Assembly (NCBI GenBank): GCA_016839945.1
Contig: JAEOTE010000090.1
Location: forward strand, 44,399-108,398
Length of the DNA: 64,000 bases
Direction of reading: 5' to 3'
Source of the DNA: Candidatus Heimdallarchaeota archaeon
Lineage (GTDB): Archaea; Asgardarchaeota; Heimdallarchaeia; Heimdallarchaeales; Heimdallarchaeaceae
Shown here: piece after piece, positions 1-64,000 of the stretch
How positions within the stretch are numbered: position 1 is the stretch's first letter
Layout of the letters: each line of letters starts with the position of its first letter
Made by a program: the position numbers and the translations under genes
Notes under the pieces: model-generated
Database searches by the model: none
What the model was told of the DNA's origin: nothing
The model's input: only the letters and a program-made list of their open reading frames with translations

Positions 1-158
1 CTAATTGGAGATATGGGAGTATTATTCATTACACTTGGCGGATTTGAATATAGATCAGAATTCGAATTTGCATTGATTACTCCAAACATAGGTAGAAATG
101 ATATACCAATAATAAGAAGTATAATCATAGGTAATATTGTGTTTTTGGTTTTTTGCAT
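1..158 (-). CDS. 5' part of a secreted/surface protein running off the left edge
   Basis: Manual translation from ATG at 158: MQKTKNTILPMIILLIIGISFLPMFGVINANSNSDLYSNPPSV..., open to base 1. Basic N-region, hydrophobic core, xNA-type cleavage site; GAGGT 7 nt upstream. Not in the ORF track. Confidence 0.7.
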   Translation of the reverse strand, partial: MQKTKNTILPMIILLIIGISFLPMFGVINANSNSDLYSNPPSVMNNTPISPI

Positions 159-315
159 TAGTAAAACCTCATTTTTTGTAGTCTTGTCCAGAAAGAGGAG
201 GAACAATTTTAAATATTTTGGCATAGAAGATTTTTTCAGGTTTTATTTGTTTTTTATTTGCACCTTTTACCATAAGAGTCGGAATGTTTTTGTATTTTTA
301 CTTTCTAAATAGGTT

Positions 316-1122
316 GTGTATTCAAAAAAGGTTACAATTGAAGAATTATCTAGTATGATAGATCATACTAATCTTAAGCCATTCACTACAAAAAAAGAAA
401 TAAACAAATTATGTGAAGAAGCAACAAAGTACAATTTCGCAGCTGTTTGCATAAATCCAACAAATGTTTCTTTCTGTCATGAGATTTTAAAGAGAACAAA
501 TGTCGAAGTTGCTACAGTTGTTGGATTCCCTCTTGGTGCAAATATGAGGGAAGTCAAAGCACAGGAAACAAAAGAAGCTGTTAATCTTGGCGCTCAAGAA
601 ATTGACATGGTTATGAATATTGGTAGTTTTAGAGACAAAAACTATGATGAAGTTAGTAAAGATATTCAAGCAGTGGTAAATGCTGCAGCAGGGAACATTG
701 TCAAAGTTATATTGGAAACTGGATTTTTAACAGATGATCAAATAGTTAAAGCTTGTGAAATAGTAAAAGATTCAGGAGCTCATTTCGTTAAAACATCCAC
801 TGGTTTTGGTCCTATGGGAGCTTTTTATGATCATATTCTTCTAATGAGACAAACTGTAGGTACTGATTTTGGAGTCAAAGCTGCAGGCGGAATAAAAGAT
901 GCTAGAACTGCAGTTAGATTAGTTAATGCAGGGGCTAATAGACTTGGTGCTAGCGCGGGTGTTGCAATAATAAATTCTTTAGCAAAAATAGAAGAAGAAG
1001 GCAGTTGGTTTGACGCAACAGAAGACAAACCTATGGGTATTTATTCATTTGGAGCTGCTGATCCAAAAAAACAACCTAAAGATGTTTACGATTTTTATAT
1101 AAGAAAAAAGGAAGAATATTAG
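316..1122 (+). CDS. deoC: Deoxyribose-phosphate aldolase with ~45 aa C-terminal extension
   Basis: IDHTNLKP, VVGFPLG, EIDMV, KVILET, FVKTSTGF, VKAAGGI, RLGAS motifs. Confidence 0.95.
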   Translation: MYSKKVTIEELSSMIDHTNLKPFTTKKEINKLCEEATKYNFAAVCINPTNVSFCHEILKRTNVEVATVVGFPLGANMREVKAQETKEAVNLGAQEIDMVMNIGSFRDKNYDEVSKDIQAVVNAAAGNIVKVILETGFLTDDQIVKACEIVKDSGAHFVKTSTGFGPMGAFYDHILLMRQTVGTDFGVKAAGGIKDARTAVRLVNAGANRLGASAGVAIINSLAKIEEEGSWFDATEDKPMGIYSFGAADPKKQPKDVYDFYIRKKEEY

Positions 1123-1146
1123 AAAGGACTTAGAAGAGAGAATAAG

Positions 1147-3843
1147 ATGAAGCGATTTGACGATAGAAAGCTAAAGCCAAAATTAACACCTATGATGCAA
1201 CAATGGCAGCAAATTAAGAACCAAAATCCTGAGTATGTGCTCTTTTTTAGAGCAGGAGATTTTTATGAATGTTTTAATGAAGATGCAAAAATCGCTTCAG
1301 ATGTTCTGAATATAACGCTAACAGCTAAACCTATTGGTGAGAGAAAAATACCTCTAGCAGGAGTTCCTTATCATGCAGTAGATTCCTATATAGCAAAAAT
1401 GGTTCAAAATGGATATAAGGTTGCTATTGTTGAGCAATTAGAAGATCCTAAAACTGCAAAAAAAGTGGTTAAAAGAGGTGTTGTTCAGTTAGTAACAAGA
1501 GGAACTATAACTTTACCAGAATCACTTGGAAAAGGACAAAACAATTATTTGATTGGATTAGCTAAAGAGGAATCTATATTGGGAATTTCTGCTTTAGATC
1601 TATCAACAGGAGAGTTTTTAGTTGCTGATTTTGAAAACGAAAATGCTCTGGGTTTATTAGAAGTTGAGTTGACACGCTTAAATCCATCTGAAATCTTAGT
1701 TGAAAATGAGTTATGGAAGTTTTTAGATTTCTATCATGATGAACAAAATTGTACAATAACTCATGGAGATGATTATTATTTTGATATTGAACAAGGAAAG
1801 AAAGATCTACGCGAGACTTTTGATGTCTTAAGTCTAGAAGGTTTCGGAGTTGATGAACATACACCTTCTATCGGTGCGGCAGGAGCAATTTTGAGATATA
1901 TTAAGGAAACACAGAAACGAGAAGATTTTCCAAATATTACAAAAATTAGCCAAATAAGAAGTCAGGAATTTATGACGCTTGACTCAAGCACCATAAGAAA
2001 TTTGGAATTAATTGAAAACTTACGTGATAGGAAAAACTACGGAACATTACGACAGATATTAGATAACACAAAAAATCCAATTGGATCACGTCTATTAATC
2101 TCGTGGATTCTTCGACCAAGTTTAAATCCAACAACGATACAAGGAAGACTTGATGCAACAGAAGAGCTTTTTGAGGATATTATTCTAAGAGAAGAGTTTC
2201 GTGATATTCTAGGTAAAATGAGTGATTTGGAAAGGATAACAAGTCGAATTTGTTTGGGGAGAAGCAATCCAAGAGATTTGTTAGCTCTTAAAAATTCTCT
2301 TGAATTAATTCCTGAAATCCAGAATAATTTATCAAAGTTCAAAACTGTTCTTCTTAAAGAAATAAGGAAAAAACTTAATCCGCTGAAAGAAGTAACAAGC
2401 ATTATTGAAACAGGAATAGCAGATGAGGTTCCTACATCTGTTAAAGATGGTGGAGTAATAAGGGATGGTTATAACCAAGAATTAGATGAATTAAGAACAA
2501 TTCAAAGAAGTGGTAAATCATTTTTATCAACTCTAGAGGCTAGGGAAAAAGCTAATACTGGCATAAAGAATCTAAAAGTTCGCTACAACAAAGTTTTTGG
2601 TTACTATATAGAAGTCCCAAAAGCATCAACTAACAAAGTTCCAGCTGGGTATGAAAGGAAACAAACGCTAGTAAATGCTGAAAGATATATTACCCCAGAA
2701 TTAAAGGAATATGAAGAAAAAATATTGAATGCAGAAGAAAAAATACTGGTTTTAGAAGAGCAGCTGTTTAATGATATACTGCAGGAAATAGCACAGTTTG
2801 CTAGTTCTATTCAACAAAACGCATATTATTGTGCAATTTTGGACGTGATTACAACTTTTGCTCAAAATGCTGTATATTATAATTATGTTAAACCAGAGAT
2901 AACAGAAGATGAAATAATAGATATAAAAGATGGACGCCATCCAGTTGTGGAACAGCTTTTAGAACATTCTAGTTTTGTTCCAAATGATACCGTTATAAAA
3001 AAGGAAAATGAGAGAATCCTGATTATAACTGGTCCAAATATGGGTGGTAAATCAACTATATTACGACAAGTTGCATTAATTGTGTTAATGGCACAAATTG
3101 GTAGTTTTATTCCAGCAAAGCAAGCTAAAATCGGTTTGACAGATAGGATTTTTACTCGAATCGGAGCTCATGATGTTCTAGTGGAGCATCGTTCAACGTT
3201 CATGGTTGAAATGTATGAATGTGCAAATATTCTCAATAATGCAACAGAGAAGAGCTTAGTAATTCTTGATGAAGTAGGTAGAGGAACTTCAACATTTGAT
3301 GGTGTGGCAATAGCTTGGTCTATATCAGAATTCTTGCATAATAATATTGGTAAAAATGGTCCTAGAACACTCTTTGCTACTCATTATCATGAATTAATTG
3401 AACTAGAAGAATTACTCCCTAGAGTCAAAAATTATCACGTTTCGGTTAAGAACATAGATGGTGACATACATTTCTTATACAAAGTTAAGGAAGGAGGTAT
3501 TAATGAGAGCTTTGGGATTCATGTCGCTTCTTTAGCAGGATTACCTGAGAAGGTGATAGATGATGCAAATGAAATGCTTTCAATTCTTCATGATCAGGAT
3601 GAAAAAAAGGAGCTACAATCTTTTGATAAAGAATCAATATTAGCACCTATGAGAATAGAAAAAAGCAAAGAAAAACAAGATACATCTCTGCAACACATTG
3701 AAAAAACTGAAGAGATTATGAAAGATCTATCAGATATTAGTATTGAAGAAATGGCTCCCGTAGAAGCGCTAAATATACTAAACCAGCTTGTTAGAAAAAG
3801 CAAGAAAATACTTAAAGAAAAAGGGAAGAACAGTAAGGAGTAA
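1147..3843 (+). CDS. mutS: DNA mismatch repair protein MutS (MutS1)
   Basis: TPMMQQ, GDFYECF mismatch-binding motif, TGPNMGGKST Walker A, STFMVEM, ILDEVGRGTS, FATHYHEL. Confidence 0.97.
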   Translation: MKRFDDRKLKPKLTPMMQQWQQIKNQNPEYVLFFRAGDFYECFNEDAKIASDVLNITLTAKPIGERKIPLAGVPYHAVDSYIAKMVQNGYKVAIVEQLEDPKTAKKVVKRGVVQLVTRGTITLPESLGKGQNNYLIGLAKEESILGISALDLSTGEFLVADFENENALGLLEVELTRLNPSEILVENELWKFLDFYHDEQNCTITHGDDYYFDIEQGKKDLRETFDVLSLEGFGVDEHTPSIGAAGAILRYIKETQKREDFPNITKISQIRSQEFMTLDSSTIRNLELIENLRDRKNYGTLRQILDNTKNPIGSRLLISWILRPSLNPTTIQGRLDATEELFEDIILREEFRDILGKMSDLERITSRICLGRSNPRDLLALKNSLELIPEIQNNLSKFKTVLLKEIRKKLNPLKEVTSIIETGIADEVPTSVKDGGVIRDGYNQELDELRTIQRSGKSFLSTLEAREKANTGIKNLKVRYNKVFGYYIEVPKASTNKVPAGYERKQTLVNAERYITPELKEYEEKILNAEEKILVLEEQLFNDILQEIAQFASSIQQNAYYCAILDVITTFAQNAVYYNYVKPEITEDEIIDIKDGRHPVVEQLLEHSSFVPNDTVIKKENERILIITGPNMGGKSTILRQVALIVLMAQIGSFIPAKQAKIGLTDRIFTRIGAHDVLVEHRSTFMVEMYECANILNNATEKSLVILDEVGRGTSTFDGVAIAWSISEFLHNNIGKNGPRTLFATHYHELIELEELLPRVKNYHVSVKNIDGDIHFLYKVKEGGINESFGIHVASLAGLPEKVIDDANEMLSILHDQDEKKELQSFDKESILAPMRIEKSKEKQDTSLQHIEKTEEIMKDLSDISIEEMAPVEALNILNQLVRKSKKILKEKGKNSKE

Positions 3844-3876
3844 TCATTGTTTAATAAAATATCATATTGTGGTTTC

Positions 3877-5709
3877 ATGGAATCAAAAATTATCAAACTT
3901 GATAAACTTACAATTAATAAAATTGCAGCAGGAGAAGTTATTGAACGTCCTGCTTCTGTTGTTAAAGAACTTGTAGAAAATTCTATTGATGCTGGTAGTT
4001 CCGAGATAACAATAAATATACAAGAAGGGGGGAAGAAACTGATAGAAGTAATTGACAATGGATCAGGTATGACACATGATGATGTTTTACTTGCAGTTCA
4101 ACGATATTCAACAAGCAAAATTAAAGAAGCAGATGATTTGTTCTCTATCAATACATTAGGTTTTCGAGGAGAAGCTTTAGCTAGTATTGTAAGTGTAGGA
4201 ATGGTTGAGATAACAACAAAAGTGAAGAAACAAGATCTAGGAACACAGTTAGTAATAGAAGGAGGAGACATCAAATCTGATAGTAACATTTCAACAACTT
4301 CTGGTACAAGAATTATGATTAAGAATCTTTTTTTTAATGTGCCAGTAAGAAGAAAATTCCTAAAATCAATCAATACAGAAATGAATCATATTACAGAATT
4401 TATTACCAAATATGCATTAGCATATCCTGACATCTCCTTTTCTCTTACTCACAATGGGAAAACAGTGATATCATCACCAAAAGGAAATTTAATCACTCAA
4501 ATCACAGAGATTTTTGGAAAGAATATTGCTAAGGGATGTTTAACAATAAAAAATCAAGAAAATGGATACACCATCAAAGGTTTTATCACCAAACCGGAAT
4601 TATCACGGAAATCAAAAGATTATATGTACACATTTGTAAATGGTCGGCCTATTTCAAATAAAACACTTAATGACTCAATTATTCAAGGTTATGGGACATC
4701 TATTCCCCATGGAAGGTACCCAATTGTTTTTACATTTCTAGATCTTCCCTTAGACGAACTAGACGTTAATGTCCACCCTACAAAAAAAGAAGTTAGATTT
4801 AGCCAAGAAACCAAGATATTCAGTTTAGTGGAAACTGCTATTGGTGAAGCTCTACAAGCAAGTGGTTTGAAAATCTTTGAAAGGGTAACTGAAACAAAAG
4901 CTCAACCTACTTTGTTTCAAGAATTAAAACCGCAAGAAAAAAGAAAAATTGGTGATAAAACAGTGATTCAACCATCTTTTGTATCAAAGATGGATACGTC
5001 TCCTAAACCAGATACACGGATAATATCTAGCAAATCTCAAGTTATTGAGGATTTTCTACCAATAGAAAAAGTATCAAAACCAGAACTTCCCGCTGCAAAG
5101 GCAAAGACAAGAGAAATCAGAGTTATTGGAATATTAAAAGACACATACATAATTGCTGAAATTCAAGAAGGGTTGTTTCTATGCGATCAACATGCTGCCC
5201 ATGAAAAGATAAATTATGTAAAATACCTAAATCAATTACGTAATAATAACGTTAAAATTCAACAACTCCTTTCTCCGGTGAATATTGATCTAAAACCTTC
5301 TGAATTTGAAATTGTCAAAGAAATCATTTCTGAACTAAACAAATTTGGATTTGAAGTAGAAATCTTTGGTAAAAATGAACTAATAATTAGAGCTATTCCA
5401 TCAATAATGAAAACAACTATTTCTTATGATGTTGCAAAAGATATTGTTGATATTTTCAAGGAGCATGTATCTGAAATTAAGAAAGAGATGGAATTTAAAG
5501 ACTTAATTTTCATTAAAGACATAATATCAGTATTTGCTTGTAGAAGATCTATAAAAGCAGGAGATCGTATCACTTTAAATCAAGCTGAAAAACTCATTTC
5601 TGAATTGTTAGCATTAGATGAGCCTTTCACTTGCCCTCATGGTCGTCCTACTATAATAATCTTAAATGAGAAATATATTGAAGAGTTATTTCAACGTGAT
5701 TACAGATAA
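3877..5709 (+). CDS. mutL: DNA mismatch repair endonuclease MutL
   Basis: IAAGEVIERPASVVKELVENSIDAG, GFRGEALAS, DVNVHPTK, DQHAAHE, ACR, CPHGRP. ATG at 3877 preferred over TTG at 3847. Confidence 0.96.
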   Translation: MESKIIKLDKLTINKIAAGEVIERPASVVKELVENSIDAGSSEITINIQEGGKKLIEVIDNGSGMTHDDVLLAVQRYSTSKIKEADDLFSINTLGFRGEALASIVSVGMVEITTKVKKQDLGTQLVIEGGDIKSDSNISTTSGTRIMIKNLFFNVPVRRKFLKSINTEMNHITEFITKYALAYPDISFSLTHNGKTVISSPKGNLITQITEIFGKNIAKGCLTIKNQENGYTIKGFITKPELSRKSKDYMYTFVNGRPISNKTLNDSIIQGYGTSIPHGRYPIVFTFLDLPLDELDVNVHPTKKEVRFSQETKIFSLVETAIGEALQASGLKIFERVTETKAQPTLFQELKPQEKRKIGDKTVIQPSFVSKMDTSPKPDTRIISSKSQVIEDFLPIEKVSKPELPAAKAKTREIRVIGILKDTYIIAEIQEGLFLCDQHAAHEKINYVKYLNQLRNNNVKIQQLLSPVNIDLKPSEFEIVKEIISELNKFGFEVEIFGKNELIIRAIPSIMKTTISYDVAKDIVDIFKEHVSEIKKEMEFKDLIFIKDIISVFACRRSIKAGDRITLNQAEKLISELLALDEPFTCPHGRPTIIILNEKYIEELFQRDYR

Positions 5710-5723
5710 AGGATGAATAAGAA

Positions 5724-6017
5724 ATGATGAAGAAATTTAGGATAGATTTGAAAAAAGGAAAAATACAATTGAATCAAGCTTTAAGCATACATTTGATTAT
5801 GATAATAGTCACTATTCTTGCTTTTGCAATTTTCTTATCCATACAACAATTTTTGTACTCTTTCGAGGATTTTATTGCGAAAATCATTATCATAGATGTA
5901 CTTCTTGGAGTAGGAATATTACTGGAAATAATTACTTTTATCTGGAGAGTTCGCAATCTACAACTAAAAAATAAAGAAAGCATTACATCTACAGAAGAAA
6001 AAGAAGAAAAGGAATAA
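5724..6017 (+). CDS. Small two-TM membrane protein
   Basis: Two hydrophobic segments and an acidic tail; 14 nt after mutL. Confidence 0.6.
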   Translation: MMKKFRIDLKKGKIQLNQALSIHLIMIIVTILAFAIFLSIQQFLYSFEDFIAKIIIIDVLLGVGILLEIITFIWRVRNLQLKNKESITSTEEKEEKE

Positions 6018-6059
6018 GGATAGAACAATCCTCTACTTTTCAAAACTATAATGGATTCT

Positions 6060-6449
6060 TTATAGCTTATCACCATACAATTCTTTTATTTGCTGAGGTG
6101 TAAGCATAACAGGTATGCCTTCTTTTATATCGTAAACATGCTCTTCATTTTCTGAACAAATAAGTCTTCCTTTTTTTATTTCTAATTGGAAACAGTTTTC
6201 ACAATCTTTTTTCGAAACATGTTTTTTTATTTCATCAATCACTTTAGTTTCTTCTGTTAAGTCTTCATTGATATTAACAAGAAAGTATTTTTTATAATCA
6301 CAATAATAACTACAAACAACTTTGGTAAGAGGATTTTCCATGGGAATTGGGATTTTCTCTGATTCTTCCTCTTTTTCTTCAATTTCAAGCTTTAAAGGCC
6401 AAGCTTTATCAACTGGACATGCCAATAAATCCATTAATCGATACTTCAT
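6060..6449 (-). CDS. trm112: Trm112-family methyltransferase activator
   Basis: MKYRLMDLLACPVDK..PL N-terminus and G.LIC...Y.IKEGIPVML C-terminus; start moved to ATG 6449. Confidence 0.85.
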   Translation of the reverse strand: MKYRLMDLLACPVDKAWPLKLEIEEKEEESEKIPIPMENPLTKVVCSYYCDYKKYFLVNINEDLTEETKVIDEIKKHVSKKDCENCFQLEIKKGRLICSENEEHVYDIKEGIPVMLTPQQIKELYGDKL

Positions 6450-6532
6450 ACAAACACACGTCTTGTTAAGCAATTTTAAAGTATAATCCCTTTATTTTAA
6501 TTGGTTATAAATTTATTTCATTTATTGGGAGA

Positions 6533-7261
6533 TTATTTCATTAGCTTTGTTATCTCCTCATGGTTAAGTTTTTCATAACGTTCTATAGAACCGATATCAT
6601 CCCAATAACAATCATCAGGGATATAAGCCATAACATTGTTTTTTTCAACAAAATATGGAAAAATATCTTTTGATAGATCAATGCTTTTTGTGCTATCAAA
6701 CTCTTCAAGAAAATTAAATACAGTTGGCTCTATTATACTGATTCCTGTATTTACTAAAAGAGGTAATTTAGGTTTTTCAACAAATTTTGTAACTCTTTTT
6801 TCCTCATCTATTTCAGCTATTCCAACACGCAAATCCCAACCTTCGGTAACTAAAATTGAAGCCCATTTTCCATGTTTTAAGTGAAAATTCAACATATCTG
6901 TAAAATTGACATTTGTGATTATATCAGAGTAAAAAATAATTATGCGTCTGTTGCCAATAATATCTTTAGCATTCAAAAGAGCTGTGCCAGTTCCTTTAGG
7001 TCCAGGTTTGTCTACAACATAGCTGAGATTCATCCCCCATTTTTCTCCATTTCCAAAGTAACCCTGAATTTGTTCTTTCTTATAATTTACTAGTAATATT
7101 AAATCCTTTATACCATGTTTCTTAAAATGAGTAATTACATATTCCAGAATAGGAAGTTGGTCTTTACCTATGGGAACCATGACTTTTTGCATGTAATAGG
7201 TAAGAGGGCGCATTCTTGTTCCTTCTCCACCACAAAAAAGAATTCCAACTGTTTCTGTCAT
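6533..7261 (-). CDS. Sugar-phosphate nucleotidyltransferase (NTP_transferase family)
   Basis: GGEGTRMRPLT...K.MVPI, KGTG.AL, FVEKP, YWDDIG. Confidence 0.9.
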   Translation of the reverse strand: MTETVGILFCGGEGTRMRPLTYYMQKVMVPIGKDQLPILEYVITHFKKHGIKDLILLVNYKKEQIQGYFGNGEKWGMNLSYVVDKPGPKGTGTALLNAKDIIGNRRIIIFYSDIITNVNFTDMLNFHLKHGKWASILVTEGWDLRVGIAEIDEEKRVTKFVEKPKLPLLVNTGISIIEPTVFNFLEEFDSTKSIDLSKDIFPYFVEKNNVMAYIPDDCYWDDIGSIERYEKLNHEEITKLMK

Positions 7262-7390
7262 TTCAAATATCAATAGTTGAGGTTATTTAATTATTTATTC
7301 CTAATTACGATAGTTCTATAGCGAAAGTATGATGATGATGATATTCCGATTAAGAAATTCTTATTAACATAAAGTAGAGATGTAATTATT

Positions 7391-8044
7391 ATGGAATCAA
7401 CTAAGACATCTACTCTTGCTGAAATAACAGACAAACTAAAAGCAAATATTGATCGTTCATTTTGGAAAGGAAGAGGAAATAGAGAACTCTTTAGAGAAGC
7501 AGTAAAGAATCTAGTTGCTTCTGGTGTTCTTTCGAAGGACGAGTATTCATACTTTCAGAAAAATGAAAGAAGAATTTTGGTTAAAACACAACTTATTCAT
7601 CTCATCCCAGAATTACAATCTCAGGAGGTAGTTGAAAACACATTGAGACATCTTTCGAATGTAATTTTGGAGAAAAAATATAAGGAAGGAGAAACAAGAC
7701 GTGAAGAAGTTGAAAAACAAATCGTAGACCAAATTGCGAGTCACCTTCATAGTACTTTTCATCCAAAAATATCATCAGTAAAAGATGCTTTTTCACATAT
7801 GAGACAAATGATTCAAGAGTCACCAGACGTTTCTCAGGAATTAATAAAAATCTCTAATCAATTGCTAGAAGTGCGAGACGGCTTATTAGAGAAAGGACAA
7901 AGTCCGATGTTATTACACGAAATAGACAAACTTTCAACTAAATTAGTTTTTGCTGCAAAAAGTAACAACCCAGAGGACATTCCTTCGAAAACCGATCTAC
8001 TAAACTGGTTGAATGATATCCAAATCACTTCTAATGTCGAATAA
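7391..8044 (+). CDS. Hypothetical helical protein with SHOCT-like motif
   Basis: 217 aa ORF, upstream TTATTAA TATA-like element; KNLVASGVLSKDEY segment. Confidence 0.7.
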   Translation: MESTKTSTLAEITDKLKANIDRSFWKGRGNRELFREAVKNLVASGVLSKDEYSYFQKNERRILVKTQLIHLIPELQSQEVVENTLRHLSNVILEKKYKEGETRREEVEKQIVDQIASHLHSTFHPKISSVKDAFSHMRQMIQESPDVSQELIKISNQLLEVRDGLLEKGQSPMLLHEIDKLSTKLVFAAKSNNPEDIPSKTDLLNWLNDIQITSNVE

Positions 8045-8167
8045 CTCAACAAAACAGATTAGCTAACCGAAACCTCAATTTTTCTTATTTAAAACTTTGA
8101 TATCACAATAATTTTAAATATTGTATAATTTCTTTTGTAGCGTAATTACTTCTGGAGTGTTTGTAAA

Positions 8168-9334
8168 GTGAAATTCAGAAAAATAATAGCATCAGAATCT
8201 GTTACTGAAGGTCATCCTGATAAAGTTTGTGACCAAATTTCAGATGCAATTCTTGATGCCATTTTAAGTGTGGATCCTGATGCATATGTTGCATGTGAAA
8301 CTTTTGTTACAACCGGTCTTGTTATAGTAGGAGGAGAGATTACTACAACCAAGGGATGTATTATTAATTATGATAAAATAGTTCGAAATACGATAAAAGA
8401 AATCGGTTATGATGATTCTAATATAGGTTTTGACTATCGGGGTTGTGCAGTTATAAATACAATTCATTCACAATCTCCAGATATTTCACAAGGGATAAAA
8501 AAAGGGGAATTAGAAGAGCAAGGGGCGGGGGATCAAGGCATAATGATTGGCTATGCAACAAATGAAACACCAGAATATATGCCCTTACCAATAATATTAG
8601 CACATAAATTAACAGCAAAGCTTAGTGAAGTTAGAAAAAAAGGAATTCTTCAATTTCTTAAACCAGATGGGAAGTCTTTAGTTGCAGCTGAATATGAGGA
8701 GAATAAACCAACCAGAATTGAAGCTGTTGTTATTGCTGCACAACATACCAAAGATGTTTCTCAAGAAGAAATAGAAGAAGGAATAATAAAGGAAGTTGTT
8801 CAAAAAGTTGTTCCTAAAAATCTTATGGATTCTGAAACTAAAATATTCATTAATAGAACCGGACGTTTTGTGGTAGGGGGTCCTCATGGTGATTCAGGTC
8901 TAACAGGGAGGAAAATTATAGTGGACACATATGGACAACATTCGCATGGTGGTGGTGCATTTTCAGGAAAGGATCCTTCTAAAGTTGATCGTTCTGCATC
9001 ATACGCCGCAAGATATGTTGCTAAAAATGTCGTAGCAGCGGATTTGGCTGATGAATGTGAGGTTCAAGTTTCATATTGTATTGGAGTACCTGAACCGTTG
9101 TCAGTTAACATTGAATGTTTTAACACTGAAAAAGTACAAATTGATAAGATAAGAGAAGCTGTAATGAAAATCTTTGATTTCAGACCAGGTATAATAGTAG
9201 AACAATTAGAATTAAAAAGACCGATATACTTGAAAACAGCATGTTATGGTCATTTTGGAAGGAATTTACCTGAATTCACTTGGGAAAAAACAGACAAAGT
9301 TGAGGAATTAAAACGAATTGTTAATGAATTGTGA
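8168..9334 (+). CDS. metK: S-adenosylmethionine synthetase, bacterial/eukaryotic type
   Basis: [49 protein letters not shown]. Confidence 0.97.
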
Positions 9335-9342
9335 TTCGGAAT

Positions 9343-9369
9343 AAAACAAAGTTCAGCTTTGTTTTTTTT
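9343..9369 (+). terminator. Hairpin plus T-tract downstream of metK
   Basis: AAAACAAAG-TTCAG-CTTTGTTTT inverted repeat running into T8, followed by further T-tracts. Confidence 0.55.
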
Positions 9370-9423
9370 ACTCATTTTTTTTCACAAACCTTTTTTTATT
9401 ATTACTTATGTATTATCGAAGGT

Positions 9424-10083
9424 ATGAACAAAACAGATAGTTTAGCAATTGAGAAAGTAGTACAAAAAATCTTGCAAGAAGAGAAACCAAAAACGGTTAA
9501 AAAGCTCATAGAAAGGACAGTAGAATTAACAAGCAAGGATAAATATGAAGTATTTCTCGTTGTTCAAGAATTAGAAAGAACTAAGAGAATCCATTTAGGA
9601 TCACCAAAAATCATTAGAAAATTACCTGAAACCATACTAGAATATTTTATAAAAGTTAATTATTTCTCTGTTGAATTTTGGACTATTTTCTTGTTAACTG
9701 CAATGTTCTTTCCAATTATAATTCTAATTCCTGAAGAATCTTCCTTTTTGTTCCTTCGAGTAATTTTTGGGTTTTTGTTCATTCTATTTATCCCAGGATG
9801 GTCGATTACAAATCTGTTTTTTCCGAAACTATATGAAGTAATAGATCAGTTCGAGAGATTTTTAATTGCAATTGGAGTAAATGTTGGAATTGCTATTTTT
9901 TCTGGACTAATCCTAAATCAAGTCTGGATTATTAATTCAACACCATTTACTATTATTATTGGTTCATTTACTTTTGCAGCTTCATTATTATCGTCATTGT
10001 TGAGAATTTATATTGGTTCGAGCAGAAATAAGAAATTATTGGTACTATTTGAGAATATAAAATTAAAAATAAAAAGAAAGTGA
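9424..10083 (+). CDS. DUF1616-like membrane protein (N-terminal half) with N-terminal wHTH-like domain
   Basis: LRVIFG.LF.LFIPGW...LFFP.....DQFER...IG....I..G.ILN pattern; ATG 9424 preferred because the GTG 9331 extension crosses the terminator. Confidence 0.7.
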   Translation: MNKTDSLAIEKVVQKILQEEKPKTVKKLIERTVELTSKDKYEVFLVVQELERTKRIHLGSPKIIRKLPETILEYFIKVNYFSVEFWTIFLLTAMFFPIIILIPEESSFLFLRVIFGFLFILFIPGWSITNLFFPKLYEVIDQFERFLIAIGVNVGIAIFSGLILNQVWIINSTPFTIIIGSFTFAASLLSSLLRIYIGSSRNKKLLVLFENIKLKIKRK

Positions 10084-10089
10084 AGGAAA

Positions 10090-10629
10090 GTGTCTAGATA
10101 TTGGAAGGTTAGAAGTATTGTTTTGCTAGCAATGTTGTTTCTTTCACTTTTTTTAGTAAATAATTATTCTTATGCTCAAACAGAGCAGGAGGCTTTAACA
10201 TTAATCAATAATGCTAATGAAAAATTAATAGAAGCCCTTAATCTTCTTGAGGAAATCCCTGTTACAGATTCTGAAGCTAAGCAACTAACATCAGAAATAG
10301 ATTCAGCATTACAACTAATTCAAGAAGCAAAATCAAAAACAATTGAGAATGAGTATAGCGTAGCAATGCAAAGGGCAAGCGAAGCTATTGTAAAACTTGA
10401 TAATGTTATTGAACAATTAGAGGAAGTCGTTAAGAATAATAAGCAGAAAAACACGATTCTCTTTTCATTATTAGGTGTTTTTTTAGCACTGTTGACAGTG
10501 ATTGTTCTTTATTTTTATCTAACAAGAATATATCCTTGGTATAAGATGAAGAAAGTTGAAAATTATGAGAGATTAGAAATAGTTTATGAAAGTGAAGGTG
10601 TGTTAAACAATGGAGAAAAAAAGGATTAG
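10090..10629 (+). CDS. Signal peptide, helical ectodomain and C-terminal TM protein
   Basis: SYA|Q cleavage-like site, amphipathic helices, C-terminal TM; operonic. Confidence 0.7.
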   Translation: MSRYWKVRSIVLLAMLFLSLFLVNNYSYAQTEQEALTLINNANEKLIEALNLLEEIPVTDSEAKQLTSEIDSALQLIQEAKSKTIENEYSVAMQRASEAIVKLDNVIEQLEEVVKNNKQKNTILFSLLGVFLALLTVIVLYFYLTRIYPWYKMKKVENYERLEIVYESEGVLNNGEKKD

Positions 10630-11227
10630 CGAAATAATTTTTAGAAGTACTAATCTAAAGAGATTCATTTCTCTTTTTGTTGTTTCTATAATTATTATTG
10701 TTATTGTTACAATGTTTAGCACTACATTTTTTTCATATTCTAGGGAAGGTTTCTCTGAAATATCCTTATTACAATATAATCAAGCAGAGAGTTTATATGA
10801 AGCTGCCAGACAACCTTATATTCTTTATAAAAATTTCAATTCTACCACTTATTTTATGATCAAAAATTTCGAAAACAAAGTAACCTATTATCAGTTACAG
10901 ATTAAGATAACAAAATTATCTCAAGCTGTAAATTCTGAAACGCCTTTAGCTACAACTGAATGCTATTTAATGTATTTAAACCATACTTATGAAAAAATTC
11001 TGTTTCCAGCAACAAAACAAGAGAAACAGGAAATTAACGCATTTACAGGAAGTTATATTTGGAGTCCAACTAATGTGACTTTATATTTCTCAAGTCAATT
11101 TGAATCATTGCTTTTAGGAGAAAATGGTGTGAAAATCGTTTTTGAAATATGGAGATTCAACACACAAGCAGAAGAATTTTCGTATTCAGGAATTTTCGCT
11201 TTCATGGAATTATTTGTTATAGGCTAG
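10610..11227 (+). CDS. DUF1616 C-terminal-like membrane-anchored protein
   Basis: TM followed by EGFSEISLL, I.NFENK..YY.L.IK, KIVFEIWRFN...F.YSG. Confidence 0.6.
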   Translation: MEKKRISEIIFRSTNLKRFISLFVVSIIIIVIVTMFSTTFFSYSREGFSEISLLQYNQAESLYEAARQPYILYKNFNSTTYFMIKNFENKVTYYQLQIKITKLSQAVNSETPLATTECYLMYLNHTYEKILFPATKQEKQEINAFTGSYIWSPTNVTLYFSSQFESLLLGENGVKIVFEIWRFNTQAEEFSYSGIFAFMELFVIG

Positions 11228-11234
11228 TGTTTCT

Positions 11235-11885
11235 ATGAGTACAAAAATATTGATTCTTTCTGATATTCATAGCCAAAATATTACTTTAATGAATATTCTA
11301 GACAAAGTTCAAAGTTTGTTTAACCCACCTAAAATATGTTTTATAGCCGGTGATATTACTAATTTTGGTTCAATTGAAGATATGAATGAAGTTTTGGATA
11401 TTATCACGAGTTATAATATTCAAACTTTTTTTATACTCGGAAATTGTGACCCAGACATTAATTCAGGGACACTTGATACTTCTGCAAAACATTTAGAATC
11501 TTCAGCAGAAGAAATTAGTTTTTTTACTTTAGTAGGTTTTGGATCTCACAGGCCTCGTATTAACTATAAGCTTCTTCTTGAACTAAAAAGAACAAAAAAG
11601 AGAGTTTGTTTACTTACCCACGCACCACCTTATGGAACAAAAGCAGATTTAATTTCTTTTAACAGACATGGGGGTTCCCATGAAATAAAAAAAATTATAG
11701 AAAAATTCCACAATATTTTCTTAGTAATTTCAGGTCATATACATGAATCTCACACTATTTCTACTTATAAAAAATGCACAATCATCAATCCAGGACCAAT
11801 TACGAGGGGAAATTTCGCCATTATTGAAATAGACGAGGAATTTAAAGTTAAAGGGGACATACACAATATATACGAGATGAAATAA
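11235..11885 (+). CDS. Calcineurin-like metallophosphoesterase
   Basis: SDIH, AGDI, GNCD, THAPP, GHIHE, INPG. Confidence 0.9.
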   Translation: MSTKILILSDIHSQNITLMNILDKVQSLFNPPKICFIAGDITNFGSIEDMNEVLDIITSYNIQTFFILGNCDPDINSGTLDTSAKHLESSAEEISFFTLVGFGSHRPRINYKLLLELKRTKKRVCLLTHAPPYGTKADLISFNRHGGSHEIKKIIEKFHNIFLVISGHIHESHTISTYKKCTIINPGPITRGNFAIIEIDEEFKVKGDIHNIYEMK

Positions 11886-12587
11886 TTGAAGAAGAATTTA
11901 GAGGATTATTTAGAATTTTTTTCAAACTTTCAAGAATTTAACAATATCTTAGTGAAAGCCTATCAGTTTATATTACAACAATTTCTAGTATCTGGAAGTA
12001 AAAAATCACATTCTCTTGAACATACAATTCGAGTTACTTACACTTGCATGAATCTTGGATTTGAACTTAATGCGAAATTAGATATTTTAATTATTGCTGC
12101 ACTCTTTCATGATACGGGTAGACCCTTAGAGGAAGTAACAGGAAGATGTCATGCAGAATTAAGTGCTGAAATCGCAACTGAATTTCTAAAAGAACATTCT
12201 CTCGATGACATGATACCAGAAGTATGTGACATCATCCTCTCGCACAGATTTAGCAAAAAAATCAAACCAACATCAAAAGAAGGTAAAATCCTAAAGGATG
12301 CAGATGCTCTTGATGCATTGGGTGCTATGGGTCTATACCGCACAATAAGCTACAGTGTTGAAAAAAAATACGACCTCGAAAAAGCTCTAGAGCACTTTGA
12401 TGAAAAACTATTCAAATTACCAGAGCTTATGCATTTTCCTTCTACAAAGAATTTAGCGGTAGAAAGATGTAAGATATTGAAGGAATTTATTGAGAAAATA
12501 GAAGAATACAAGAAAAAATCAAATTTTGATTCACTTTTAGAAAAATTACAAAATAAAAATCATAGCGAAAACCAGAATTTTAAATAA
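11886..12587 (+). CDS. HD-domain phosphohydrolase
   Basis: HSLEH..RV, ALFHD.GR, HAE.SA, DAD.LDALGA.G. Confidence 0.9.
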   Translation: MKKNLEDYLEFFSNFQEFNNILVKAYQFILQQFLVSGSKKSHSLEHTIRVTYTCMNLGFELNAKLDILIIAALFHDTGRPLEEVTGRCHAELSAEIATEFLKEHSLDDMIPEVCDIILSHRFSKKIKPTSKEGKILKDADALDALGAMGLYRTISYSVEKKYDLEKALEHFDEKLFKLPELMHFPSTKNLAVERCKILKEFIEKIEEYKKKSNFDSLLEKLQNKNHSENQNFK

Positions 12588-12636
12588 GACTAATGTCTTA
12601 TCTTTTACTTGTGTAATAAATTAAAAGGTGAACCTT

Positions 12637-13332
12637 ATGGCTTCTCTTCATGCAGGCGACATGGTAAAAATAAATTATACTGGAAAAACAAAAGAAGATA
12701 ATGTTGTGTTTGATACTACTTCGGAAAGTATAGCGAAGAAAGAAGATATTTTTGATGAAAAAGTAATATATAGACCTTTCACTCTGATAATTGGAAAAAA
12801 GTGGCTTCCTGAGGGATTGGAGGCGCAGATTGTAGGAATGAAAGAAGGTCAAAACAAAACCATTGAAGTTGAAGCAAAGAAAGGATTTGGTTTAAGAGAT
12901 AGGTCTAAAATAAGATTAATTCAACGAAGAGAATTTCAACGACATCAAATAAAACCAAAAGAAGATACCAAAGTTGAAATAGGAGGGCAAATGGGGAGGA
13001 TCCTTAAGGTATCAAGTAGCAGAGTGAAAGTTGATTTTAATCACGATTTAGCAGGAAACGATTTGGTTTATGATGTTGAAGTTATTAAAAAAATAACTGA
13101 TATCAAGGAACAATTCATTTGTTTGTTAGAAAAAAGACTACCTGGTGTTGATTTTTCATCAACAAAGATTGAACTTAAGGATAAGACCATTATTGTAGAA
13201 CTGCCTAAGGATACTAGATTTATGGAATACATACAATTCATTAGAAATGGTGTAACAAGAGATTTAGGAGATATAACAACCAAATACAATAAAGTGACAT
13301 TTATTGAAGATTATGAAATAGAGAAGAAATAA
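12637..13332 (+). CDS. FKBP-type peptidyl-prolyl isomerase (long archaeal SlyD-like)
   Basis: GD.VKINYTG, VFDTT, VDFNHDLAG..L.Y. Confidence 0.9.
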   Translation: MASLHAGDMVKINYTGKTKEDNVVFDTTSESIAKKEDIFDEKVIYRPFTLIIGKKWLPEGLEAQIVGMKEGQNKTIEVEAKKGFGLRDRSKIRLIQRREFQRHQIKPKEDTKVEIGGQMGRILKVSSSRVKVDFNHDLAGNDLVYDVEVIKKITDIKEQFICLLEKRLPGVDFSSTKIELKDKTIIVELPKDTRFMEYIQFIRNGVTRDLGDITTKYNKVTFIEDYEIEKK

Positions 13333-13348
13333 ACATATCCACTTCTCT

Positions 13349-13780
13349 CTATATTTTTTTAGCTTCTACTAAAACAAGATTATAATCTAAAGGGCAATTC
13401 ACTTTATTCAAAATCTTAAGAATTTTTACTTTTGATTGTTCATTAAAGTTTGAATGAATACAGTATTCATAATTCTCACATAGTATTTCGTTGCATTCCA
13501 ATGGTTTTCTATTAATGATAATGTTGTCCAGATATTTTTGAGTTTCAACGGTGATGATACTATTAGCTTTTTCAACCTCACATACAATCATTACTTGTTC
13601 ATCTATTAAGCAACTATGTTCTTTTGTGCTTATTTTCTTTATCTCATAAGAAACATTATTCTCAAGAGCTTCAACACAAACTTTTCTTAGAGTGCATTTT
13701 GAACATACTTCTGTTCCTCCCATGTGTATGAATGTGTAACCGATTTTTGCGATGTTTTTCTCTAGTAGAGTTATTATCAT
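13349..13780 (-). CDS. UPF0179 family protein
   Basis: IITL.....AK.G..F...G....C..C.L..VC pattern; Cys-rich; adjacent to egsA. Confidence 0.85.
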   Translation of the reverse strand: MIITLLEKNIAKIGYTFIHMGGTEVCSKCTLRKVCVEALENNVSYEIKKISTKEHSCLIDEQVMIVCEVEKANSIITVETQKYLDNIIINRKPLECNEILCENYEYCIHSNFNEQSKVKILKILNKVNCPLDYNLVLVEAKKI

Positions 13781-13828
13781 TTCAAAGGAACTTTACAGAA
13801 ATTGTTTTTTAATATTGGGAAACATAAC

Positions 13829-14896
13829 TCAATTTATTACATTAGTTTTTACTGCTACATTTACTGCGGCTTCATGTGTTAGTCCATCTTTTCCTAGAAT
13901 TGTAAACCTTTCTGGTCTTATTGTGTGAGCTATTTTTAATGCGTCTATGACTTCTTCATCTTTTAACCCGGCTTTCTTTGCTGTAGTTGGTATTCCTATG
14001 GTGTTCATTACTGATTGAATATTCTCCCAATCAAGCTCATGGAGGAAAGCCATTAGTATAGTACCTATTGCACATTGCTCCCCATGTAAAGCTGGAGTTT
14101 CTGCTATAGAATCTAGTGCGTGACTAAACATATGTTCAGAACCGCTCCCAGGTCTAGAAGATCCTGCAACACACATAGCTAAGGAGCTACCAATTAATGA
14201 GTTCATTACAATACGACTATAACCTTCTGAATGACTTTTAATTGAATTTGCATTTTCAGAAACTAGTTTAACTGTCATTTCAGAGAGAGCGACTGAAGTT
14301 GGTGATATTGGCTCGTTTCTGATTCTGTGCGACAACATCCAGTCCTTAAGTGATGTTTTTTTAGCAAGAATATCTCCACATCCTGCACAAGTATAACGAT
14401 AAGGTGAACTATCAAGAATCTTTGTGTCAGCTACGACTGCAATAGGAGGTCTAGCTTGGATTGAATGTCTTTCATCAATCCCTTTCAGTGATGCCCTTGA
14501 ACTTGCAATTCCATCATGACTTGCAATTGTTGGTATCGAAATAAATCTTTGATTAGCTTTAAACGACGTTAATTTTGCTACATCAATTGGTTTTCCTCCA
14601 CCTAAACCAATAACAAAATTATTACTTGTTTCTCTTAAAACAGACAGTTGTTTGTCAACTTCATCTAATGTACTATCTTCAATAATTGATATAGTTGTTT
14701 CAATTTTCCCTTCTTCCAATATTGCTTTGATTTGTTTTCCATATTTGTTTTCCACAAATTTGTCTGTAATTAAGAGACATTTATCTCCCAATGTCAGTCT
14801 TTCAATAATTTCAGGGAGGCTTAAAAACATATTAGTGCCAAGAGATAACATTTGTGGCATTTCTATATGTTTAAACTCGTTTATTACACCATACAT
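13829..14896 (-). CDS. egsA: Glycerol-1-phosphate dehydrogenase
   Basis: GGGKPIDVAK, PTIASHDGIAS, SRPGSGSEHMFSHALD, LHGEQ, AHTIRPERFTILG. Confidence 0.95.
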   Translation of the reverse strand: MYGVINEFKHIEMPQMLSLGTNMFLSLPEIIERLTLGDKCLLITDKFVENKYGKQIKAILEEGKIETTISIIEDSTLDEVDKQLSVLRETSNNFVIGLGGGKPIDVAKLTSFKANQRFISIPTIASHDGIASSRASLKGIDERHSIQARPPIAVVADTKILDSSPYRYTCAGCGDILAKKTSLKDWMLSHRIRNEPISPTSVALSEMTVKLVSENANSIKSHSEGYSRIVMNSLIGSSLAMCVAGSSRPGSGSEHMFSHALDSIAETPALHGEQCAIGTILMAFLHELDWENIQSVMNTIGIPTTAKKAGLKDEEVIDALKIAHTIRPERFTILGKDGLTHEAAVNVAVKTNVIN

Positions 14897-15025
14897 TTCA
14901 ATATCCTTTATAATCTAAATTAGCTTATATTAAAGGGATTCTATCTTTTTTTATCATAAATCATTTGTTGATAGAAACAAATGTTTAAGAAATTGGAATG
15001 AATTTTCTTGAATTGGAGCGATTTT

Positions 15026-15910
15026 ATGACAAAATATGCAATCATAATTGATTCAACATCAGATATTCCTCAGAAACTTGTAGATGAATACAGACTATAT
15101 ACTATTCCTGTCTATATTATTTTTCCTGATACTGATGAAGCTCTAAAAGATAAAATAGAAATATCAAGAGAACAATACTTCGAAAGATTAGAACAAGCAA
15201 AAAAGCATCCTTTTACAACTCAACCAAGTCCAAATGAGTTTCTTACTTTGTACAATAAATTAGAGAAGGAGGGTATCAAAGAAATCTTGTATATTCCATT
15301 CTCCTCAAAGCTATCTGGATTGTATAATAATGCTCATTTAGCTAAGAAGATTTATTTGAAAGAAGGAGGAAAATCAGAAGTTGAAATACATGATTCCAAG
15401 CAGAGCTCAATGGGAGTTGGAATACAAGCTTTGAAAGCTGTGAATTTATTTCAACAAGGTTTGAATCTAAAAGAAGTTGTAGAAAAGCTAGAGCATTTTA
15501 GAGAAAATCAACTTAAATCCACACTTGTTGTTGCAACTTTAAAATATCTAATGAAAGGGGGAAGAATTAGTAAGATACAATATGCTATTGGATCAGTTTT
15601 AAGTTTAACACCTTGTCTAGAAGGAACTTCTGAAGGATTACTTGTCGCATTTGATAGAACTAAGAATTACAAAGATGGCATTAAGAGAGTAATAGATAGA
15701 GCATTTGAGGAAATCAAAGAAAAAGAAGATTTAGCTGTGTATATAATTGAGGGTAAAGCTGAAAAAGGAGTAAAAATAGCAAAAACGTATTTTCAAGAGA
15801 AATATCCAGATATTGAGTTACTTGGGGAGTTACCATTAGGTGCAGCTATTTATACTCATACAGGACCTGGAGTGGTAGCATTTATTTTATTCAAGAATTT
15901 CGATTTCTAA
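15026..15910 (+). CDS. DegV family fatty-acid-binding protein (FakB-like)
   Basis: IIDSTSDIP, TTQPSP, SSKLSG.Y, DSKQ.S.G.G, YL.KGGRI, THTGPG. Confidence 0.92.
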   Translation: MTKYAIIIDSTSDIPQKLVDEYRLYTIPVYIIFPDTDEALKDKIEISREQYFERLEQAKKHPFTTQPSPNEFLTLYNKLEKEGIKEILYIPFSSKLSGLYNNAHLAKKIYLKEGGKSEVEIHDSKQSSMGVGIQALKAVNLFQQGLNLKEVVEKLEHFRENQLKSTLVVATLKYLMKGGRISKIQYAIGSVLSLTPCLEGTSEGLLVAFDRTKNYKDGIKRVIDRAFEEIKEKEDLAVYIIEGKAEKGVKIAKTYFQEKYPDIELLGELPLGAAIYTHTGPGVVAFILFKNFDF

Positions 15911-15965
15911 AATCAGATTCATAATTAAGTGAACAACATAAAACATAAAAAAAGAGGAAGAAGAT

Positions 15966-16820
15966 CTATTTCTTCTTAGGAAACCAAGGAATTAATGCTT
16001 TTGTTTTTTGCTTGTAATTTTGATATTCCTTATTATCTTCAAATCTCTTCTCTGCTAAGGGTAGTCCTGTTACATAGATTAAAAGCAATGCAATAATAAT
16101 AGGTCCAATAATCGATGCGAAATTCCAAGCTTTAAATTCATATAGAGCTATGAAAAACAAACCAAACCACATAGTTATCTCACCGAAATAATTTGGGTGA
16201 CGAGTATATTTCCAAAGTCCTTTTGTCATTACTTTACCCTTATTTTCTGATTTTTTCTTGAACAAGTGCATTTGTAAATCTGCAAAAAACTCAAAGAAAA
16301 AGCCAATTGACCAAATACCAATTCCTATATAATCAAGTACCCATAGAGGTCTAGCATTAGAAGTATTTGCAGTAACAACAAGCACAGGTAATCCTATAAG
16401 AATTACGAGGATAACTTGTGACAAATAAATCTGAAGAAAGCCTCTCCACCAAATAGATTTACCCCATTCATCACGGTAAATTTTAAATCGTCTATCTTCA
16501 CCAGTTTCTTCATCTTTTCCGAATTTCCTTAAAGTAAGAAACACAGCTATTCGAATGCCCCATAGAATTACTAGTCCTGTAATCAGAATCTTTCTTTCTA
16601 AGAGAAAATTACTCCCACTTGCTATCCATGACACAATAGCAGCTAAAATAAAACCTGCTCCATATGCTATATCAACTGTATTGAAACTTTTTTGATACAA
16701 GCCTATGAAGTAGAATATAAAGAATAATCCAAATACAGCAAGTAAACTCCATAAAATCGGAATAATCATAAATATCAACTTCACTTGATAGATTTGTTTA
16801 TTTATTTTTGGTTTTGTCAA
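15966..16820 (-). CDS. DUF1295 membrane protein (steroid 5-alpha-reductase-like superfamily)
   Basis: VDIAYG, WGIR, ED.RF...R, AD.Q...FK, GLWKYTRHPNYFGE, IPWFP. Confidence 0.9.
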   Translation of the reverse strand: MTKPKINKQIYQVKLIFMIIPILWSLLAVFGLFFIFYFIGLYQKSFNTVDIAYGAGFILAAIVSWIASGSNFLLERKILITGLVILWGIRIAVFLTLRKFGKDEETGEDRRFKIYRDEWGKSIWWRGFLQIYLSQVILVILIGLPVLVVTANTSNARPLWVLDYIGIGIWSIGFFFEFFADLQMHLFKKKSENKGKVMTKGLWKYTRHPNYFGEITMWFGLFFIALYEFKAWNFASIIGPIIIALLLIYVTGLPLAEKRFEDNKEYQNYKQKTKALIPWFPKKK

Positions 16821-16873
16821 AAATACGAAAATAGCGTAATGATTATTATTACTGTAATTTATTACATTTTAGA

Positions 16874-17839
16874 ATGAAGCCAATCCAACCCAGTGCTAGT
16901 GTTTATAACCTTGGAGAAAAATATGGTTATCTCCCTTATATGATTGATAGATATATTGAGATATTTGGAGAGGAGGAAACCACAAAGTTGCTTCATTTCT
17001 ATGAATCAGAACTACCTAAAATAATTAGATTAAACTCTTTAAGATCGCCATATTCTAAAACCGTGGAATTACTTACAAATAAGGGGGTAGAACTAAAAGA
17101 CATACTAGGCATTGAAGAAGGAAAGGAAGTTGTAAGTTCTCTAGTTCCTATTGGAGCAACTCCTGAATACCTAAATGGTTACTATTTTTTGCAAGGAAAA
17201 AACTCAATGTACCCTTCTCTAGTACTCAATCCCAAGAAACAGGAACTTGTAGGTGATTTTGCTGCAGCTCCAGGAGGAAAAACTACTCATCTAGCTCAAT
17301 TGATGGAAAATGAGGGAAATATTTTTGCTTTAGAATTAAGCTTGAAAAGATGTAGAAGCCTCAAAGCAAATCTTTCTCGTATGGGAGTTAAAAATACTAC
17401 CGTTTTTCAAATGGATACAAGGGAAGTAACAACCCTTGGTATAGAGTTTGATAAAATTCTTTTAGATGCGCCTTGTTCGGGATCAGGGGTAATTAGTTCA
17501 GATTATACAAGAAAATCTTCTAAAACGCTAGATGACATAATGAATTACCATGAGTATCAAACATCTCTTTTATCTAGTTCTTTAGAAGTACTGAAAACAA
17601 ATGGAAAGCTTGTTTATTGTACCTGTTCGCTTGAGCCTGAAGAAAATGAGTTTGTTATTTCTAGAGTTTTGGATAAATGTGATATTGAATTGGTAGAGAT
17701 TAATATCGACGGAGATAGAGGATTAGAAAAATTCCTACAATATGAATTCCATGAAGATATAGTAAAAACAAAAAGGCTCTATCCTCACAAGACTGGTGGA
17801 GAGGGGTTCTTTATAGCAAAAATGGTGAAAAATAGATGA
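16874..17839 (+). CDS. NOL1/NOP2/Sun m5C RNA methyltransferase
   Basis: IGATPEYL.G, AAAPGGKT, LLDAPCSG, YCTCS..PEENE, GFFIAK. Confidence 0.93.
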   Translation: MKPIQPSASVYNLGEKYGYLPYMIDRYIEIFGEEETTKLLHFYESELPKIIRLNSLRSPYSKTVELLTNKGVELKDILGIEEGKEVVSSLVPIGATPEYLNGYYFLQGKNSMYPSLVLNPKKQELVGDFAAAPGGKTTHLAQLMENEGNIFALELSLKRCRSLKANLSRMGVKNTTVFQMDTREVTTLGIEFDKILLDAPCSGSGVISSDYTRKSSKTLDDIMNYHEYQTSLLSSSLEVLKTNGKLVYCTCSLEPEENEFVISRVLDKCDIELVEINIDGDRGLEKFLQYEFHEDIVKTKRLYPHKTGGEGFFIAKMVKNR

Positions 17840-18384
17840 AAAGAACTTATCCAGTCTTTCGTAAATCATCTAACGAAGAAGAAAAGCTTGTTAAGGAAAC
17901 TTTTGATTATTTTCTTGACAAAGAATCCACCAATCCACTTGATAACTACCATTTATGGACCAAGGAAGGAAAAATAAAAGAGATATATGCAATCCCTGAA
18001 GAAACAAACAAATTATTGCAGAACATGAACAAACCTATTTATTCATCTGGAATCCCATTGGGAAGTATCTTTCAAAATAAATTTCAATTAGAAATTGAAG
18101 GCGCTCATCTAATATTGCCACTCACTAACAAAATCATAGAAATTAAAACAGAACAATTTCTTTATGGAAAACCTATTTTTGTTGAAAATATAGAAAACTT
18201 CGAAACAAGCTTTGAAGAGGGAGATCTATTAATAATTGTGGGTAGAAACAAGCTTCATTATGGTATCGGCATCTCTAGAATTAGTTCGAAAAACATACAA
18301 GATGCTAAAAGAAATGCGATTTTAATTAAGGAATTTGAAAAGAAACCAAGAGACAGAGGATGGTACCTGAGATACGGAAATTAA
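17836..18384 (+). CDS. Nip7-like PUA-domain ribosome biogenesis protein
   Basis: EQFLYGK, C-terminal DRGWYLR; ATGA overlap with the Nop2-like gene. Confidence 0.75.
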   Translation: MKRTYPVFRKSSNEEEKLVKETFDYFLDKESTNPLDNYHLWTKEGKIKEIYAIPEETNKLLQNMNKPIYSSGIPLGSIFQNKFQLEIEGAHLILPLTNKIIEIKTEQFLYGKPIFVENIENFETSFEEGDLLIIVGRNKLHYGIGISRISSKNIQDAKRNAILIKEFEKKPRDRGWYLRYGN

Positions 18385-18559
18385 TGATAAAGTTTCTCTA
18401 AATATATTCATTTATTACTAAAGTTGATTATTTAGTGAAAACAAGAGATAACAAAAAATATTTAAATATAGTTTGAAGCGTTAATTTAGTTTTATCAACG
18501 TTATTTACAAATATGAGGCTTCATTCTGTTGCATATTTGTTCTATGATAAAAATAAGGG

Positions 18560-20479
18560 TTGGACATATTGAGCTATAAAGAAGTATTAGAGCAGATTTC
18601 CGCAGACATACATGAAGAATTACCTGATAATTCCGAGATAAGTAGAATCGAATTTGAAGGTCCTGAAGTTGCAGTTTATTCACGAAATCCAAAAGTTTTA
18701 GTTGATGATGAAACAATAATCAAAGAACTTGCAAAGAAATTAAGAAAAAGAATTGTTATTAGATCAGATCCAGATGTAAGACTCCCAAAAGACCAAACAA
18801 TATATCTAATAAACGAACTAGTAGGGAAGGAAGGAGAAATTACTACAATAGATTTTGATGAGCTAGTTGGTGAAGTTGTAATTGAAGCACTTAAACCTGG
18901 TGTCATTATTGGAAAATCTGGTGATATGTTAAGATCGATTATTTCAAAGACTCTTTGGCGACCTCGAGTAATGAGAACACCACCAATTGAATCAAAAGTG
19001 ATAAAAACTATTAGACATCTCTATCAGAAACATTCAAAGAAAAGGCAAGATATACTTCGAGTTATTGGAAAACGTATTCATAGACCTGTTATTTACAGAG
19101 ATGACACAATAAGAGTAACAGCTTTGGGAGGTTTTGCTGAAGTAGGTAGGAGCGCTGCTCTAGTTCAAACTGGAGAGAGTAGAGTTCTAGTAGATTGCGG
19201 AATCAATGTAGGAAGCAATACACCAAACAACACTTTTCCAAGGTTTGATTTACCTGAATTTGACATAGAAGAATTGGATGCAGTGGTGGTTTCCCATGCA
19301 CATTTAGATCATTCGGGTTTTGTTCCATATCTCTTTAAATATGGTTACAAAGGCGCAATTTATGCCACACGACCAACAAGAGATTTAATGACAATGTTAC
19401 AAATTGATTATTTGGATGTAGCTAACAAAGAAGGAAAAACTCTTCCTTATGAACAAGATGACATTCGTGAATCTGTATTGCATACAATTGTTTTAGATTA
19501 TGGTGAAGTCACAGATATCACACCAGACATAAGATTAACTTTTCATAACGCAGGACATATAGTTGGAAGTGCAATTCCACACCTTCATATAGGTGAGGGG
19601 ATCTATAATCTTGCGTTTGCTCAAGACATAAAATATGCAAAATCAAATCTTTTAGATCCTGCTAATTCAAGATTTCCAAGACTAGAAACTCTTTTCATTG
19701 AATCTACATATGGAAAACCTCAAGACATTCTTCCCTCTAGAGCTGAATGTGAAGATTTACTAAGAAACGTAGTATTCGACACGATACAAAAAGGAGGGAA
19801 GGTTCTAATTCCAGTATTAGCAGTGGGAAGAGCTCAAGAGGTATTAGTAATTTTGGAAGGGATGATGAGAAATGGAAAAATACCAAACATTCCAATATAT
19901 ACAGATGGGATGATTAGAGAAGCTTCTGCAATAACAACTGCTCATCCTGAATTCTTATCAAAGAATCAGAGGGAAAGAATTTTTCACGAAGGTCAAAACC
20001 CTTTCCTTGCAGAACAAATAAATCAAGTTGCATCATCTGAAGAAAGAGATTTGATAATTCAAGGAGATCCAGCAATAATACTTGCGACTAGTGGAATGCT
20101 TAATGGAGGACCAAGTGTTCTTTACTTCAAAGCATTATGTCAAGATCCAAACAACTCTTTGATTTTTGTGAGTTATCAAGGAAAAGGTACTTTAGGAAGT
20201 AAAATCCAAAAAGGCATAACTGAAATTCAAATGGTTGAAGAAAGAAAAACAGTAATGTACCATATTGCTATGGGGGTTCATAGTATCTCTGGTTTTACAG
20301 GACACAGTGATAGAAGGGAGTTAGAAAATTATATAAACAAAGTAATACCAAAGCCTGAAAGAGTTGTAGTAATACATGGTGAGGAAAGCAAAGTCAAAAA
20401 ATTTGCATCTTGGGTTTACAAAACTACAAAAATAGAAAGTCTTGCTCCTCCAAATGGTACAACAATAAGATTAAGATAA
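18560..20479 (+). CDS. fttA: aCPSF1/FttA beta-CASP ribonuclease (transcription termination factor)
   Basis: N-terminal KH (IEFEGPEV), LGGF.EVGRS, SHAHLDH, AGHI.GS, ESTYG, AVGRAQE, GHSDR, HGE. Confidence 0.95.
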   Translation: MDILSYKEVLEQISADIHEELPDNSEISRIEFEGPEVAVYSRNPKVLVDDETIIKELAKKLRKRIVIRSDPDVRLPKDQTIYLINELVGKEGEITTIDFDELVGEVVIEALKPGVIIGKSGDMLRSIISKTLWRPRVMRTPPIESKVIKTIRHLYQKHSKKRQDILRVIGKRIHRPVIYRDDTIRVTALGGFAEVGRSAALVQTGESRVLVDCGINVGSNTPNNTFPRFDLPEFDIEELDAVVVSHAHLDHSGFVPYLFKYGYKGAIYATRPTRDLMTMLQIDYLDVANKEGKTLPYEQDDIRESVLHTIVLDYGEVTDITPDIRLTFHNAGHIVGSAIPHLHIGEGIYNLAFAQDIKYAKSNLLDPANSRFPRLETLFIESTYGKPQDILPSRAECEDLLRNVVFDTIQKGGKVLIPVLAVGRAQEVLVILEGMMRNGKIPNIPIYTDGMIREASAITTAHPEFLSKNQRERIFHEGQNPFLAEQINQVASSEERDLIIQGDPAIILATSGMLNGGPSVLYFKALCQDPNNSLIFVSYQGKGTLGSKIQKGITEIQMVEERKTVMYHIAMGVHSISGFTGHSDRRELENYINKVIPKPERVVVIHGEESKVKKFASWVYKTTKIESLAPPNGTTIRLR

Positions 20480-20482
20480 GAA

Positions 20483-20974
20483 TTAAAAGCGAAAATTCCA
20501 AATATCGTCTTTAAGATAATGAAGAAGTTTTACAACTTTACCTTTCTTAGTTTTTTTGAATTCTTGAGAGCTGAGAAGTGATAACCCAACACCTAAAATT
20601 GACTCAGCTTTTTCTTCATGAATTGAAACTATTGTATTTGTTTTGATATCATTGTCAAAATGAACAATCCCTGGAGCCATAACATCAGCCCCATTTGTTA
20701 TAAAACGAATAGCTCCTATATCAACAATAACTTTGGGTAAAATAGAATCTGCTTCCCTTAGATAATGAATTGTTGGAATGTACATTCCTTCATGTATAAA
20801 GAATGAAGCTTTACCTTCTTTTATTAAGAAAATTCCTTTATCTGTTTTTATCTCCTCTATGTCTGAAGTCACTTGAAATAAATTAGAAGCAATTTCACCA
20901 TAAATTTGATTTAATTTCATAAAAAACAGTTTTTTTTCTTTTTTCGATAAAAATTTTCTAGCTTTGATTTGCAT
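20483..20974 (-). CDS. PUA-domain RNA-binding protein (DUF1947/Tma20-MCT1-like)
   Basis: VDIGAIRFI.NGADVMAPGI, KGK.V...HY..D.IW. Confidence 0.88.
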   Translation of the reverse strand: MQIKARKFLSKKEKKLFFMKLNQIYGEIASNLFQVTSDIEEIKTDKGIFLIKEGKASFFIHEGMYIPTIHYLREADSILPKVIVDIGAIRFITNGADVMAPGIVHFDNDIKTNTIVSIHEEKAESILGVGLSLLSSQEFKKTKKGKVVKLLHYLKDDIWNFRF

Positions 20975-20995
20975 GTTATTCTATCCAAAAACGCT

Positions 20996-21427
20996 CTATT
21001 GTTTTAATTTCTCTAGAATTGAGGTGTACGATTTTTTAATTGCTTCGTACCTCTCTTTGGAAGACATTCCAAGTAAGTACATTTGTTCTTCATTTTCCAG
21101 CCTTCTTGTGTATTCTTCTTTTAAAGAAGTTATGAACTGATCAATTGAATCCTTAACATTAGAAATCAAATCAACACCAGGCTCAGGTACGGTGTAGATG
21201 TACTTTAGAGTTGGATAAGTATCAGCTTTTCTCTCAATCAAACCTATATCCAACATTTGTTTCAGATGCTTCTCAACTGCTGGTCTTGAAATTTGTAATT
21301 CCTTTGTTAGTTCATCTGCAGTAAGTTTCATATTACTCAATAATGTCAATATCTTTCTACGTGAAGCATCTCTAAAAATAGAGTAGATAACATCAACTAC
21401 TGGAATCTCTCCTTTTTTGGAACTCAT
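20996..21427 (-). CDS. ArsR-type wHTH regulator with C-terminal SHOCT-like segment
   Basis: RRKIL.LL, ISRPAVEKHL..M...GLIER. Confidence 0.85.
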   Translation of the reverse strand: MSSKKGEIPVVDVIYSIFRDASRRKILTLLSNMKLTADELTKELQISRPAVEKHLKQMLDIGLIERKADTYPTLKYIYTVPEPGVDLISNVKDSIDQFITSLKEEYTRRLENEEQMYLLGMSSKERYEAIKKSYTSILEKLKQ

Positions 21428-21575
21428 TTACGAGTGAAATTATTATTCCTTACTTAAATCATTGTCGGTTTAAACTGAAAGGTTAAAGCTTAAAACTAGA
21501 GCCTTTAAAGCATTACCTAATTAATTAAAAAAAAGAATATATAAAGCGATTTCAATGTAATTATGAGGTGGCAAT

Positions 21576-22478
21576 GTGAGCCAGAATGAAATTAAGATGT
21601 ATAGAGAACTATTAGATCTTCTAGAAAAAAGATATGATAATGGTGAGATTGATAAAACAAGTTATGCGGAATTGAAAGAACGTTATAATTCAAAATTAGA
21701 AAAAGTTAGAGAAGATATTGAAGTTCTTAAAGAAGCTCCTGAAATACGAGTAGCTGGTTCAAAAACAATTTCTAAAGATTCTGTAACAATTGCCGGGTCA
21801 GCAACCATTGCTGGAGGAAAAGTAATGAGAGATTTACGTATTTCTGGATCTGGTAAAATTAGTGGTGATGTTGAGTGTAAAGCACTCAAATGTTCAGGAT
21901 CAGTAAAATCAATTGGTAATATTATTACTCATGGAGATATTAGATGTTCAGGAGCTTTCAAATGTGAAAAAAACGTTGAAAGTGACGGAAACGCAACATT
22001 TAGTGGATCTTCTAAGATATTTGGGGAATTAGTGATAAAGGGGAAACTTACAGCTTCAGGTTCATATAAGACAGAAAAAAACACTCAAGCTGATAAGGGG
22101 ATTAGTTTAAGTGGAGCTTCAGGTATTAATGGAAATTTAATGTCACAGAATACAATAAAAATAGCAGGCAAAGCAACAATAGAAAAAAACATTCTTTGTG
22201 AAAATCTTATTGTAGAAGGCAGAAGAACGGTTTTTGAATCTTGGTTTTTCAGAAAAAGGAAAAAACTAGTTCGTGTTATGGGAAGTATTGTTGCACAAAA
22301 TGAAATTGATGTACAAGATATTGCAGTTGAAAAAAATATTAAGGGTAGAGTTGTGAAACTTGGACCAAATACTTCTGTTCATGGTAAAGTTTACTATGTT
22401 GAAGATTTATTCTTGAGTGAAGGAGTAAGTCTAGAAAAAGAACCAGTAAGAATTGGAGAAGAAGATTTGAAATTATAA
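21576..22478 (+). CDS. Bactofilin-like (polymer-forming beta-helix) protein with N-terminal SHOCT-like segment
   Basis: Repeated I.GS..I.G / SGS beta-solenoid repeats; I.G..V.LG....V.G.VYY terminus; GAGGTG RBS. Confidence 0.75.
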   Translation: MSQNEIKMYRELLDLLEKRYDNGEIDKTSYAELKERYNSKLEKVREDIEVLKEAPEIRVAGSKTISKDSVTIAGSATIAGGKVMRDLRISGSGKISGDVECKALKCSGSVKSIGNIITHGDIRCSGAFKCEKNVESDGNATFSGSSKIFGELVIKGKLTASGSYKTEKNTQADKGISLSGASGINGNLMSQNTIKIAGKATIEKNILCENLIVEGRRTVFESWFFRKRKKLVRVMGSIVAQNEIDVQDIAVEKNIKGRVVKLGPNTSVHGKVYYVEDLFLSEGVSLEKEPVRIGEEDLKL

Positions 22479-22506
22479 CCTTCTTAAACTCCTTTTTTTG
22501 TATAAA

Positions 22507-24024
22507 TCAAAGATTGTAGAGTGTTGAAAATTTCTCTTTTAGATAGTTTATATGGTACTTTGTAGTAAGCTCTTCACCAGTAATATCCTTAACCATCTCA
22601 AGACAATCTAAGGTACCACCTTTCTGATGTACATTTGTTTCTAACCACTGTCGAATTGGAGTAAATTTACCATCTTGTAAAGAATTTTGCCAATCAGGAA
22701 GATCCTTAGACAGTTTTGCAGTTAATTGCGAAGAGATCAAATCACCTATTCCATAGCCAAAGAAGTAACCGTAATATTGTGAGTACCAATGCATATCTTG
22801 CATTACTCCTAATGTATCATTTGGAACATCTACACCTAGATATTCTTTGTATTTCTCATTCCATACTTGTGGTAATTCTTTTGTTTCTATTTTTCCGGCA
22901 AACCAATCTCTTTCTATTTCAAAACGGATTATGATATGCATGATATAAGTTACTTCATCAGCTTGAATTCTGATGAAGCCAGGATTAACGGAATTTAAGG
23001 TAAAATAGAAATCATCGAGAGAAATATCATTAAAAACATCAGTTGTATCCTTTTGGAACTTCGGATAGTAATATGTCCAGAATTCCTTTGAACTCGCTAT
23101 AATATTCTCTAAAAATCTTGATTGTGATTCACCAAAACTTGGTGATGACATACTATAAATAGGTTGATTATACCATTCCTCTTTTCCTTGTAAGCCATGA
23201 ATTGCATGACCACACTCATGAGCACCAGCAAGAAAAGCCGCCAAAACATTATCCTCATGATACTTAACTGTGACTCTTACGTCTTTAAAACCGCCACCAA
23301 TTGTTAGAGGATGTTCTACTTCAGCAATGTTACCTACAGCGTTCTCTGAGAAGAAATCATACTCAAGAAATTTTGCTAGATTTTCTACCATTTGAACTTG
23401 AGATGAACGAGGTACATTTCTACTTAGAATTGACCTATCTGGTTTAACTTCAGATTCTTCACATTTCTTAATAAAAGGAACTAAGAAAGATTTCATTTCA
23501 GCAAAAAGTTTGGTGAGATTCTTAACACCAAAACCTTTGTCTCTACTATCTATCAATGCATCGAAAGAATCACTCATATTCTTTGATTTAGCTAAGAGAG
23601 AGGAAGATTCAATATTAAGAGCATATAATTTCTCTAAATCAGGAAAAACCATCTGAAAATCAGATTTTGCTTTAGCTTTTTTCCATATTTCTAAGGTTTT
23701 GTTTGATTGAGCTGCAAGTTTTCCTACTAACTCTGATGGAAGTATTGTCCTATCATTATAGATCCGTCTAAACCGCTCAACATTTCTTTTCTCTAAATCA
23801 TTGAGGGAAGAATCCTTTTCACATTTTTCTAACAAAGTTCCTATTTCAGAATGAGTTATTAAACCATGAATTTTTTGACTTATGTATTGAAACTGTTTTG
23901 TCCTATGTCCTACTGCTGCAGGGGGCATGTAAGTATTGAGATCCCAGTATAGAACTCCATTTATCGAACCTAATAATCGTATTTCTTGATATCTTTCCAA
24001 TAATTTTTCATAATCGTTTTTCAT
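22507..24024 (-). CDS. Carboxypeptidase Taq (M32)
   Basis: WD..T.MP, HP, HECGH, ESQS, IRIQADE, QD.HW. Confidence 0.93.
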   Translation of the reverse strand: MKNDYEKLLERYQEIRLLGSINGVLYWDLNTYMPPAAVGHRTKQFQYISQKIHGLITHSEIGTLLEKCEKDSSLNDLEKRNVERFRRIYNDRTILPSELVGKLAAQSNKTLEIWKKAKAKSDFQMVFPDLEKLYALNIESSSLLAKSKNMSDSFDALIDSRDKGFGVKNLTKLFAEMKSFLVPFIKKCEESEVKPDRSILSRNVPRSSQVQMVENLAKFLEYDFFSENAVGNIAEVEHPLTIGGGFKDVRVTVKYHEDNVLAAFLAGAHECGHAIHGLQGKEEWYNQPIYSMSSPSFGESQSRFLENIIASSKEFWTYYYPKFQKDTTDVFNDISLDDFYFTLNSVNPGFIRIQADEVTYIMHIIIRFEIERDWFAGKIETKELPQVWNEKYKEYLGVDVPNDTLGVMQDMHWYSQYYGYFFGYGIGDLISSQLTAKLSKDLPDWQNSLQDGKFTPIRQWLETNVHQKGGTLDCLEMVKDITGEELTTKYHINYLKEKFSTLYNL

Positions 24025-24098
24025 TTATTTTCATTTTCAGAAAATAAATAATATTCAAAAAGATTGCCTAAAAAAAGAAAAAATAAGATGGATACCAA

Positions 24099-25352
24099 TC
24101 ATTTGGTTCCAAGATAGTTTGCTTTACTTCCTAATTGTTCTTCAATTCGTAGAAGTTGATTATATTTCGCAGTACGTTCTCCTCTTGCAGGAGCACCTGT
24201 TTTTATTCTCTCAGCGCCTAATGCTACAGCTAAATCAGCGATGAAAGTATCTTCTGTTTCTCCTGATCTGTGAGAGATATTTATTCCCCAACCTTTACTT
24301 CTTGCGAGTTCAGCTGCTTGTATTGCTTCAGTCAATGTACCAATTTGATTTACTTTTAATAACAAGTAATTTGCGGCTTTTCTATCTATAGCCATCTGAA
24401 TTCGTTTTGGATTTGTAACTGTTAAATCATCTGCTACTATTGAAGCATTGGGCAACTTAGCTAGAAGTTTTGCAAAAGAATCGAAATCATTCTCATCAAA
24501 GGGATCTTCGAGAGATATTATAGGATATTTCCCTACTAAATCAACATAGTAATCTACCAATTCATCTCCAGATAACTTTTTACCATCAACTTCATAGACA
24601 CTGCTTTCATAGAATTCTGAAGCTGCAGAATCTAGTCCTATAGATATATCAACACCTGGTTTATAACCAGCATCTTTGATTGAATCAACAAGCATTTGTA
24701 ATGCTTCAGGTGCGGTATCTACTGGACTTCCAAAACCACCTTCATCCCCTAGATTTATTGCTGAGGGGCCAAATTTCTTAAGATTGTTTCTAAGAACTTG
24801 ATAAACTTCACAAGATGCTCTAAAACAATCACTATATTTTGTAAAACCATGTGGAATTAACATAAATTCTTGAATTTTTAGATTCCCTCCAGCATGTTTA
24901 CCGCCATTTATAACATTAAACATAGGAACTGGTAAAGTGTTCGCATCTTTATTAAGATAGGAATAAACTGGAAGTTTTAGACTATTAGCAGCTGCATTGC
25001 AAACAGCAAGTGAGACACCTAACATAGCATTGGCTCCTAGTTTGGATTTATTCTCAGTGCCATCCAACTCAAGCATAAGTTTGTCAATAGAAGCTTGCTC
25101 AGTTACTTCATGACCTATAATCTTTGGTGTTATCAATTGCTTTATGTTTTCAACTGCTTTTAATACACCTTTTCCGAGAAATCTTTCATCTTTATCACGA
25201 AGTTCTAAAGCTTCATGTTCTCCAGTACTAGCACCAGAAGGAACCATACCTCTACCAAAAGAACCATCATCACAATAAACATCTACTTCAATTGTAGGAT
25301 TTCCTCTTGAATCTATTATTTCACGTGGAATGACTTTTGTAATCTTTGCCAT
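24099..25352 (-). CDS. eno: Enolase
   Basis: DSRGNPT, PSGASTG.HEA.ELRD, GDEGG, LLKVNQIG, SHRSGET, RTAKYN. Confidence 0.97.
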   Translation of the reverse strand: MAKITKVIPREIIDSRGNPTIEVDVYCDDGSFGRGMVPSGASTGEHEALELRDKDERFLGKGVLKAVENIKQLITPKIIGHEVTEQASIDKLMLELDGTENKSKLGANAMLGVSLAVCNAAANSLKLPVYSYLNKDANTLPVPMFNVINGGKHAGGNLKIQEFMLIPHGFTKYSDCFRASCEVYQVLRNNLKKFGPSAINLGDEGGFGSPVDTAPEALQMLVDSIKDAGYKPGVDISIGLDSAASEFYESSVYEVDGKKLSGDELVDYYVDLVGKYPIISLEDPFDENDFDSFAKLLAKLPNASIVADDLTVTNPKRIQMAIDRKAANYLLLKVNQIGTLTEAIQAAELARSKGWGINISHRSGETEDTFIADLAVALGAERIKTGAPARGERTAKYNQLLRIEEQLGSKANYLGTK

Positions 25353-25404
25353 GATAATCAAGGAACAAAATAATATCCTCTTATTAAGGATTTTTCAATG
25401 AATA

Positions 25405-26397
25405 TTATGTAAAGTGTTGGAAACCTTTAACTGATAATTGATATTTACTAAATCTGTTATCACTGATTTTTATTCCTTTATTCTTTGTTGAGAATTCACC
25501 AATTTGATAAACGGTTAGATCGAGTTTTTTTGCTGTTTTCTCTAATGAATCCTTATCAGTAGGCGCAACTGCAAAAACTAATTCAAACTCCTCTCCACCA
25601 TTAAAAACTAGTTCTAAAGGATTCAAATTACTCTTTTCTACATACTCCAAAACAAGAGGATGGATTGGAACTGATGAAACATCTATACCAATATCATTTA
25701 TAGAAGACAGATCAGATAAAGTATAAGATAGACCATCAGACGAATCCATGCAGATTTTTATGTTCATTTTCTTGAATAAACTAAGATATTCTTTTCTAGC
25801 AATTGGTTTATAGACTGAATCTAATGCTTCTTCTCTTAAAGAACCTTCAACTTCTAAATCTTCAAGTACAATCTTAAAACCTATTGAAGTTAATCCGAAT
25901 AATCCTGTTGTGTATATTAGATCTCCTTCTTGCACTCCTTTTCTGGAAATGATTTCATTTTTTTCACATATACCGAATGTCGTTGCATCAATGATAATTT
26001 CAGACGATTCATTAGTATCTCCCCCAAGTAATTTACATCCATAAGTGATACATTGATCTTTCGCTCCTACAATTACCGCTTTTGCATCTGAAATAGAAAG
26101 ATTTGAAGGAAATCCTACACTAAGTAAACACCCTAAAGGTTTTGTTCCTTTAGCTATAAGATCACTAACTGACATAGTGATAGCTTTCATTCCTATTTTT
26201 TTGAACGACATTCCAGGAAGAACATCTGTTTGTTGAACTAACATATCAGAGTTAACAACAAGTAGTTTCTCAGAGGGAAGAATAAAAGCAGAAGCATCAT
26301 CGTTAAAATCTAAAATCGATGTATCAACTAAGTTTGATATCAAAGACAAGAACTCTCTTTCTCCAACTTCTTTTAGTGTTTTCTCAGCATCTTTCAT
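25405..26397 (-). CDS. thiL: Thiamine-monophosphate kinase
   Basis: GE, DDA, D.LV, SDL.A.G, GGDT, DSSDGL, GEEFEL, GFQHF. Confidence 0.9.
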   Translation of the reverse strand: MKDAEKTLKEVGEREFLSLISNLVDTSILDFNDDASAFILPSEKLLVVNSDMLVQQTDVLPGMSFKKIGMKAITMSVSDLIAKGTKPLGCLLSVGFPSNLSISDAKAVIVGAKDQCITYGCKLLGGDTNESSEIIIDATTFGICEKNEIISRKGVQEGDLIYTTGLFGLTSIGFKIVLEDLEVEGSLREEALDSVYKPIARKEYLSLFKKMNIKICMDSSDGLSYTLSDLSSINDIGIDVSSVPIHPLVLEYVEKSNLNPLELVFNGGEEFELVFAVAPTDKDSLEKTAKKLDLTVYQIGEFSTKNKGIKISDNRFSKYQLSVKGFQHFT

Positions 26398-26471
26398 TAT
26401 GTATAATCCTCAAAAATCTATTTGTATATCTACTTACTAAAGATATCGAATGTTAATAAAAGGGAATTTTG

Positions 26472-27308
26472 TTATCCAAATAAACCTATGAAGTAGAAGA
26501 AGTAAACAAACAAAGCAACTGGTATAGTTATAGATGCAAATGCATTAACCCAAGCCATTTTTCCAACTATTCTTAAGGCAATTGAGGAGTATATTATTAC
26601 AACTACCCAGAGGATAATCATTAAAATCTTGAATACCAACATTGGTGCAGAATTATACAGGTTTTCAACAAATATTCTGAAAGTAGCGAAATCAGCTGCT
26701 TCAGGAGAACCAACATTTCCTGATGGTCCCATAAGCGTAAAAAACATCCCCAGAAACTCACCTACTGCTATAGGAGCAATTGAATAACCTATGATAGTAC
26801 GATATTGTTTTGTTGTTGCTTCAGAACCCAGCATAGTTGCAAATTTAGCCATTATCCAAGTTCCTATTGAGAACAATAATTTGTACATAATCCATATCAC
26901 GAATGGCATTAATAACAAACTTACGAAGAAGAAAATTAGGTTCAAAGAAATTTCCATACTCCATGCCTCTGGGTCAGTAGCATTACCAATTATGAGAGCA
27001 GAATAAGTAATACCTGCTTTGACCATAACAAAATAAAAACGGAGGGATAGGAATAGAGAAAAGAGTAGCAATATTATATTTCCTCCCTTTGTTTCAGTAG
27101 CAACTCCTAGTTCTTCACTTGTTTTGAAGGGTCTTCTAAAGAAGAAATATAACCTAATAAAAACTTCTTTTAGTGATGGTCTAAAAGCGAATTTTTTAAG
27201 TTCATATTCTAGTAATCCAAAACCACAGAATGGACATACTGAGTATTCTAAAGGTACAGATTCAGTACAACTAGGGCATTTCTGTGTGTTCTCACTCATA
27301 CTACTCAT
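26472..27308 (-). CDS. Zinc-ribbon plus Yip1-domain membrane protein
   Basis: CPSC..CPFC; five TMs with P..T/F and IGYS.AP Yip1-like pattern. Confidence 0.7.
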   Translation of the reverse strand: MSSMSENTQKCPSCTESVPLEYSVCPFCGFGLLEYELKKFAFRPSLKEVFIRLYFFFRRPFKTSEELGVATETKGGNIILLLFSLFLSLRFYFVMVKAGITYSALIIGNATDPEAWSMEISLNLIFFFVSLLLMPFVIWIMYKLLFSIGTWIMAKFATMLGSEATTKQYRTIIGYSIAPIAVGEFLGMFFTLMGPSGNVGSPEAADFATFRIFVENLYNSAPMLVFKILMIILWVVVIIYSSIALRIVGKMAWVNAFASITIPVALFVYFFYFIGLFG

Positions 27309-27401
27309 TTCTTAATATTGGTTATTATTTAATATCTGTTGTGGCTAGTAAATGAAAACCTTTTCGTTAATTGTAACAGGAAAATAATGATATGAATTTC
27401 T

Positions 27402-28145
27402 CTATTTACTGTCCAGGTTTTTCCTTCTAGACAGTAAAAGTATAGGAATGAAAGCAATAGACACAATTGCCAGACTTAAACCAAATCCAGTTGTCTGCAT
27501 TGTGGGATTAATTTCTAAATTAGTAGAAATCAACGTTATGTTCAATTCGTAAAGACCATATGAAGTAAAAGCTTTGAGAAGTACCCCTGTGTCTGTGTGA
27601 TAATAAAGTGAAGAATTTTGACCATAGTAATCTTGTGTATTGAAGACTTTAACTTCGTATGAATTTAGAGTCCCATTAAGTGTATGTTCAAAATTAGATA
27701 GATCGCTTATGGTTGTGTTTGTTCCTTGTACTTGTACTTCAATATTATCCCAATCCGATTCATTAGCAAAAAAACCTCCGTTCCAAGGATATATACTCAG
27801 ACCCAAACCAAATGCTACATCGATATTTCTTACATCGTAGAATTTGGTATTATTAAGCATGTTTCCAAGAAATAATGTACCATTAATTTCGGAAGAAGGA
27901 ATAAATGAAGTTACATTAAACATAATCCAATCTTCAGGTATCACTGACCAATTTCCATAATAGTGCCCTGGAGGCCAGTTTCCAACGAACATATTTTCAG
28001 TAGCGCTAGAAGCTAAAACTTGGTATTTTAGCCAATCTTCATCATTTAAGTTTAATTTGTATGAGAAACCATTTGAAACGAGTAATGTCAAAGAAAAGGA
28101 AAGCACAATCAAGATAGTTAGCAGTAAATTCTTTTTGTTCCTCAT
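27402..28145 (-). CDS. Secreted glycoprotein with C-terminal TM anchor (TGF-TM-basic tail)
   Basis: Signal peptide, many N-x-S/T sequons, YHTDTGVLLK motif, TTGF-hydrophobic-SRRK. Confidence 0.75.
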   Translation of the reverse strand: MRNKKNLLLTILIVLSFSLTLLVSNGFSYKLNLNDEDWLKYQVLASSATENMFVGNWPPGHYYGNWSVIPEDWIMFNVTSFIPSSEINGTLFLGNMLNNTKFYDVRNIDVAFGLGLSIYPWNGGFFANESDWDNIEVQVQGTNTTISDLSNFEHTLNGTLNSYEVKVFNTQDYYGQNSSLYYHTDTGVLLKAFTSYGLYELNITLISTNLEINPTMQTTGFGLSLAIVSIAFIPILLLSRRKNLDSK

Positions 28146-28200
28146 ATTACATACACTTGTGTTTATTCTGAAATATTCTCAATCAATTCTGAACTAAGGT

Positions 28201-28293
28201 TGGCGGACCAGGCAGGATTTGAACCTGCGACCTCTGGCTGTCTTCAGCTAACTTCCGAAGGCCAGTGCCTTATCCATACTAGACTACTGGTCC
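28201..28293 (-). tRNA. tRNA-Arg(TCG) with 15-nt intron (28240-28254) at 37/38; CCA encoded
   Basis: GGACCAG/CTGGTCC acceptor stem, GGTTCAAATCC T arm, BHB motif CTGGC-CTTC-GGA-AG-TTAG-CT-GAAG-ACA-GCCAG. Confidence 0.95.
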
Positions 28294-28382
28294 TTTTGGT
28301 TTCTTTCATCTCTTCACTTTTTATTCTTTCTGTTAACTCATATATCTAAGTGAAAAACGAAACTTTCGAAATAAAATAAAAA

Positions 28383-29630
28383 CTATCTTGGTAGTCCGTT
28401 TTCTATCCAAGATCTAATTAATCTCTCAAATTCTTTCTTTTTCTTCAATGATTGTGTTTGATAAGCATAAATTTGAGACATGGCTAATCCACCCAATTCG
28501 ATATACGCCTCATCCATATCACAAATTGCAGCTATTCTGGCTTTCCAATTTTCATCTGTATCTGCTTGTTGTGCATAAGAAATGAATAATTTGAGAATCT
28601 TTTCAATCTTTGCTGAAACTTGTTTATCATCGACTTCAGGCTTAGGTTTAGGTTTAGCTTTAGGTTTAGGTTTGTGTTCTATGGATGTTTTGGGTTCTGC
28701 TACTGGGACAGGTTCAGGTTCTGGTTCTGGTTCTGGTGCAGGTTCTGCTACTTCTGGAGGTTCCTCAAAGATTTTTTCTTTAATTACAGGACGGGATGAA
28801 ACAGCAGGTTTCTCTTCTACCTCAGGTGATTCTGGAGGGGGCATAGATTCAGGTTTAGGTGTTACTGGTTTGGATTCAATTGGTTTCGAACCAACTGATT
28901 GTGTTGTTGGAGCAGATTCTGGTACTTTTGATGGTGTTACGAATTTTATTTGATCTGGAGAGATTGTTTCAGTTGCTGCTTCTTCTGTTTTTGCAGGTGG
29001 TGGTGCGGACTCAGTAGTTCTAATTGGTGCAGTTGTTTCTTTAGGTGCTGTGAAAACAACATCCCTTGGAAACTGTTTTGTTTCAATTATTGAATTTAAA
29101 CTTTTTTCAAGATTATGAACTAATGATCTTAAAGAAGGATTTTCTGAACCAAGTTTTAAGATGTTATCCTTAAGGGTTTGACATCCTGCAGTCATTACAC
29201 TAACTTTTCTCTTTAAATCTTGATTTTCAACTTCTAATTGTTCTTCCCCTTTTTCAGCTTCAGTTTCTATTGTTTCTATTGAATCCATAAGGGCATGCAT
29301 TTGCATTTTAAGTTCTTCGCGCTCCGCATTAAACAAATCTTGTTCTAGTCTTGTTTCTTCAATCTCTTTATCAAGCTCAGTTTTTTCCTTTTGTAAATCT
29401 TCCACAACCTTGGAAAGATGATCTAATTCCGAAGTTAATTCTTGAACTTTATCATCAGATTGAGCTTGTTCCATTTTTTCTTGTAACTTTTCAAATAGTT
29501 TTATTCTTCTCATTGCTAATTGCGGAGAAATTTCCTCTTTCTTCATGAAATTAAGAATGTATTCTAAATCATGAGGTTGAAGATTGTGCTTTTTAAGTAA
29601 TTCATCTATTGAAACATGACCTTCTGTCAT
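28383..29630 (-). CDS. Coiled-coil protein with long Pro-rich linker and C-terminal helical domain
   Basis: Heptad-rich aa ~45-185, Pro/Glu/Lys/Thr-rich aa ~195-335, globular C-terminus. Confidence 0.8.
   Translation of the reverse strand: MTEGHVSIDELLKKHNLQPHDLEYILNFMKKEEISPQLAMRRIKLFEKLQEKMEQAQSDDKVQELTSELDHLSKVVEDLQKEKTELDKEIEETRLEQDLFNAEREELKMQMHALMDSIETIETEAEKGEEQLEVENQDLKRKVSVMTAGCQTLKDNILKLGSENPSLRSLVHNLEKSLNSIIETKQFPRDVVFTAPKETTAPIRTTESAPPPAKTEEAATETISPDQIKFVTPSKVPESAPTTQSVGSKPIESKPVTPKPESMPPPESPEVEEKPAVSSRPVIKEKIFEEPPEVAEPAPEPEPEPEPVPVAEPKTSIEHKPKPKAKPKPKPEVDDKQVSAKIEKILKLFISYAQQADTDENWKARIAAICDMDEAYIELGGLAMSQIYAYQTQSLKKKKEFERLIRSWIENGLPR
28635..28752 (-). repeat. Coding (PE)n and (KP)n low-complexity repeats
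   Basis: ggttct/ggttta hexamer repeats encoding PEPEPEPEP and KPKPKAKPKPKP. Confidence 0.8.
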
Positions 29631-29740
29631 AACCCTCAAAAAAAATAGAGAGTTTTAGTTTAATAAAGTTTAGTTTAAGTGAAATGAAAAAGAAAAGGTT
29701 TTTTTAATACGATTACCATATTTCGAGCTAGGTGTAGCTA

Positions 29741-30793
29741 TTGGTAGAACTAAGAGGATTGATGATTAATAGACTAGTAGTCTTACTTCAAGTCTTTATT
29801 TTTCCAGCTTATTTCTATTTATGGGCGTTTTTTGGTCCTTATCCTGAAGATTTAGCTAACTTCTTTTTCTGGAGAGTATCTGGAACAAGTGCATTTGGGG
29901 AAACAGGAGATTTCATTATTCTGAAAATTGTTGCACCTCTAATTTTTGCACTTCCATTTACGTTAGCTTCCTTAGTAAGAGCAACTAAAGTAGCAAATTC
30001 TTATGAACTTATGTGGAGAGCTTTAGGAAAAGTCAGAATAGATACAAAACTATTCTATATGGTTAATGCAATATTTTGTCTATTCTTCTTCATTCTACCA
30101 TTTGGGGCTCCTATTATTGCAGTTTTTGGAGCGTTTTTTGCAGTTAAACTATTATTGTATGCCTTTGGCGTTAAAAAAAGCGTTCCTGCAATCTTAATTG
30201 TTATCCCAGGATTATTATTAGCAGCAATACCATTGATGGTCACAATTGCGTTTTACGCAAGTTATTCAGAAGTAATACAGCCAATATGGGTGATTTGGGC
30301 AGGGGAAAAAGGTTCAGCAATATCGGGAATTTCAGAATACTTCTATGGAGTAGTTCTCTGTTTAGCGTGTGCAATGGCGATTGGCAACTTTTTTGTTTTC
30401 TTACGAGAAGGTGCATCTCAAGTATCATATACCAAACAAGTTGGACAGCGAATAGGAATTTTTCTAAAAGCAATTCTTTTCACTGGAATTTTGCTTCTTT
30501 ATATATTTGTAGCAAAATGGGATACTTCAAATCTAACTATGTTCATAATCAATGGAATCGCTATTGGATTGAGTGGTTTTGAAACTTTAGTTAGATGGAG
30601 AAAGAAAGCAGGTAAAGAAAATGGTGGAGGAGGAGGGGGTACACTTATGGTGCCTATATTTATTTCTATCAATTTCATAGCTAAATATTGGAATGGTGCA
30701 ATAACCTTTGTTGTTGCATTATCTGCATGTATTTTCTTTGTACTTTTTGTTCTAGCTTATAGATATGCTGAAGACGAAACATTATTTGAATAG
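29741..30793 (+). CDS. Multi-pass membrane protein of unknown function
   Basis: About 9-10 hydrophobic segments; poly-Gly loop. Confidence 0.75.
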   Translation: MVELRGLMINRLVVLLQVFIFPAYFYLWAFFGPYPEDLANFFFWRVSGTSAFGETGDFIILKIVAPLIFALPFTLASLVRATKVANSYELMWRALGKVRIDTKLFYMVNAIFCLFFFILPFGAPIIAVFGAFFAVKLLLYAFGVKKSVPAILIVIPGLLLAAIPLMVTIAFYASYSEVIQPIWVIWAGEKGSAISGISEYFYGVVLCLACAMAIGNFFVFLREGASQVSYTKQVGQRIGIFLKAILFTGILLLYIFVAKWDTSNLTMFIINGIAIGLSGFETLVRWRKKAGKENGGGGGGTLMVPIFISINFIAKYWNGAITFVVALSACIFFVLFVLAYRYAEDETLFE

Positions 30794-30879
30794 ATTAACA
30801 GAAATACATCTAAATTCATAACCATAATTTTTATAAGCTAACTTATTAAATCCTAAACAAATTCTCCTAAGTTTCAGAG

Positions 30880-31527
30880 ATGTTTCCAATGAATGATGAA
30901 GAATTCAATCCTGAGATCACAAGAAAGATAGAGGAAAATACAGAAAAATTACTTAAGAAAATTCTAGTAGATCAAAAAAGTTCTATTGATGAAATCAATT
31001 CAGAAGCTGAAGAAAAATTAAAAAATATTACAGAAAGCATTGTAGAAGATGCGAAAAAGCATGCTGAAGCGGAATTTTCAAAAGAGAAAGCAAAACAAGA
31101 ACTTGAACTTAGACTAAAGATAACCAAGTTTAGAGATGAATTAGTAAATAATTTCTTTGAAAAAGCTACTGAAAAAATTAAGTCGCTTACTGAAACAAAA
31201 GAATATGAAAAAAGTTTAGAAAAGCTTCTTTTCGAAGCAGGAGTGACTTTAAACCAACCAGAAATCATTGTTCATCACCGTAGTCAAGATGATAAAATAT
31301 TGACTAAACAATTTCTAGAAAATATTGCGAATAGATTGAAAAAGGAAAATGATATAGAAACAAAATATCAATTATCTAAAAAACCAATAGATTGTTTGGG
31401 AGGAATAAAACTGGAAACACTTGATGGAAAAATCAGCATTGATAACACTTATGAGAAGAGAATTGAAAGACTCTTAGTTAGTCTGAAAAGAGAACTTTCA
31501 TTAATGCTTACACAAGAACAGGAATGA
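30880..31527 (+). CDS. A/V-type ATP synthase subunit E (stand-alone)
   Basis: N-terminal charged coiled coil; IDCLGGIKLET.DGKISIDNTYE.RI. Confidence 0.85.
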   Translation: MFPMNDEEFNPEITRKIEENTEKLLKKILVDQKSSIDEINSEAEEKLKNITESIVEDAKKHAEAEFSKEKAKQELELRLKITKFRDELVNNFFEKATEKIKSLTETKEYEKSLEKLLFEAGVTLNQPEIIVHHRSQDDKILTKQFLENIANRLKKENDIETKYQLSKKPIDCLGGIKLETLDGKISIDNTYEKRIERLLVSLKRELSLMLTQEQE

Positions 31528-32165
31528 TTATTATGAATAGTGGAATTGTAAAGAAAACCGGATTACTGGCAGTTTTATTTTTACTTGTAGTTATTCCGTT
31601 TACAAATGCATCAATGGCAGAAAATAGTACACCAGTTCCTACTGATAATCATATAAATCAAAGTAATGTTATACAGGCTTTTAATGGTAATATCTCATCA
31701 ACCTATATTGTTAGAGGTGACACAATTAGCTTTTATGGAACTGTCTTAAATTATGGTGACTTAAATGCAACAATTTTATCATTTAATGCAGAATTTGTTC
31801 ATCAGGAAGAAAACGACCGATTTAATAGACACTATTCGGTAAGCATAGATGCAGACCATAGAAATTTAGGCCCTGGTGAATCATTCACTGGAACATTGAG
31901 AGACGAAATAACAAATCCTCAATCGTCATATAATGTTACAATATATTTTGTTGTAGAAGATGTTTATGATGCTAGTACCGAATTTGGAGCACCAGCGTGG
32001 AATTTTACAGCAGCTGAAAATATTGCAGTTACAGTAATAGACATTACTAGTCCTTCAGGCATAATAATAGGTGTAGGTGTCTCTTTCGCTGTTATCGTAG
32101 TGGTTATAGTTATATTCATTCTTTATGGCTGGTTGAAAGAGAGATTCACAAAGAGAAAGCACTGA
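31524..32165 (+). CDS. Type I membrane protein with Ig-like domain, TRAP-alpha (SSR1)-like
   Basis: Signal peptide, beta-sandwich with N.G, S.NA.F, LGPGES and VTVID, then TM and basic tail. Confidence 0.55.
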   Translation: MIIMNSGIVKKTGLLAVLFLLVVIPFTNASMAENSTPVPTDNHINQSNVIQAFNGNISSTYIVRGDTISFYGTVLNYGDLNATILSFNAEFVHQEENDRFNRHYSVSIDADHRNLGPGESFTGTLRDEITNPQSSYNVTIYFVVEDVYDASTEFGAPAWNFTAAENIAVTVIDITSPSGIIIGVGVSFAVIVVVIVIFILYGWLKERFTKRKH

Positions 32166-32172
32166 TATAATC

Positions 32173-32637
32173 TTAGATTAGATTTATCAACCACCCTTTT
32201 GGTAAGAATACAATTCCTTCTTTTCTTAATTTGATTACTATTTTCTCTAATTCTGCGAGATTAATATTGAAATTTGAACAATGTCTTATAAGCTCATCAA
32301 GTTCATTCGTTTCACTTTTTTCAAGAATTAAAAGAACAGTGTCATTTAGTGTTGCAGCTTGTAAATCTAACAAAGGTGTCTGCTTTTCTTCATGTTTTTT
32401 TACTAATTCCATTATAGAACTTTCAGCTTTATCCGCTAGTTTAAAGAAATCTACCGCAAGAGAGTCAGAGAGTTGTTTTGATTTGAAAAAAATATTATTA
32501 CTACTTTCTTCAGATAGAATTGCTTCTCTTGGAGAATACGTTACTATCCTACCACAATTTCTACAGAATCTAAATTGATGTTGGATTGGAATATCATTAA
32601 TAACTTCACAGCTTGTACATCTGAAAATTACTTTCAT
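32173..32637 (-). CDS. Zinc-ribbon plus C-terminal winged-helix protein
   Basis: CTSC...CRNC; LEKIVIKLRKEGIVFLPK. Confidence 0.7.
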   Translation of the reverse strand: MKVIFRCTSCEVINDIPIQHQFRFCRNCGRIVTYSPREAILSEESSNNIFFKSKQLSDSLAVDFFKLADKAESSIMELVKKHEEKQTPLLDLQAATLNDTVLLILEKSETNELDELIRHCSNFNINLAELEKIVIKLRKEGIVFLPKGWLINLI

Positions 32638-33443
32638 TTTGTTTCTACTCTAGTCATTTTTCTAGCAAAGATAATAAAACCTGTGTGGCCTATCATTCTA
32701 GTTTTTGGTCTAATAGCTTCAGGTTTAAGTTGAATTTCTCGTTCAATAAGCTCTATTCCAATAATATCACCAAAATAGGATTCTTTGAGTTTTTTGATTG
32801 TTTTTTCTACTTGATTATAAGTTGGTAAGAAGATTGATAGAGAGCCACTAGCCCTTAAAGAATCATAAGCGTGAGGTACAATCTGCCAAGGATCACCTAA
32901 ATCTAAAACTATAGAATCTGCGTTTTTTTCATCAAATCCTAATGATGCATCTTGTTTTTTAATAGTAACATATTTTTCTAATCTTAAATTCTCAATATTT
33001 TTCATAGAAGTCTTATATGCATCTTCTCTGATTTCATAAGTATAAACATGCCCATTCGGTCGAACATAATTTGCAAGAATTGAAGTCAAAGCGCCACTAC
33101 CAGTCCCAGTTTCAATTACTTTGGAACCAGGACTTATTCCTCCATAAAGTAGTATTAAACCCGCATCTTTAGGGTAAATAATTTGTGAACTATGAGGAAC
33201 TTGAGATAGAAGATCACTAGGTATTGGTTTGAATATGTATAGAGGTGTGTTTTTACTTGTAAGAATTTTTATCCCGTATGGTTTTCCTATTATATCATCA
33301 AATTCAAAATAACCCTTATGTGTTTGAAATTGTTTTCCTTTTACTGCTTTTGTTAACCATCTTTTTCTTTCGTCTAGAACAACCAAAACATAAGAATCAT
33401 CAATAATGGCATCATTATCATGAAAATTATCACTAGCAGTCAT
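32634..33443 (-). CDS. trmI: tRNA (adenine-N1)-methyltransferase
   Basis: THKG, QIIYPKD, ETGTGSGALT, YEIRED, LDLGDPW, RP..RMIGHTG. Confidence 0.93.
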   Translation of the reverse strand: MTASDNFHDNDAIIDDSYVLVVLDERKRWLTKAVKGKQFQTHKGYFEFDDIIGKPYGIKILTSKNTPLYIFKPIPSDLLSQVPHSSQIIYPKDAGLILLYGGISPGSKVIETGTGSGALTSILANYVRPNGHVYTYEIREDAYKTSMKNIENLRLEKYVTIKKQDASLGFDEKNADSIVLDLGDPWQIVPHAYDSLRASGSLSIFLPTYNQVEKTIKKLKESYFGDIIGIELIEREIQLKPEAIRPKTRMIGHTGFIIFARKMTRVETK

Positions 33444-33534
33444 AGAATACCCATTAGAAAAAAGAAAAAAGGGATATAAAATTCATTTGATTGCGAGTTT
33501 ATCAAAAATAAAGAAAAGAAAAGAGTGAAAAGAA

Positions 33535-34860
33535 TTAGAAGAAACCTTTTTCCTTGAGTATATCTACTAATTTAGGATAACCAATTTCTTCAAGCTCATA
33601 TTTAACTCTTATAATTGGCTTATCTACTTTAACTAAACGGGTAATATCTATTGGTGTTGCTGAAACTACAACATCACAGTCAGTGTTATTGATTGTATCT
33701 TCCAAATCCTTTAGTTGTTGATCAAAGTATCCCATAGCTGGAAGAAGAGTACCAATATCAGGGTAGTTCTCAAAAGTTTCTTTCATGCTACCTACAAGAT
33801 AAGGACGAGGATCTACTAATTCCTTTGCTCCATAACGTCGTGCAGCAACAACACCAGCACCATATTTCATTTCTCCGTGAGTTAAAGTTGGTCCATCTTC
33901 GATAACTAATACCCTTTTTCCTTTTACTAATTCTGGTTTATCAACAAATATAGGTGATGAAGCTTCAACAATAGTGGCATTAGGATTAACCATTCTTATG
34001 TTTTCTTCGAGTTGCATTACGTTCTTGTAATCTGCAGTTGCAATTTTGTTTACAACAACAACGTCTGCTAGATTTAGTGTAGTTTCTCCAGGATGATAAC
34101 GAAGTTCGTGTCCAACCCTATGAGGATCTACTACTACAATTTGTAAATCAGGCTTGTAAAAGGAGAAATCATTATTTCCTCCATCCCAAAGAATCACATC
34201 TGCTTCTTTTTCTGCTTCCCTTAAAATCGCCTCATAATCTACTCCAGAATAAATCACCAATCCTCTATCAATATATGGTTCATATTCTTCTCTTTCTTCA
34301 ATAGTAGTTTCATGCAGATCTAAATCTGAATAATCAGCAAATCTTTGAACGGCTTGTTTTGCTAAGTCTCCGTAAGGCATAGGATGGCGTATAGCTACTA
34401 CTTTCTTACCAGCATTTTGAAGTATTTGCACAATCTTACGGGAGGTTTGAGATTTACCGCTTCCAGTTCTAACAGCGCAAACACTGATTAGGGGTTTAGT
34501 TGATTTTATCATAGTGCCTTTTGTTCCTAACAGAGTAAAAGCTGCACCACAAGCATTCACTAAAGAAGCTTTGTGCATAACATATTCATGAGATACATCA
34601 GAATATGAAAAAACAATCTCATCAACATCATGGTTTTTAATCAATTCAGTCAGTTCGCTTTCATCATAAATTGGGATACCATTAGGATAAAGAGTACCAG
34701 ATAATTCCGCAGGATATTTACGATCCACAATATCGGGGATTTGGGTAGCAGTGAATGCTACAACTTCATACATCTCATTATTCTTATAATACGTATTGAA
34801 ATTATGAAAGTCTCTACCTGCAGCGCCCATAATTATTATTTTTCTTCTTTTTGTTTCCAT
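33535..34860 (-). CDS. cDPG-synthetase-like P-loop protein, probable arginine synthetase (ArcE family)
   Basis: MGAAGRDFHNFN, AFTATQIP, VRTGSGKSQ, RHPMPYGDL, EEREEYEP, WDGGNND, EDGPTLTHG. Confidence 0.8.
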   Translation of the reverse strand: METKRRKIIIMGAAGRDFHNFNTYYKNNEMYEVVAFTATQIPDIVDRKYPAELSGTLYPNGIPIYDESELTELIKNHDVDEIVFSYSDVSHEYVMHKASLVNACGAAFTLLGTKGTMIKSTKPLISVCAVRTGSGKSQTSRKIVQILQNAGKKVVAIRHPMPYGDLAKQAVQRFADYSDLDLHETTIEEREEYEPYIDRGLVIYSGVDYEAILREAEKEADVILWDGGNNDFSFYKPDLQIVVVDPHRVGHELRYHPGETTLNLADVVVVNKIATADYKNVMQLEENIRMVNPNATIVEASSPIFVDKPELVKGKRVLVIEDGPTLTHGEMKYGAGVVAARRYGAKELVDPRPYLVGSMKETFENYPDIGTLLPAMGYFDQQLKDLEDTINNTDCDVVVSATPIDITRLVKVDKPIIRVKYELEEIGYPKLVDILKEKGFF

Positions 34861-34942
34861 TAAAATCCCTTATCAATTTCTGTTTGAACATTTAATGGAG
34901 TCTTAAAAAATTTATGCTTAAACAAACATAAGAATAAGGAAT

Positions 34943-35188
34943 TTATTTTTCGGAGTTTTCAGCTTCTATTTTTCTATTAACAATTTTCTGTAAAACAAAT
35001 ATTGACCCTATTGCTAGAAAGAGACCAACGAAGGTTGCAACAATTAAAGCTATTTTTTGAGTAGTAGAAGAAGAGTTTCTAGTTGAGAAATAAGCAATTA
35101 ACATCCCACTAACACTAAAAAGAAAGGGAGAAATTAATGCAAAAGCAATCATATATTTAGATATAATTGGCTTTTTTTCTTCAGTCAT
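34943..35188 (-). CDS. Small two-TM membrane protein
   Basis: Two hydrophobic segments, ATG start. Confidence 0.65.
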   Translation of the reverse strand: MTEEKKPIISKYMIAFALISPFLFSVSGMLIAYFSTRNSSSTTQKIALIVATFVGLFLAIGSIFVLQKIVNRKIEAENSEK

Positions 35189-35253
35189 ACTAAATAGTGA
35201 TTGTGTCCGAAGAATTAAAGTTTATTGAAAAATACGTTATCTGTGAGTTAGGA

Positions 35254-35832
35254 TTATTTTCTTAAAAATAAATGATGACAAACTATTGTAACAACATGCG
35301 ATGCTAAATAGTTTCTTTTTCCGATACTAATGCGCGTAGCACCCATTTTAGATAACAAAGCTTCTTGTTCCTCAATTAAATCATATTGACTTCCTAAAAC
35401 AAAACATGCTTTTTCTTTCTGATTGTTTTTTATCTGCAGTTCAGATACCTCTAAACCATCAGGTGTAAGGTAGTATAGTTTTGAGTCTTTTGATAACTTT
35501 TGAATTAGATTGATGAAACTTATGTTTTCCTTAGAAACACCACTTTCTTCTGGTTTTGAGAGAATTTTTATTAATTCCTGTGTTGAATCTACTTCGCTCT
35601 TAAGTTCTAATTCAAGTGAAGAAATTGGTATGATAAAGGCTTGTTGCTCATCAGGGCTAGAAAGATAAAGAATAAAGTTAATTTCCGAATTGAGTCTTCT
35701 ATTCCATCTGGAAAGATTCAAAAGACATCGAGATAGAACATCAACTCTTTCTTGACCACCAACAACAGATTTTACAGTCTTTTTTGTATCTGATTTTATT
35801 GTCTGTGATGGAATCAGGAACGTTAAATTCAT
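35254..35832 (-). CDS. trmY: TrmY-like SPOUT tRNA pseudouridine-N1 methyltransferase
   Basis: RVDVLSRC, LYYL...G, FVLG, ISIG...YLASH; start moved to ATG 35832 to avoid overlap with rps26e. Confidence 0.7.
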   Translation of the reverse strand: MNLTFLIPSQTIKSDTKKTVKSVVGGQERVDVLSRCLLNLSRWNRRLNSEINFILYLSSPDEQQAFIIPISSLELELKSEVDSTQELIKILSKPEESGVSKENISFINLIQKLSKDSKLYYLTPDGLEVSELQIKNNQKEKACFVLGSQYDLIEEQEALLSKMGATRISIGKRNYLASHVVTIVCHHLFLRK

Positions 35833-35875
35833 TGTTTTTTCCTTCTTTAAACAAAAATAAAAAAGAGAAATGGCA

Positions 35876-36151
35876 TTAACCAGATCTTCTTTGATCTTTT
35901 GGTCTAATATTAGTCCTACCTCTATGAATAGAACAAGAAACACAATAATACGCTATTTTCTTTTGTCTTGGGATATGAGCTCCTTCAGCTCTAAGTTCCT
36001 TTGCTAATCTATAGTCTACTGGACTACTATAAATAGTGTATTTCTTAGCTTTATCAGCAGGAATAAGAGCACCACAAGCATGACAATGTTTCATAGTTGC
36101 TCTTCCACGTTTTCCTCCCGATCTCCCACCACTTTTCCGTTTCTTAGGCAT
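35876..36151 (-). CDS. rps26e: Ribosomal protein eS26
   Basis: MPKKRKSGGR, C..CG..IP.DKA, YCVSC.IH. Confidence 0.95.
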   Translation of the reverse strand: MPKKRKSGGRSGGKRGRATMKHCHACGALIPADKAKKYTIYSSPVDYRLAKELRAEGAHIPRQKKIAYYCVSCSIHRGRTNIRPKDQRRSG

Positions 36152-36245
36152 TAAATTCTCACCTTCATAAAACTACACCTATCTTTCAAGTCAAATGAGA
36201 ATTTTTAAATTTGTTGAAAAAGGAGCGAGTTAATTTTAGTTTAAA

Positions 36246-36620
36246 TTATTTATCTGGAAAGAGTTTTTTCATTGTATTATTGAGATATAAATTTGCCTCT
36301 TCCATGAGTTGTTCTCCAAATTCTGTGATTTCGTAGTACTTTCGATCTATTCGTTCATGTTCATTCCTTAACTCTGTTTTTGTTACAATACCTTCTCTTT
36401 CTAACAGATATAGTATAGTATAATTTGTAACAGTAGCAGGACTGAAACCAAAACGGTTCTGTATCTCTTGCTTCAACTCATAAGCGTACTTGGGGCTTTC
36501 TTTTAGCAATTTTAAAACCCAAATCCAAAGCAAATCTATGGTTAAATTTTTTTCCAGTCTTTGAAATGCTTTTGATTCTCTAACTCCTTTAGGGAGTTCT
36601 GCTTGATTTGGTTGACTCAT
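36246..36620 (-). CDS. PadR family transcriptional regulator
   Basis: P.YAYEL, Y..LY.LE.EG, RKYYEITEFG. Confidence 0.88.
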   Translation of the reverse strand: MSQPNQAELPKGVRESKAFQRLEKNLTIDLLWIWVLKLLKESPKYAYELKQEIQNRFGFSPATVTNYTILYLLEREGIVTKTELRNEHERIDRKYYEITEFGEQLMEEANLYLNNTMKKLFPDK

Positions 36621-36679
36621 ACTTCTTAATACGAAATTAACTAGTTTAAAAAATTTCAGTAGAAAAGTTGAGAAAATTA

Positions 36680-37093
36680 TTATTTTAAGGGCACATAAAG
36701 AGAAGATCTTGTTGCTCCAATTCCAGGGGCTCCATGTCTTACTATTTTAGTAGAAGGACTGAACTCTCCTAGCAGATGCCCAATCATTTGAGGTTGAATT
36801 TCAACTTCTATAAACTCTTTACCATTATACACTCCAACTGTTGCTCCAACCATCTCTGGTAAAATTGGCATATCTCTAACGTGAGTTCTTACTACATTCC
36901 TTTGTCCCTTTTCTTGAGCTTCAATAGCTCTTCTTATATCTTCCAATAGTTTTTTTCTCCTTGGAGTCCAAAATTCTTGGCGAGATAAGCTTCTTCTTCT
37001 TCGAGAAGGTAGTAGGTCTAGTACCTCATCCATACTCATCTGCTTTAGTTCATCTAATGAATGTCCTCTGTATCTGAATTTTCTCGATGACAC
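36680..37093 (-). CDS. rps19: Ribosomal protein uS19 (archaeal S19/S15e)
   Basis: [50 protein letters not shown]. Confidence 0.97.
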
Positions 37094-37179
37094 TGTTTTT
37101 CGACCGAATCAATACCCCTTGACACTCATTTTAAACCTTTTGATTTTTGTTACCAAAAACCTGATCTCTTTCAATAATG

Positions 37180-38079
37180 TCAGAATGTCAATAAATACAA
37201 ATCTACTAACCAACTAAGTCCAACAAGTGCTAAAGTAAAGAAAACTGGAAGTGGAAGACCAGGGAATTTACCATGTTTTAACAACATCTTCTCTGTTACT
37301 TTTACTCCAACCAAAAGACAGATTATGGAACCAAAACCTAAAACCAAACCAAGTTCTCTTGTAAAAAAAGTAACTACAGAGGAATAGAATATGAAATCTC
37401 CGATTCCTATAGCTACTATTTTTTCATGAATTATGGATTTTTCTGATGTTATTGAAATGTTAGTTTTTTGGAATATCTTACTAATTGGTCCCCTAAAAAC
37501 AGAATAAATATCAAAAAGCGAAATAAGAACAATTAAAGTTAAAAAAGTTATATAGTGCATAATTATACCAAATATTGATCCAATAGTAAAGCCTAATATC
37601 AGAATAATGGCGTTTCTTAGAAATTGTTTACCTTTCTCAAAAATAAAAACTAAACATGCGATTATCCCAACAATACTGCCGAAAATACCGAACACTATTT
37701 CAGCCCAAAATATCCCAGAAGAATTTGCTACTTCAGTTTTGTATATCTTAATGAAGTATGCATGTAACCAGAAGACACTTGCTGAAGAAACAAAAAGCCC
37801 AAATGAGAAAAATATCTTTATGATTTTAAGTAGATTAAGTTTTATAGCTAAAACAATCAATGCACCACTCATTGCTGCAATAGAGACAAGCATAAATCCT
37901 TCAGCAAACTGTATTGAACCTCCTCCGTTTTCAGGAAGAAACAAGTTCATTTTTAAATCTGAGTTTTGATAAAACCACCCTATTAAGTAACTAAGGATTA
38001 AAACAGGTAATATTGCATATTCAATAGACCGCTTGGTCATAAATGTAATTAATATGAATCGTCGAGATTCCACAGTCAT
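37180..38079 (-). CDS. Presenilin/SPP-family intramembrane aspartyl protease
   Basis: FDIYSV (YD-equivalent), GIGDF (GxGD), FPGLP (PAL-equivalent), about 9 TMs. Confidence 0.85.
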   Translation of the reverse strand: MTVESRRFILITFMTKRSIEYAILPVLILSYLIGWFYQNSDLKMNLFLPENGGGSIQFAEGFMLVSIAAMSGALIVLAIKLNLLKIIKIFFSFGLFVSSASVFWLHAYFIKIYKTEVANSSGIFWAEIVFGIFGSIVGIIACLVFIFEKGKQFLRNAIILILGFTIGSIFGIIMHYITFLTLIVLISLFDIYSVFRGPISKIFQKTNISITSEKSIIHEKIVAIGIGDFIFYSSVVTFFTRELGLVLGFGSIICLLVGVKVTEKMLLKHGKFPGLPLPVFFTLALVGLSWLVDLYLLTF

Positions 38080-38139
38080 TTGTTTTCACCTTATTTTATC
38101 TTCTTCCTCTTTTTGTATCGTTGTTAGGTGTTTTTTCGT

Positions 38140-38562
38140 TTATTGACTTGTATACATTAATTTTATTCGATCTCCATCCTCTACATAGTAATTACTGATA
38201 CCAACTTCTGAATAACTCCATGCATGAAGTTCAGGATTATAATAGTAAAAAGCCCAGTAATTTGGAAATTGCTCAGTATAACCATTTACGCCTTTAACAT
38301 ACACACCAAATGAGTAGTTAACTAAATTCAATGAAGCAATTTTATTGAAAACCTGAAGAGCTGAATTTCCTTTTGTAGTAGAGACATTATGTTCCTCATA
38401 ATTATCAAGTTTTAGCGTTCCATACTCAATAATTGCCAAAACCATAATGTTATCGTCATTGTTGGTTTTTGTTCCATATTTCACATAGAAAAATAGACCC
38501 GTACTTAGAAGTACAATGCTAAGAATAGCAAAACTTAGAAGAAAGATTCGAGTCTTATTCAT
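38140..38562 (-). CDS. DUF4430 (transcobalamin-like C-terminal) membrane-anchored protein
   Basis: FG.YV.G.NG, YWAFY, YS.VGI..Y...DGD.I. Confidence 0.8.
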   Translation of the reverse strand: MNKTRIFLLSFAILSIVLLSTGLFFYVKYGTKTNNDDNIMVLAIIEYGTLKLDNYEEHNVSTTKGNSALQVFNKIASLNLVNYSFGVYVKGVNGYTEQFPNYWAFYYYNPELHAWSYSEVGISNYYVEDGDRIKLMYTSQ

Positions 38563-39208
38563 CTTGAATTACCTTTTGTTGAAGTGTTGATTCTTTCTTG
38601 GTTTCCATAAAAACTGGAATCATCAGTAGTTTTATTCCTCTATGTCTGAAAGCTGAAATGATCCATTTGATGGTATTTCTGGTTAAACTGAACAGAGCGA
38701 AATTACCTAAGAAATGGATAATTGTAAATGGTATCCCCGTGATGAGAACTAGAAAGATGTAATAGGGAGTTATTTGTGATTGAAGAACTATTAATTGAGC
38801 TCCTAAAGTTGTAATAATGTCATAAATTAATGCAAATAATGAACCAAAAATTCCAAGCTCCCAAAATGAAAGTTTTAGAAAGGATTTTCTTCCTAGACCA
38901 GCAATTAAAGCCAAACTAACATAACAGAAGAGTTTGAAGAAAATTAAGAGTCCAGCAGAACCATAGATTGAAGTTACAAAAAACTCGTACACTATTGTTA
39001 TTGCAACAGCTGCTATTACTCCATAATAATGACCAAAAAGGAGAGCAATTAGGAAGATCGTTACTGATATAAATTCAATATTTGGTATATAAACTACTAT
39101 AGCAGATAGAATAATTCCTAAGCTTGCTAAAGATGCTGATACAGATAACTTGAGAATTGTTTCTATATTAGCTTTGGACTTTTTCTCTGGAATTTTCCTT
39201 CTTTTCAT
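38555..39208 (-). CDS. ECF transporter S component (CbrT-like)
   Basis: IPNIEF.S, six TMs, GIPF.IIH..GN. Confidence 0.75.
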   Translation of the reverse strand: MKRRKIPEKKSKANIETILKLSVSASLASLGIILSAIVVYIPNIEFISVTIFLIALLFGHYYGVIAAVAITIVYEFFVTSIYGSAGLLIFFKLFCYVSLALIAGLGRKSFLKLSFWELGIFGSLFALIYDIITTLGAQLIVLQSQITPYYIFLVLITGIPFTIIHFLGNFALFSLTRNTIKWIISAFRHRGIKLLMIPVFMETKKESTLQQKVIQDE

Positions 39209-39352
39209 TAGTGCAACCTATTATTCATGTTACTTTGTTTAACTTAAGAAGACATATGATAATAAATTATTTTCCTTTCTTATCCTATAGTATTTATTTC
39301 AAGTACTGGAAACTAACTCAACATTTTTGTATATATAAAAGTCTGTTTTCAC

Positions 39353-39835
39353 ATGGAGAAAAACTCCCGTTCTGAAGAATTTAAACTCTTCAAAGTAATT
39401 AAAGTGGAAGTTCTAACAGCTACCCCAGACATACCACTTTCTGAGGATGAAGAGAGTAGAGGTTATTTCCCAGAAATACCTCTTTTAAATTTTGAATTAG
39501 AAAATGGGGAGAATTTCTTAATGACTAACATTCCTGTTTCAGTTGCTATAGAAATTGCTAGGAAAGTTAATGCTGTTGAAGGAGCTGATTCTAGACTTAC
39601 AATTGCTGAATTGATTCCTGAAATATGTGTTATTGACAAAATCGTTATTGATTCTGTAATCCCATATTCAAATGCATATCAAGCAACTGTAGAAATTAGA
39701 CTTGAAGGTTTTTCAGAAATACAACGTTTTCAAGTAATTCCTAGCCATGCAACATTATTAGCTTTAATCGCTGGTGCTGATATATTCGTATCAAGTTCAA
39801 TTATTAAATCTCCTGAAAACAAGAGGAATGTTTAA
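39353..39835 (+). CDS. DUF151/bifunctional nuclease-like protein
   Basis: A.EIA...R.T..EL, I.KIVID...YQAT, PSHA..LAL..GA.IFV. Confidence 0.6.
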   Translation: MEKNSRSEEFKLFKVIKVEVLTATPDIPLSEDEESRGYFPEIPLLNFELENGENFLMTNIPVSVAIEIARKVNAVEGADSRLTIAELIPEICVIDKIVIDSVIPYSNAYQATVEIRLEGFSEIQRFQVIPSHATLLALIAGADIFVSSSIIKSPENKRNV

Positions 39836-39929
39836 TTCTTTAAATGAGCCAAAAGCATAAAAGAAGAAAAGAAACAAATATCACTAATCCTGATAAAGAA
39901 TGAATAACCACAATAATAGAGGAATATGA

Positions 39930-40097
39930 ATGGAACCAGAGAGTGAAAAAACAGAAATAAATGATGAAAATTTAGATGATATTCCAAGTTCAGATACAGA
40001 AGAAAGCAGTGGGAGAGATCGAGGAAAAATATTTTTAGGTATTTTGTTTATTTTCATAGTTGTGGTTATCTGGTATCTAATTGATCTATTAGCTTGA
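39930..40097 (+). CDS. 55-aa tail-anchored small membrane protein (not in ORF track)
   Basis: MEPESEKTEINDENLDDIPSSDTEESSGRDRGKIFLGILFIFIVVVIWYLIDLLA; GAGG upstream. Confidence 0.65.
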   Translation: MEPESEKTEINDENLDDIPSSDTEESSGRDRGKIFLGILFIFIVVVIWYLIDLLA

Positions 40098-40142
40098 AAT
40101 CCAAAATAATTTAAGTGCTTACAAAAAGTAATTGTTGGTTAC

Positions 40143-40895
40143 ATGGGCGAGACTTTCATATCTATTGAAAATCTAATTAAAGTTTTTACTTCTAAAGCAG
40201 AAGATTTAACTGTCTTAAGTGGAACAAGTTTCCAGATAGAAAAGGGGGAGATTGTCTGCCTTTTAGGAACTTCTGGCTCAGGTAAAACTACAACTCTTAA
40301 TTTATTAGCGGGCATAGATAAGCCCACATCAGGAAAAATATCTTATGGGGGAGAAGATATAAGCAAATGGGATTTAGCAGAATTATATGATTATAGACTC
40401 AGAGAGATAGGTTTTATTTTTCAAGATTTTCACCTAATGGAACATCTAACGGCTCTAGAAAATGTTATGGTGCCCATACTACTAATGAAAAAGGAAGAAG
40501 ATGAAGCTAAAGAAACAGCACTTGAACTCCTAAATAAAGTTGGTTTGGGAGCTAAAGCGCTGAATCATCCAGAAGAACTTAGTTCTGGAGAAAAACAAAG
40601 AGTATGTGTAGCAAGAGCTGTTGCTAATTCTCCATCAATTCTAATTGCTGATGAGCCTACTGGGACTTTGGACAGCAAAACTGGAGATGTTATTATGAAT
40701 TTGCTTCTAGACCTTTCTAAGAAAAATAAAATGACTATGATTTATACAACCCATGATCCCTATTTAGCAAGAATTGCTACAAGGTTGTTAATTATCCAGA
40801 AAGGAATTATTTCGGAAACAGAAATAACCAATATAGAAGAAATTGATTATGACAATATTATCTTTGAATATAAGTTAGAGCGCGATGTAAAATGA
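40143..40895 (+). CDS. ABC transporter ATPase (LolD/MacB-like)
   Basis: GTSGSGKTT, IGFIFQ, LSSGEKQRV, ADEPTG.LD, THD. Confidence 0.93.
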   Translation: MGETFISIENLIKVFTSKAEDLTVLSGTSFQIEKGEIVCLLGTSGSGKTTTLNLLAGIDKPTSGKISYGGEDISKWDLAELYDYRLREIGFIFQDFHLMEHLTALENVMVPILLMKKEEDEAKETALELLNKVGLGAKALNHPEELSSGEKQRVCVARAVANSPSILIADEPTGTLDSKTGDVIMNLLLDLSKKNKMTMIYTTHDPYLARIATRLLIIQKGIISETEITNIEEIDYDNIIFEYKLERDVK

Positions 40896-43801
40896 CAGAT
40901 CCTGATATTAGTAAAGACACTGAAAACGATGAACCATTTTTAAGAAAGGTGTTCTATATCTTCTCATTCAATATTCGCTTAATTCTAAAGAATATTAGTA
41001 GTAGAAAGAGAAGTACTCTAATTGTAATTCTAGGGCTGATTTTTTCGCTTTCAGTTCTTTATACTTCATCTATATGGACTCACACATCAGAGAAAATTAT
41101 AGCAGATGATTATATTGAAACTTTAGACTATGAGATGTATATCACATCTTTCTTAACACATTCAATGGATGAAGTTTACACTTATGTTTCACAAGATCAA
41201 GTTGTAGAACAAGTAGATTGGATATACCCGTCTGTTGCTTTATTCAATTTCGATGATAAGAATGATACGTATAGATGGTACCCAGAAGAAGCTCAAGAAA
41301 ACATGACTAATCCCTTGTCTTTATCTGCTGGTTTTGTCGTATCATCACGCTCTCTAAATAGAATAAAGTTAAATCTAGATATAGAAGGAAGAAGTGAAGT
41401 GAATTCAGGGGAGATTTTGATAAGTTACACTCAAGCAAAGCAGTTAGAGTCGATTTTCAACGAAACCATAGCACCCGGTTATAAGATTGATGTAGCAATT
41501 ACAAGAAGAATTCCCAATACTGATGATGGACAGATTTACATGTTTCATTATGATATAGATGAGACTAAATTTTACAATTATACGGTTGCTGGTATCTATA
41601 AATATGTGGGACACAACACTGTAATTGACAGATTATTAGGAGGGGGGACATCAGGATCAGGAGGGATTATAGTTGATTCCATCTTTTTCCCTATTGAAGA
41701 TTTAACTTCATTAGATTTATTCATTATGGACGGGTGGGGGATTCTTCCAAGGCTCTTAGTAAAAACAGATCCACAACAACTTCGAATTGATGGAATAACT
41801 TCAATGCCTGATAATCTTCTTGCATTAAGAGAAAGAATCGAAATTCGATTCTTTCATTCGTTTTGTTATATTTTATCTCAAGAAATCCAAACTATGACAG
41901 AAGAATATAGAAGATCATTTGCATCAACAACATTATTTATACCAACAATAGCCACTGCCATTGTGCTTACGATACTTTCGTCTCATATGACAGTTAGAAG
42001 GAGAAGAGAAGAGATAGCTTTTCTTAGATCAAAAGGAGCAGTTAGTAGTCAAATCATAGGGATCTTCTTTGGGGAATTTCTTTTTATTAGTGTTATCTCA
42101 CTAGTTATTAGTATTGGAACGGGAATCTTGTTAGCAGCAACAATTCCGTCTGTAGGACACGGTAGTGTTTTTAACACATCGCTTTTTGTCAGATATTTGA
42201 ATGAGCTTGAAATGTCCTTCTATGATATTGAAATTTTTACGGTACTAATCCTTGGAATATATCTAGGTTGGACACTTCTAAATGTAATTACATTTGTAAG
42301 AAGAGATATTCAAGAATCGTTGTTAGTCACTCGCAAGGGTCAACAATTATTGACCATGGGTCTCAAAATCGCTGCATTTGCTCTTACTATTGCAGGGTTT
42401 ATATTTCTTCTACTAGATTATTTGAAACTTGAACAGGAAAGTTTTACTTTTAATCTTACACTAATTACTGCTAGTTCCAATTCTCTTTACCTTTTTATTG
42501 GAGTAATATTCTTTACCTGTTATTTCGTTTCTTTAGGTATAAATTATCTCTTAAAGAAGAGCGAAGTTATCCTTTCTTCAATATTTAAAAGAAGCAAATT
42601 CTTCATTATTAAGAATATTAGAAGATATAGAAAAAGCTTTACTGATACTACTTTCTTCTTAATCTTAATAATCTGTTTATTAACTTCTTTCCTTACAATC
42701 CGTTCTTCAACAATAAGAAACAATATTCTAGAAGGCGAGTATAGAGAAGGAGCTGATTTAAGGATTGATGCTGTAGTTCCAGTTAACATAACAGATTTTG
42801 AGAATTCTTTAAGCAGTATAGAAGGTATAAATGAATCAATTGGGTTCTATACTGCTAAAGCAACTGTTGGATTTCAAGATGTGGAAGTATTTGGAATTGA
42901 TCCTCTCAAGTACCTACGGATTGGGAAATGGTTAGATAATAGTTTTGTCGGAATGACGGCAGAAGAAGGATTAACAGCCCTAGCAAACGAGGAAGAAGGT
43001 GTTATATTAAGTGATTTTGTGGTTGACAGACTTGAATTCTCTCTTAATCAAATATTATCTATTACAGCTTTTAGAGGAGGACCATTTTATGTTGATTTTA
43101 GATTAACATCAATAATAAGCTCTGCTCCAGGATTGGGTGTAGCTCATGGTCATGATCCGAAAATGAATAGAATTACAAATGAATGGGCATTAATCAATGA
43201 GAATTATTTTCTTCAAATGATTGAACAAAGAAATAGTACTTTATTCTTAGCTTCAGTTGAAGAGAATGCTGATGTGGAACAGATTATTGAACAAATAAAG
43301 GAGATTAATCCCCTAGTTGTAATAAATCCAACATTCATTAACCCTGATTATATAGGATATTTCCTTGTTAATTATATTCCGCCTGTAGCAGTTTCTTTAT
43401 TGTTAGGGGCCATATTTCTCAACGTTATAGGGGTAGTTTATATCATCATTTCAACAGATTTTATATTGGAACAACGTAGACGAGAGAATGCTGTAATGTT
43501 AGCTTTAGGTGGAAAACAAAGAGATATAAGAAAAATGATAATATCTGAGCTATCAATATTCATGATTACTACAGTAATAATTGGATTCATTTTAGGATTA
43601 ATACTGACAACGGTACTATTAGTATTTATTAAGCCATTAATTATTTCAAGAGAAGTGGTTTCATTATCAATATTCATCGATGTTGTTCCGTTTATTATAA
43701 TGTTCATTACATTATTCGCTGCTGCTATGATAGGTCTTATCCCAATCTTAAGAAAGCAAATGAAACATGAAATAATAAATGAACTGCGTGCTATAGTTTA
43801 A
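40892..43801 (+). CDS. FtsX/MacB-like ABC permease with two FtsX modules
   Basis: RRRREEIAFLRSKG and QRRRENAVMLALG, GADL, large extracellular loops. Confidence 0.88.
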   Translation: MTDPDISKDTENDEPFLRKVFYIFSFNIRLILKNISSRKRSTLIVILGLIFSLSVLYTSSIWTHTSEKIIADDYIETLDYEMYITSFLTHSMDEVYTYVSQDQVVEQVDWIYPSVALFNFDDKNDTYRWYPEEAQENMTNPLSLSAGFVVSSRSLNRIKLNLDIEGRSEVNSGEILISYTQAKQLESIFNETIAPGYKIDVAITRRIPNTDDGQIYMFHYDIDETKFYNYTVAGIYKYVGHNTVIDRLLGGGTSGSGGIIVDSIFFPIEDLTSLDLFIMDGWGILPRLLVKTDPQQLRIDGITSMPDNLLALRERIEIRFFHSFCYILSQEIQTMTEEYRRSFASTTLFIPTIATAIVLTILSSHMTVRRRREEIAFLRSKGAVSSQIIGIFFGEFLFISVISLVISIGTGILLAATIPSVGHGSVFNTSLFVRYLNELEMSFYDIEIFTVLILGIYLGWTLLNVITFVRRDIQESLLVTRKGQQLLTMGLKIAAFALTIAGFIFLLLDYLKLEQESFTFNLTLITASSNSLYLFIGVIFFTCYFVSLGINYLLKKSEVILSSIFKRSKFFIIKNIRRYRKSFTDTTFFLILIICLLTSFLTIRSSTIRNNILEGEYREGADLRIDAVVPVNITDFENSLSSIEGINESIGFYTAKATVGFQDVEVFGIDPLKYLRIGKWLDNSFVGMTAEEGLTALANEEEGVILSDFVVDRLEFSLNQILSITAFRGGPFYVDFRLTSIISSAPGLGVAHGHDPKMNRITNEWALINENYFLQMIEQRNSTLFLASVEENADVEQIIEQIKEINPLVVINPTFINPDYIGYFLVNYIPPVAVSLLLGAIFLNVIGVVYIIISTDFILEQRRRENAVMLALGGKQRDIRKMIISELSIFMITTVIIGFILGLILTTVLLVFIKPLIISREVVSLSIFIDVVPFIIMFITLFAAAMIGLIPILRKQMKHEIINELRAIV

Positions 43802-43844
43802 ATGTATGAGAATATCTACTGATAAAAACAGAAATGAAGAACTT

Positions 43845-44960
43845 TCAAGCAATTATTAACTCTACTCTTGCTTTTTCTAAAACTTGGTTAATCATATATT
43901 CTTCAGAATCCTTCCATGATTGGTCAGCAAAAGAATAGTTATCAGGATTGAATAGTTTTGTTACTGTTGTTTGAGGATCTAGCATCATTATTTGAAGATC
44001 AGGAAATAAGGACCATAAGAGATTTATTAGCTCTAATTTATCTTTTGGAGGTAATAAGATCTTCCAGAGAAAACCTTTTTCTGTATCACGAAAGTCAGAC
44101 TCAAAAGGTAAATCCAGATTTTGAAGAAGATAAATTATTTTAGACATAGCTCTTTGACTACAAATTGCTTTGAATACTAGTTCGTCTTCAAGACCAAAGA
44201 AAGATCTATCGAAATCTACTAAATAGTTCCGAATAACGTATTTACTAAGAAATTTCTTATGTCTAGAAATTGTGTATTGTGGAATATGAAGATGTTTTGA
44301 AAGGTTAACATATTTTTGAGTTGGATCCCTTACTAATTGCTCTAGAATTTGAAAATCAATGTACTTTAAGTTTTTAAGAACATTCTTAGGTTTTTCTCGT
44401 GATATTCTTTGGAAGTAATCAAATTGTGGGATGTAGTCCACACTATCGATATTTTTTTTCCAAATATCCCACTTGAACGTCCATCTTCTGTTTTGAGGAT
44501 CCCAATAGGATAAATCTATTCTTGTTTTAATACCTCTTCCAATGGTTGTTGAGTGTACTATTTCAACAATCAAATCATTGTCTTTTAAATAGTTTAGAAA
44601 ACTTAGGAAGTTACTTATGGATCCAGAAGGGATGTGTACTTTTAAGAAAACTCCAGTTATACCACCATAGCATCTTTGTCTTACTACTAAATATGGATGA
44701 TAATCTAGAATTCTTTCGACCACTCTGTATTTATCTATTGAATCAACTCGTAAAAGAAAGATATGGCTTTCAAGACCTAGTGATTCAGAGTGATATTCTG
44801 CATGAAAACTTGTTATAACTTTATCTTTGAGAAGAATTTCAATCCTTTTCTTAACAGTAGGGGGGGATAAATCACTTTTTTCTGCAAGTTTACTGTAAGG
44901 CATAACAGGTTCTTTCAGAATGTGTTTCAAAATTACATATTCTTCTCTTTTAAGACTCAC
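43845..44960 (-). CDS. Tandem Lrp/AsnC-type wHTH regulator
   Basis: Two HTHs (LSPPTVKKRI; LKYIDFQIL..L..DP...LSK.L.I...TISR), each followed by a RAM-like domain. Confidence 0.8.
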   Translation of the reverse strand: MSLKREEYVILKHILKEPVMPYSKLAEKSDLSPPTVKKRIEILLKDKVITSFHAEYHSESLGLESHIFLLRVDSIDKYRVVERILDYHPYLVVRQRCYGGITGVFLKVHIPSGSISNFLSFLNYLKDNDLIVEIVHSTTIGRGIKTRIDLSYWDPQNRRWTFKWDIWKKNIDSVDYIPQFDYFQRISREKPKNVLKNLKYIDFQILEQLVRDPTQKYVNLSKHLHIPQYTISRHKKFLSKYVIRNYLVDFDRSFFGLEDELVFKAICSQRAMSKIIYLLQNLDLPFESDFRDTEKGFLWKILLPPKDKLELINLLWSLFPDLQIMMLDPQTTVTKLFNPDNYSFADQSWKDSEEYMINQVLEKARVELIIA

Positions 44961-45027
44961 TTTTTTTCATTAAGAACTCAATAGATTACTTAAAAAACAT
45001 TTGTACTTAAATAAAAAAAAGGAAGGA

Positions 45028-45897
45028 TTATTGTTTCTTTCTTTTTCGTTTAATACCCGTAAGTAGAGCTAGTACTAACACAGTCGGAATTAACCAAGAA
45101 TAGGATGTGTCTGTTGGTGTTGGAGTAGGTGTTGGTGTTGGAATCACTACTGGTTTTATATAAAGACCATAAAGTACGTCTATATTGAAACTCTCTGTAA
45201 AATCACCTATATGCGATAATGAACGAAGCTTAATTGATAACTGTTTAAATAATCCAGATGTTACATTGTATGCAACTGTAGCATTTAGCTTTAAGTCTGT
45301 AATATTTGTAGGAATTGGCAAAAAACCCATACCTTCTCCACTAGTCAATTCTTCAAGAAGTGTATTATTAACTGTAGGAGCGTATAAATCAGCATTAAGC
45401 TTCAAATAATTTTCATTTAATTGAGAATATGCATACAAGTAAGTAACATTCAGAAATTCTGTGATATTCACAAGTAGATCCTCAAAAATAAATATAGAAG
45501 ATGTTGCATTCACAAAATCGCCGAAGTAATCTAGGTAATTAGGGATAGTACCTAATGTTAAAGGTAAGGCTATTGGTAAGCCATCAGGTAAAGTGAATGT
45601 CGTCGATTCAACTTCTGTTTCTACGAAATTTGTTGTATTAGTCGTCATTAAGCCTGTAGAATTGTAAACGTCATAACTATACCCAATATCGGTCAAACTA
45701 GTAAACTCTACAATAAAAGACAGATTCTCTTTCAAAAGCGCAGAATAATCCGTAATTCCCATTTTAAATGATTTCAACTCAAATTCATATTCTACATCTG
45801 CTTCAATACCCCAAGTTGTTGCAGCATTTGTGGGAGTAATGAATGTTAGGGATAATATAATAAATAGAACCCCGCTTACTAAAAATGCTTTTTTCAT
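45028..45897 (-). CDS. Secreted surface glycoprotein with PT linker and C-terminal TM/basic tail
   Basis: Signal peptide TNA|A, WG, N-glycosylation sequons, PTPTPTPTPT, TM, KRKRKK. Confidence 0.8.
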   Translation of the reverse strand: MKKAFLVSGVLFIILSLTFITPTNAATTWGIEADVEYEFELKSFKMGITDYSALLKENLSFIVEFTSLTDIGYSYDVYNSTGLMTTNTTNFVETEVESTTFTLPDGLPIALPLTLGTIPNYLDYFGDFVNATSSIFIFEDLLVNITEFLNVTYLYAYSQLNENYLKLNADLYAPTVNNTLLEELTSGEGMGFLPIPTNITDLKLNATVAYNVTSGLFKQLSIKLRSLSHIGDFTESFNIDVLYGLYIKPVVIPTPTPTPTPTDTSYSWLIPTVLVLALLTGIKRKRKKQ

Positions 45898-45966
45898 TAT
45901 GTCACCAATTTATTTTATGTGATAACTACTTTTATACATATTGTTTTATATTTTTCGAAGAAACAA

Positions 45967-47760
45967 TTATTTGCTACTTCTCTTTGCGGTTTCAATAACT
46001 TCTTTTGCAATTTTTTCATTAACCGAAATAAGTTTCATTATTTCTTCTATATTTGCAGAAGCAATGTTTTTTATGTGTTGATACTCTTGGAAAAGGAGAA
46101 AAACCTTTGCTTTTCCTATTCCTTTAATTCTTTCAAAGTTAGAACTTTTGACTGTTCTTGCTCTTAGAGTTTTATGATAACTAATTGCAAATCTATGTGC
46201 TTCATCTCTTACATTCTGAACCAATTTTAGTACAAAAGAATCTTGATCGAGGGTTATTGGTAAATCTAACCATTCTACATATATTTCTTCATTTTTCTTA
46301 GCAATGCTTATTGCAGGAATACTAAGGTTCAGCTTTTTCAAAACTTCTAAAGCAATATTCAATTGCCCCTTACCACCATCAATTATTAGGAGATTAGGCA
46401 ATGGATCAGACTTCAGAATATCAGAACTGTATTTTCTTTTTATTACTTCTTCCATCATAGCATAATCATCAGGATCCGTATAAGAACCTCTAATACGAAA
46501 TCGTCTGTACAGATCCTTCTTAGGTTGTCCATCAACAAAAGCAACGCAAGAGCCAACTGAAAGTTGACCTTTCAAGGTTGATATATCAAAACCGTGAATT
46601 ATTGTAGGTTCTTCAGATAATTGAAAAAGCTCTTGCATTTCTTTGAGAACTAATTTTGAATCCTTTTCATATTTAATATCTCTTAAAAATTTGAAGAGCT
46701 CTGCCCTTGCATTTTTCTTAGCAATGTCAACTAATTGGTTACTTGTATTATCTTTAGGGAAGACTATTTTTAGATTAATATTAGGATTGAAGCGCTTTGT
46801 AAAATCATCACTAGTTAAAATGCTTTTAATAGATTCAGTTGTCCCATATATGAATACTAGAATCTCACTTAATGTCTTAAAAAGGATTTTTTCACTTTTT
46901 GATGTTATATAATTCTTAATGTTTTGGACTCTATGATTACGTACTTCCAGCTTGCAAAATGCTAGATTTGGTTCTTCTTCTACAAATGCTAGAACATCAA
47001 TATTCTTTATTTTAGAATGTAAATCCTCTTGCAGATTAAGTATTGTTCTTACAGATTGAGTAAGATCTCTAATAATTGTAGCTCTTTCGAAATCAGCTTC
47101 TTCAGATGCAGACCACATTTCTTTTTCAAGATTATCTAAAAGATCAGCTACATCTCCATTTAAGAACGAGATGACATTTTTCACAGTTTTTGTGTATTCT
47201 TCAGTGGAAATATCGTTTTTACAGGGAGCTAAACACCTATCTAATCTTTCTCTCATGCATCTGATTGAAGATTTCTTTATTCTTAAATTCTCTACGTTTT
47301 TTCCACAATTACAAATTGGAAATAGTCTTAAAACTAATTTGACTGTTTGCCTAAGCATTATGTTACTTGGAAAGGGACCGAAATAGATGTTTTTCTTATT
47401 TCTTGGATCTGTTTCTCTAACAATTAAAAGCTGAGGATATTTTTCTATCAAAGTTATACAAATTAGAAGATTCGATTTATCATCTTTTAGCATGCTATTA
47501 AATTTTGGTGATAATTGTTTCACAAGTTTTTCTTCTAGAATAATAGCTTCTGATTCGTTTCTTGTTAAAATCCAATCTACCCTAGTAGCTAATTCTTGAA
47601 GCTTTTCTTCTCTTGGTAGTGACACAGCTTGAAAATGTTGTTTTACTCTTTTTTTCAGACTCTTTGCTTTTCCAACGTATATTACAATATCTTCTATGTC
47701 TTTGATTAAATAAACACCAGGATCGTTAGGTAATTCTTCTAAGTCTGAAAAAAGACTCAT
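45967..47760 (-). CDS. uvrC: Excinuclease ABC subunit C
   Basis: PGVY, YVGKAKSL, GFDIS, DDYAMM, IDGGKGQL, RDEAHRFAI, HhH. Confidence 0.96.
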   Translation of the reverse strand: MSLFSDLEELPNDPGVYLIKDIEDIVIYVGKAKSLKKRVKQHFQAVSLPREEKLQELATRVDWILTRNESEAIILEEKLVKQLSPKFNSMLKDDKSNLLICITLIEKYPQLLIVRETDPRNKKNIYFGPFPSNIMLRQTVKLVLRLFPICNCGKNVENLRIKKSSIRCMRERLDRCLAPCKNDISTEEYTKTVKNVISFLNGDVADLLDNLEKEMWSASEEADFERATIIRDLTQSVRTILNLQEDLHSKIKNIDVLAFVEEEPNLAFCKLEVRNHRVQNIKNYITSKSEKILFKTLSEILVFIYGTTESIKSILTSDDFTKRFNPNINLKIVFPKDNTSNQLVDIAKKNARAELFKFLRDIKYEKDSKLVLKEMQELFQLSEEPTIIHGFDISTLKGQLSVGSCVAFVDGQPKKDLYRRFRIRGSYTDPDDYAMMEEVIKRKYSSDILKSDPLPNLLIIDGGKGQLNIALEVLKKLNLSIPAISIAKKNEEIYVEWLDLPITLDQDSFVLKLVQNVRDEAHRFAISYHKTLRARTVKSSNFERIKGIGKAKVFLLFQEYQHIKNIASANIEEIMKLISVNEKIAKEVIETAKRSSK

Positions 47761-49733
47761 TAATTCGACACCATTCTTTCAAGTTCTTTTATTTTATCTC
47801 TATATATAGCTGCTTTTTCGAAATCAAGTTTTCCAGCAGCTTCAGCCATTTTTGTTTTGAGATCTTCAATTACATATAGAATGTCATCACTTGTTAAATC
47901 CTCTGGGATCTCTATTTTTTCCTCCTCTTTTGGTGTTACTTGCATTAATGTTTCAACAATCGATTTAACTTCTTTACTAATCGTTTTGGGTGTAATTCCA
48001 TGTTTTTCATTATGTTCTTTTTGAATTTGTCTTCTTCTATTGTTCTCACTAATTGCTTGCATCATTGAATTAGTTAGATTATCAGCAAATAGAATAACAC
48101 TTCCATGAACATTTCTGCTTGCTCTTCCCATTAATTGGATAAGTGAAGTTTTAGATCGTAAAAAGCCTTCTTTGTCTGCATCCAGAACTGCTACAAGTGC
48201 TACTTCAGGTAAATCCAAACCTTCTCGAAGAAGATTAATTCCAACTACTACATCATACTTACCCAACCTAAGATCTCTCAAAATATCAATTCTTTCTAAA
48301 GTATCCACTTCATGGTGTAAATACACAGATTTAACTTTCATATCAAGAAGATAATCAGATAACATCTCTGCACTTTGTTTAGTTAGAGTTGTTACCAAAA
48401 CTCTTTCTCCTTTACTTGTCCTTTGATTTATCTCACTCAGGAGATCCGTGATTTGGTCATCAGTACCTCTTACTTCAATCTTAGGGTCCACTAATCCAGT
48501 AGGTCTAATTATTTGTTCAACAATCTGATTAGAAACATTATACTCATACGGACCAGGAGTTGCGCTTGTGAACATTGTGTTCCTCATATATTTCTCAGTT
48601 TCTTCAAATTTGAATGGACGATTATCAAAAGCGGAAGGAAGTCTAAATCCATAAGTAATCAAATTGTTTTTTCGAGAATAATCTCCTGCATACATTCCTC
48701 TTAACTGAGGTATTGTTAGATGAGATTCATCGATAAACAATAGAAAATCTTCTGGGAAGTGGTCAAGTAAAGAATAAGGTTTCTCTCCCGGCTTTCTTCT
48801 ATCAAAATGACGTGAATAGTTCTCGATTCCAGGACATCCTCCAGTTTCTCGTAGAAGCTCTAAATCGTAGAGCGTTCTTTGTCTTAGCCTATGTTTCTCA
48901 ATTATTTTTTCTTCTTTTTCTAGTTCTGCTAAACGCATATCTAATTCTAATTTTATATCTTCCAAAGCTGTTTCGAAGAATGCATCGTTTGCAAGATATT
49001 GAGTCCCTGGAAAGATTGAAAGGTAATCGTAATCTTTTATTTTCTCCCCAGTTACAGGATGACGAGCTGTTAAACGTTCAATTTCATCCCCAAAGAATTC
49101 AATACGATAAATATAATCTCCGTACAAAGGAAAGATATCTATTGAATCACCTCTAACTCTGAAGCATTTACGCTCAAGATTAACATCATTTCTTTCGTAT
49201 TGGTTTTTTACTAGCTCCATCATTAAATCTTGTCTGTCAAGTGTATCTCCAAGCGCCAATGAAATTCTTCTAGAACGATATATTTCAGGAGGACCAGTAC
49301 CATAAATGCAGGAGACAGTAGCGCAGACAATTACATCATCTCTAGTAGCTAGTGCTTCAAGCGAAGTATGACGTAATCTCTCGATTTCTTCATTAATATC
49401 TACATCCTTCTCAATATACAAATCTTTGGAAGGCAAATATGCTTCTGGTTGATAGTAATCATAAAAACTAACATAATAATTTACGCTGGCTGAAGGAAAC
49501 AGAGTCTTAAATTCACCAAATAGCTGAGCTACAAGAGTTTTATTTGGACCAATTATTAATGTAGGTTTCTTGATAGTATCAATAACTTTAGCCATAGTGT
49601 AAGTTTTTCCACTACCTGTTACACCTAACAATGTTTGAAATTTATTGTTATTCTTCATTCCATCTACTAGCTTTTTTATAGCTTTAGGCTGATCCCCTCT
49701 TGGTTTTAGTGGAGTCTCAATATCTAATGGCAT
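47760..49733 (-). CDS. uvrB: Excinuclease ABC subunit B
   Basis: GDQP.AI, GVTGSGKT, YDYYQPEAY, DESH, GINLLREGLD, UVR domain. Confidence 0.97.
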   Translation of the reverse strand: MPLDIETPLKPRGDQPKAIKKLVDGMKNNNKFQTLLGVTGSGKTYTMAKVIDTIKKPTLIIGPNKTLVAQLFGEFKTLFPSASVNYYVSFYDYYQPEAYLPSKDLYIEKDVDINEEIERLRHTSLEALATRDDVIVCATVSCIYGTGPPEIYRSRRISLALGDTLDRQDLMMELVKNQYERNDVNLERKCFRVRGDSIDIFPLYGDYIYRIEFFGDEIERLTARHPVTGEKIKDYDYLSIFPGTQYLANDAFFETALEDIKLELDMRLAELEKEEKIIEKHRLRQRTLYDLELLRETGGCPGIENYSRHFDRRKPGEKPYSLLDHFPEDFLLFIDESHLTIPQLRGMYAGDYSRKNNLITYGFRLPSAFDNRPFKFEETEKYMRNTMFTSATPGPYEYNVSNQIVEQIIRPTGLVDPKIEVRGTDDQITDLLSEINQRTSKGERVLVTTLTKQSAEMLSDYLLDMKVKSVYLHHEVDTLERIDILRDLRLGKYDVVVGINLLREGLDLPEVALVAVLDADKEGFLRSKTSLIQLMGRASRNVHGSVILFADNLTNSMMQAISENNRRRQIQKEHNEKHGITPKTISKEVKSIVETLMQVTPKEEEKIEIPEDLTSDDILYVIEDLKTKMAEAAGKLDFEKAAIYRDKIKELERMVSN

Positions 49734-49819
49734 TCTAATTTCACCTATCTTCTGATAATTAAAAAGTATGTTTATCTTTCAGAAAGATTTCATCTTATAA
49801 ATGCGGACAATCACGTTGC

Positions 49820-50095
49820 TTGAGAAAATGTAATAGCAATGTGATACATGTTTTTAATAATGATGAACGATTTTTGTCGGATATGGAGTTTCTTAATTAC
49901 TTTGACATCCCTGATGAAGAACTAAAACACAGAGATGTCATGGATTATGTGGACTCTATCTATAGAAAATTTAATGCTCCTAAGGGAAAAATACACTCTC
50001 TCCAGATTTTGCCACACGAAGAAGAAGGTATAAAGAGAGTTTGTGCAATTTACAAAGTTGAAGAAGAGATTGAATTAGCTAAAATTCATAACTAA
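49820..50095 (+). CDS. Small hypothetical protein (start possibly GTG 49841)
   Basis: 91 aa ORF divergent from uvrB; protein-like composition. Confidence 0.55.
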   Translation: MRKCNSNVIHVFNNDERFLSDMEFLNYFDIPDEELKHRDVMDYVDSIYRKFNAPKGKIHSLQILPHEEEGIKRVCAIYKVEEEIELAKIHN

Positions 50096-50169
50096 TCAAG
50101 ACGCTTCGCTTTATTTTTACATATTAACACGTTTTTGTCGTTCTTAAATACTTAAATCATTATAGTATA

Positions 50170-50439
50170 ATGGAAAAAATGTTGAATGCAACAAGTTTAG
50201 GAGAGACGCAATTACTTAAAATCAATGTTAAAATTCCACATCAAAAAAGAGCTTTAGTAATGTTGGAAAGTTCTGATATTCAAGTAAGAATGATGGGATA
50301 TGCACTCTTAACTACTTGTTTTCATTTATGTTCATCAGAAACTAAAAAATATGTTTATAAAAAGTGGAAACAAGAAGAAGTTGGTAAAAAATTCAAAAAA
50401 ACTTTCATAATTTATTGTGAAAAAATCTTTGCACGATAA
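50170..50439 (+). CDS. Small hypothetical helical protein
   Basis: 89 aa ATG ORF, TTAAATA TATA-like element about 25 nt upstream. Confidence 0.55.
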   Translation: MEKMLNATSLGETQLLKINVKIPHQKRALVMLESSDIQVRMMGYALLTTCFHLCSSETKKYVYKKWKQEEVGKKFKKTFIIYCEKIFAR

Positions 50440-50440
50440 T

Positions 50441-51211
50441 TTACAAATTCATATTCTCAGCAATGGGGAAGTATTTTGGGAAAATCAATTTTGCGAAGTT
50501 TTGATACATTTCCACACTATAATCTTTTTGTTCAATTAAATCCTCTAGTTTAACTATTTCAGATTCATTGTATCCTTTCATATTGGGGAATTGGTTAAAA
50601 TCACCATAATCAAGAATCTTGCAGAAGATTTCACCTAATTGATCTAACTCAAGATAAGATTCTATAATTATGTGGATATGGTGAGTAAGTTTTTCTATTT
50701 GTTCTTCAGCTTTTACTGAATTAGAAATTCTAATCACTGACAAAATAGCTGCTCGCCTTGTTATGTAATCTTCTGCATAAACTACGTTTGTGAGAGGGTA
50801 CAATACATCAGCATCATCCAGATATCCTATAGCTCTTATTGCAGCATATTGTAGATCATAACCGCTTTCTTCTAGTACCTTAACAAGATAAGGCTTAGAC
50901 GAATAATCCTTCAATTTTCCTAGAACTTCTAAAGAGGATAATTTGATTGCTAAAGAACTCCTTTCAATTAAATCGTGCAGGTATTCTAACACTTTCTCCT
51001 TTGTTTCAGGAAAATGCTCTATAAGATAAATCAATGTCAAAGATGCTGCATTTCTAACATTCCAATCCGCATCTTCTATTAGAGGAAGAATTTTCTTAAC
51101 ATTCCTTGTTTTAGGTTTTTTCTGTAGAAAAAGCGCAAAGTGTGCTCTATCTAATGGTTCATCACTTTTCAGTTTTTTTCCAATAAGCATCCCTTTAAAG
51201 AAATCCATCAT
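50441..51211 (-). CDS. HEAT-repeat (PBS-lyase-like) protein
   Basis: DADWNVRNAA, IKLSSLEVLG, LQYAAIRAIG.L.D, TRRAAI repeats. Confidence 0.85.
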   Translation of the reverse strand: MMDFFKGMLIGKKLKSDEPLDRAHFALFLQKKPKTRNVKKILPLIEDADWNVRNAASLTLIYLIEHFPETKEKVLEYLHDLIERSSLAIKLSSLEVLGKLKDYSSKPYLVKVLEESGYDLQYAAIRAIGYLDDADVLYPLTNVVYAEDYITRRAAILSVIRISNSVKAEEQIEKLTHHIHIIIESYLELDQLGEIFCKILDYGDFNQFPNMKGYNESEIVKLEDLIEQKDYSVEMYQNFAKLIFPKYFPIAENMNL

Positions 51212-52782
51212 AGCTCATATACCCCCTCTTTAATTAGATATGCTAAAGCTCCCCTCTGGGGTTGTGTAACTTTACGTAAGTATGTGTAATCAATCTTACT
51301 TACATCGATTTTTTCATCCTTCTCATCGTCTAAATCAAATTTGTATGCGTCCTTCTTCTTTGTAACTTGTACAGCTCTTGTTGCGATTGGTAAATTATAA
51401 GGAGATAAAGGTTGATACTTTGTTTTATGAACTGCAAAGAGTGTTGCTACATGTATGCCACCAAGTTTCTTGAATATCACAACATCAGCAAAAGCAGGCA
51501 GAATTGTTCGAAAATCATCTCTATAAAGAGACATGTGATTGTGGAGGATAACTAGTTGATCAATCCCAATTCCATAATCATTAACTTCAAAGACATATAC
51601 TTTCTTTTCTCCCACCTTAACATAACCTTTTGAGTTTATCCTTGGTTTATCATCAAGGAGTTGTCCGAAAGTTGAGTATTTTTTCCTATATACTTTTCGT
51701 GTATATTCTTCTATTTGTCTCCAGCCATAGGCATAAACAGACCAAATATCTGTCCATCTACTTTTTGAAGAATGCCAGGTTTCAACAACACTTTCAGAAT
51801 GTACATTCTTATTCACTGCTAGTAAATCTTTAACTTCATCCCATGAGAATTCTTCTAACAGTTCATAATCCGACTTGTAGCTAAAAAGTTTATTAAACAA
51901 TTCCTCCTCATTTTCTAGTTTGCTTAGGAGTCGTTCTATTATAGCAATAGTAAATTCACCAATTGGTGGTGCTAAAAAGGCTTTCAAATCGTTTGGATAT
52001 TGTATTCTTTTATCTTCATCTCTCTTAGGTAGTTTATATTCATCTTTCTCAAGTAAATAATCTAAGGCTTTCATTTGTATATAGTGTGCAAAACCTTCAT
52101 CGATTATTTCATGAAGGTGCTTTTTTCTTGCAAGTTTAGCCCTTTCCCCTATCAGATTTATGGCCTCTATTGAGAAATTATTGAACAAAGTATATTTTCT
52201 TGCATCTTCAGGAGGAGTGTAAAAATCTTCTACGTTTGCTTCAGTAAATAAACGTATCACACCGATTAGATCTTGGAAGTATTGCCAAGCCCAGGCATGT
52301 TTGTTGTCAGATGTTTGATTTAATTTGAAGACATTATTTACCATCAACTCCTTTAAAATCACATCAATTTGATATAGTTTTGAAAGAGTTCTTGCAGAGT
52401 TTGATTCAGTCTTTTCATTCATGTAAGCATGAGCAAAAGCATGAATTAGCATAATTCTTAGTGTAAGTTCTTGTTCTTTTGTCAATTCATAAGATGGTAC
52501 TGAGAGATAAATCAATGTAGGTAATGAATTATATACGGTTTCTTTTCCTGTTGGAAGAAAATCATTTATTCTAGCTGATCTTAGGTTTGTAATTTGTTCA
52601 GCTGTCAGTATTGCCTGAGGGGTTCCAGTTATTTCAACTACACGGTTAACTGAAACATGGAGTTCAGGATTTATAAAGATTAGAACACGATAATTTTCTG
52701 GATTAGAACCCACTAAAACTCTAAAATCTGCCTTAGCTTTTTGGTAGACTTCAACAATTTCTTCTAGTTCAGCTTTAAGCAT
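51208..52782 (-). CDS. Zincin-fold/SpoVR-like protein with degenerate HExxH
   Basis: IHAFAHAY plus downstream IIDEGFAHY; overlaps both neighbours. Confidence 0.6.
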   Translation of the reverse strand: MLKAELEEIVEVYQKAKADFRVLVGSNPENYRVLIFINPELHVSVNRVVEITGTPQAILTAEQITNLRSARINDFLPTGKETVYNSLPTLIYLSVPSYELTKEQELTLRIMLIHAFAHAYMNEKTESNSARTLSKLYQIDVILKELMVNNVFKLNQTSDNKHAWAWQYFQDLIGVIRLFTEANVEDFYTPPEDARKYTLFNNFSIEAINLIGERAKLARKKHLHEIIDEGFAHYIQMKALDYLLEKDEYKLPKRDEDKRIQYPNDLKAFLAPPIGEFTIAIIERLLSKLENEEELFNKLFSYKSDYELLEEFSWDEVKDLLAVNKNVHSESVVETWHSSKSRWTDIWSVYAYGWRQIEEYTRKVYRKKYSTFGQLLDDKPRINSKGYVKVGEKKVYVFEVNDYGIGIDQLVILHNHMSLYRDDFRTILPAFADVVIFKKLGGIHVATLFAVHKTKYQPLSPYNLPIATRAVQVTKKKDAYKFDLDDEKDEKIDVSKIDYTYLRKVTQPQRGALAYLIKEGVYEL

Positions 52783-54160
52783 AAAGTATACTCTCCTTTA
52801 GAATTTGTTCACCTAATTTCTTGATTTGAGCTGGATCAATTAAAATTGGTCTAGTAATACCTTTCAGCATTTGTTTTGTATGAATGTATAACTCTTTGTT
52901 GCGGAGTGACTCAGTTCCCATCAAGAAGTAAGATACGTTCCATTTCCTTGAGCGATCTTTTTTCAAGCTTGTAAAAATAGCGTTGAGTTGAACTAAACAC
53001 TCTATTGTTTCTGGTTTTGTTTTGGTTTGTATTTCAGAGAAATATCTTGTTAATGCATCACTTTTTCGATAATTAAATGGAAGAGTTGGAACATTAGGCA
53101 TACCATCTGTTACTATGGTGAATTGAACATCTATGTCTTTGTCTGTATGTTGTTTTTTTGCATGTTCAATTGCAGCTTGAACGGCTTGAACCATGTATGT
53201 CTTTCCTTTAGCTTCTGCAGATAACAGGAGATGTTCCATTTTTTTATCATCATCTACAACTGTTGTATTTTTTCTGATAGGTACAACTGCAAGTTTGAAC
53301 ATATCATGACGCTTTCTTTTTCTTCTGTTTATCAGTTTAAAATAGTAATAAAGACTTAAACTTGTTAATAGAGCTCCATCTAATCTAGACATTTTGCCCT
53401 CAAAAACAGTTTTTCTCATTGATTGACTCATATCGACAATGAGATAGACTAAAGATCGTCTGTCTTTCTTTACTCTTACTATATCTTCTTGCTTAACTGA
53501 GGATGGAGGTATGGTTTGAGAGCCAAGAATTGCGCTTTTGTAGGTTTCTTTTAAACGGATAGTTCCACTTGGACGTTTTTGGACTTCATCAATGGGTGCA
53601 ACAGAAATTTGTTTCAATAGATATCGACCTAATATTTTCCCAAGTAAATCCATGACACTTTCTCGTGAAATCCTCTTTTTTCTTCCAAATGCATCAGTAA
53701 TTTCTATATCTACTATGTCTTTTAGTTGATTTAATTTATCTGCTAGTTGCTGCAAATCGACAGTGCCTTCGTGTTTTAATTCACGTAATAAATCTTGTAT
53801 ATACTTTAGAATGTCCTCGAGTGTTTGTAGCTCATTACGATTAACTCGTTCTAAAACATCAGGAAGAACATGATCTCCCATAAATCTTAGAAGTTTCAGT
53901 TCATTTACTAAACGTTCTTCTTCTTCAGGAGTAAGATATGTATTCATGATTTTCTGAAGTATATTTTCGATAGCAACAGAGTGTTTTGCTGCAATTGATA
54001 GAACTGCCCCTTCTCGAGAACTTCTACCTAAATGCGGATTTCTCCATAACCGTAAGACTTGAGCAGCATCCTCAAAATCCAATACAAACTCTACATCACC
54101 ATAGTGTTGTAATGGATCAGTGAATTCAGTTTCTGTAATGAAATATATTCTATGAGGCAA
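52775..54160 (-). CDS. vWA-domain protein (Rv0959-like)
   Basis: VYLIVDMSQSM MIDAS, G.T...A, IVTDGMPN; TTG start with GGAGATG RBS. Confidence 0.85.
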   Translation of the reverse strand: MPHRIYFITETEFTDPLQHYGDVEFVLDFEDAAQVLRLWRNPHLGRSSREGAVLSIAAKHSVAIENILQKIMNTYLTPEEEERLVNELKLLRFMGDHVLPDVLERVNRNELQTLEDILKYIQDLLRELKHEGTVDLQQLADKLNQLKDIVDIEITDAFGRKKRISRESVMDLLGKILGRYLLKQISVAPIDEVQKRPSGTIRLKETYKSAILGSQTIPPSSVKQEDIVRVKKDRRSLVYLIVDMSQSMRKTVFEGKMSRLDGALLTSLSLYYYFKLINRRKRKRHDMFKLAVVPIRKNTTVVDDDKKMEHLLLSAEAKGKTYMVQAVQAAIEHAKKQHTDKDIDVQFTIVTDGMPNVPTLPFNYRKSDALTRYFSEIQTKTKPETIECLVQLNAIFTSLKKDRSRKWNVSYFLMGTESLRNKELYIHTKQMLKGITRPILIDPAQIKKLGEQILKESILYA

Positions 54161-54195
54161 TTTATCATCTCCAAACGGTTATTATCAGATTGTTA

Positions 54196-55743
54196 TTAGA
54201 TATAGTCAACTTTCAGTAGCTGTTCATAAGATGGTTTAAGTTTTTCAGTTATTAATTCTCTAATATTTTCTTTGAATTTGTCTAATCCTTCAAACTTAAC
54301 AATCAATTGAGCTAATTCTTCATCACTTAGAGCTTTCATTTTTGAGATATCTTCGGAGATATCTTGAACGCTTATTGAAACCTCAGATTCTTTTATTGCG
54401 GTTCTTAGAACAATTTTCATTTGTTGTAAAGCATCGTTTATCATTGAAACGGGTATATCATATGCACCCATTATGTTCCTAATTCTTTCTAGTGTAATAA
54501 CGTTAACATCTTCTTCTATTTCTCTTGCTTGTAAGAGAACTGTCTCACCAATAATATTGTTCATGGTTCGAAGATCGATATGAGGATTTCTTTGAGGATC
54601 ATGAATTTCATCTAAACCCGAATAAAAATCGTTTCTAGCAACACGGCTTTCTGAGCGTAATCCTTTTGTTTTTAATGTTCCAGGTAAGGAATTGTTTCCA
54701 AGAAATGCTAGAAAAGCAACTGCTAAACGACTAACGAAATCTGTTGTTTCTTTTTCTAGTTCATGAAGCTGTATAAGTGAGGGATTAGCTGTAATCTTCT
54801 TCCTTGAAAGGATGATTTGTTCTTCAAACATATCCTTAATAATTTGTTCTCTACTCTCAACTGAACGAGCTGGCCAGAGTACTTCTGGAATACGATTAAT
54901 AATAGGTTGGCTTTCTTCTCCAAAAACAGTGAGTGGTGCATTAGATGTGAAAAGAACTGCTCCATCAATATAAACGGGTTCTCCTTGTATATTATACTTG
55001 ATACCCATTGGTTCTTCTAGAAAGCCCATAAGTGATTCTAGCAAGGTTAATGGAAGTCTTTGAATTTCATTAACAACCAAAAAACCATGTGATAGAACTC
55101 CAACTTTATGTGATGTTGCAGCATAAGTTGTTGAAGTATCTTTACCAAATAGTTCTTCAAGATTTTCAACGCCTGCTAGGAGCATGTATAAGCTTTCTGG
55201 ATCAGTTCTTGGATCAAGTTGAGATCTTCTAACTAGTGTTTTTTGAGCTTTAAGCTTTCCTAGTTTACTAACTACATCTTTTGGTGTTATTTGTAAAACA
55301 CTATTTGTATTATCTAGTTCCACAGGATTATTTTCGCCTGAGAGAGTTTTTTCGATACTTTGTCTACAATATGGACATAAAGATTGTAGAACGCGAATAC
55401 CAGCAAAAGGATTGGATTGAAAGTTGTTTATAATGTCTACAATATATCCCGCATCTTCTAAGAAAGGACATCCTTCTATGTGATATTTATAATTGTTAAT
55501 TTCTCTAACAACATGATCGAGTAATACTCTAGCGAAAAGTGTTTTTGCTTCCCCTGTAGGTCCTGTAAGTAGTACTTTACCACCAACTGCTAATTTATCC
55601 ATTACTAGATTCTTACCTACTTCATTACCTCGTACACTAACGTCTTTTAACACTCTATCTCTAAATTCTGGATTCATTAAGATTGATCTAATTGAGTATC
55701 CAGAATATCCATCTTTCATTAATTTCTCTATAGTTTGAGTCAT
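54196..55743 (-). CDS. AAA+ ATPase, chelatase/PrkA-related (Rv0958-like)
   Basis: TIEKL...GY...SIR N-terminus, LLTGPTGEAKT Walker A, GCPFLED..CPYC, FLVVNE Walker B, FTSN, IINRI. ATG 55743 has a GAGGT RBS (alternative start 55770). Confidence 0.85.
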   Translation of the reverse strand: MTQTIEKLMKDGYSGYSIRSILMNPEFRDRVLKDVSVRGNEVGKNLVMDKLAVGGKVLLTGPTGEAKTLFARVLLDHVVREINNYKYHIEGCPFLEDAGYIVDIINNFQSNPFAGIRVLQSLCPYCRQSIEKTLSGENNPVELDNTNSVLQITPKDVVSKLGKLKAQKTLVRRSQLDPRTDPESLYMLLAGVENLEELFGKDTSTTYAATSHKVGVLSHGFLVVNEIQRLPLTLLESLMGFLEEPMGIKYNIQGEPVYIDGAVLFTSNAPLTVFGEESQPIINRIPEVLWPARSVESREQIIKDMFEEQIILSRKKITANPSLIQLHELEKETTDFVSRLAVAFLAFLGNNSLPGTLKTKGLRSESRVARNDFYSGLDEIHDPQRNPHIDLRTMNNIIGETVLLQAREIEEDVNVITLERIRNIMGAYDIPVSMINDALQQMKIVLRTAIKESEVSISVQDISEDISKMKALSDEELAQLIVKFEGLDKFKENIRELITEKLKPSYEQLLKVDYI

Positions 55744-55759
55744 GGGAGGTACCTCTTTT

Positions 55760-56356
55760 TTATTTATCATTCTCTTCTTCTGAAGGAATTTGAATCTTAA
55801 TTGGTTTTATTTTTTCTAATAATTTTTCTTTTTCCGACCAAGGTTTAACATAACCCATATGAATTATCTGTTTCAACCACTTTAATACATCATGCATTGA
55901 TTCTTCGTTGGATATTTCAAAAAGATTCCAAAGACGATCTGTGAGTCTTATCAGAGATAAGTTCTCGATTAGTTCTCCTCTAGATAATGCTCCTTGAAGC
56001 TCGGAGTTATAAGCACATACAGCTATTGGTAAGTTCTTGGTCTCTTCTGCCCAGACAACCTTTTCCCAAAAATAATTTCTTTCATGTTTAATCATTTCTT
56101 CTTTTGTAGCATCTATCAGATAAAGAAGTGCTTCAAAAGGTAGGAATTGTTTAGGTTTAAATTTAAATTTCTCTGTGTATGGTAATTCTGTTAAGCAACT
56201 ATCTATTATGTATTCTCTTAGAGAAGTATAGGATCGTAACAATAAAACTCGGTTTCTGGTTGTGGGTATATCATTTCCCATAACCAGTATTGTTACTTCC
56301 GGGTAACCTAGCTTTCTTCGAATAGATTGTGAAATATTTTGGATGAAGTTAGTCAT
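55760..56356 (-). CDS. Arf/Arl-like pseudo-GTPase (G motifs degenerate)
   Basis: Amphipathic N-helix plus [43 protein letters not shown]. Confidence 0.7.
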   Translation of the reverse strand: [198 protein letters not shown]

Positions 56357-56448
56357 TAGGCTTCGTCAAATTGTTTCAATAATAAATGTTTAAATGTTTT
56401 ATGAATCTGAAGGAAAATTTTTTGAGGTGGTAGAAAATTCAAAAATAT

Positions 56449-56943
56449 ATGACTAACAGCATTCTTAACATTGTGGTAGCAGGAATAAATTATGAATCAA
56501 AATGGCTTTTGATAAAGCGAAAAAGAGGGGACTATATAACCAAATGGGCTTTAGTTGGAGGAAAAATAGAGCATAATGAGGAAATTAAGGAATCTATACT
56601 TAGAGAGATAAAGGAAGAAACCAGTCTAAATGTAAGATGGGAAGGAGTAAAAGGTGTCATTAATGAGAGATTAGTTGAAAAAGAAAAGAAAAGTAAAATT
56701 AGACACTTCATAATCGTCTTGTGCCAAGTTAGTGTAGAAAATGATAAAGTTTTATCAACAGAGGAAGGAGAACTACAATGGTTTTCAGAACAAGAAATTA
56801 TCAATAAGAAAGACGAAATCATTCCTTCAGATTATTATATGTTAACGGAAATTCTTCAAAAACAAGAAACAAAGCAACTAGTTGAAGTTGAAATGATTCA
56901 AGAAAAAGAAAAGCTAATGTTATCAAAACTCCTAGAATATTGA
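56449..56943 (+). CDS. NUDIX hydrolase
   Basis: GGKIEHNE......LREIKEETSL Nudix box; EEG.L.W. Confidence 0.9.
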   Translation: MTNSILNIVVAGINYESKWLLIKRKRGDYITKWALVGGKIEHNEEIKESILREIKEETSLNVRWEGVKGVINERLVEKEKKSKIRHFIIVLCQVSVENDKVLSTEEGELQWFSEQEIINKKDEIIPSDYYMLTEILQKQETKQLVEVEMIQEKEKLMLSKLLEY

Positions 56944-56961
56944 TACAATTATAGCACAATT

Positions 56962-57915
56962 TCAACTTATGATGTTCTTAAATTTTTCAATATCAATCTT
57001 AGAACCACTCAGAATTAGAACTATATTTTTACCTTCAAATTTTTCACAATTCTTGATAAAGGATGCTACTGATAAAGCAGCAGCGCCTTCAATTTGCATG
57101 TAGTGTTTCTCTGAAACTAACTTGATTGCTTCTTTTATTTCATCTTCTGTTAAAAGAACATAATCATCTACGTATTGCTTACATAAATCAAAAGTTATAG
57201 AATTCTCTTCAATTCCACCAGCTGTTCCATCAGATAGTGTTGGTTTAGAAGGTAAATCTAAAATTTTCCCTGCTTTTACTGATTCATACATAACAGCTGA
57301 ATTGAAAGGTTGGCAACCAATAATTGTTACTGGTGTTACTTTTTCTTTTAGATATCCAGCAATGCCTGATATCAGTCCTCCCCCACCAACAGGTACAAAT
57401 ATGTAATCTATCGATTTCAATTGCTTTTCAAGTTCAATAGCTATTGTCGATTGTCCTGCAATAATTTTAGGATCATTATAAGGCGAAACAAAAACCAAAC
57501 TATTTCTTTTAGCAATTTCTCTTGCGTATATTTCTGTTTTCACACAGTCATCCCCGTAGAAGCTTACTTTAACATCATATTGCTTTATGGGTTTTCTTTT
57601 TGAGTTAGGAGTGGTTGTAGGCAAGAATATTGTTCCTTTTATCCCAAACTTATTAGTAATATATGCGAATGCCAAACCATGATTGCCAGAAGAAGCAGTA
57701 ACGAACTCAGCATCTCTTTTATTTTCTAAGGTTGATAGGATTTTATTGGCTGATCCCCTCAATTTGAAGGAGCCAGTAATCTGCATGTTTTCCAATTTTA
57801 GGTAAACATTGCAATTACCTAGTTCACTAAGGAATTTAGAATGTTCGAGTTGAGTTTCAATAACATGATCCTTTATTCTTTTTTCTGCATCTAAAGCTTC
57901 TTGAAGAATGTCCAT
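56962..57915 (-). CDS. PLP-dependent threonine/serine dehydratase family
   Basis: KLEN.Q.TGSFKLRG, ASSGNHG, PVGGGGLISG, DGTAGG, EGAAA. Confidence 0.9.
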   Translation of the reverse strand: MDILQEALDAEKRIKDHVIETQLEHSKFLSELGNCNVYLKLENMQITGSFKLRGSANKILSTLENKRDAEFVTASSGNHGLAFAYITNKFGIKGTIFLPTTTPNSKRKPIKQYDVKVSFYGDDCVKTEIYAREIAKRNSLVFVSPYNDPKIIAGQSTIAIELEKQLKSIDYIFVPVGGGGLISGIAGYLKEKVTPVTIIGCQPFNSAVMYESVKAGKILDLPSKPTLSDGTAGGIEENSITFDLCKQYVDDYVLLTEDEIKEAIKLVSEKHYMQIEGAAALSVASFIKNCEKFEGKNIVLILSGSKIDIEKFKNIIS

Positions 57916-58014
57916 GAGTTATCAACTGAAAGAGGACTTTCTAAATATATAAACTTTAGATAGAGATTCTAGTCTTTTATAAATTGAAAATACTTGAGTA
58001 AATTTGAAAATTAG

Positions 58015-58093
58015 TGGTGGGGCAGGGCGGATTTGAACCACCGACCTCCCGCACGTCAAGCGGGTATCATAAACCGAGCTAGATCACTGCCCC
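58015..58093 (-). tRNA. tRNA-Val(GAC), CCA encoded
   Basis: GGGGCAG/CTGCCCC acceptor stem, CCCGC-TTGACGT-GCGGG anticodon arm, GGTTCAAATCC. Confidence 0.95.
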
Positions 58094-58120
58094 ATTTATC
58101 TTGTCGTCTCTTTCTTCCTT

Positions 58121-58140
58121 ATTTTCTTTAAATATTTTTT
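58121..58140 (-). promoter_or_regulatory. Putative BRE-TATA promoter of tRNA-Val
   Basis: Minus strand AAAAAATATTTAAAG, about 35-45 nt upstream of the tRNA 5' end. Confidence 0.45.
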
Positions 58141-58451
58141 GTTATCGTTGGTTTATCCAAAATTAATGCAAAGTTTTCTTAGAGTCCCTAACACCCATTT
58201 TTTTGTCAGAAGATTTTTTTCGAATGAGCTTTCATTCCAATTATTGAATTGAAATAATGAATTATTCTTTCTATTTGAAGGAGTTTTTGTTTCACAAGGT
58301 TTCATTATAGATAGTGCAATAAATTAGAATTGAATATGATTCCAATCCTTGTTTCTCTTTTCTATAAATCGAGACAACATTTATAAAAACTTTAATCGTT
58401 TGTTAAAATACGAATAGAAAAATCTATTCATATTCACTCGAGTGGTTTAAT

Positions 58452-60212
58452 ATGGATAAAAGTGTAGCAATTTCACTTAAAATTGTTGGGTTTCTCTTGT
58501 TATTAGTATCTGCATTCATACCTTTATATTCAATTAACTTTGATTCACAGCCTGCATCAATAGCTGGAACACATAATGATCCGGCCAATTTAGTAGGAAC
58601 CAACGGAACCTTGGTTCGAGTGTTAGGCTTTAGAATTGAATATAAAGTTTTGTCATTTTCCAGTGTAACTAACAAGACAAGTGAAAATCTTCTATCATCA
58701 GAAGTACCAAGTAGTATAGTGATTCTTTCTGCTGCAATATGGTTTATACTAATTTTTGCTATTTTGGCTACAGTTTTAGGACAAGTTTTTCAAAGTGGAG
58801 GTTTCAAGTCAAGAGGAACAGTTGCTGATATCGCAGCTGCAATTTTATTCCTCTGTGGACTAATTGCTTCAATCATTAGTATGAATCGGACGATTTTCAT
58901 TGCTGCGGAAAGATATCAAGCAGCAGTGACGGGGCAATCTGCATCTACGATAAATCTTAATCCAATTACTTTTAATCCAAATGATAATACCCCTTCATAT
59001 TTCGATATAGGACTTGCAGGATCAATAAGTCCTGGTTTCTATATATATATAATAGGCATTCTTATTTTGGTCACAGGTATTTTCCTTCCAGTTGACTGGC
59101 AAAAAACAGCCGGAACTGAAATGGGGAGAAGACTAGGAGAAAACACTGTCGTTAGATGGATTAAGACTGTTGCAGGATTGAGATTAACAACTTATATTAC
59201 ACGTCGTCTTTTAACACTTATTCCTCTATTTATAGCAATATGTGTCATGACGTTTGTAATGGTTAGCGGTATGGGAGATCCTGTATCACTGATGTTGTTA
59301 GGAAAACAACGAGCAACGGAACAAGATAGAATAAACCTCACGCGTAAGCTTGGTTTGGATCAACCAGTATATGTTCAATTTATGATGTGGTTCTACAATC
59401 TGATACAAGGTGATATGGGGCAATCTTTCACTTCTGGACAACCAATAAACAGTATAATAGGTGGTTTAATTTGGGAAACATTAAAACTTCAATTAGCAGC
59501 TTATGTTATTGCATTGGTTACTTCAATTCCTTTGGGAGTTATAGCAGCTAAAAATCAAAATACATGGATTGATTCTTCTGCAAGTGCTTTTGCTCTTTTG
59601 GCTCAATCTATGCCAATATTTGTCTTTGGTTTATTACTCATTTATATTTTCAGTGGTTATGGATTGGGATGGTTCCCAGCAGCTAAAGCTCACAAAGTAC
59701 CTGCGCCTACGCCAGTATTTAGTTCGGAAACGGTTGGCCTATTCTTTTCAGGCCAGATGGGCGCGTGGTGGGCAAGTGTTTCAGAAAGGTTACTTGACTC
59801 AATCATGCACATGGTTCTGCCTACAATTACTTTAGCTTTCAACTTTATGGCTCTTTATACTAGATTAGTCAGATCATCAATGTTAGAGGTTCTAAGGCAA
59901 GATTTTATTCTAGCTGCAAGGGCTAATGGTCTATCTGAAAGAGTTGTAACTTGGAAGCATGCATTCCGAAATACTCTCATTCCTGTTGTAACTTTTGTAG
60001 GATTATTCTTAGCTACTGCATTAGCAGGCGCTCCAATAACTGAAACCCTATTTACTTGGCCAGGTTTAGGATACAAGTATATAGTTGCAATTGGATTTCT
60101 AGACTTCCCAATGATATTAGGAACGACGGCAATCCTTACGATATTGATTCTGATTGGAAATCTAGTAACCGATATAGTTTATGTGGCAGTGGACCCACGT
60201 ATAGAGTTATAA
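58452..60212 (+). CDS. oppB: Oligopeptide/dipeptide ABC permease (OppB/DppB) with ~240 aa four-TM N-terminal fusion
   Basis: YITRRLL, GLDQP..VQF, GDMG.S, RLVRSSMLEVL.QDFI..ARANGL, ITETLFTWPGLG, DPRI. Confidence 0.88.
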   Translation: MDKSVAISLKIVGFLLLLVSAFIPLYSINFDSQPASIAGTHNDPANLVGTNGTLVRVLGFRIEYKVLSFSSVTNKTSENLLSSEVPSSIVILSAAIWFILIFAILATVLGQVFQSGGFKSRGTVADIAAAILFLCGLIASIISMNRTIFIAAERYQAAVTGQSASTINLNPITFNPNDNTPSYFDIGLAGSISPGFYIYIIGILILVTGIFLPVDWQKTAGTEMGRRLGENTVVRWIKTVAGLRLTTYITRRLLTLIPLFIAICVMTFVMVSGMGDPVSLMLLGKQRATEQDRINLTRKLGLDQPVYVQFMMWFYNLIQGDMGQSFTSGQPINSIIGGLIWETLKLQLAAYVIALVTSIPLGVIAAKNQNTWIDSSASAFALLAQSMPIFVFGLLLIYIFSGYGLGWFPAAKAHKVPAPTPVFSSETVGLFFSGQMGAWWASVSERLLDSIMHMVLPTITLAFNFMALYTRLVRSSMLEVLRQDFILAARANGLSERVVTWKHAFRNTLIPVVTFVGLFLATALAGAPITETLFTWPGLGYKYIVAIGFLDFPMILGTTAILTILILIGNLVTDIVYVAVDPRIEL

Positions 60213-60228
60213 CAAGGAGATCAACAAA

Positions 60229-61455
60229 ATGCAAAAAACAGCAAAACAAAAGGGATCTTTCTCAAGAAGATTAGATAGTTACATGAAAGAAAAAAGACTC
60301 CCAAAATCAATGACTTGGGCAGGGGTGCTAGCCGTTGGCTGGAAGCACTTCTACTTCAACTTTATCATAGAATTTTTAGTGGCTCTCATTGGATTATTCT
60401 TAGTGCTCGTTTTTACCAACAATCAAGCAATCTACTGGAATATTTTATATGCAGTAGTTTTTTCAGTGGTTTGGATTGGACTAAGAATAGGTTGGAATTA
60501 TATAAGAAAAACTGCTACAAAACAAGAAATAATCATTGCGAAAGACGGAACATTAAGGGAACGAAGTCCTTCCCAATGGACTTTAGTTTGGAGAAGATAC
60601 AAGAAAAACAGAATCGCTGTGCTCTCTGGAGCTATAGTTATTTTGGTGACTATTATTGCCATTGCTTATCCGATTCTCATGCCCTTCAGTCCAGTAGGTA
60701 CAACTCCGCTTTTTGATGCTTGGAATGGTGGAGGTTCATTATCTAATCCTAATCTGAAATATCCTGGAGGAACAGATGTTCTAGGTAGAGATGAATTTTC
60801 AAGAATTCTTGCTGGAAGTGAAGTTTCTCTGACTGTAGGTTTATTCTCCAGTTTTTTGTCAGCGATAATTGGTGTTGCTTTAGGCGCTCTAGCTGGTTAT
60901 TATAGAGGATGGACAGAAGAAATAATCATGAGATTAACTGACATGTTCCTTGCTTTACCTTTTCTTGTTATAGCAATCCTTGCAGTGTCCTTTATACGAA
61001 GAGGAAGATTAGCTTTCCTCAGACAAATACCACAGTCTGTAGTAATTATTATAGTACTGGGAGTTTTTGGATGGGCAGGGCTATGTAGACTGGTAAATGC
61101 AAATACGAAGCAAATCTATAATTTAGACTATGTCAATGCTGCAAGAGTATTAGGAGCTAGTAATAGTAGAATAATTTTAGTACATATACTCCCAAACATC
61201 TTAGCTCCAATTATAGTAATAGTAACACTAGGCATTGCTGGTGGAATACTTGCAGAGGCGGGTTTAACGTTCCTGGGATTAGGAAGCCCAACCACGATAT
61301 CGTGGGGACAAATGGTAAATGAAGCTCAAACGAATCTAAAAACGAACCCCGAATTGGCGTTGCTTCCAGGATTTGCAATATTCTTTGTAGTGTTAGCATT
61401 TAACCTATTAGGAGACGCATTAAGAGATGCGTTAGATCCAAGATTAAGAGAGTAA
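60229..61455 (+). CDS. oppC: Oligopeptide/dipeptide ABC permease (OppC/DppC) with N-terminal extension
   Basis: GTDVLGRD, DYVNAARVLGAS, HILPN, EAGL.FLGLG, GDALRDALDPR. Confidence 0.9.
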   Translation: MQKTAKQKGSFSRRLDSYMKEKRLPKSMTWAGVLAVGWKHFYFNFIIEFLVALIGLFLVLVFTNNQAIYWNILYAVVFSVVWIGLRIGWNYIRKTATKQEIIIAKDGTLRERSPSQWTLVWRRYKKNRIAVLSGAIVILVTIIAIAYPILMPFSPVGTTPLFDAWNGGGSLSNPNLKYPGGTDVLGRDEFSRILAGSEVSLTVGLFSSFLSAIIGVALGALAGYYRGWTEEIIMRLTDMFLALPFLVIAILAVSFIRRGRLAFLRQIPQSVVIIIVLGVFGWAGLCRLVNANTKQIYNLDYVNAARVLGASNSRIILVHILPNILAPIIVIVTLGIAGGILAEAGLTFLGLGSPTTISWGQMVNEAQTNLKTNPELALLPGFAIFFVVLAFNLLGDALRDALDPRLRE

Positions 61456-62486
61456 TGAAAATGAAACCAATATTAGATGTTAGCGAGCTCAGTACTTATT
61501 TCTACACGGAAAGCGGTGTTGTCGAAGCCCTTGATGGTGTTTCCTTCGATGTTAGACCTGGAGAACCTGTTGGTGTTGTAGGTGAATCTGGTTGTGGTAA
61601 AACTGTAACAGGTAAATCCATTCTCCGCATTCTTGATAAGAATGGAAGTATTGTCGCAGGAAAGATATTTTACAAGGGTATTAATTTAGTTGATCTCCCT
61701 GATCTACAAATGCGTAAAATCAGAGGTAAAGAAATTTCCATGATTTTCCAAGATCCTATGACTAGCCTTAATCCTATTTTTAAGGTAGAAGATCAAATGA
61801 TTGAGGTTATTGCTCTTCATAGAAAATGTAAGAAGGATGAAGCTAAACAAATAGCTATAGATTCCCTTGAACTAGTTGGTATTCCAGAAGCTGAAAAAAG
61901 AATAATCGATTACCCCCATCAATTCAGTGGTGGAATGAGACAGCGTATTCTCATTGCAAGAGCTCTAGCTCTACGACCTAGTCTACTAATTGCTGATGAA
62001 CCTACTACAGCTCTCGATGTAACTATTCAAGCTCAAGTTCTTGAAATCATAAAAGAAATGCAACAAAGACTTGGATTAGCAATGATGTTGATCACTCATA
62101 ATCTTGGTGTTGTTGCAGAAATAACTAAACGAGTGCACATTTTTTATGGAGGTAGAGTTGTTGAATCTGGTGCGACAGAAGACATTTTTCTAGATCCAAA
62201 ACATCCCTACACAAGAGCATTGTTTGATAGTATTCCCTCACTAGAAAAAGATAAAACACGTCTTGAAACTATTCCTGGCACTGTACCAAGGTTGATTAAT
62301 CCTCCAAAGGGTTGTCGTTTTCATCCTCGATGTAAATATGCAACTGAGGTTTGTTCCCGCGTACGTCCCCCAGAAATTTCTTTTGGAAAGGAACGTCGTG
62401 TTGCATGTCATCACTTCGAAGAACTTGATTTACACGTTGATGAAGAACTTTTCGTTAAACAGGCCACTGTAAAGGAGGAGGTATGA
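61455..62486 (+). CDS. oppD: Oligopeptide ABC ATPase OppD/DppD
   Basis: GESGCGKT, FQDPMTSLNP, YPHQFSGGMRQR, C-terminal GCRFHPRC. Confidence 0.93.
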   Translation: MKMKPILDVSELSTYFYTESGVVEALDGVSFDVRPGEPVGVVGESGCGKTVTGKSILRILDKNGSIVAGKIFYKGINLVDLPDLQMRKIRGKEISMIFQDPMTSLNPIFKVEDQMIEVIALHRKCKKDEAKQIAIDSLELVGIPEAEKRIIDYPHQFSGGMRQRILIARALALRPSLLIADEPTTALDVTIQAQVLEIIKEMQQRLGLAMMLITHNLGVVAEITKRVHIFYGGRVVESGATEDIFLDPKHPYTRALFDSIPSLEKDKTRLETIPGTVPRLINPPKGCRFHPRCKYATEVCSRVRPPEISFGKERRVACHHFEELDLHVDEELFVKQATVKEEV

Positions 62487-63529
62487 AGATGGTAACAACA
62501 TATGAAGAATATGAAGCTGTAGATCTTTTTGCTGATTGGGACGCTAAAACTCAACCAATAATAAATCTAATTAATCTTAGAAAATGGTTTCCTGTAAGTC
62601 AACAATCTGTTCTGTTTTCTCGAGTGGTTGCACAGATTAAAGCTGTTGACGGAGTTAAACTGTTTCTAAATAAAGGTGAAACTCTAGGATTAGTAGGTGA
62701 ATCTGGTTGTGGTAAAAGTACTACTGCAAGGGTAATAAGCAAACTTGAGGAGCCAACAGAAGGCTCTGTATATTTCAAAGGCATTGATGTCTTTCAGCCA
62801 ATGACTAGAGAAGAAGAACTTTCCATCAAACGTCAATTACAGATGGTTTTCCAAGACCCATATTCAAGCTTAAACCCAAGAAGAATGGTTCTTGATCTCA
62901 TTAAGGAACCATTTGATATACATTATCCTGATATGGCTTATGAAGAAAAAGAATCTAGGGTACTTGAGATTTTAGCAAAAGTAGGATTAGAGGATTATCA
63001 TGCTTTGAGATATCCTCATGAGTTTAGTGGAGGACAACGACAAAGAATAGGTATAGCTCGAGCATTAGCAATACATCCAGAGGTTATCTTGCTTGATGAA
63101 CCAGTATCTGCATTAGATGTATCTGTCCAAGCACAAATCTTGAATCTTCTACATGATCTTCAACTAGATTTTAATTTAACATTCATGTTTATTGCACATG
63201 ATCTTAGTGTAATCAAACATGTCTCAGACAGAGTAGCAGTAATGTATCTAGGTAAGATAATGGAAATGACTCCCACTGGAGATCTATTTCGTAAAACAGC
63301 ACATCCTTATTCTGTATCATTATTATCTGCCATTCCTCGTCCTGATCCACGTATTAAGATGGATCGTATCATTCTAGAAGGAGATGTTCCAAGCCCAATA
63401 AATCCACCCTCAGGATGTCCATTTCACCCAAGATGCTACAAAGCTCAAGAAATATGCAATCAAAAAACACCTATGCTTGAAGAAATTGAACCTGATCATT
63501 ACGTCTCGTGTCATTTCCCTGAAATTTAG
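62483..63529 (+). CDS. oppF: Oligopeptide ABC ATPase OppF/DppF
   Basis: KAVDGV, GESGCGKST, YPHEFSGGQRQRIGIARAL, DEPVSALDVS, GCPFHPRC. Confidence 0.93.
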   Translation: MKMVTTYEEYEAVDLFADWDAKTQPIINLINLRKWFPVSQQSVLFSRVVAQIKAVDGVKLFLNKGETLGLVGESGCGKSTTARVISKLEEPTEGSVYFKGIDVFQPMTREEELSIKRQLQMVFQDPYSSLNPRRMVLDLIKEPFDIHYPDMAYEEKESRVLEILAKVGLEDYHALRYPHEFSGGQRQRIGIARALAIHPEVILLDEPVSALDVSVQAQILNLLHDLQLDFNLTFMFIAHDLSVIKHVSDRVAVMYLGKIMEMTPTGDLFRKTAHPYSVSLLSAIPRPDPRIKMDRIILEGDVPSPINPPSGCPFHPRCYKAQEICNQKTPMLEEIEPDHYVSCHFPEI

Positions 63530-63530
63530 T

Positions 63531-63558
63531 AATTTTCTTTTCTTTTTTTATTTCCTTT
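63531..63558 (+). terminator. T-rich archaeal terminator of the opp operon
   Basis: TTTTCTTTTCTTTTTTTATTT directly after the oppF stop. Confidence 0.5.
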
Positions 63559-64000
63559 TTAGTATCCTTCATTAATGTTTACTGTATTCAGATACTTCTT
63601 TTCTCCTCTTGCAAATTGTGATATGATTTCTATTTGTTCATCCCATCTTCTTAAATCATTCATAGGTGATGCACCTCTGTGAGGTGATAAAACAACATTT
63701 TCTAGCGTATGGAAAGGATAAGATGAGGGATATTTCAAACCTTCAACTGTTGGCTCAGGTTGATAATTATACCAAACATCTATAGCTGCACCAGCAATGA
63801 TTTTTTCACTTAAAGTTTTATACAAACTTTCCTCATCAATTACGGATCCTCTCCCCATATTGACTAAAAGACTATCTTTTCCTAAGAACTTAAGTTCGTT
63901 TATTCCTATCAATCCCTCTGTTTTTTCTGTCAATGGTATAGCAACAATCAAAACATCTATTTCTTTTAGGAAGTGATGTAGTTCATTAATAGTATATTTA
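63559..64000 (-). CDS. D-isomer-specific 2-hydroxyacid dehydrogenase, C-terminal part (truncated by window edge)
   Basis: PLT..T.GLI, LVN.GRG..IDE..L, GAAIDVW, SPH; frame open to the window end. Confidence 0.88.
   Translation of the reverse strand, partial: KYTINELHHFLKEIDVLIVAIPLTEKTEGLIGINELKFLGKDSLLVNMGRGSVIDEESLYKTLSEKIIAGAAIDVWYNYQPEPTVEGLKYPSSYPFHTLENVVLSPHRGASPMNDLRRWDEQIEIISQFARGEKKYLNTVNINEGY

Follow-up and report, generated by a model that had tools for sequence, protein, structure and literature searches.

We identified in Heimdallarchaeia a conserved Arf-family protein, pArf, that lacks every canonical motif for nucleotide binding and whose gene usually heads a five-gene cluster encoding an AAA+ ATPase and a VWA protein. 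The gene occupies positions 55,760–56,356 on the minus strand of the window (the whole 64,000-nucleotide stretch of Candidatus Heimdallarchaeota archaeon DNA analyzed here) and encodes 198 amino acids. Since pArf is well conserved, combines the shape of Arf, a switch of eukaryotic membrane traffic, with the loss of the GTP motifs and usually stands first in this cluster, its role is most likely that of a fixed binding subunit, not of a switch. We consider it probable that pArf is a nucleotide-free class-i pseudoGTPase acting as an adaptor or subunit of the AAA+/VWA machine.

Homology of pArf to the Arf family

The pArf reading frame is intact, as the first-pass annotation of this DNA had stated, and runs from an ATG start to a TAA stop with no internal stop among its 198 codons. 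The window has a G+C content of 31–38% throughout, and the host genome (3.0 Mb) is 88% complete. The nearest public proteins come from Heimdallarchaeaceae metagenome-assembled genomes.

Profile searches revealed a resemblance to Arf that is far beyond chance. The Pfam Arf model (PF00025) matched pArf at 28 bits against a cut-off of 22.3 bits (E = 1.8e-6), the match being confined to the C-terminal half (residues 74–163, profile positions 82–172). With pArf as the phmmer query against all PDB sequences, only Arf and Arl chains were returned, the best being Arl8A (7e-6), Arl3 and the Asgard protein HodArfR1 (8ouk/8oul, 6e-5). We then compared profiles by hhalign in global mode, using a 25-member pArf-family profile against four canonical Arf-type proteins of the same genome together with three canonical Arf/Arl proteins; the two aligned over 170 columns with a probability of 99.1% (E = 3.7e-18). 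Among the 55 aligned rows used for structure prediction, 31 matched PF00025, and other GTPase families matched only the three canonical controls. Each of the matches to Arf1 originally picked out by eye was recovered with these profile methods. These results confirm pArf as a real Arf-family homologue.

Predicted structure

AlphaFold2 (AF2) modeling with the 19 close pArf orthologues gave an unusable model (pLDDT 43). A 55-row family-wide alignment yielded a model with pLDDT 87.3 and pTM 0.82; three canonical Arfs were among its rows, and the homology established by sequence stands independently of this model. The predicted elements comprise an N-terminal helix (residues 2–15), beta1 (21–28), alpha1 (31–42), one strand (49–56), an irregular segment (57–75), beta4 (76–82), alpha3 (86–101), beta5 (111–116), alpha4 (126–132), beta6 (143–148) and alpha5 (151–166), followed by an extra helix beyond alpha5 (173–183).

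Foldseek returned GDP-bound HodArfR1 (8oul) as the first match to the model (E = 1.2e-9). Alignment with VIA superimposed the model on Arf6-GDP over 140 residues at an rmsd of 2.0 Å (Z = 19.2); the best 50 entries were all Arf or Arl, and Z values of 17.5–19.2 were reached by Arf/Arl chains only. The fold is thus predicted to be a small G domain of the Arf type and not some other fold. Pfam, phmmer, hhalign and the AF2-based comparisons all agree with the Arf-family fold proposed from the sequence at first reading.

Loss of the nucleotide-binding motifs

The degenerate G1 (P-loop) position of pArf (56,249–56,278, minus strand) reads G27-NDIPTT-R34-N35-R36, and G27-NDIPTT-R34 aligns with GLDAAGKT of canonical Arfs in both hhalign and MAFFT columns; GxxxxGK[S/T] is absent. 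G27 is the only G1 residue that is near-invariant across the wide pArf family. Within family f1 (the families of the class are labeled f1 to f7), T33 of the former pocket is invariant, as are R34, N35 and R36, the last three within f1 only (19 sequences). Family f3 has a variable R-[VI]-G-[KNQS]-[TA] at this position, which looks like a drifting vestige of the P-loop.

The switch/interswitch region (residues 57–75; 56,132–56,188, minus strand) is shortened and holds neither the G3 motif DxxG(Q) nor switch II; in the AF2 model it has no regular secondary structure and no helix alpha2. From the first P-loop glycine to the beta4 motif, pArf has 51 residues vs 65–66 in the canonical Arfs of the same genome, a region 14–15 residues shorter, in agreement with the shortening of about 14 residues estimated initially. 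At G4 (56,000–56,011, minus strand), Y116-N117-S118-E119 aligns with NKQD by hhalign and MAFFT, and the guanine-specificity motif [NT]KxD is absent; Y116 and N117 do not vary within f1. The G5 position reads F-E-I-S, and the canonical G5 is lost. The first-pass annotation had described a P-loop replaced by NDIPTTR, a missing DxxG and an NKxD changed to YNSE, and the aligned columns bear out all three. It had also listed the change of Gly2 to Thr; Thr2 is indeed present, but it is uninformative as a motif loss because characterized Asgard ArfRs also lack a myristoylation signal (10.1101/2024.02.28.582541).

We inspected the homologous columns across the family and found the canonical G1, G3, G4 and G5 in 0 of 52 pArf-family members and in 3 of 3 canonical controls. 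Regular-expression matches to GxxxxGK[ST] in one relative (P0075), and to DxxG and [NT]KxD in several others, fell at non-homologous positions on column-wise inspection. Since G1, G3, G4 and G5 are missing in all 52 relatives, the loss is not local decay; orthologues spanning 95% to about 20% identity all lack G1–G4. With the P-loop Lys/Thr, DxxG and switch II, NKxD and G5 gone, pArf most likely can neither bind nor hydrolyze GTP. Its predicted fold, motif loss and conservation as a working gene fit a class-i pseudoGTPase, with a putative nucleotide-free state.

Distribution and descent

Of 400 Asgard genomes searched with a family profile, 54 carry pArf, each as one copy; these 54 belong without exception to four families within the window's class: f1 (29/30 genomes), f2 (1/1), f3 (12/12) and f7 (11/12). 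At E ≤ 1e-15 there was no match in f5 (0/22), f6 (0/2) or the genomes of other Asgard classes (0/317); weaker matches to the profile were limited to one in f5 and one in f6 (about 1e-9). Family f4 has a more divergent relative of 158 residues without a P-loop (L043:16262-16738). When 1.84 billion cluster representatives were scanned exhaustively with HMMER, only 27 matched: the pArf family itself, a set of relatives at 20–38% identity in which the motifs are likewise missing, and, at the border of significance (E about 1e-3), a few canonical Arf/Arl proteins. The open frames span 161–219 amino acids in all 54 genomes; therefore, none of these genomes carries a fused form.

We built a quick maximum-likelihood tree from 26 pArf-family rows and all 30 other small-GTPase ORFs of the genome. 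The family formed one side of a branch with SH-aLRT 92, and lay outside every canonical group without nesting in any one ArfR subclade, the tree being unrooted and its branches long. The pArf subclades correspond to the host families, which is the pattern that vertical descent would give. pArf is single-copy and vertically inherited in the four families.

Conserved features and selection

The best-conserved stretch of pArf is the Arf-type alpha4–beta6 motif S134-LIRLTDRL-W143 (55,928–55,957, minus strand), which corresponds to the Arf LxLxxxRxRxW stretch; over 55 sequences, L135 is invariant and R137, D140 and R141 are conserved to at least 90%. A second motif, R93-x3-W97-E98-x3-W102 in helix alpha3 (56,051–56,080, minus strand), is specific to the family and absent from canonical Arfs, with R93, W97 and W102 conserved to at least 90% across the same sequences. 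Family-wide conservation covers R93, W97 and W102 (alpha3), G122 and L124, E131, L133, L135, R137, D140 and R141 (alpha4 to beta6), and W160 (alpha5); W97 and W102 are particular to the pArf family, and the other residues are common to Arfs. Distant members are 33% identical to the window protein over residues 74–166 vs 13% over residues 17–73.

The 19 close pArf proteins share 48 invariant positions, identity within a genus is 72–95%, and public data hold 42 proteins at 55–95% identity to pArf, nearly all of 192–202 amino acids (one is a 140-residue fragment). Pairwise dN/dS (Nei–Gojobori, 111 pairs with 0.05 < dS < 1.5) had a median of 0.12 and a range of 0.03–0.28, the pairs being non-independent given the relatedness of the genomes and a few duplicate loci. 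The dN/dS comparison proposed at the outset for the orthologues indicates strong purifying selection on pArf.

Five-gene cluster and synteny

pArf heads five co-oriented genes on the minus strand. It is followed by a very divergent MoxR/ChlI-like AAA+ ATPase of 524 amino acids (54,196–55,770; probable start at Met10, position 55,743), a VWA protein of 461 amino acids with a complete MIDAS motif (52,775–54,160), an orphan of 524 amino acids (51,208–52,782) and, last, a HEAT-repeat protein of 256 amino acids (50,441–51,211; Pfam HEAT_2, 2e-14). A 92-bp A+T-rich spacer (56,357–56,448) separates pArf from a divergently oriented NUDIX gene, and is presumably the promoter region. The pArf stop lies 16 nt upstream of the Met10 ATG in the AAA+ gene; with the longer start, the two genes overlap by 11 nt. 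GAGGT stands 7 nt before Met10, which is where the orthologues start aligning. The remaining junctions are, in order, a 35-nt gap, an 8-nt overlap and a 4-nt overlap.

In 45 of the 54 genomes (29 in f1, 7 in f3 and 9 in f7), the gene next downstream of pArf is that of the AAA+ ATPase; contig ends interrupt three more cases. Linkage to the cluster is missing in genus g3, in one g7 genome, and in families f2 and f4, showing that the adjacency is not obligatory. The four-gene core (AAA+, VWA, orphan and HEAT) is syntenic wherever the cluster occurs, namely in the five families f1, f2, f3, f4 and f7. Within the class, the AAA+ gene was found in 29/30 genomes of f1, 1/1 of f2, 12/12 of f3, 3/3 of f4, 9/12 of f7, 0/22 of f5 and 0/2 of f6, a phyletic pattern nearly alike to that of pArf. 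In a mirror-tree analysis controlling for the AAA+ gene, pArf distances tracked the orphan most closely (partial r 0.79), followed by the HEAT-repeat protein (0.65) and the VWA protein (0.35); we take this as a weak lead only, because shared fast rates and relatedness can yield the same pattern.

We also considered the cluster as a defense system. PADLOC gave weak TRIP13 N-terminal and weak HEAT matches only, and the cluster is single-copy and syntenic; we rejected this reading.

Partner proteins

The AAA+ protein is remote from established profiles: Sigma54_activat was the only Pfam model above its cut-off (21.1 vs 20.2 bits), AAA_3 and AAA_5 stayed below theirs (AAA_5, 13.5 vs 22 bits), and the family profile matched no PDB chain. 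Language-model features placed it next to the Mg_chelatase/AAA_5 clusters (0.98). Across 25 orthologues, the conserved motifs are Walker A GPTGEAKT, Walker B VVNE, TSN and R293, with Ala where Gly is usual in Walker A and Asn where Asp is usual in Walker B; since these motifs are atypical, the ATPase activity is only putative. The VWA protein matched Pfam VWA_2 (E = 0.004), its family profile matched the TRAP VWA domain (E = 0.005), and DxSxS...T...D of the MIDAS is invariant in the family. The cluster thereby pairs an AAA+ ATPase directly with a downstream MIDAS-VWA gene, as in MoxR AAA+/VWA systems.

The orphan matched nothing in Pfam, NCBIfam or the PDB. Its 26 homologues all stem from Heimdall-group or unnamed sources, and none of the 26 carries a Pfam domain. 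A PrkA(YeaG)–YeaH–SpoVR(YcgB) identity for the partner proteins finds no support at the sequence level, as PF08298, PF04285 and PF04293 were unmatched at the locus even at E ≤ 10, and hhalign of the three partner-family profiles against E. coli YeaG, YeaH and YcgB gave probabilities below 3%. A reading of the orphan as a SpoVR-like pseudo-zincin likewise lacks sequence support, with no SpoVR match in 11 orthologues and HAFAH not conserved; on the SpoVR side, only a short stretch, EGFA vs NEGWA, aligned by hhalign (E = 0.078).

Proposed role of pArf

The strongest clue to function is the conserved operon with the AAA+ ATPase and VWA genes, which the first-pass annotation had not drawn on. In the mechanism that we favor, pArf descends from an Asgard Arf-type small GTPase, and has kept the G-domain fold together with the sequence of the distal half (alpha3, beta5, alpha4, beta6 and alpha5). 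It would be co-transcribed with a lineage-specific module made up of the divergent MoxR/ChlI-like AAA+ ATPase, the MIDAS-VWA protein, the orphan 524-residue protein and the HEAT-repeat protein, and is probably translationally coupled to it. pArf would then act as a nucleotide-independent subunit or adaptor of an ATP-driven remodeling machine, with the partner docking on the conserved alpha3/alpha4–beta6 face opposite the former nucleotide pocket. Synteny and co-occurrence with the module are observed; the physical association with the machine, and the face that serves it, we infer. In AAGAB, the class-i pseudoGTPase domain holds its client on the side facing away from the nucleotide pocket, a face that partly overlaps the alpha4–beta6–alpha5 back side used by Arf1 for a secondary contact (PMC12490416). 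MoxR/VWA pairs are chaperone-like remodelers with dedicated targets (PMC9976466, PMC13036017).

One alternative, which we regard as unlikely, is a constitutive membrane anchor, in which the main task of pArf would be to tether itself or the AAA+/VWA machine to the membrane through an N-terminal helix left always available for want of a nucleotide switch. Residues 2–15 (56,312–56,353, minus strand) form an amphipathic helix in both AF2 models; its hydrophobic moment of 0.85 was matched by none of 300 shuffles, R13-R14-K15 stand at its end, and Asgard ArfRs use their N-terminal helix for membrane binding (10.1101/2024.02.28.582541, PMC11914678). However, the helix, while present in f1, is short in f3 and absent or incomplete in relatives from f2 and f7 as well as in P0045, P0046 and P0048, and adjacency to the AAA+ gene persists in f7; furthermore, its pLDDT is only 62–73, and the cluster partners, as far as examined, have no predicted membrane features.

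Comparably low odds attach to pArf being not a subunit but a client or regulator, that is, a substrate remodeled by the AAA+/VWA pair or an inhibitor gating it. One possible route would be the presentation of an acidic residue, or of an acidic C-terminal tail of pArf, to the MIDAS site. VWA MIDAS sites bind acidic ligands and the MoxR/VWA pairs have dedicated targets (PMC9976466, PMC13036017). The MIDAS motif of the cluster is invariant, and pArf ends in SEEENDK in f1 and in an acidic tail in many f3 members; yet f7-type members, P0045 for example, have a basic tail, and the data do not separate a client from a subunit.

A bolder version of the subunit reading, which we offer as speculation with the odds well against it, gives a MoxR/dynein-clade (AAA_5-like) AAA+ machine the Arf-derived pseudoGTPase as its dedicated 'light chain', which would link the motor with the HEAT-repeat or orphan partner. 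The Ras-like light intermediate chain of dynein bridges an AAA+ motor to its cargo (PMC4359372), and would be a parallel to pArf only if this version is true. In that event, pArf would provide a prokaryotic parallel both to that chain and to eukaryotic pairs of small G domains with HEAT solenoids; it would also imply, for the archaeal class closest to eukaryotes, that small GTPases were repurposed into complex-bound pseudoenzymes before eukaryogenesis.

The invariance of T33, R34, N35 and R36 in f1, for the last three among 19 sequences, leaves room for a lineage-specific ligand, and some pseudoenzymes relocate their catalytic residues (PMC10211241). We nevertheless find it very improbable that pArf is a cryptic switch, binding a nucleotide or small ligand through these non-canonical residues and still toggling: R34, N35 and R36 are not conserved in f2, f3, f4 and f7, the deletion has removed switch II, and no member has the guanine-specificity Asp or G5. 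Finally, a decaying pseudogene or chance ORF would account for the loss of all catalytic motifs but has virtually no likelihood left, being refuted by the intact frame in 54 genomes, the low dN/dS, the high identity within genera and the preserved synteny. The view that pArf is a repurposed pseudo-GTPase scaffold and not a decayed gene, put forward in the first-pass annotation, is supported by the predicted fold, the family-wide motif loss, purifying selection (dN/dS 0.12) and vertical single-copy inheritance.

Comparison with known systems

The fold predicted for pArf resembles those of the Asgard ArfR/AArf proteins (HodArfR1, 8OUK/8OUL; GerdArfR1, 8OUN) and of eukaryotic Arf1, Arf6, Arl3 and Arl8. 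pArf shares with Arf/ArfR the N-terminal helix–beta1 layout, the hhhhD of beta4, LxLxRLxDRxW at alpha4–beta6 and the alpha5 Trp, but lacks the P-loop Lys/Thr, NKxD and G5, as well as DxxG and the switch II helix (owing to the 14–15-residue deletion). It further differs in the alpha3 Trp residues, in forming its own clade outside the canonical GTPases of the genome, and in its AAA+/VWA operon. We regard pArf as a derived, non-switch offshoot of the Asgard ArfR/AArf and Arf/Arl proteins whose closest functional kind is the class-i pseudoGTPase.

By the definition of Stiegler & Boggon 2020, class-i pseudoGTPases include the AAGAB psGD, p190RhoGAP pG1/pG2, CENP-M and the fungal dynein LIC (PMC13393502). 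These listed proteins are eukaryotic and mostly not Arf-derived, whereas pArf is archaeal, stand-alone and operon-encoded, with a putative loss of nucleotide binding. The AAGAB partner docks on the side away from the pocket (PMC12490416), and the conserved residues of pArf lie on alpha3, alpha4–beta6 and alpha5. Among Arf-family proteins, the literature search turned up one comparable case, ArlEM of the Eumicrosporea (Microsporidia), a putative Arf-family class-i pseudoGTPase that, like pArf, has mutated G motifs and deletions in the G domain and is conserved in its lineage (PMC13393502); the two, likened here by description, differ in their independent origins (a eukaryotic parasite vs an Asgard archaeon) and in the lack of operon context for ArlEM. 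Rup3, a Heimdallarchaeia-specific GTPase group (Vargova et al.) compared by description only, has insertions that expand its GTPase domain; since pArf carries a deletion, the Rup3 description does not fit it.

The pArf cluster follows the order of the MoxR AAA+/VWA pairs (NorQ–NorD, CbbQ–CbbO, RavA–ViaA and CoxD–CoxE), in which an AAA+ gene precedes a MIDAS-VWA gene. The described pairs have no subunit with a small-GTPase fold. The pArf cluster has three extra dedicated genes, and its AAA+ protein differs from those of the pairs in falling below the AAA_5/AAA_3 cut-offs and in its GPTGEAKT and VVNE motifs.

We found no published description of the pArf family in the literature. Two Asgard Arf surveys do not describe it: one admitted only proteins with conserved G boxes, and in the other the divergent sequences stayed unannotated, as 'yet to be investigated' (10.1101/2024.02.28.582541, PMC11914678). 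Literature joining pseudoGTPases with archaea yielded only general reviews of pseudoenzymes or pseudokinases, and the pseudo-GTPases of the pArf kind described to date are mainly eukaryotic. Work on the Arf-type GTPases of Asgard archaea treats them as precursors of membrane traffic in eukaryotes; pArf indicates that Heimdallarchaeia not only expanded their small GTPases, but that one of these became a conserved pseudoenzyme tied, by gene order, to an AAA+/VWA machine. The family offers a small, tractable system for asking how a G domain works without nucleotide and what an orphan five-gene machine does.

Current pipelines label pArf an 'ADP-ribosylation factor-like protein', a name that would mislead counts of functional Arf switches. 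The same genome also carries about eight strong canonical Arf-type genes.

Active site of the predicted AAA+ ATPase

We compared the motifs of the predicted AAA+ ATPase gene (54196-55770, minus strand) across 25 orthologues, and found an atypical active site that is nevertheless invariant in all of them. Walker A reads GPTGEAKT, with the second Gly replaced by Ala, and Walker B reads VVNE, with Asp replaced by Asn; the two are separated by an insert of approximately 160 aa bearing CP...CP..C.

Orphan 524-aa protein

The orphan 524-aa protein of the same cluster (51208-52782, minus strand) had no relative in Pfam, NCBIfam or PDB, and each named source among its 26 homologues belongs to the Heimdall group. 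Its HAFAH motif, a candidate dead zincin, varies in orthologues (QLLAMA, HAFAKV, YALAKA), so that the sequence gives this reading no support. Alignment with E. coli YcgB gave a single stretch, EGFA of the orphan on NEGWA of YcgB, which was weak (E 0.078).

Divergent relatives of pArf

Relatives of pArf, the putative Arf-fold pseudo-GTPase heading the cluster, retain in family f3 a variable R-[VI]-G-K-[TA] at the P-loop position G1 (e.g., proteins P0047, P0050 and P0061; loci L028, L030 and L033), the K and T of which are freely substituted among sister sequences; this motif looks like a drifting remnant of the ancestral P-loop. The family profile search left f4 as the one cluster-bearing family without a strong pArf match. 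A 158-aa f4 relative in genome G029 (L043:16262-16738, minus strand), located 9 kb from the AAA+/VWA cluster, lacks the P-loop and has diverged further still than other pArf relatives.

One pArf orthologue with 94 % identity, P0003, was deposited as 'Candidatus Thorarchaeota archaeon', and all other named relatives are Heimdall-group; its source is probably a mislabelled MAG.

Genomic surroundings

A divergently oriented NUDIX hydrolase gene and a gene for a PLP-dependent (PALP) enzyme (56449-57915) flank the operon head, and UvrB/UvrC (45967-49733) lies downstream of its tail. Synteny of NUDIX, PALP and UvrB with the operon holds throughout family f1, and in f1 only.

Across the whole of the window's own genome, the Arf HMM matched 35 loci, about eight of which reached 95-149 bits; several lie within open frames of 300-420 aa (fusions), and two are in tandem on contig C71.
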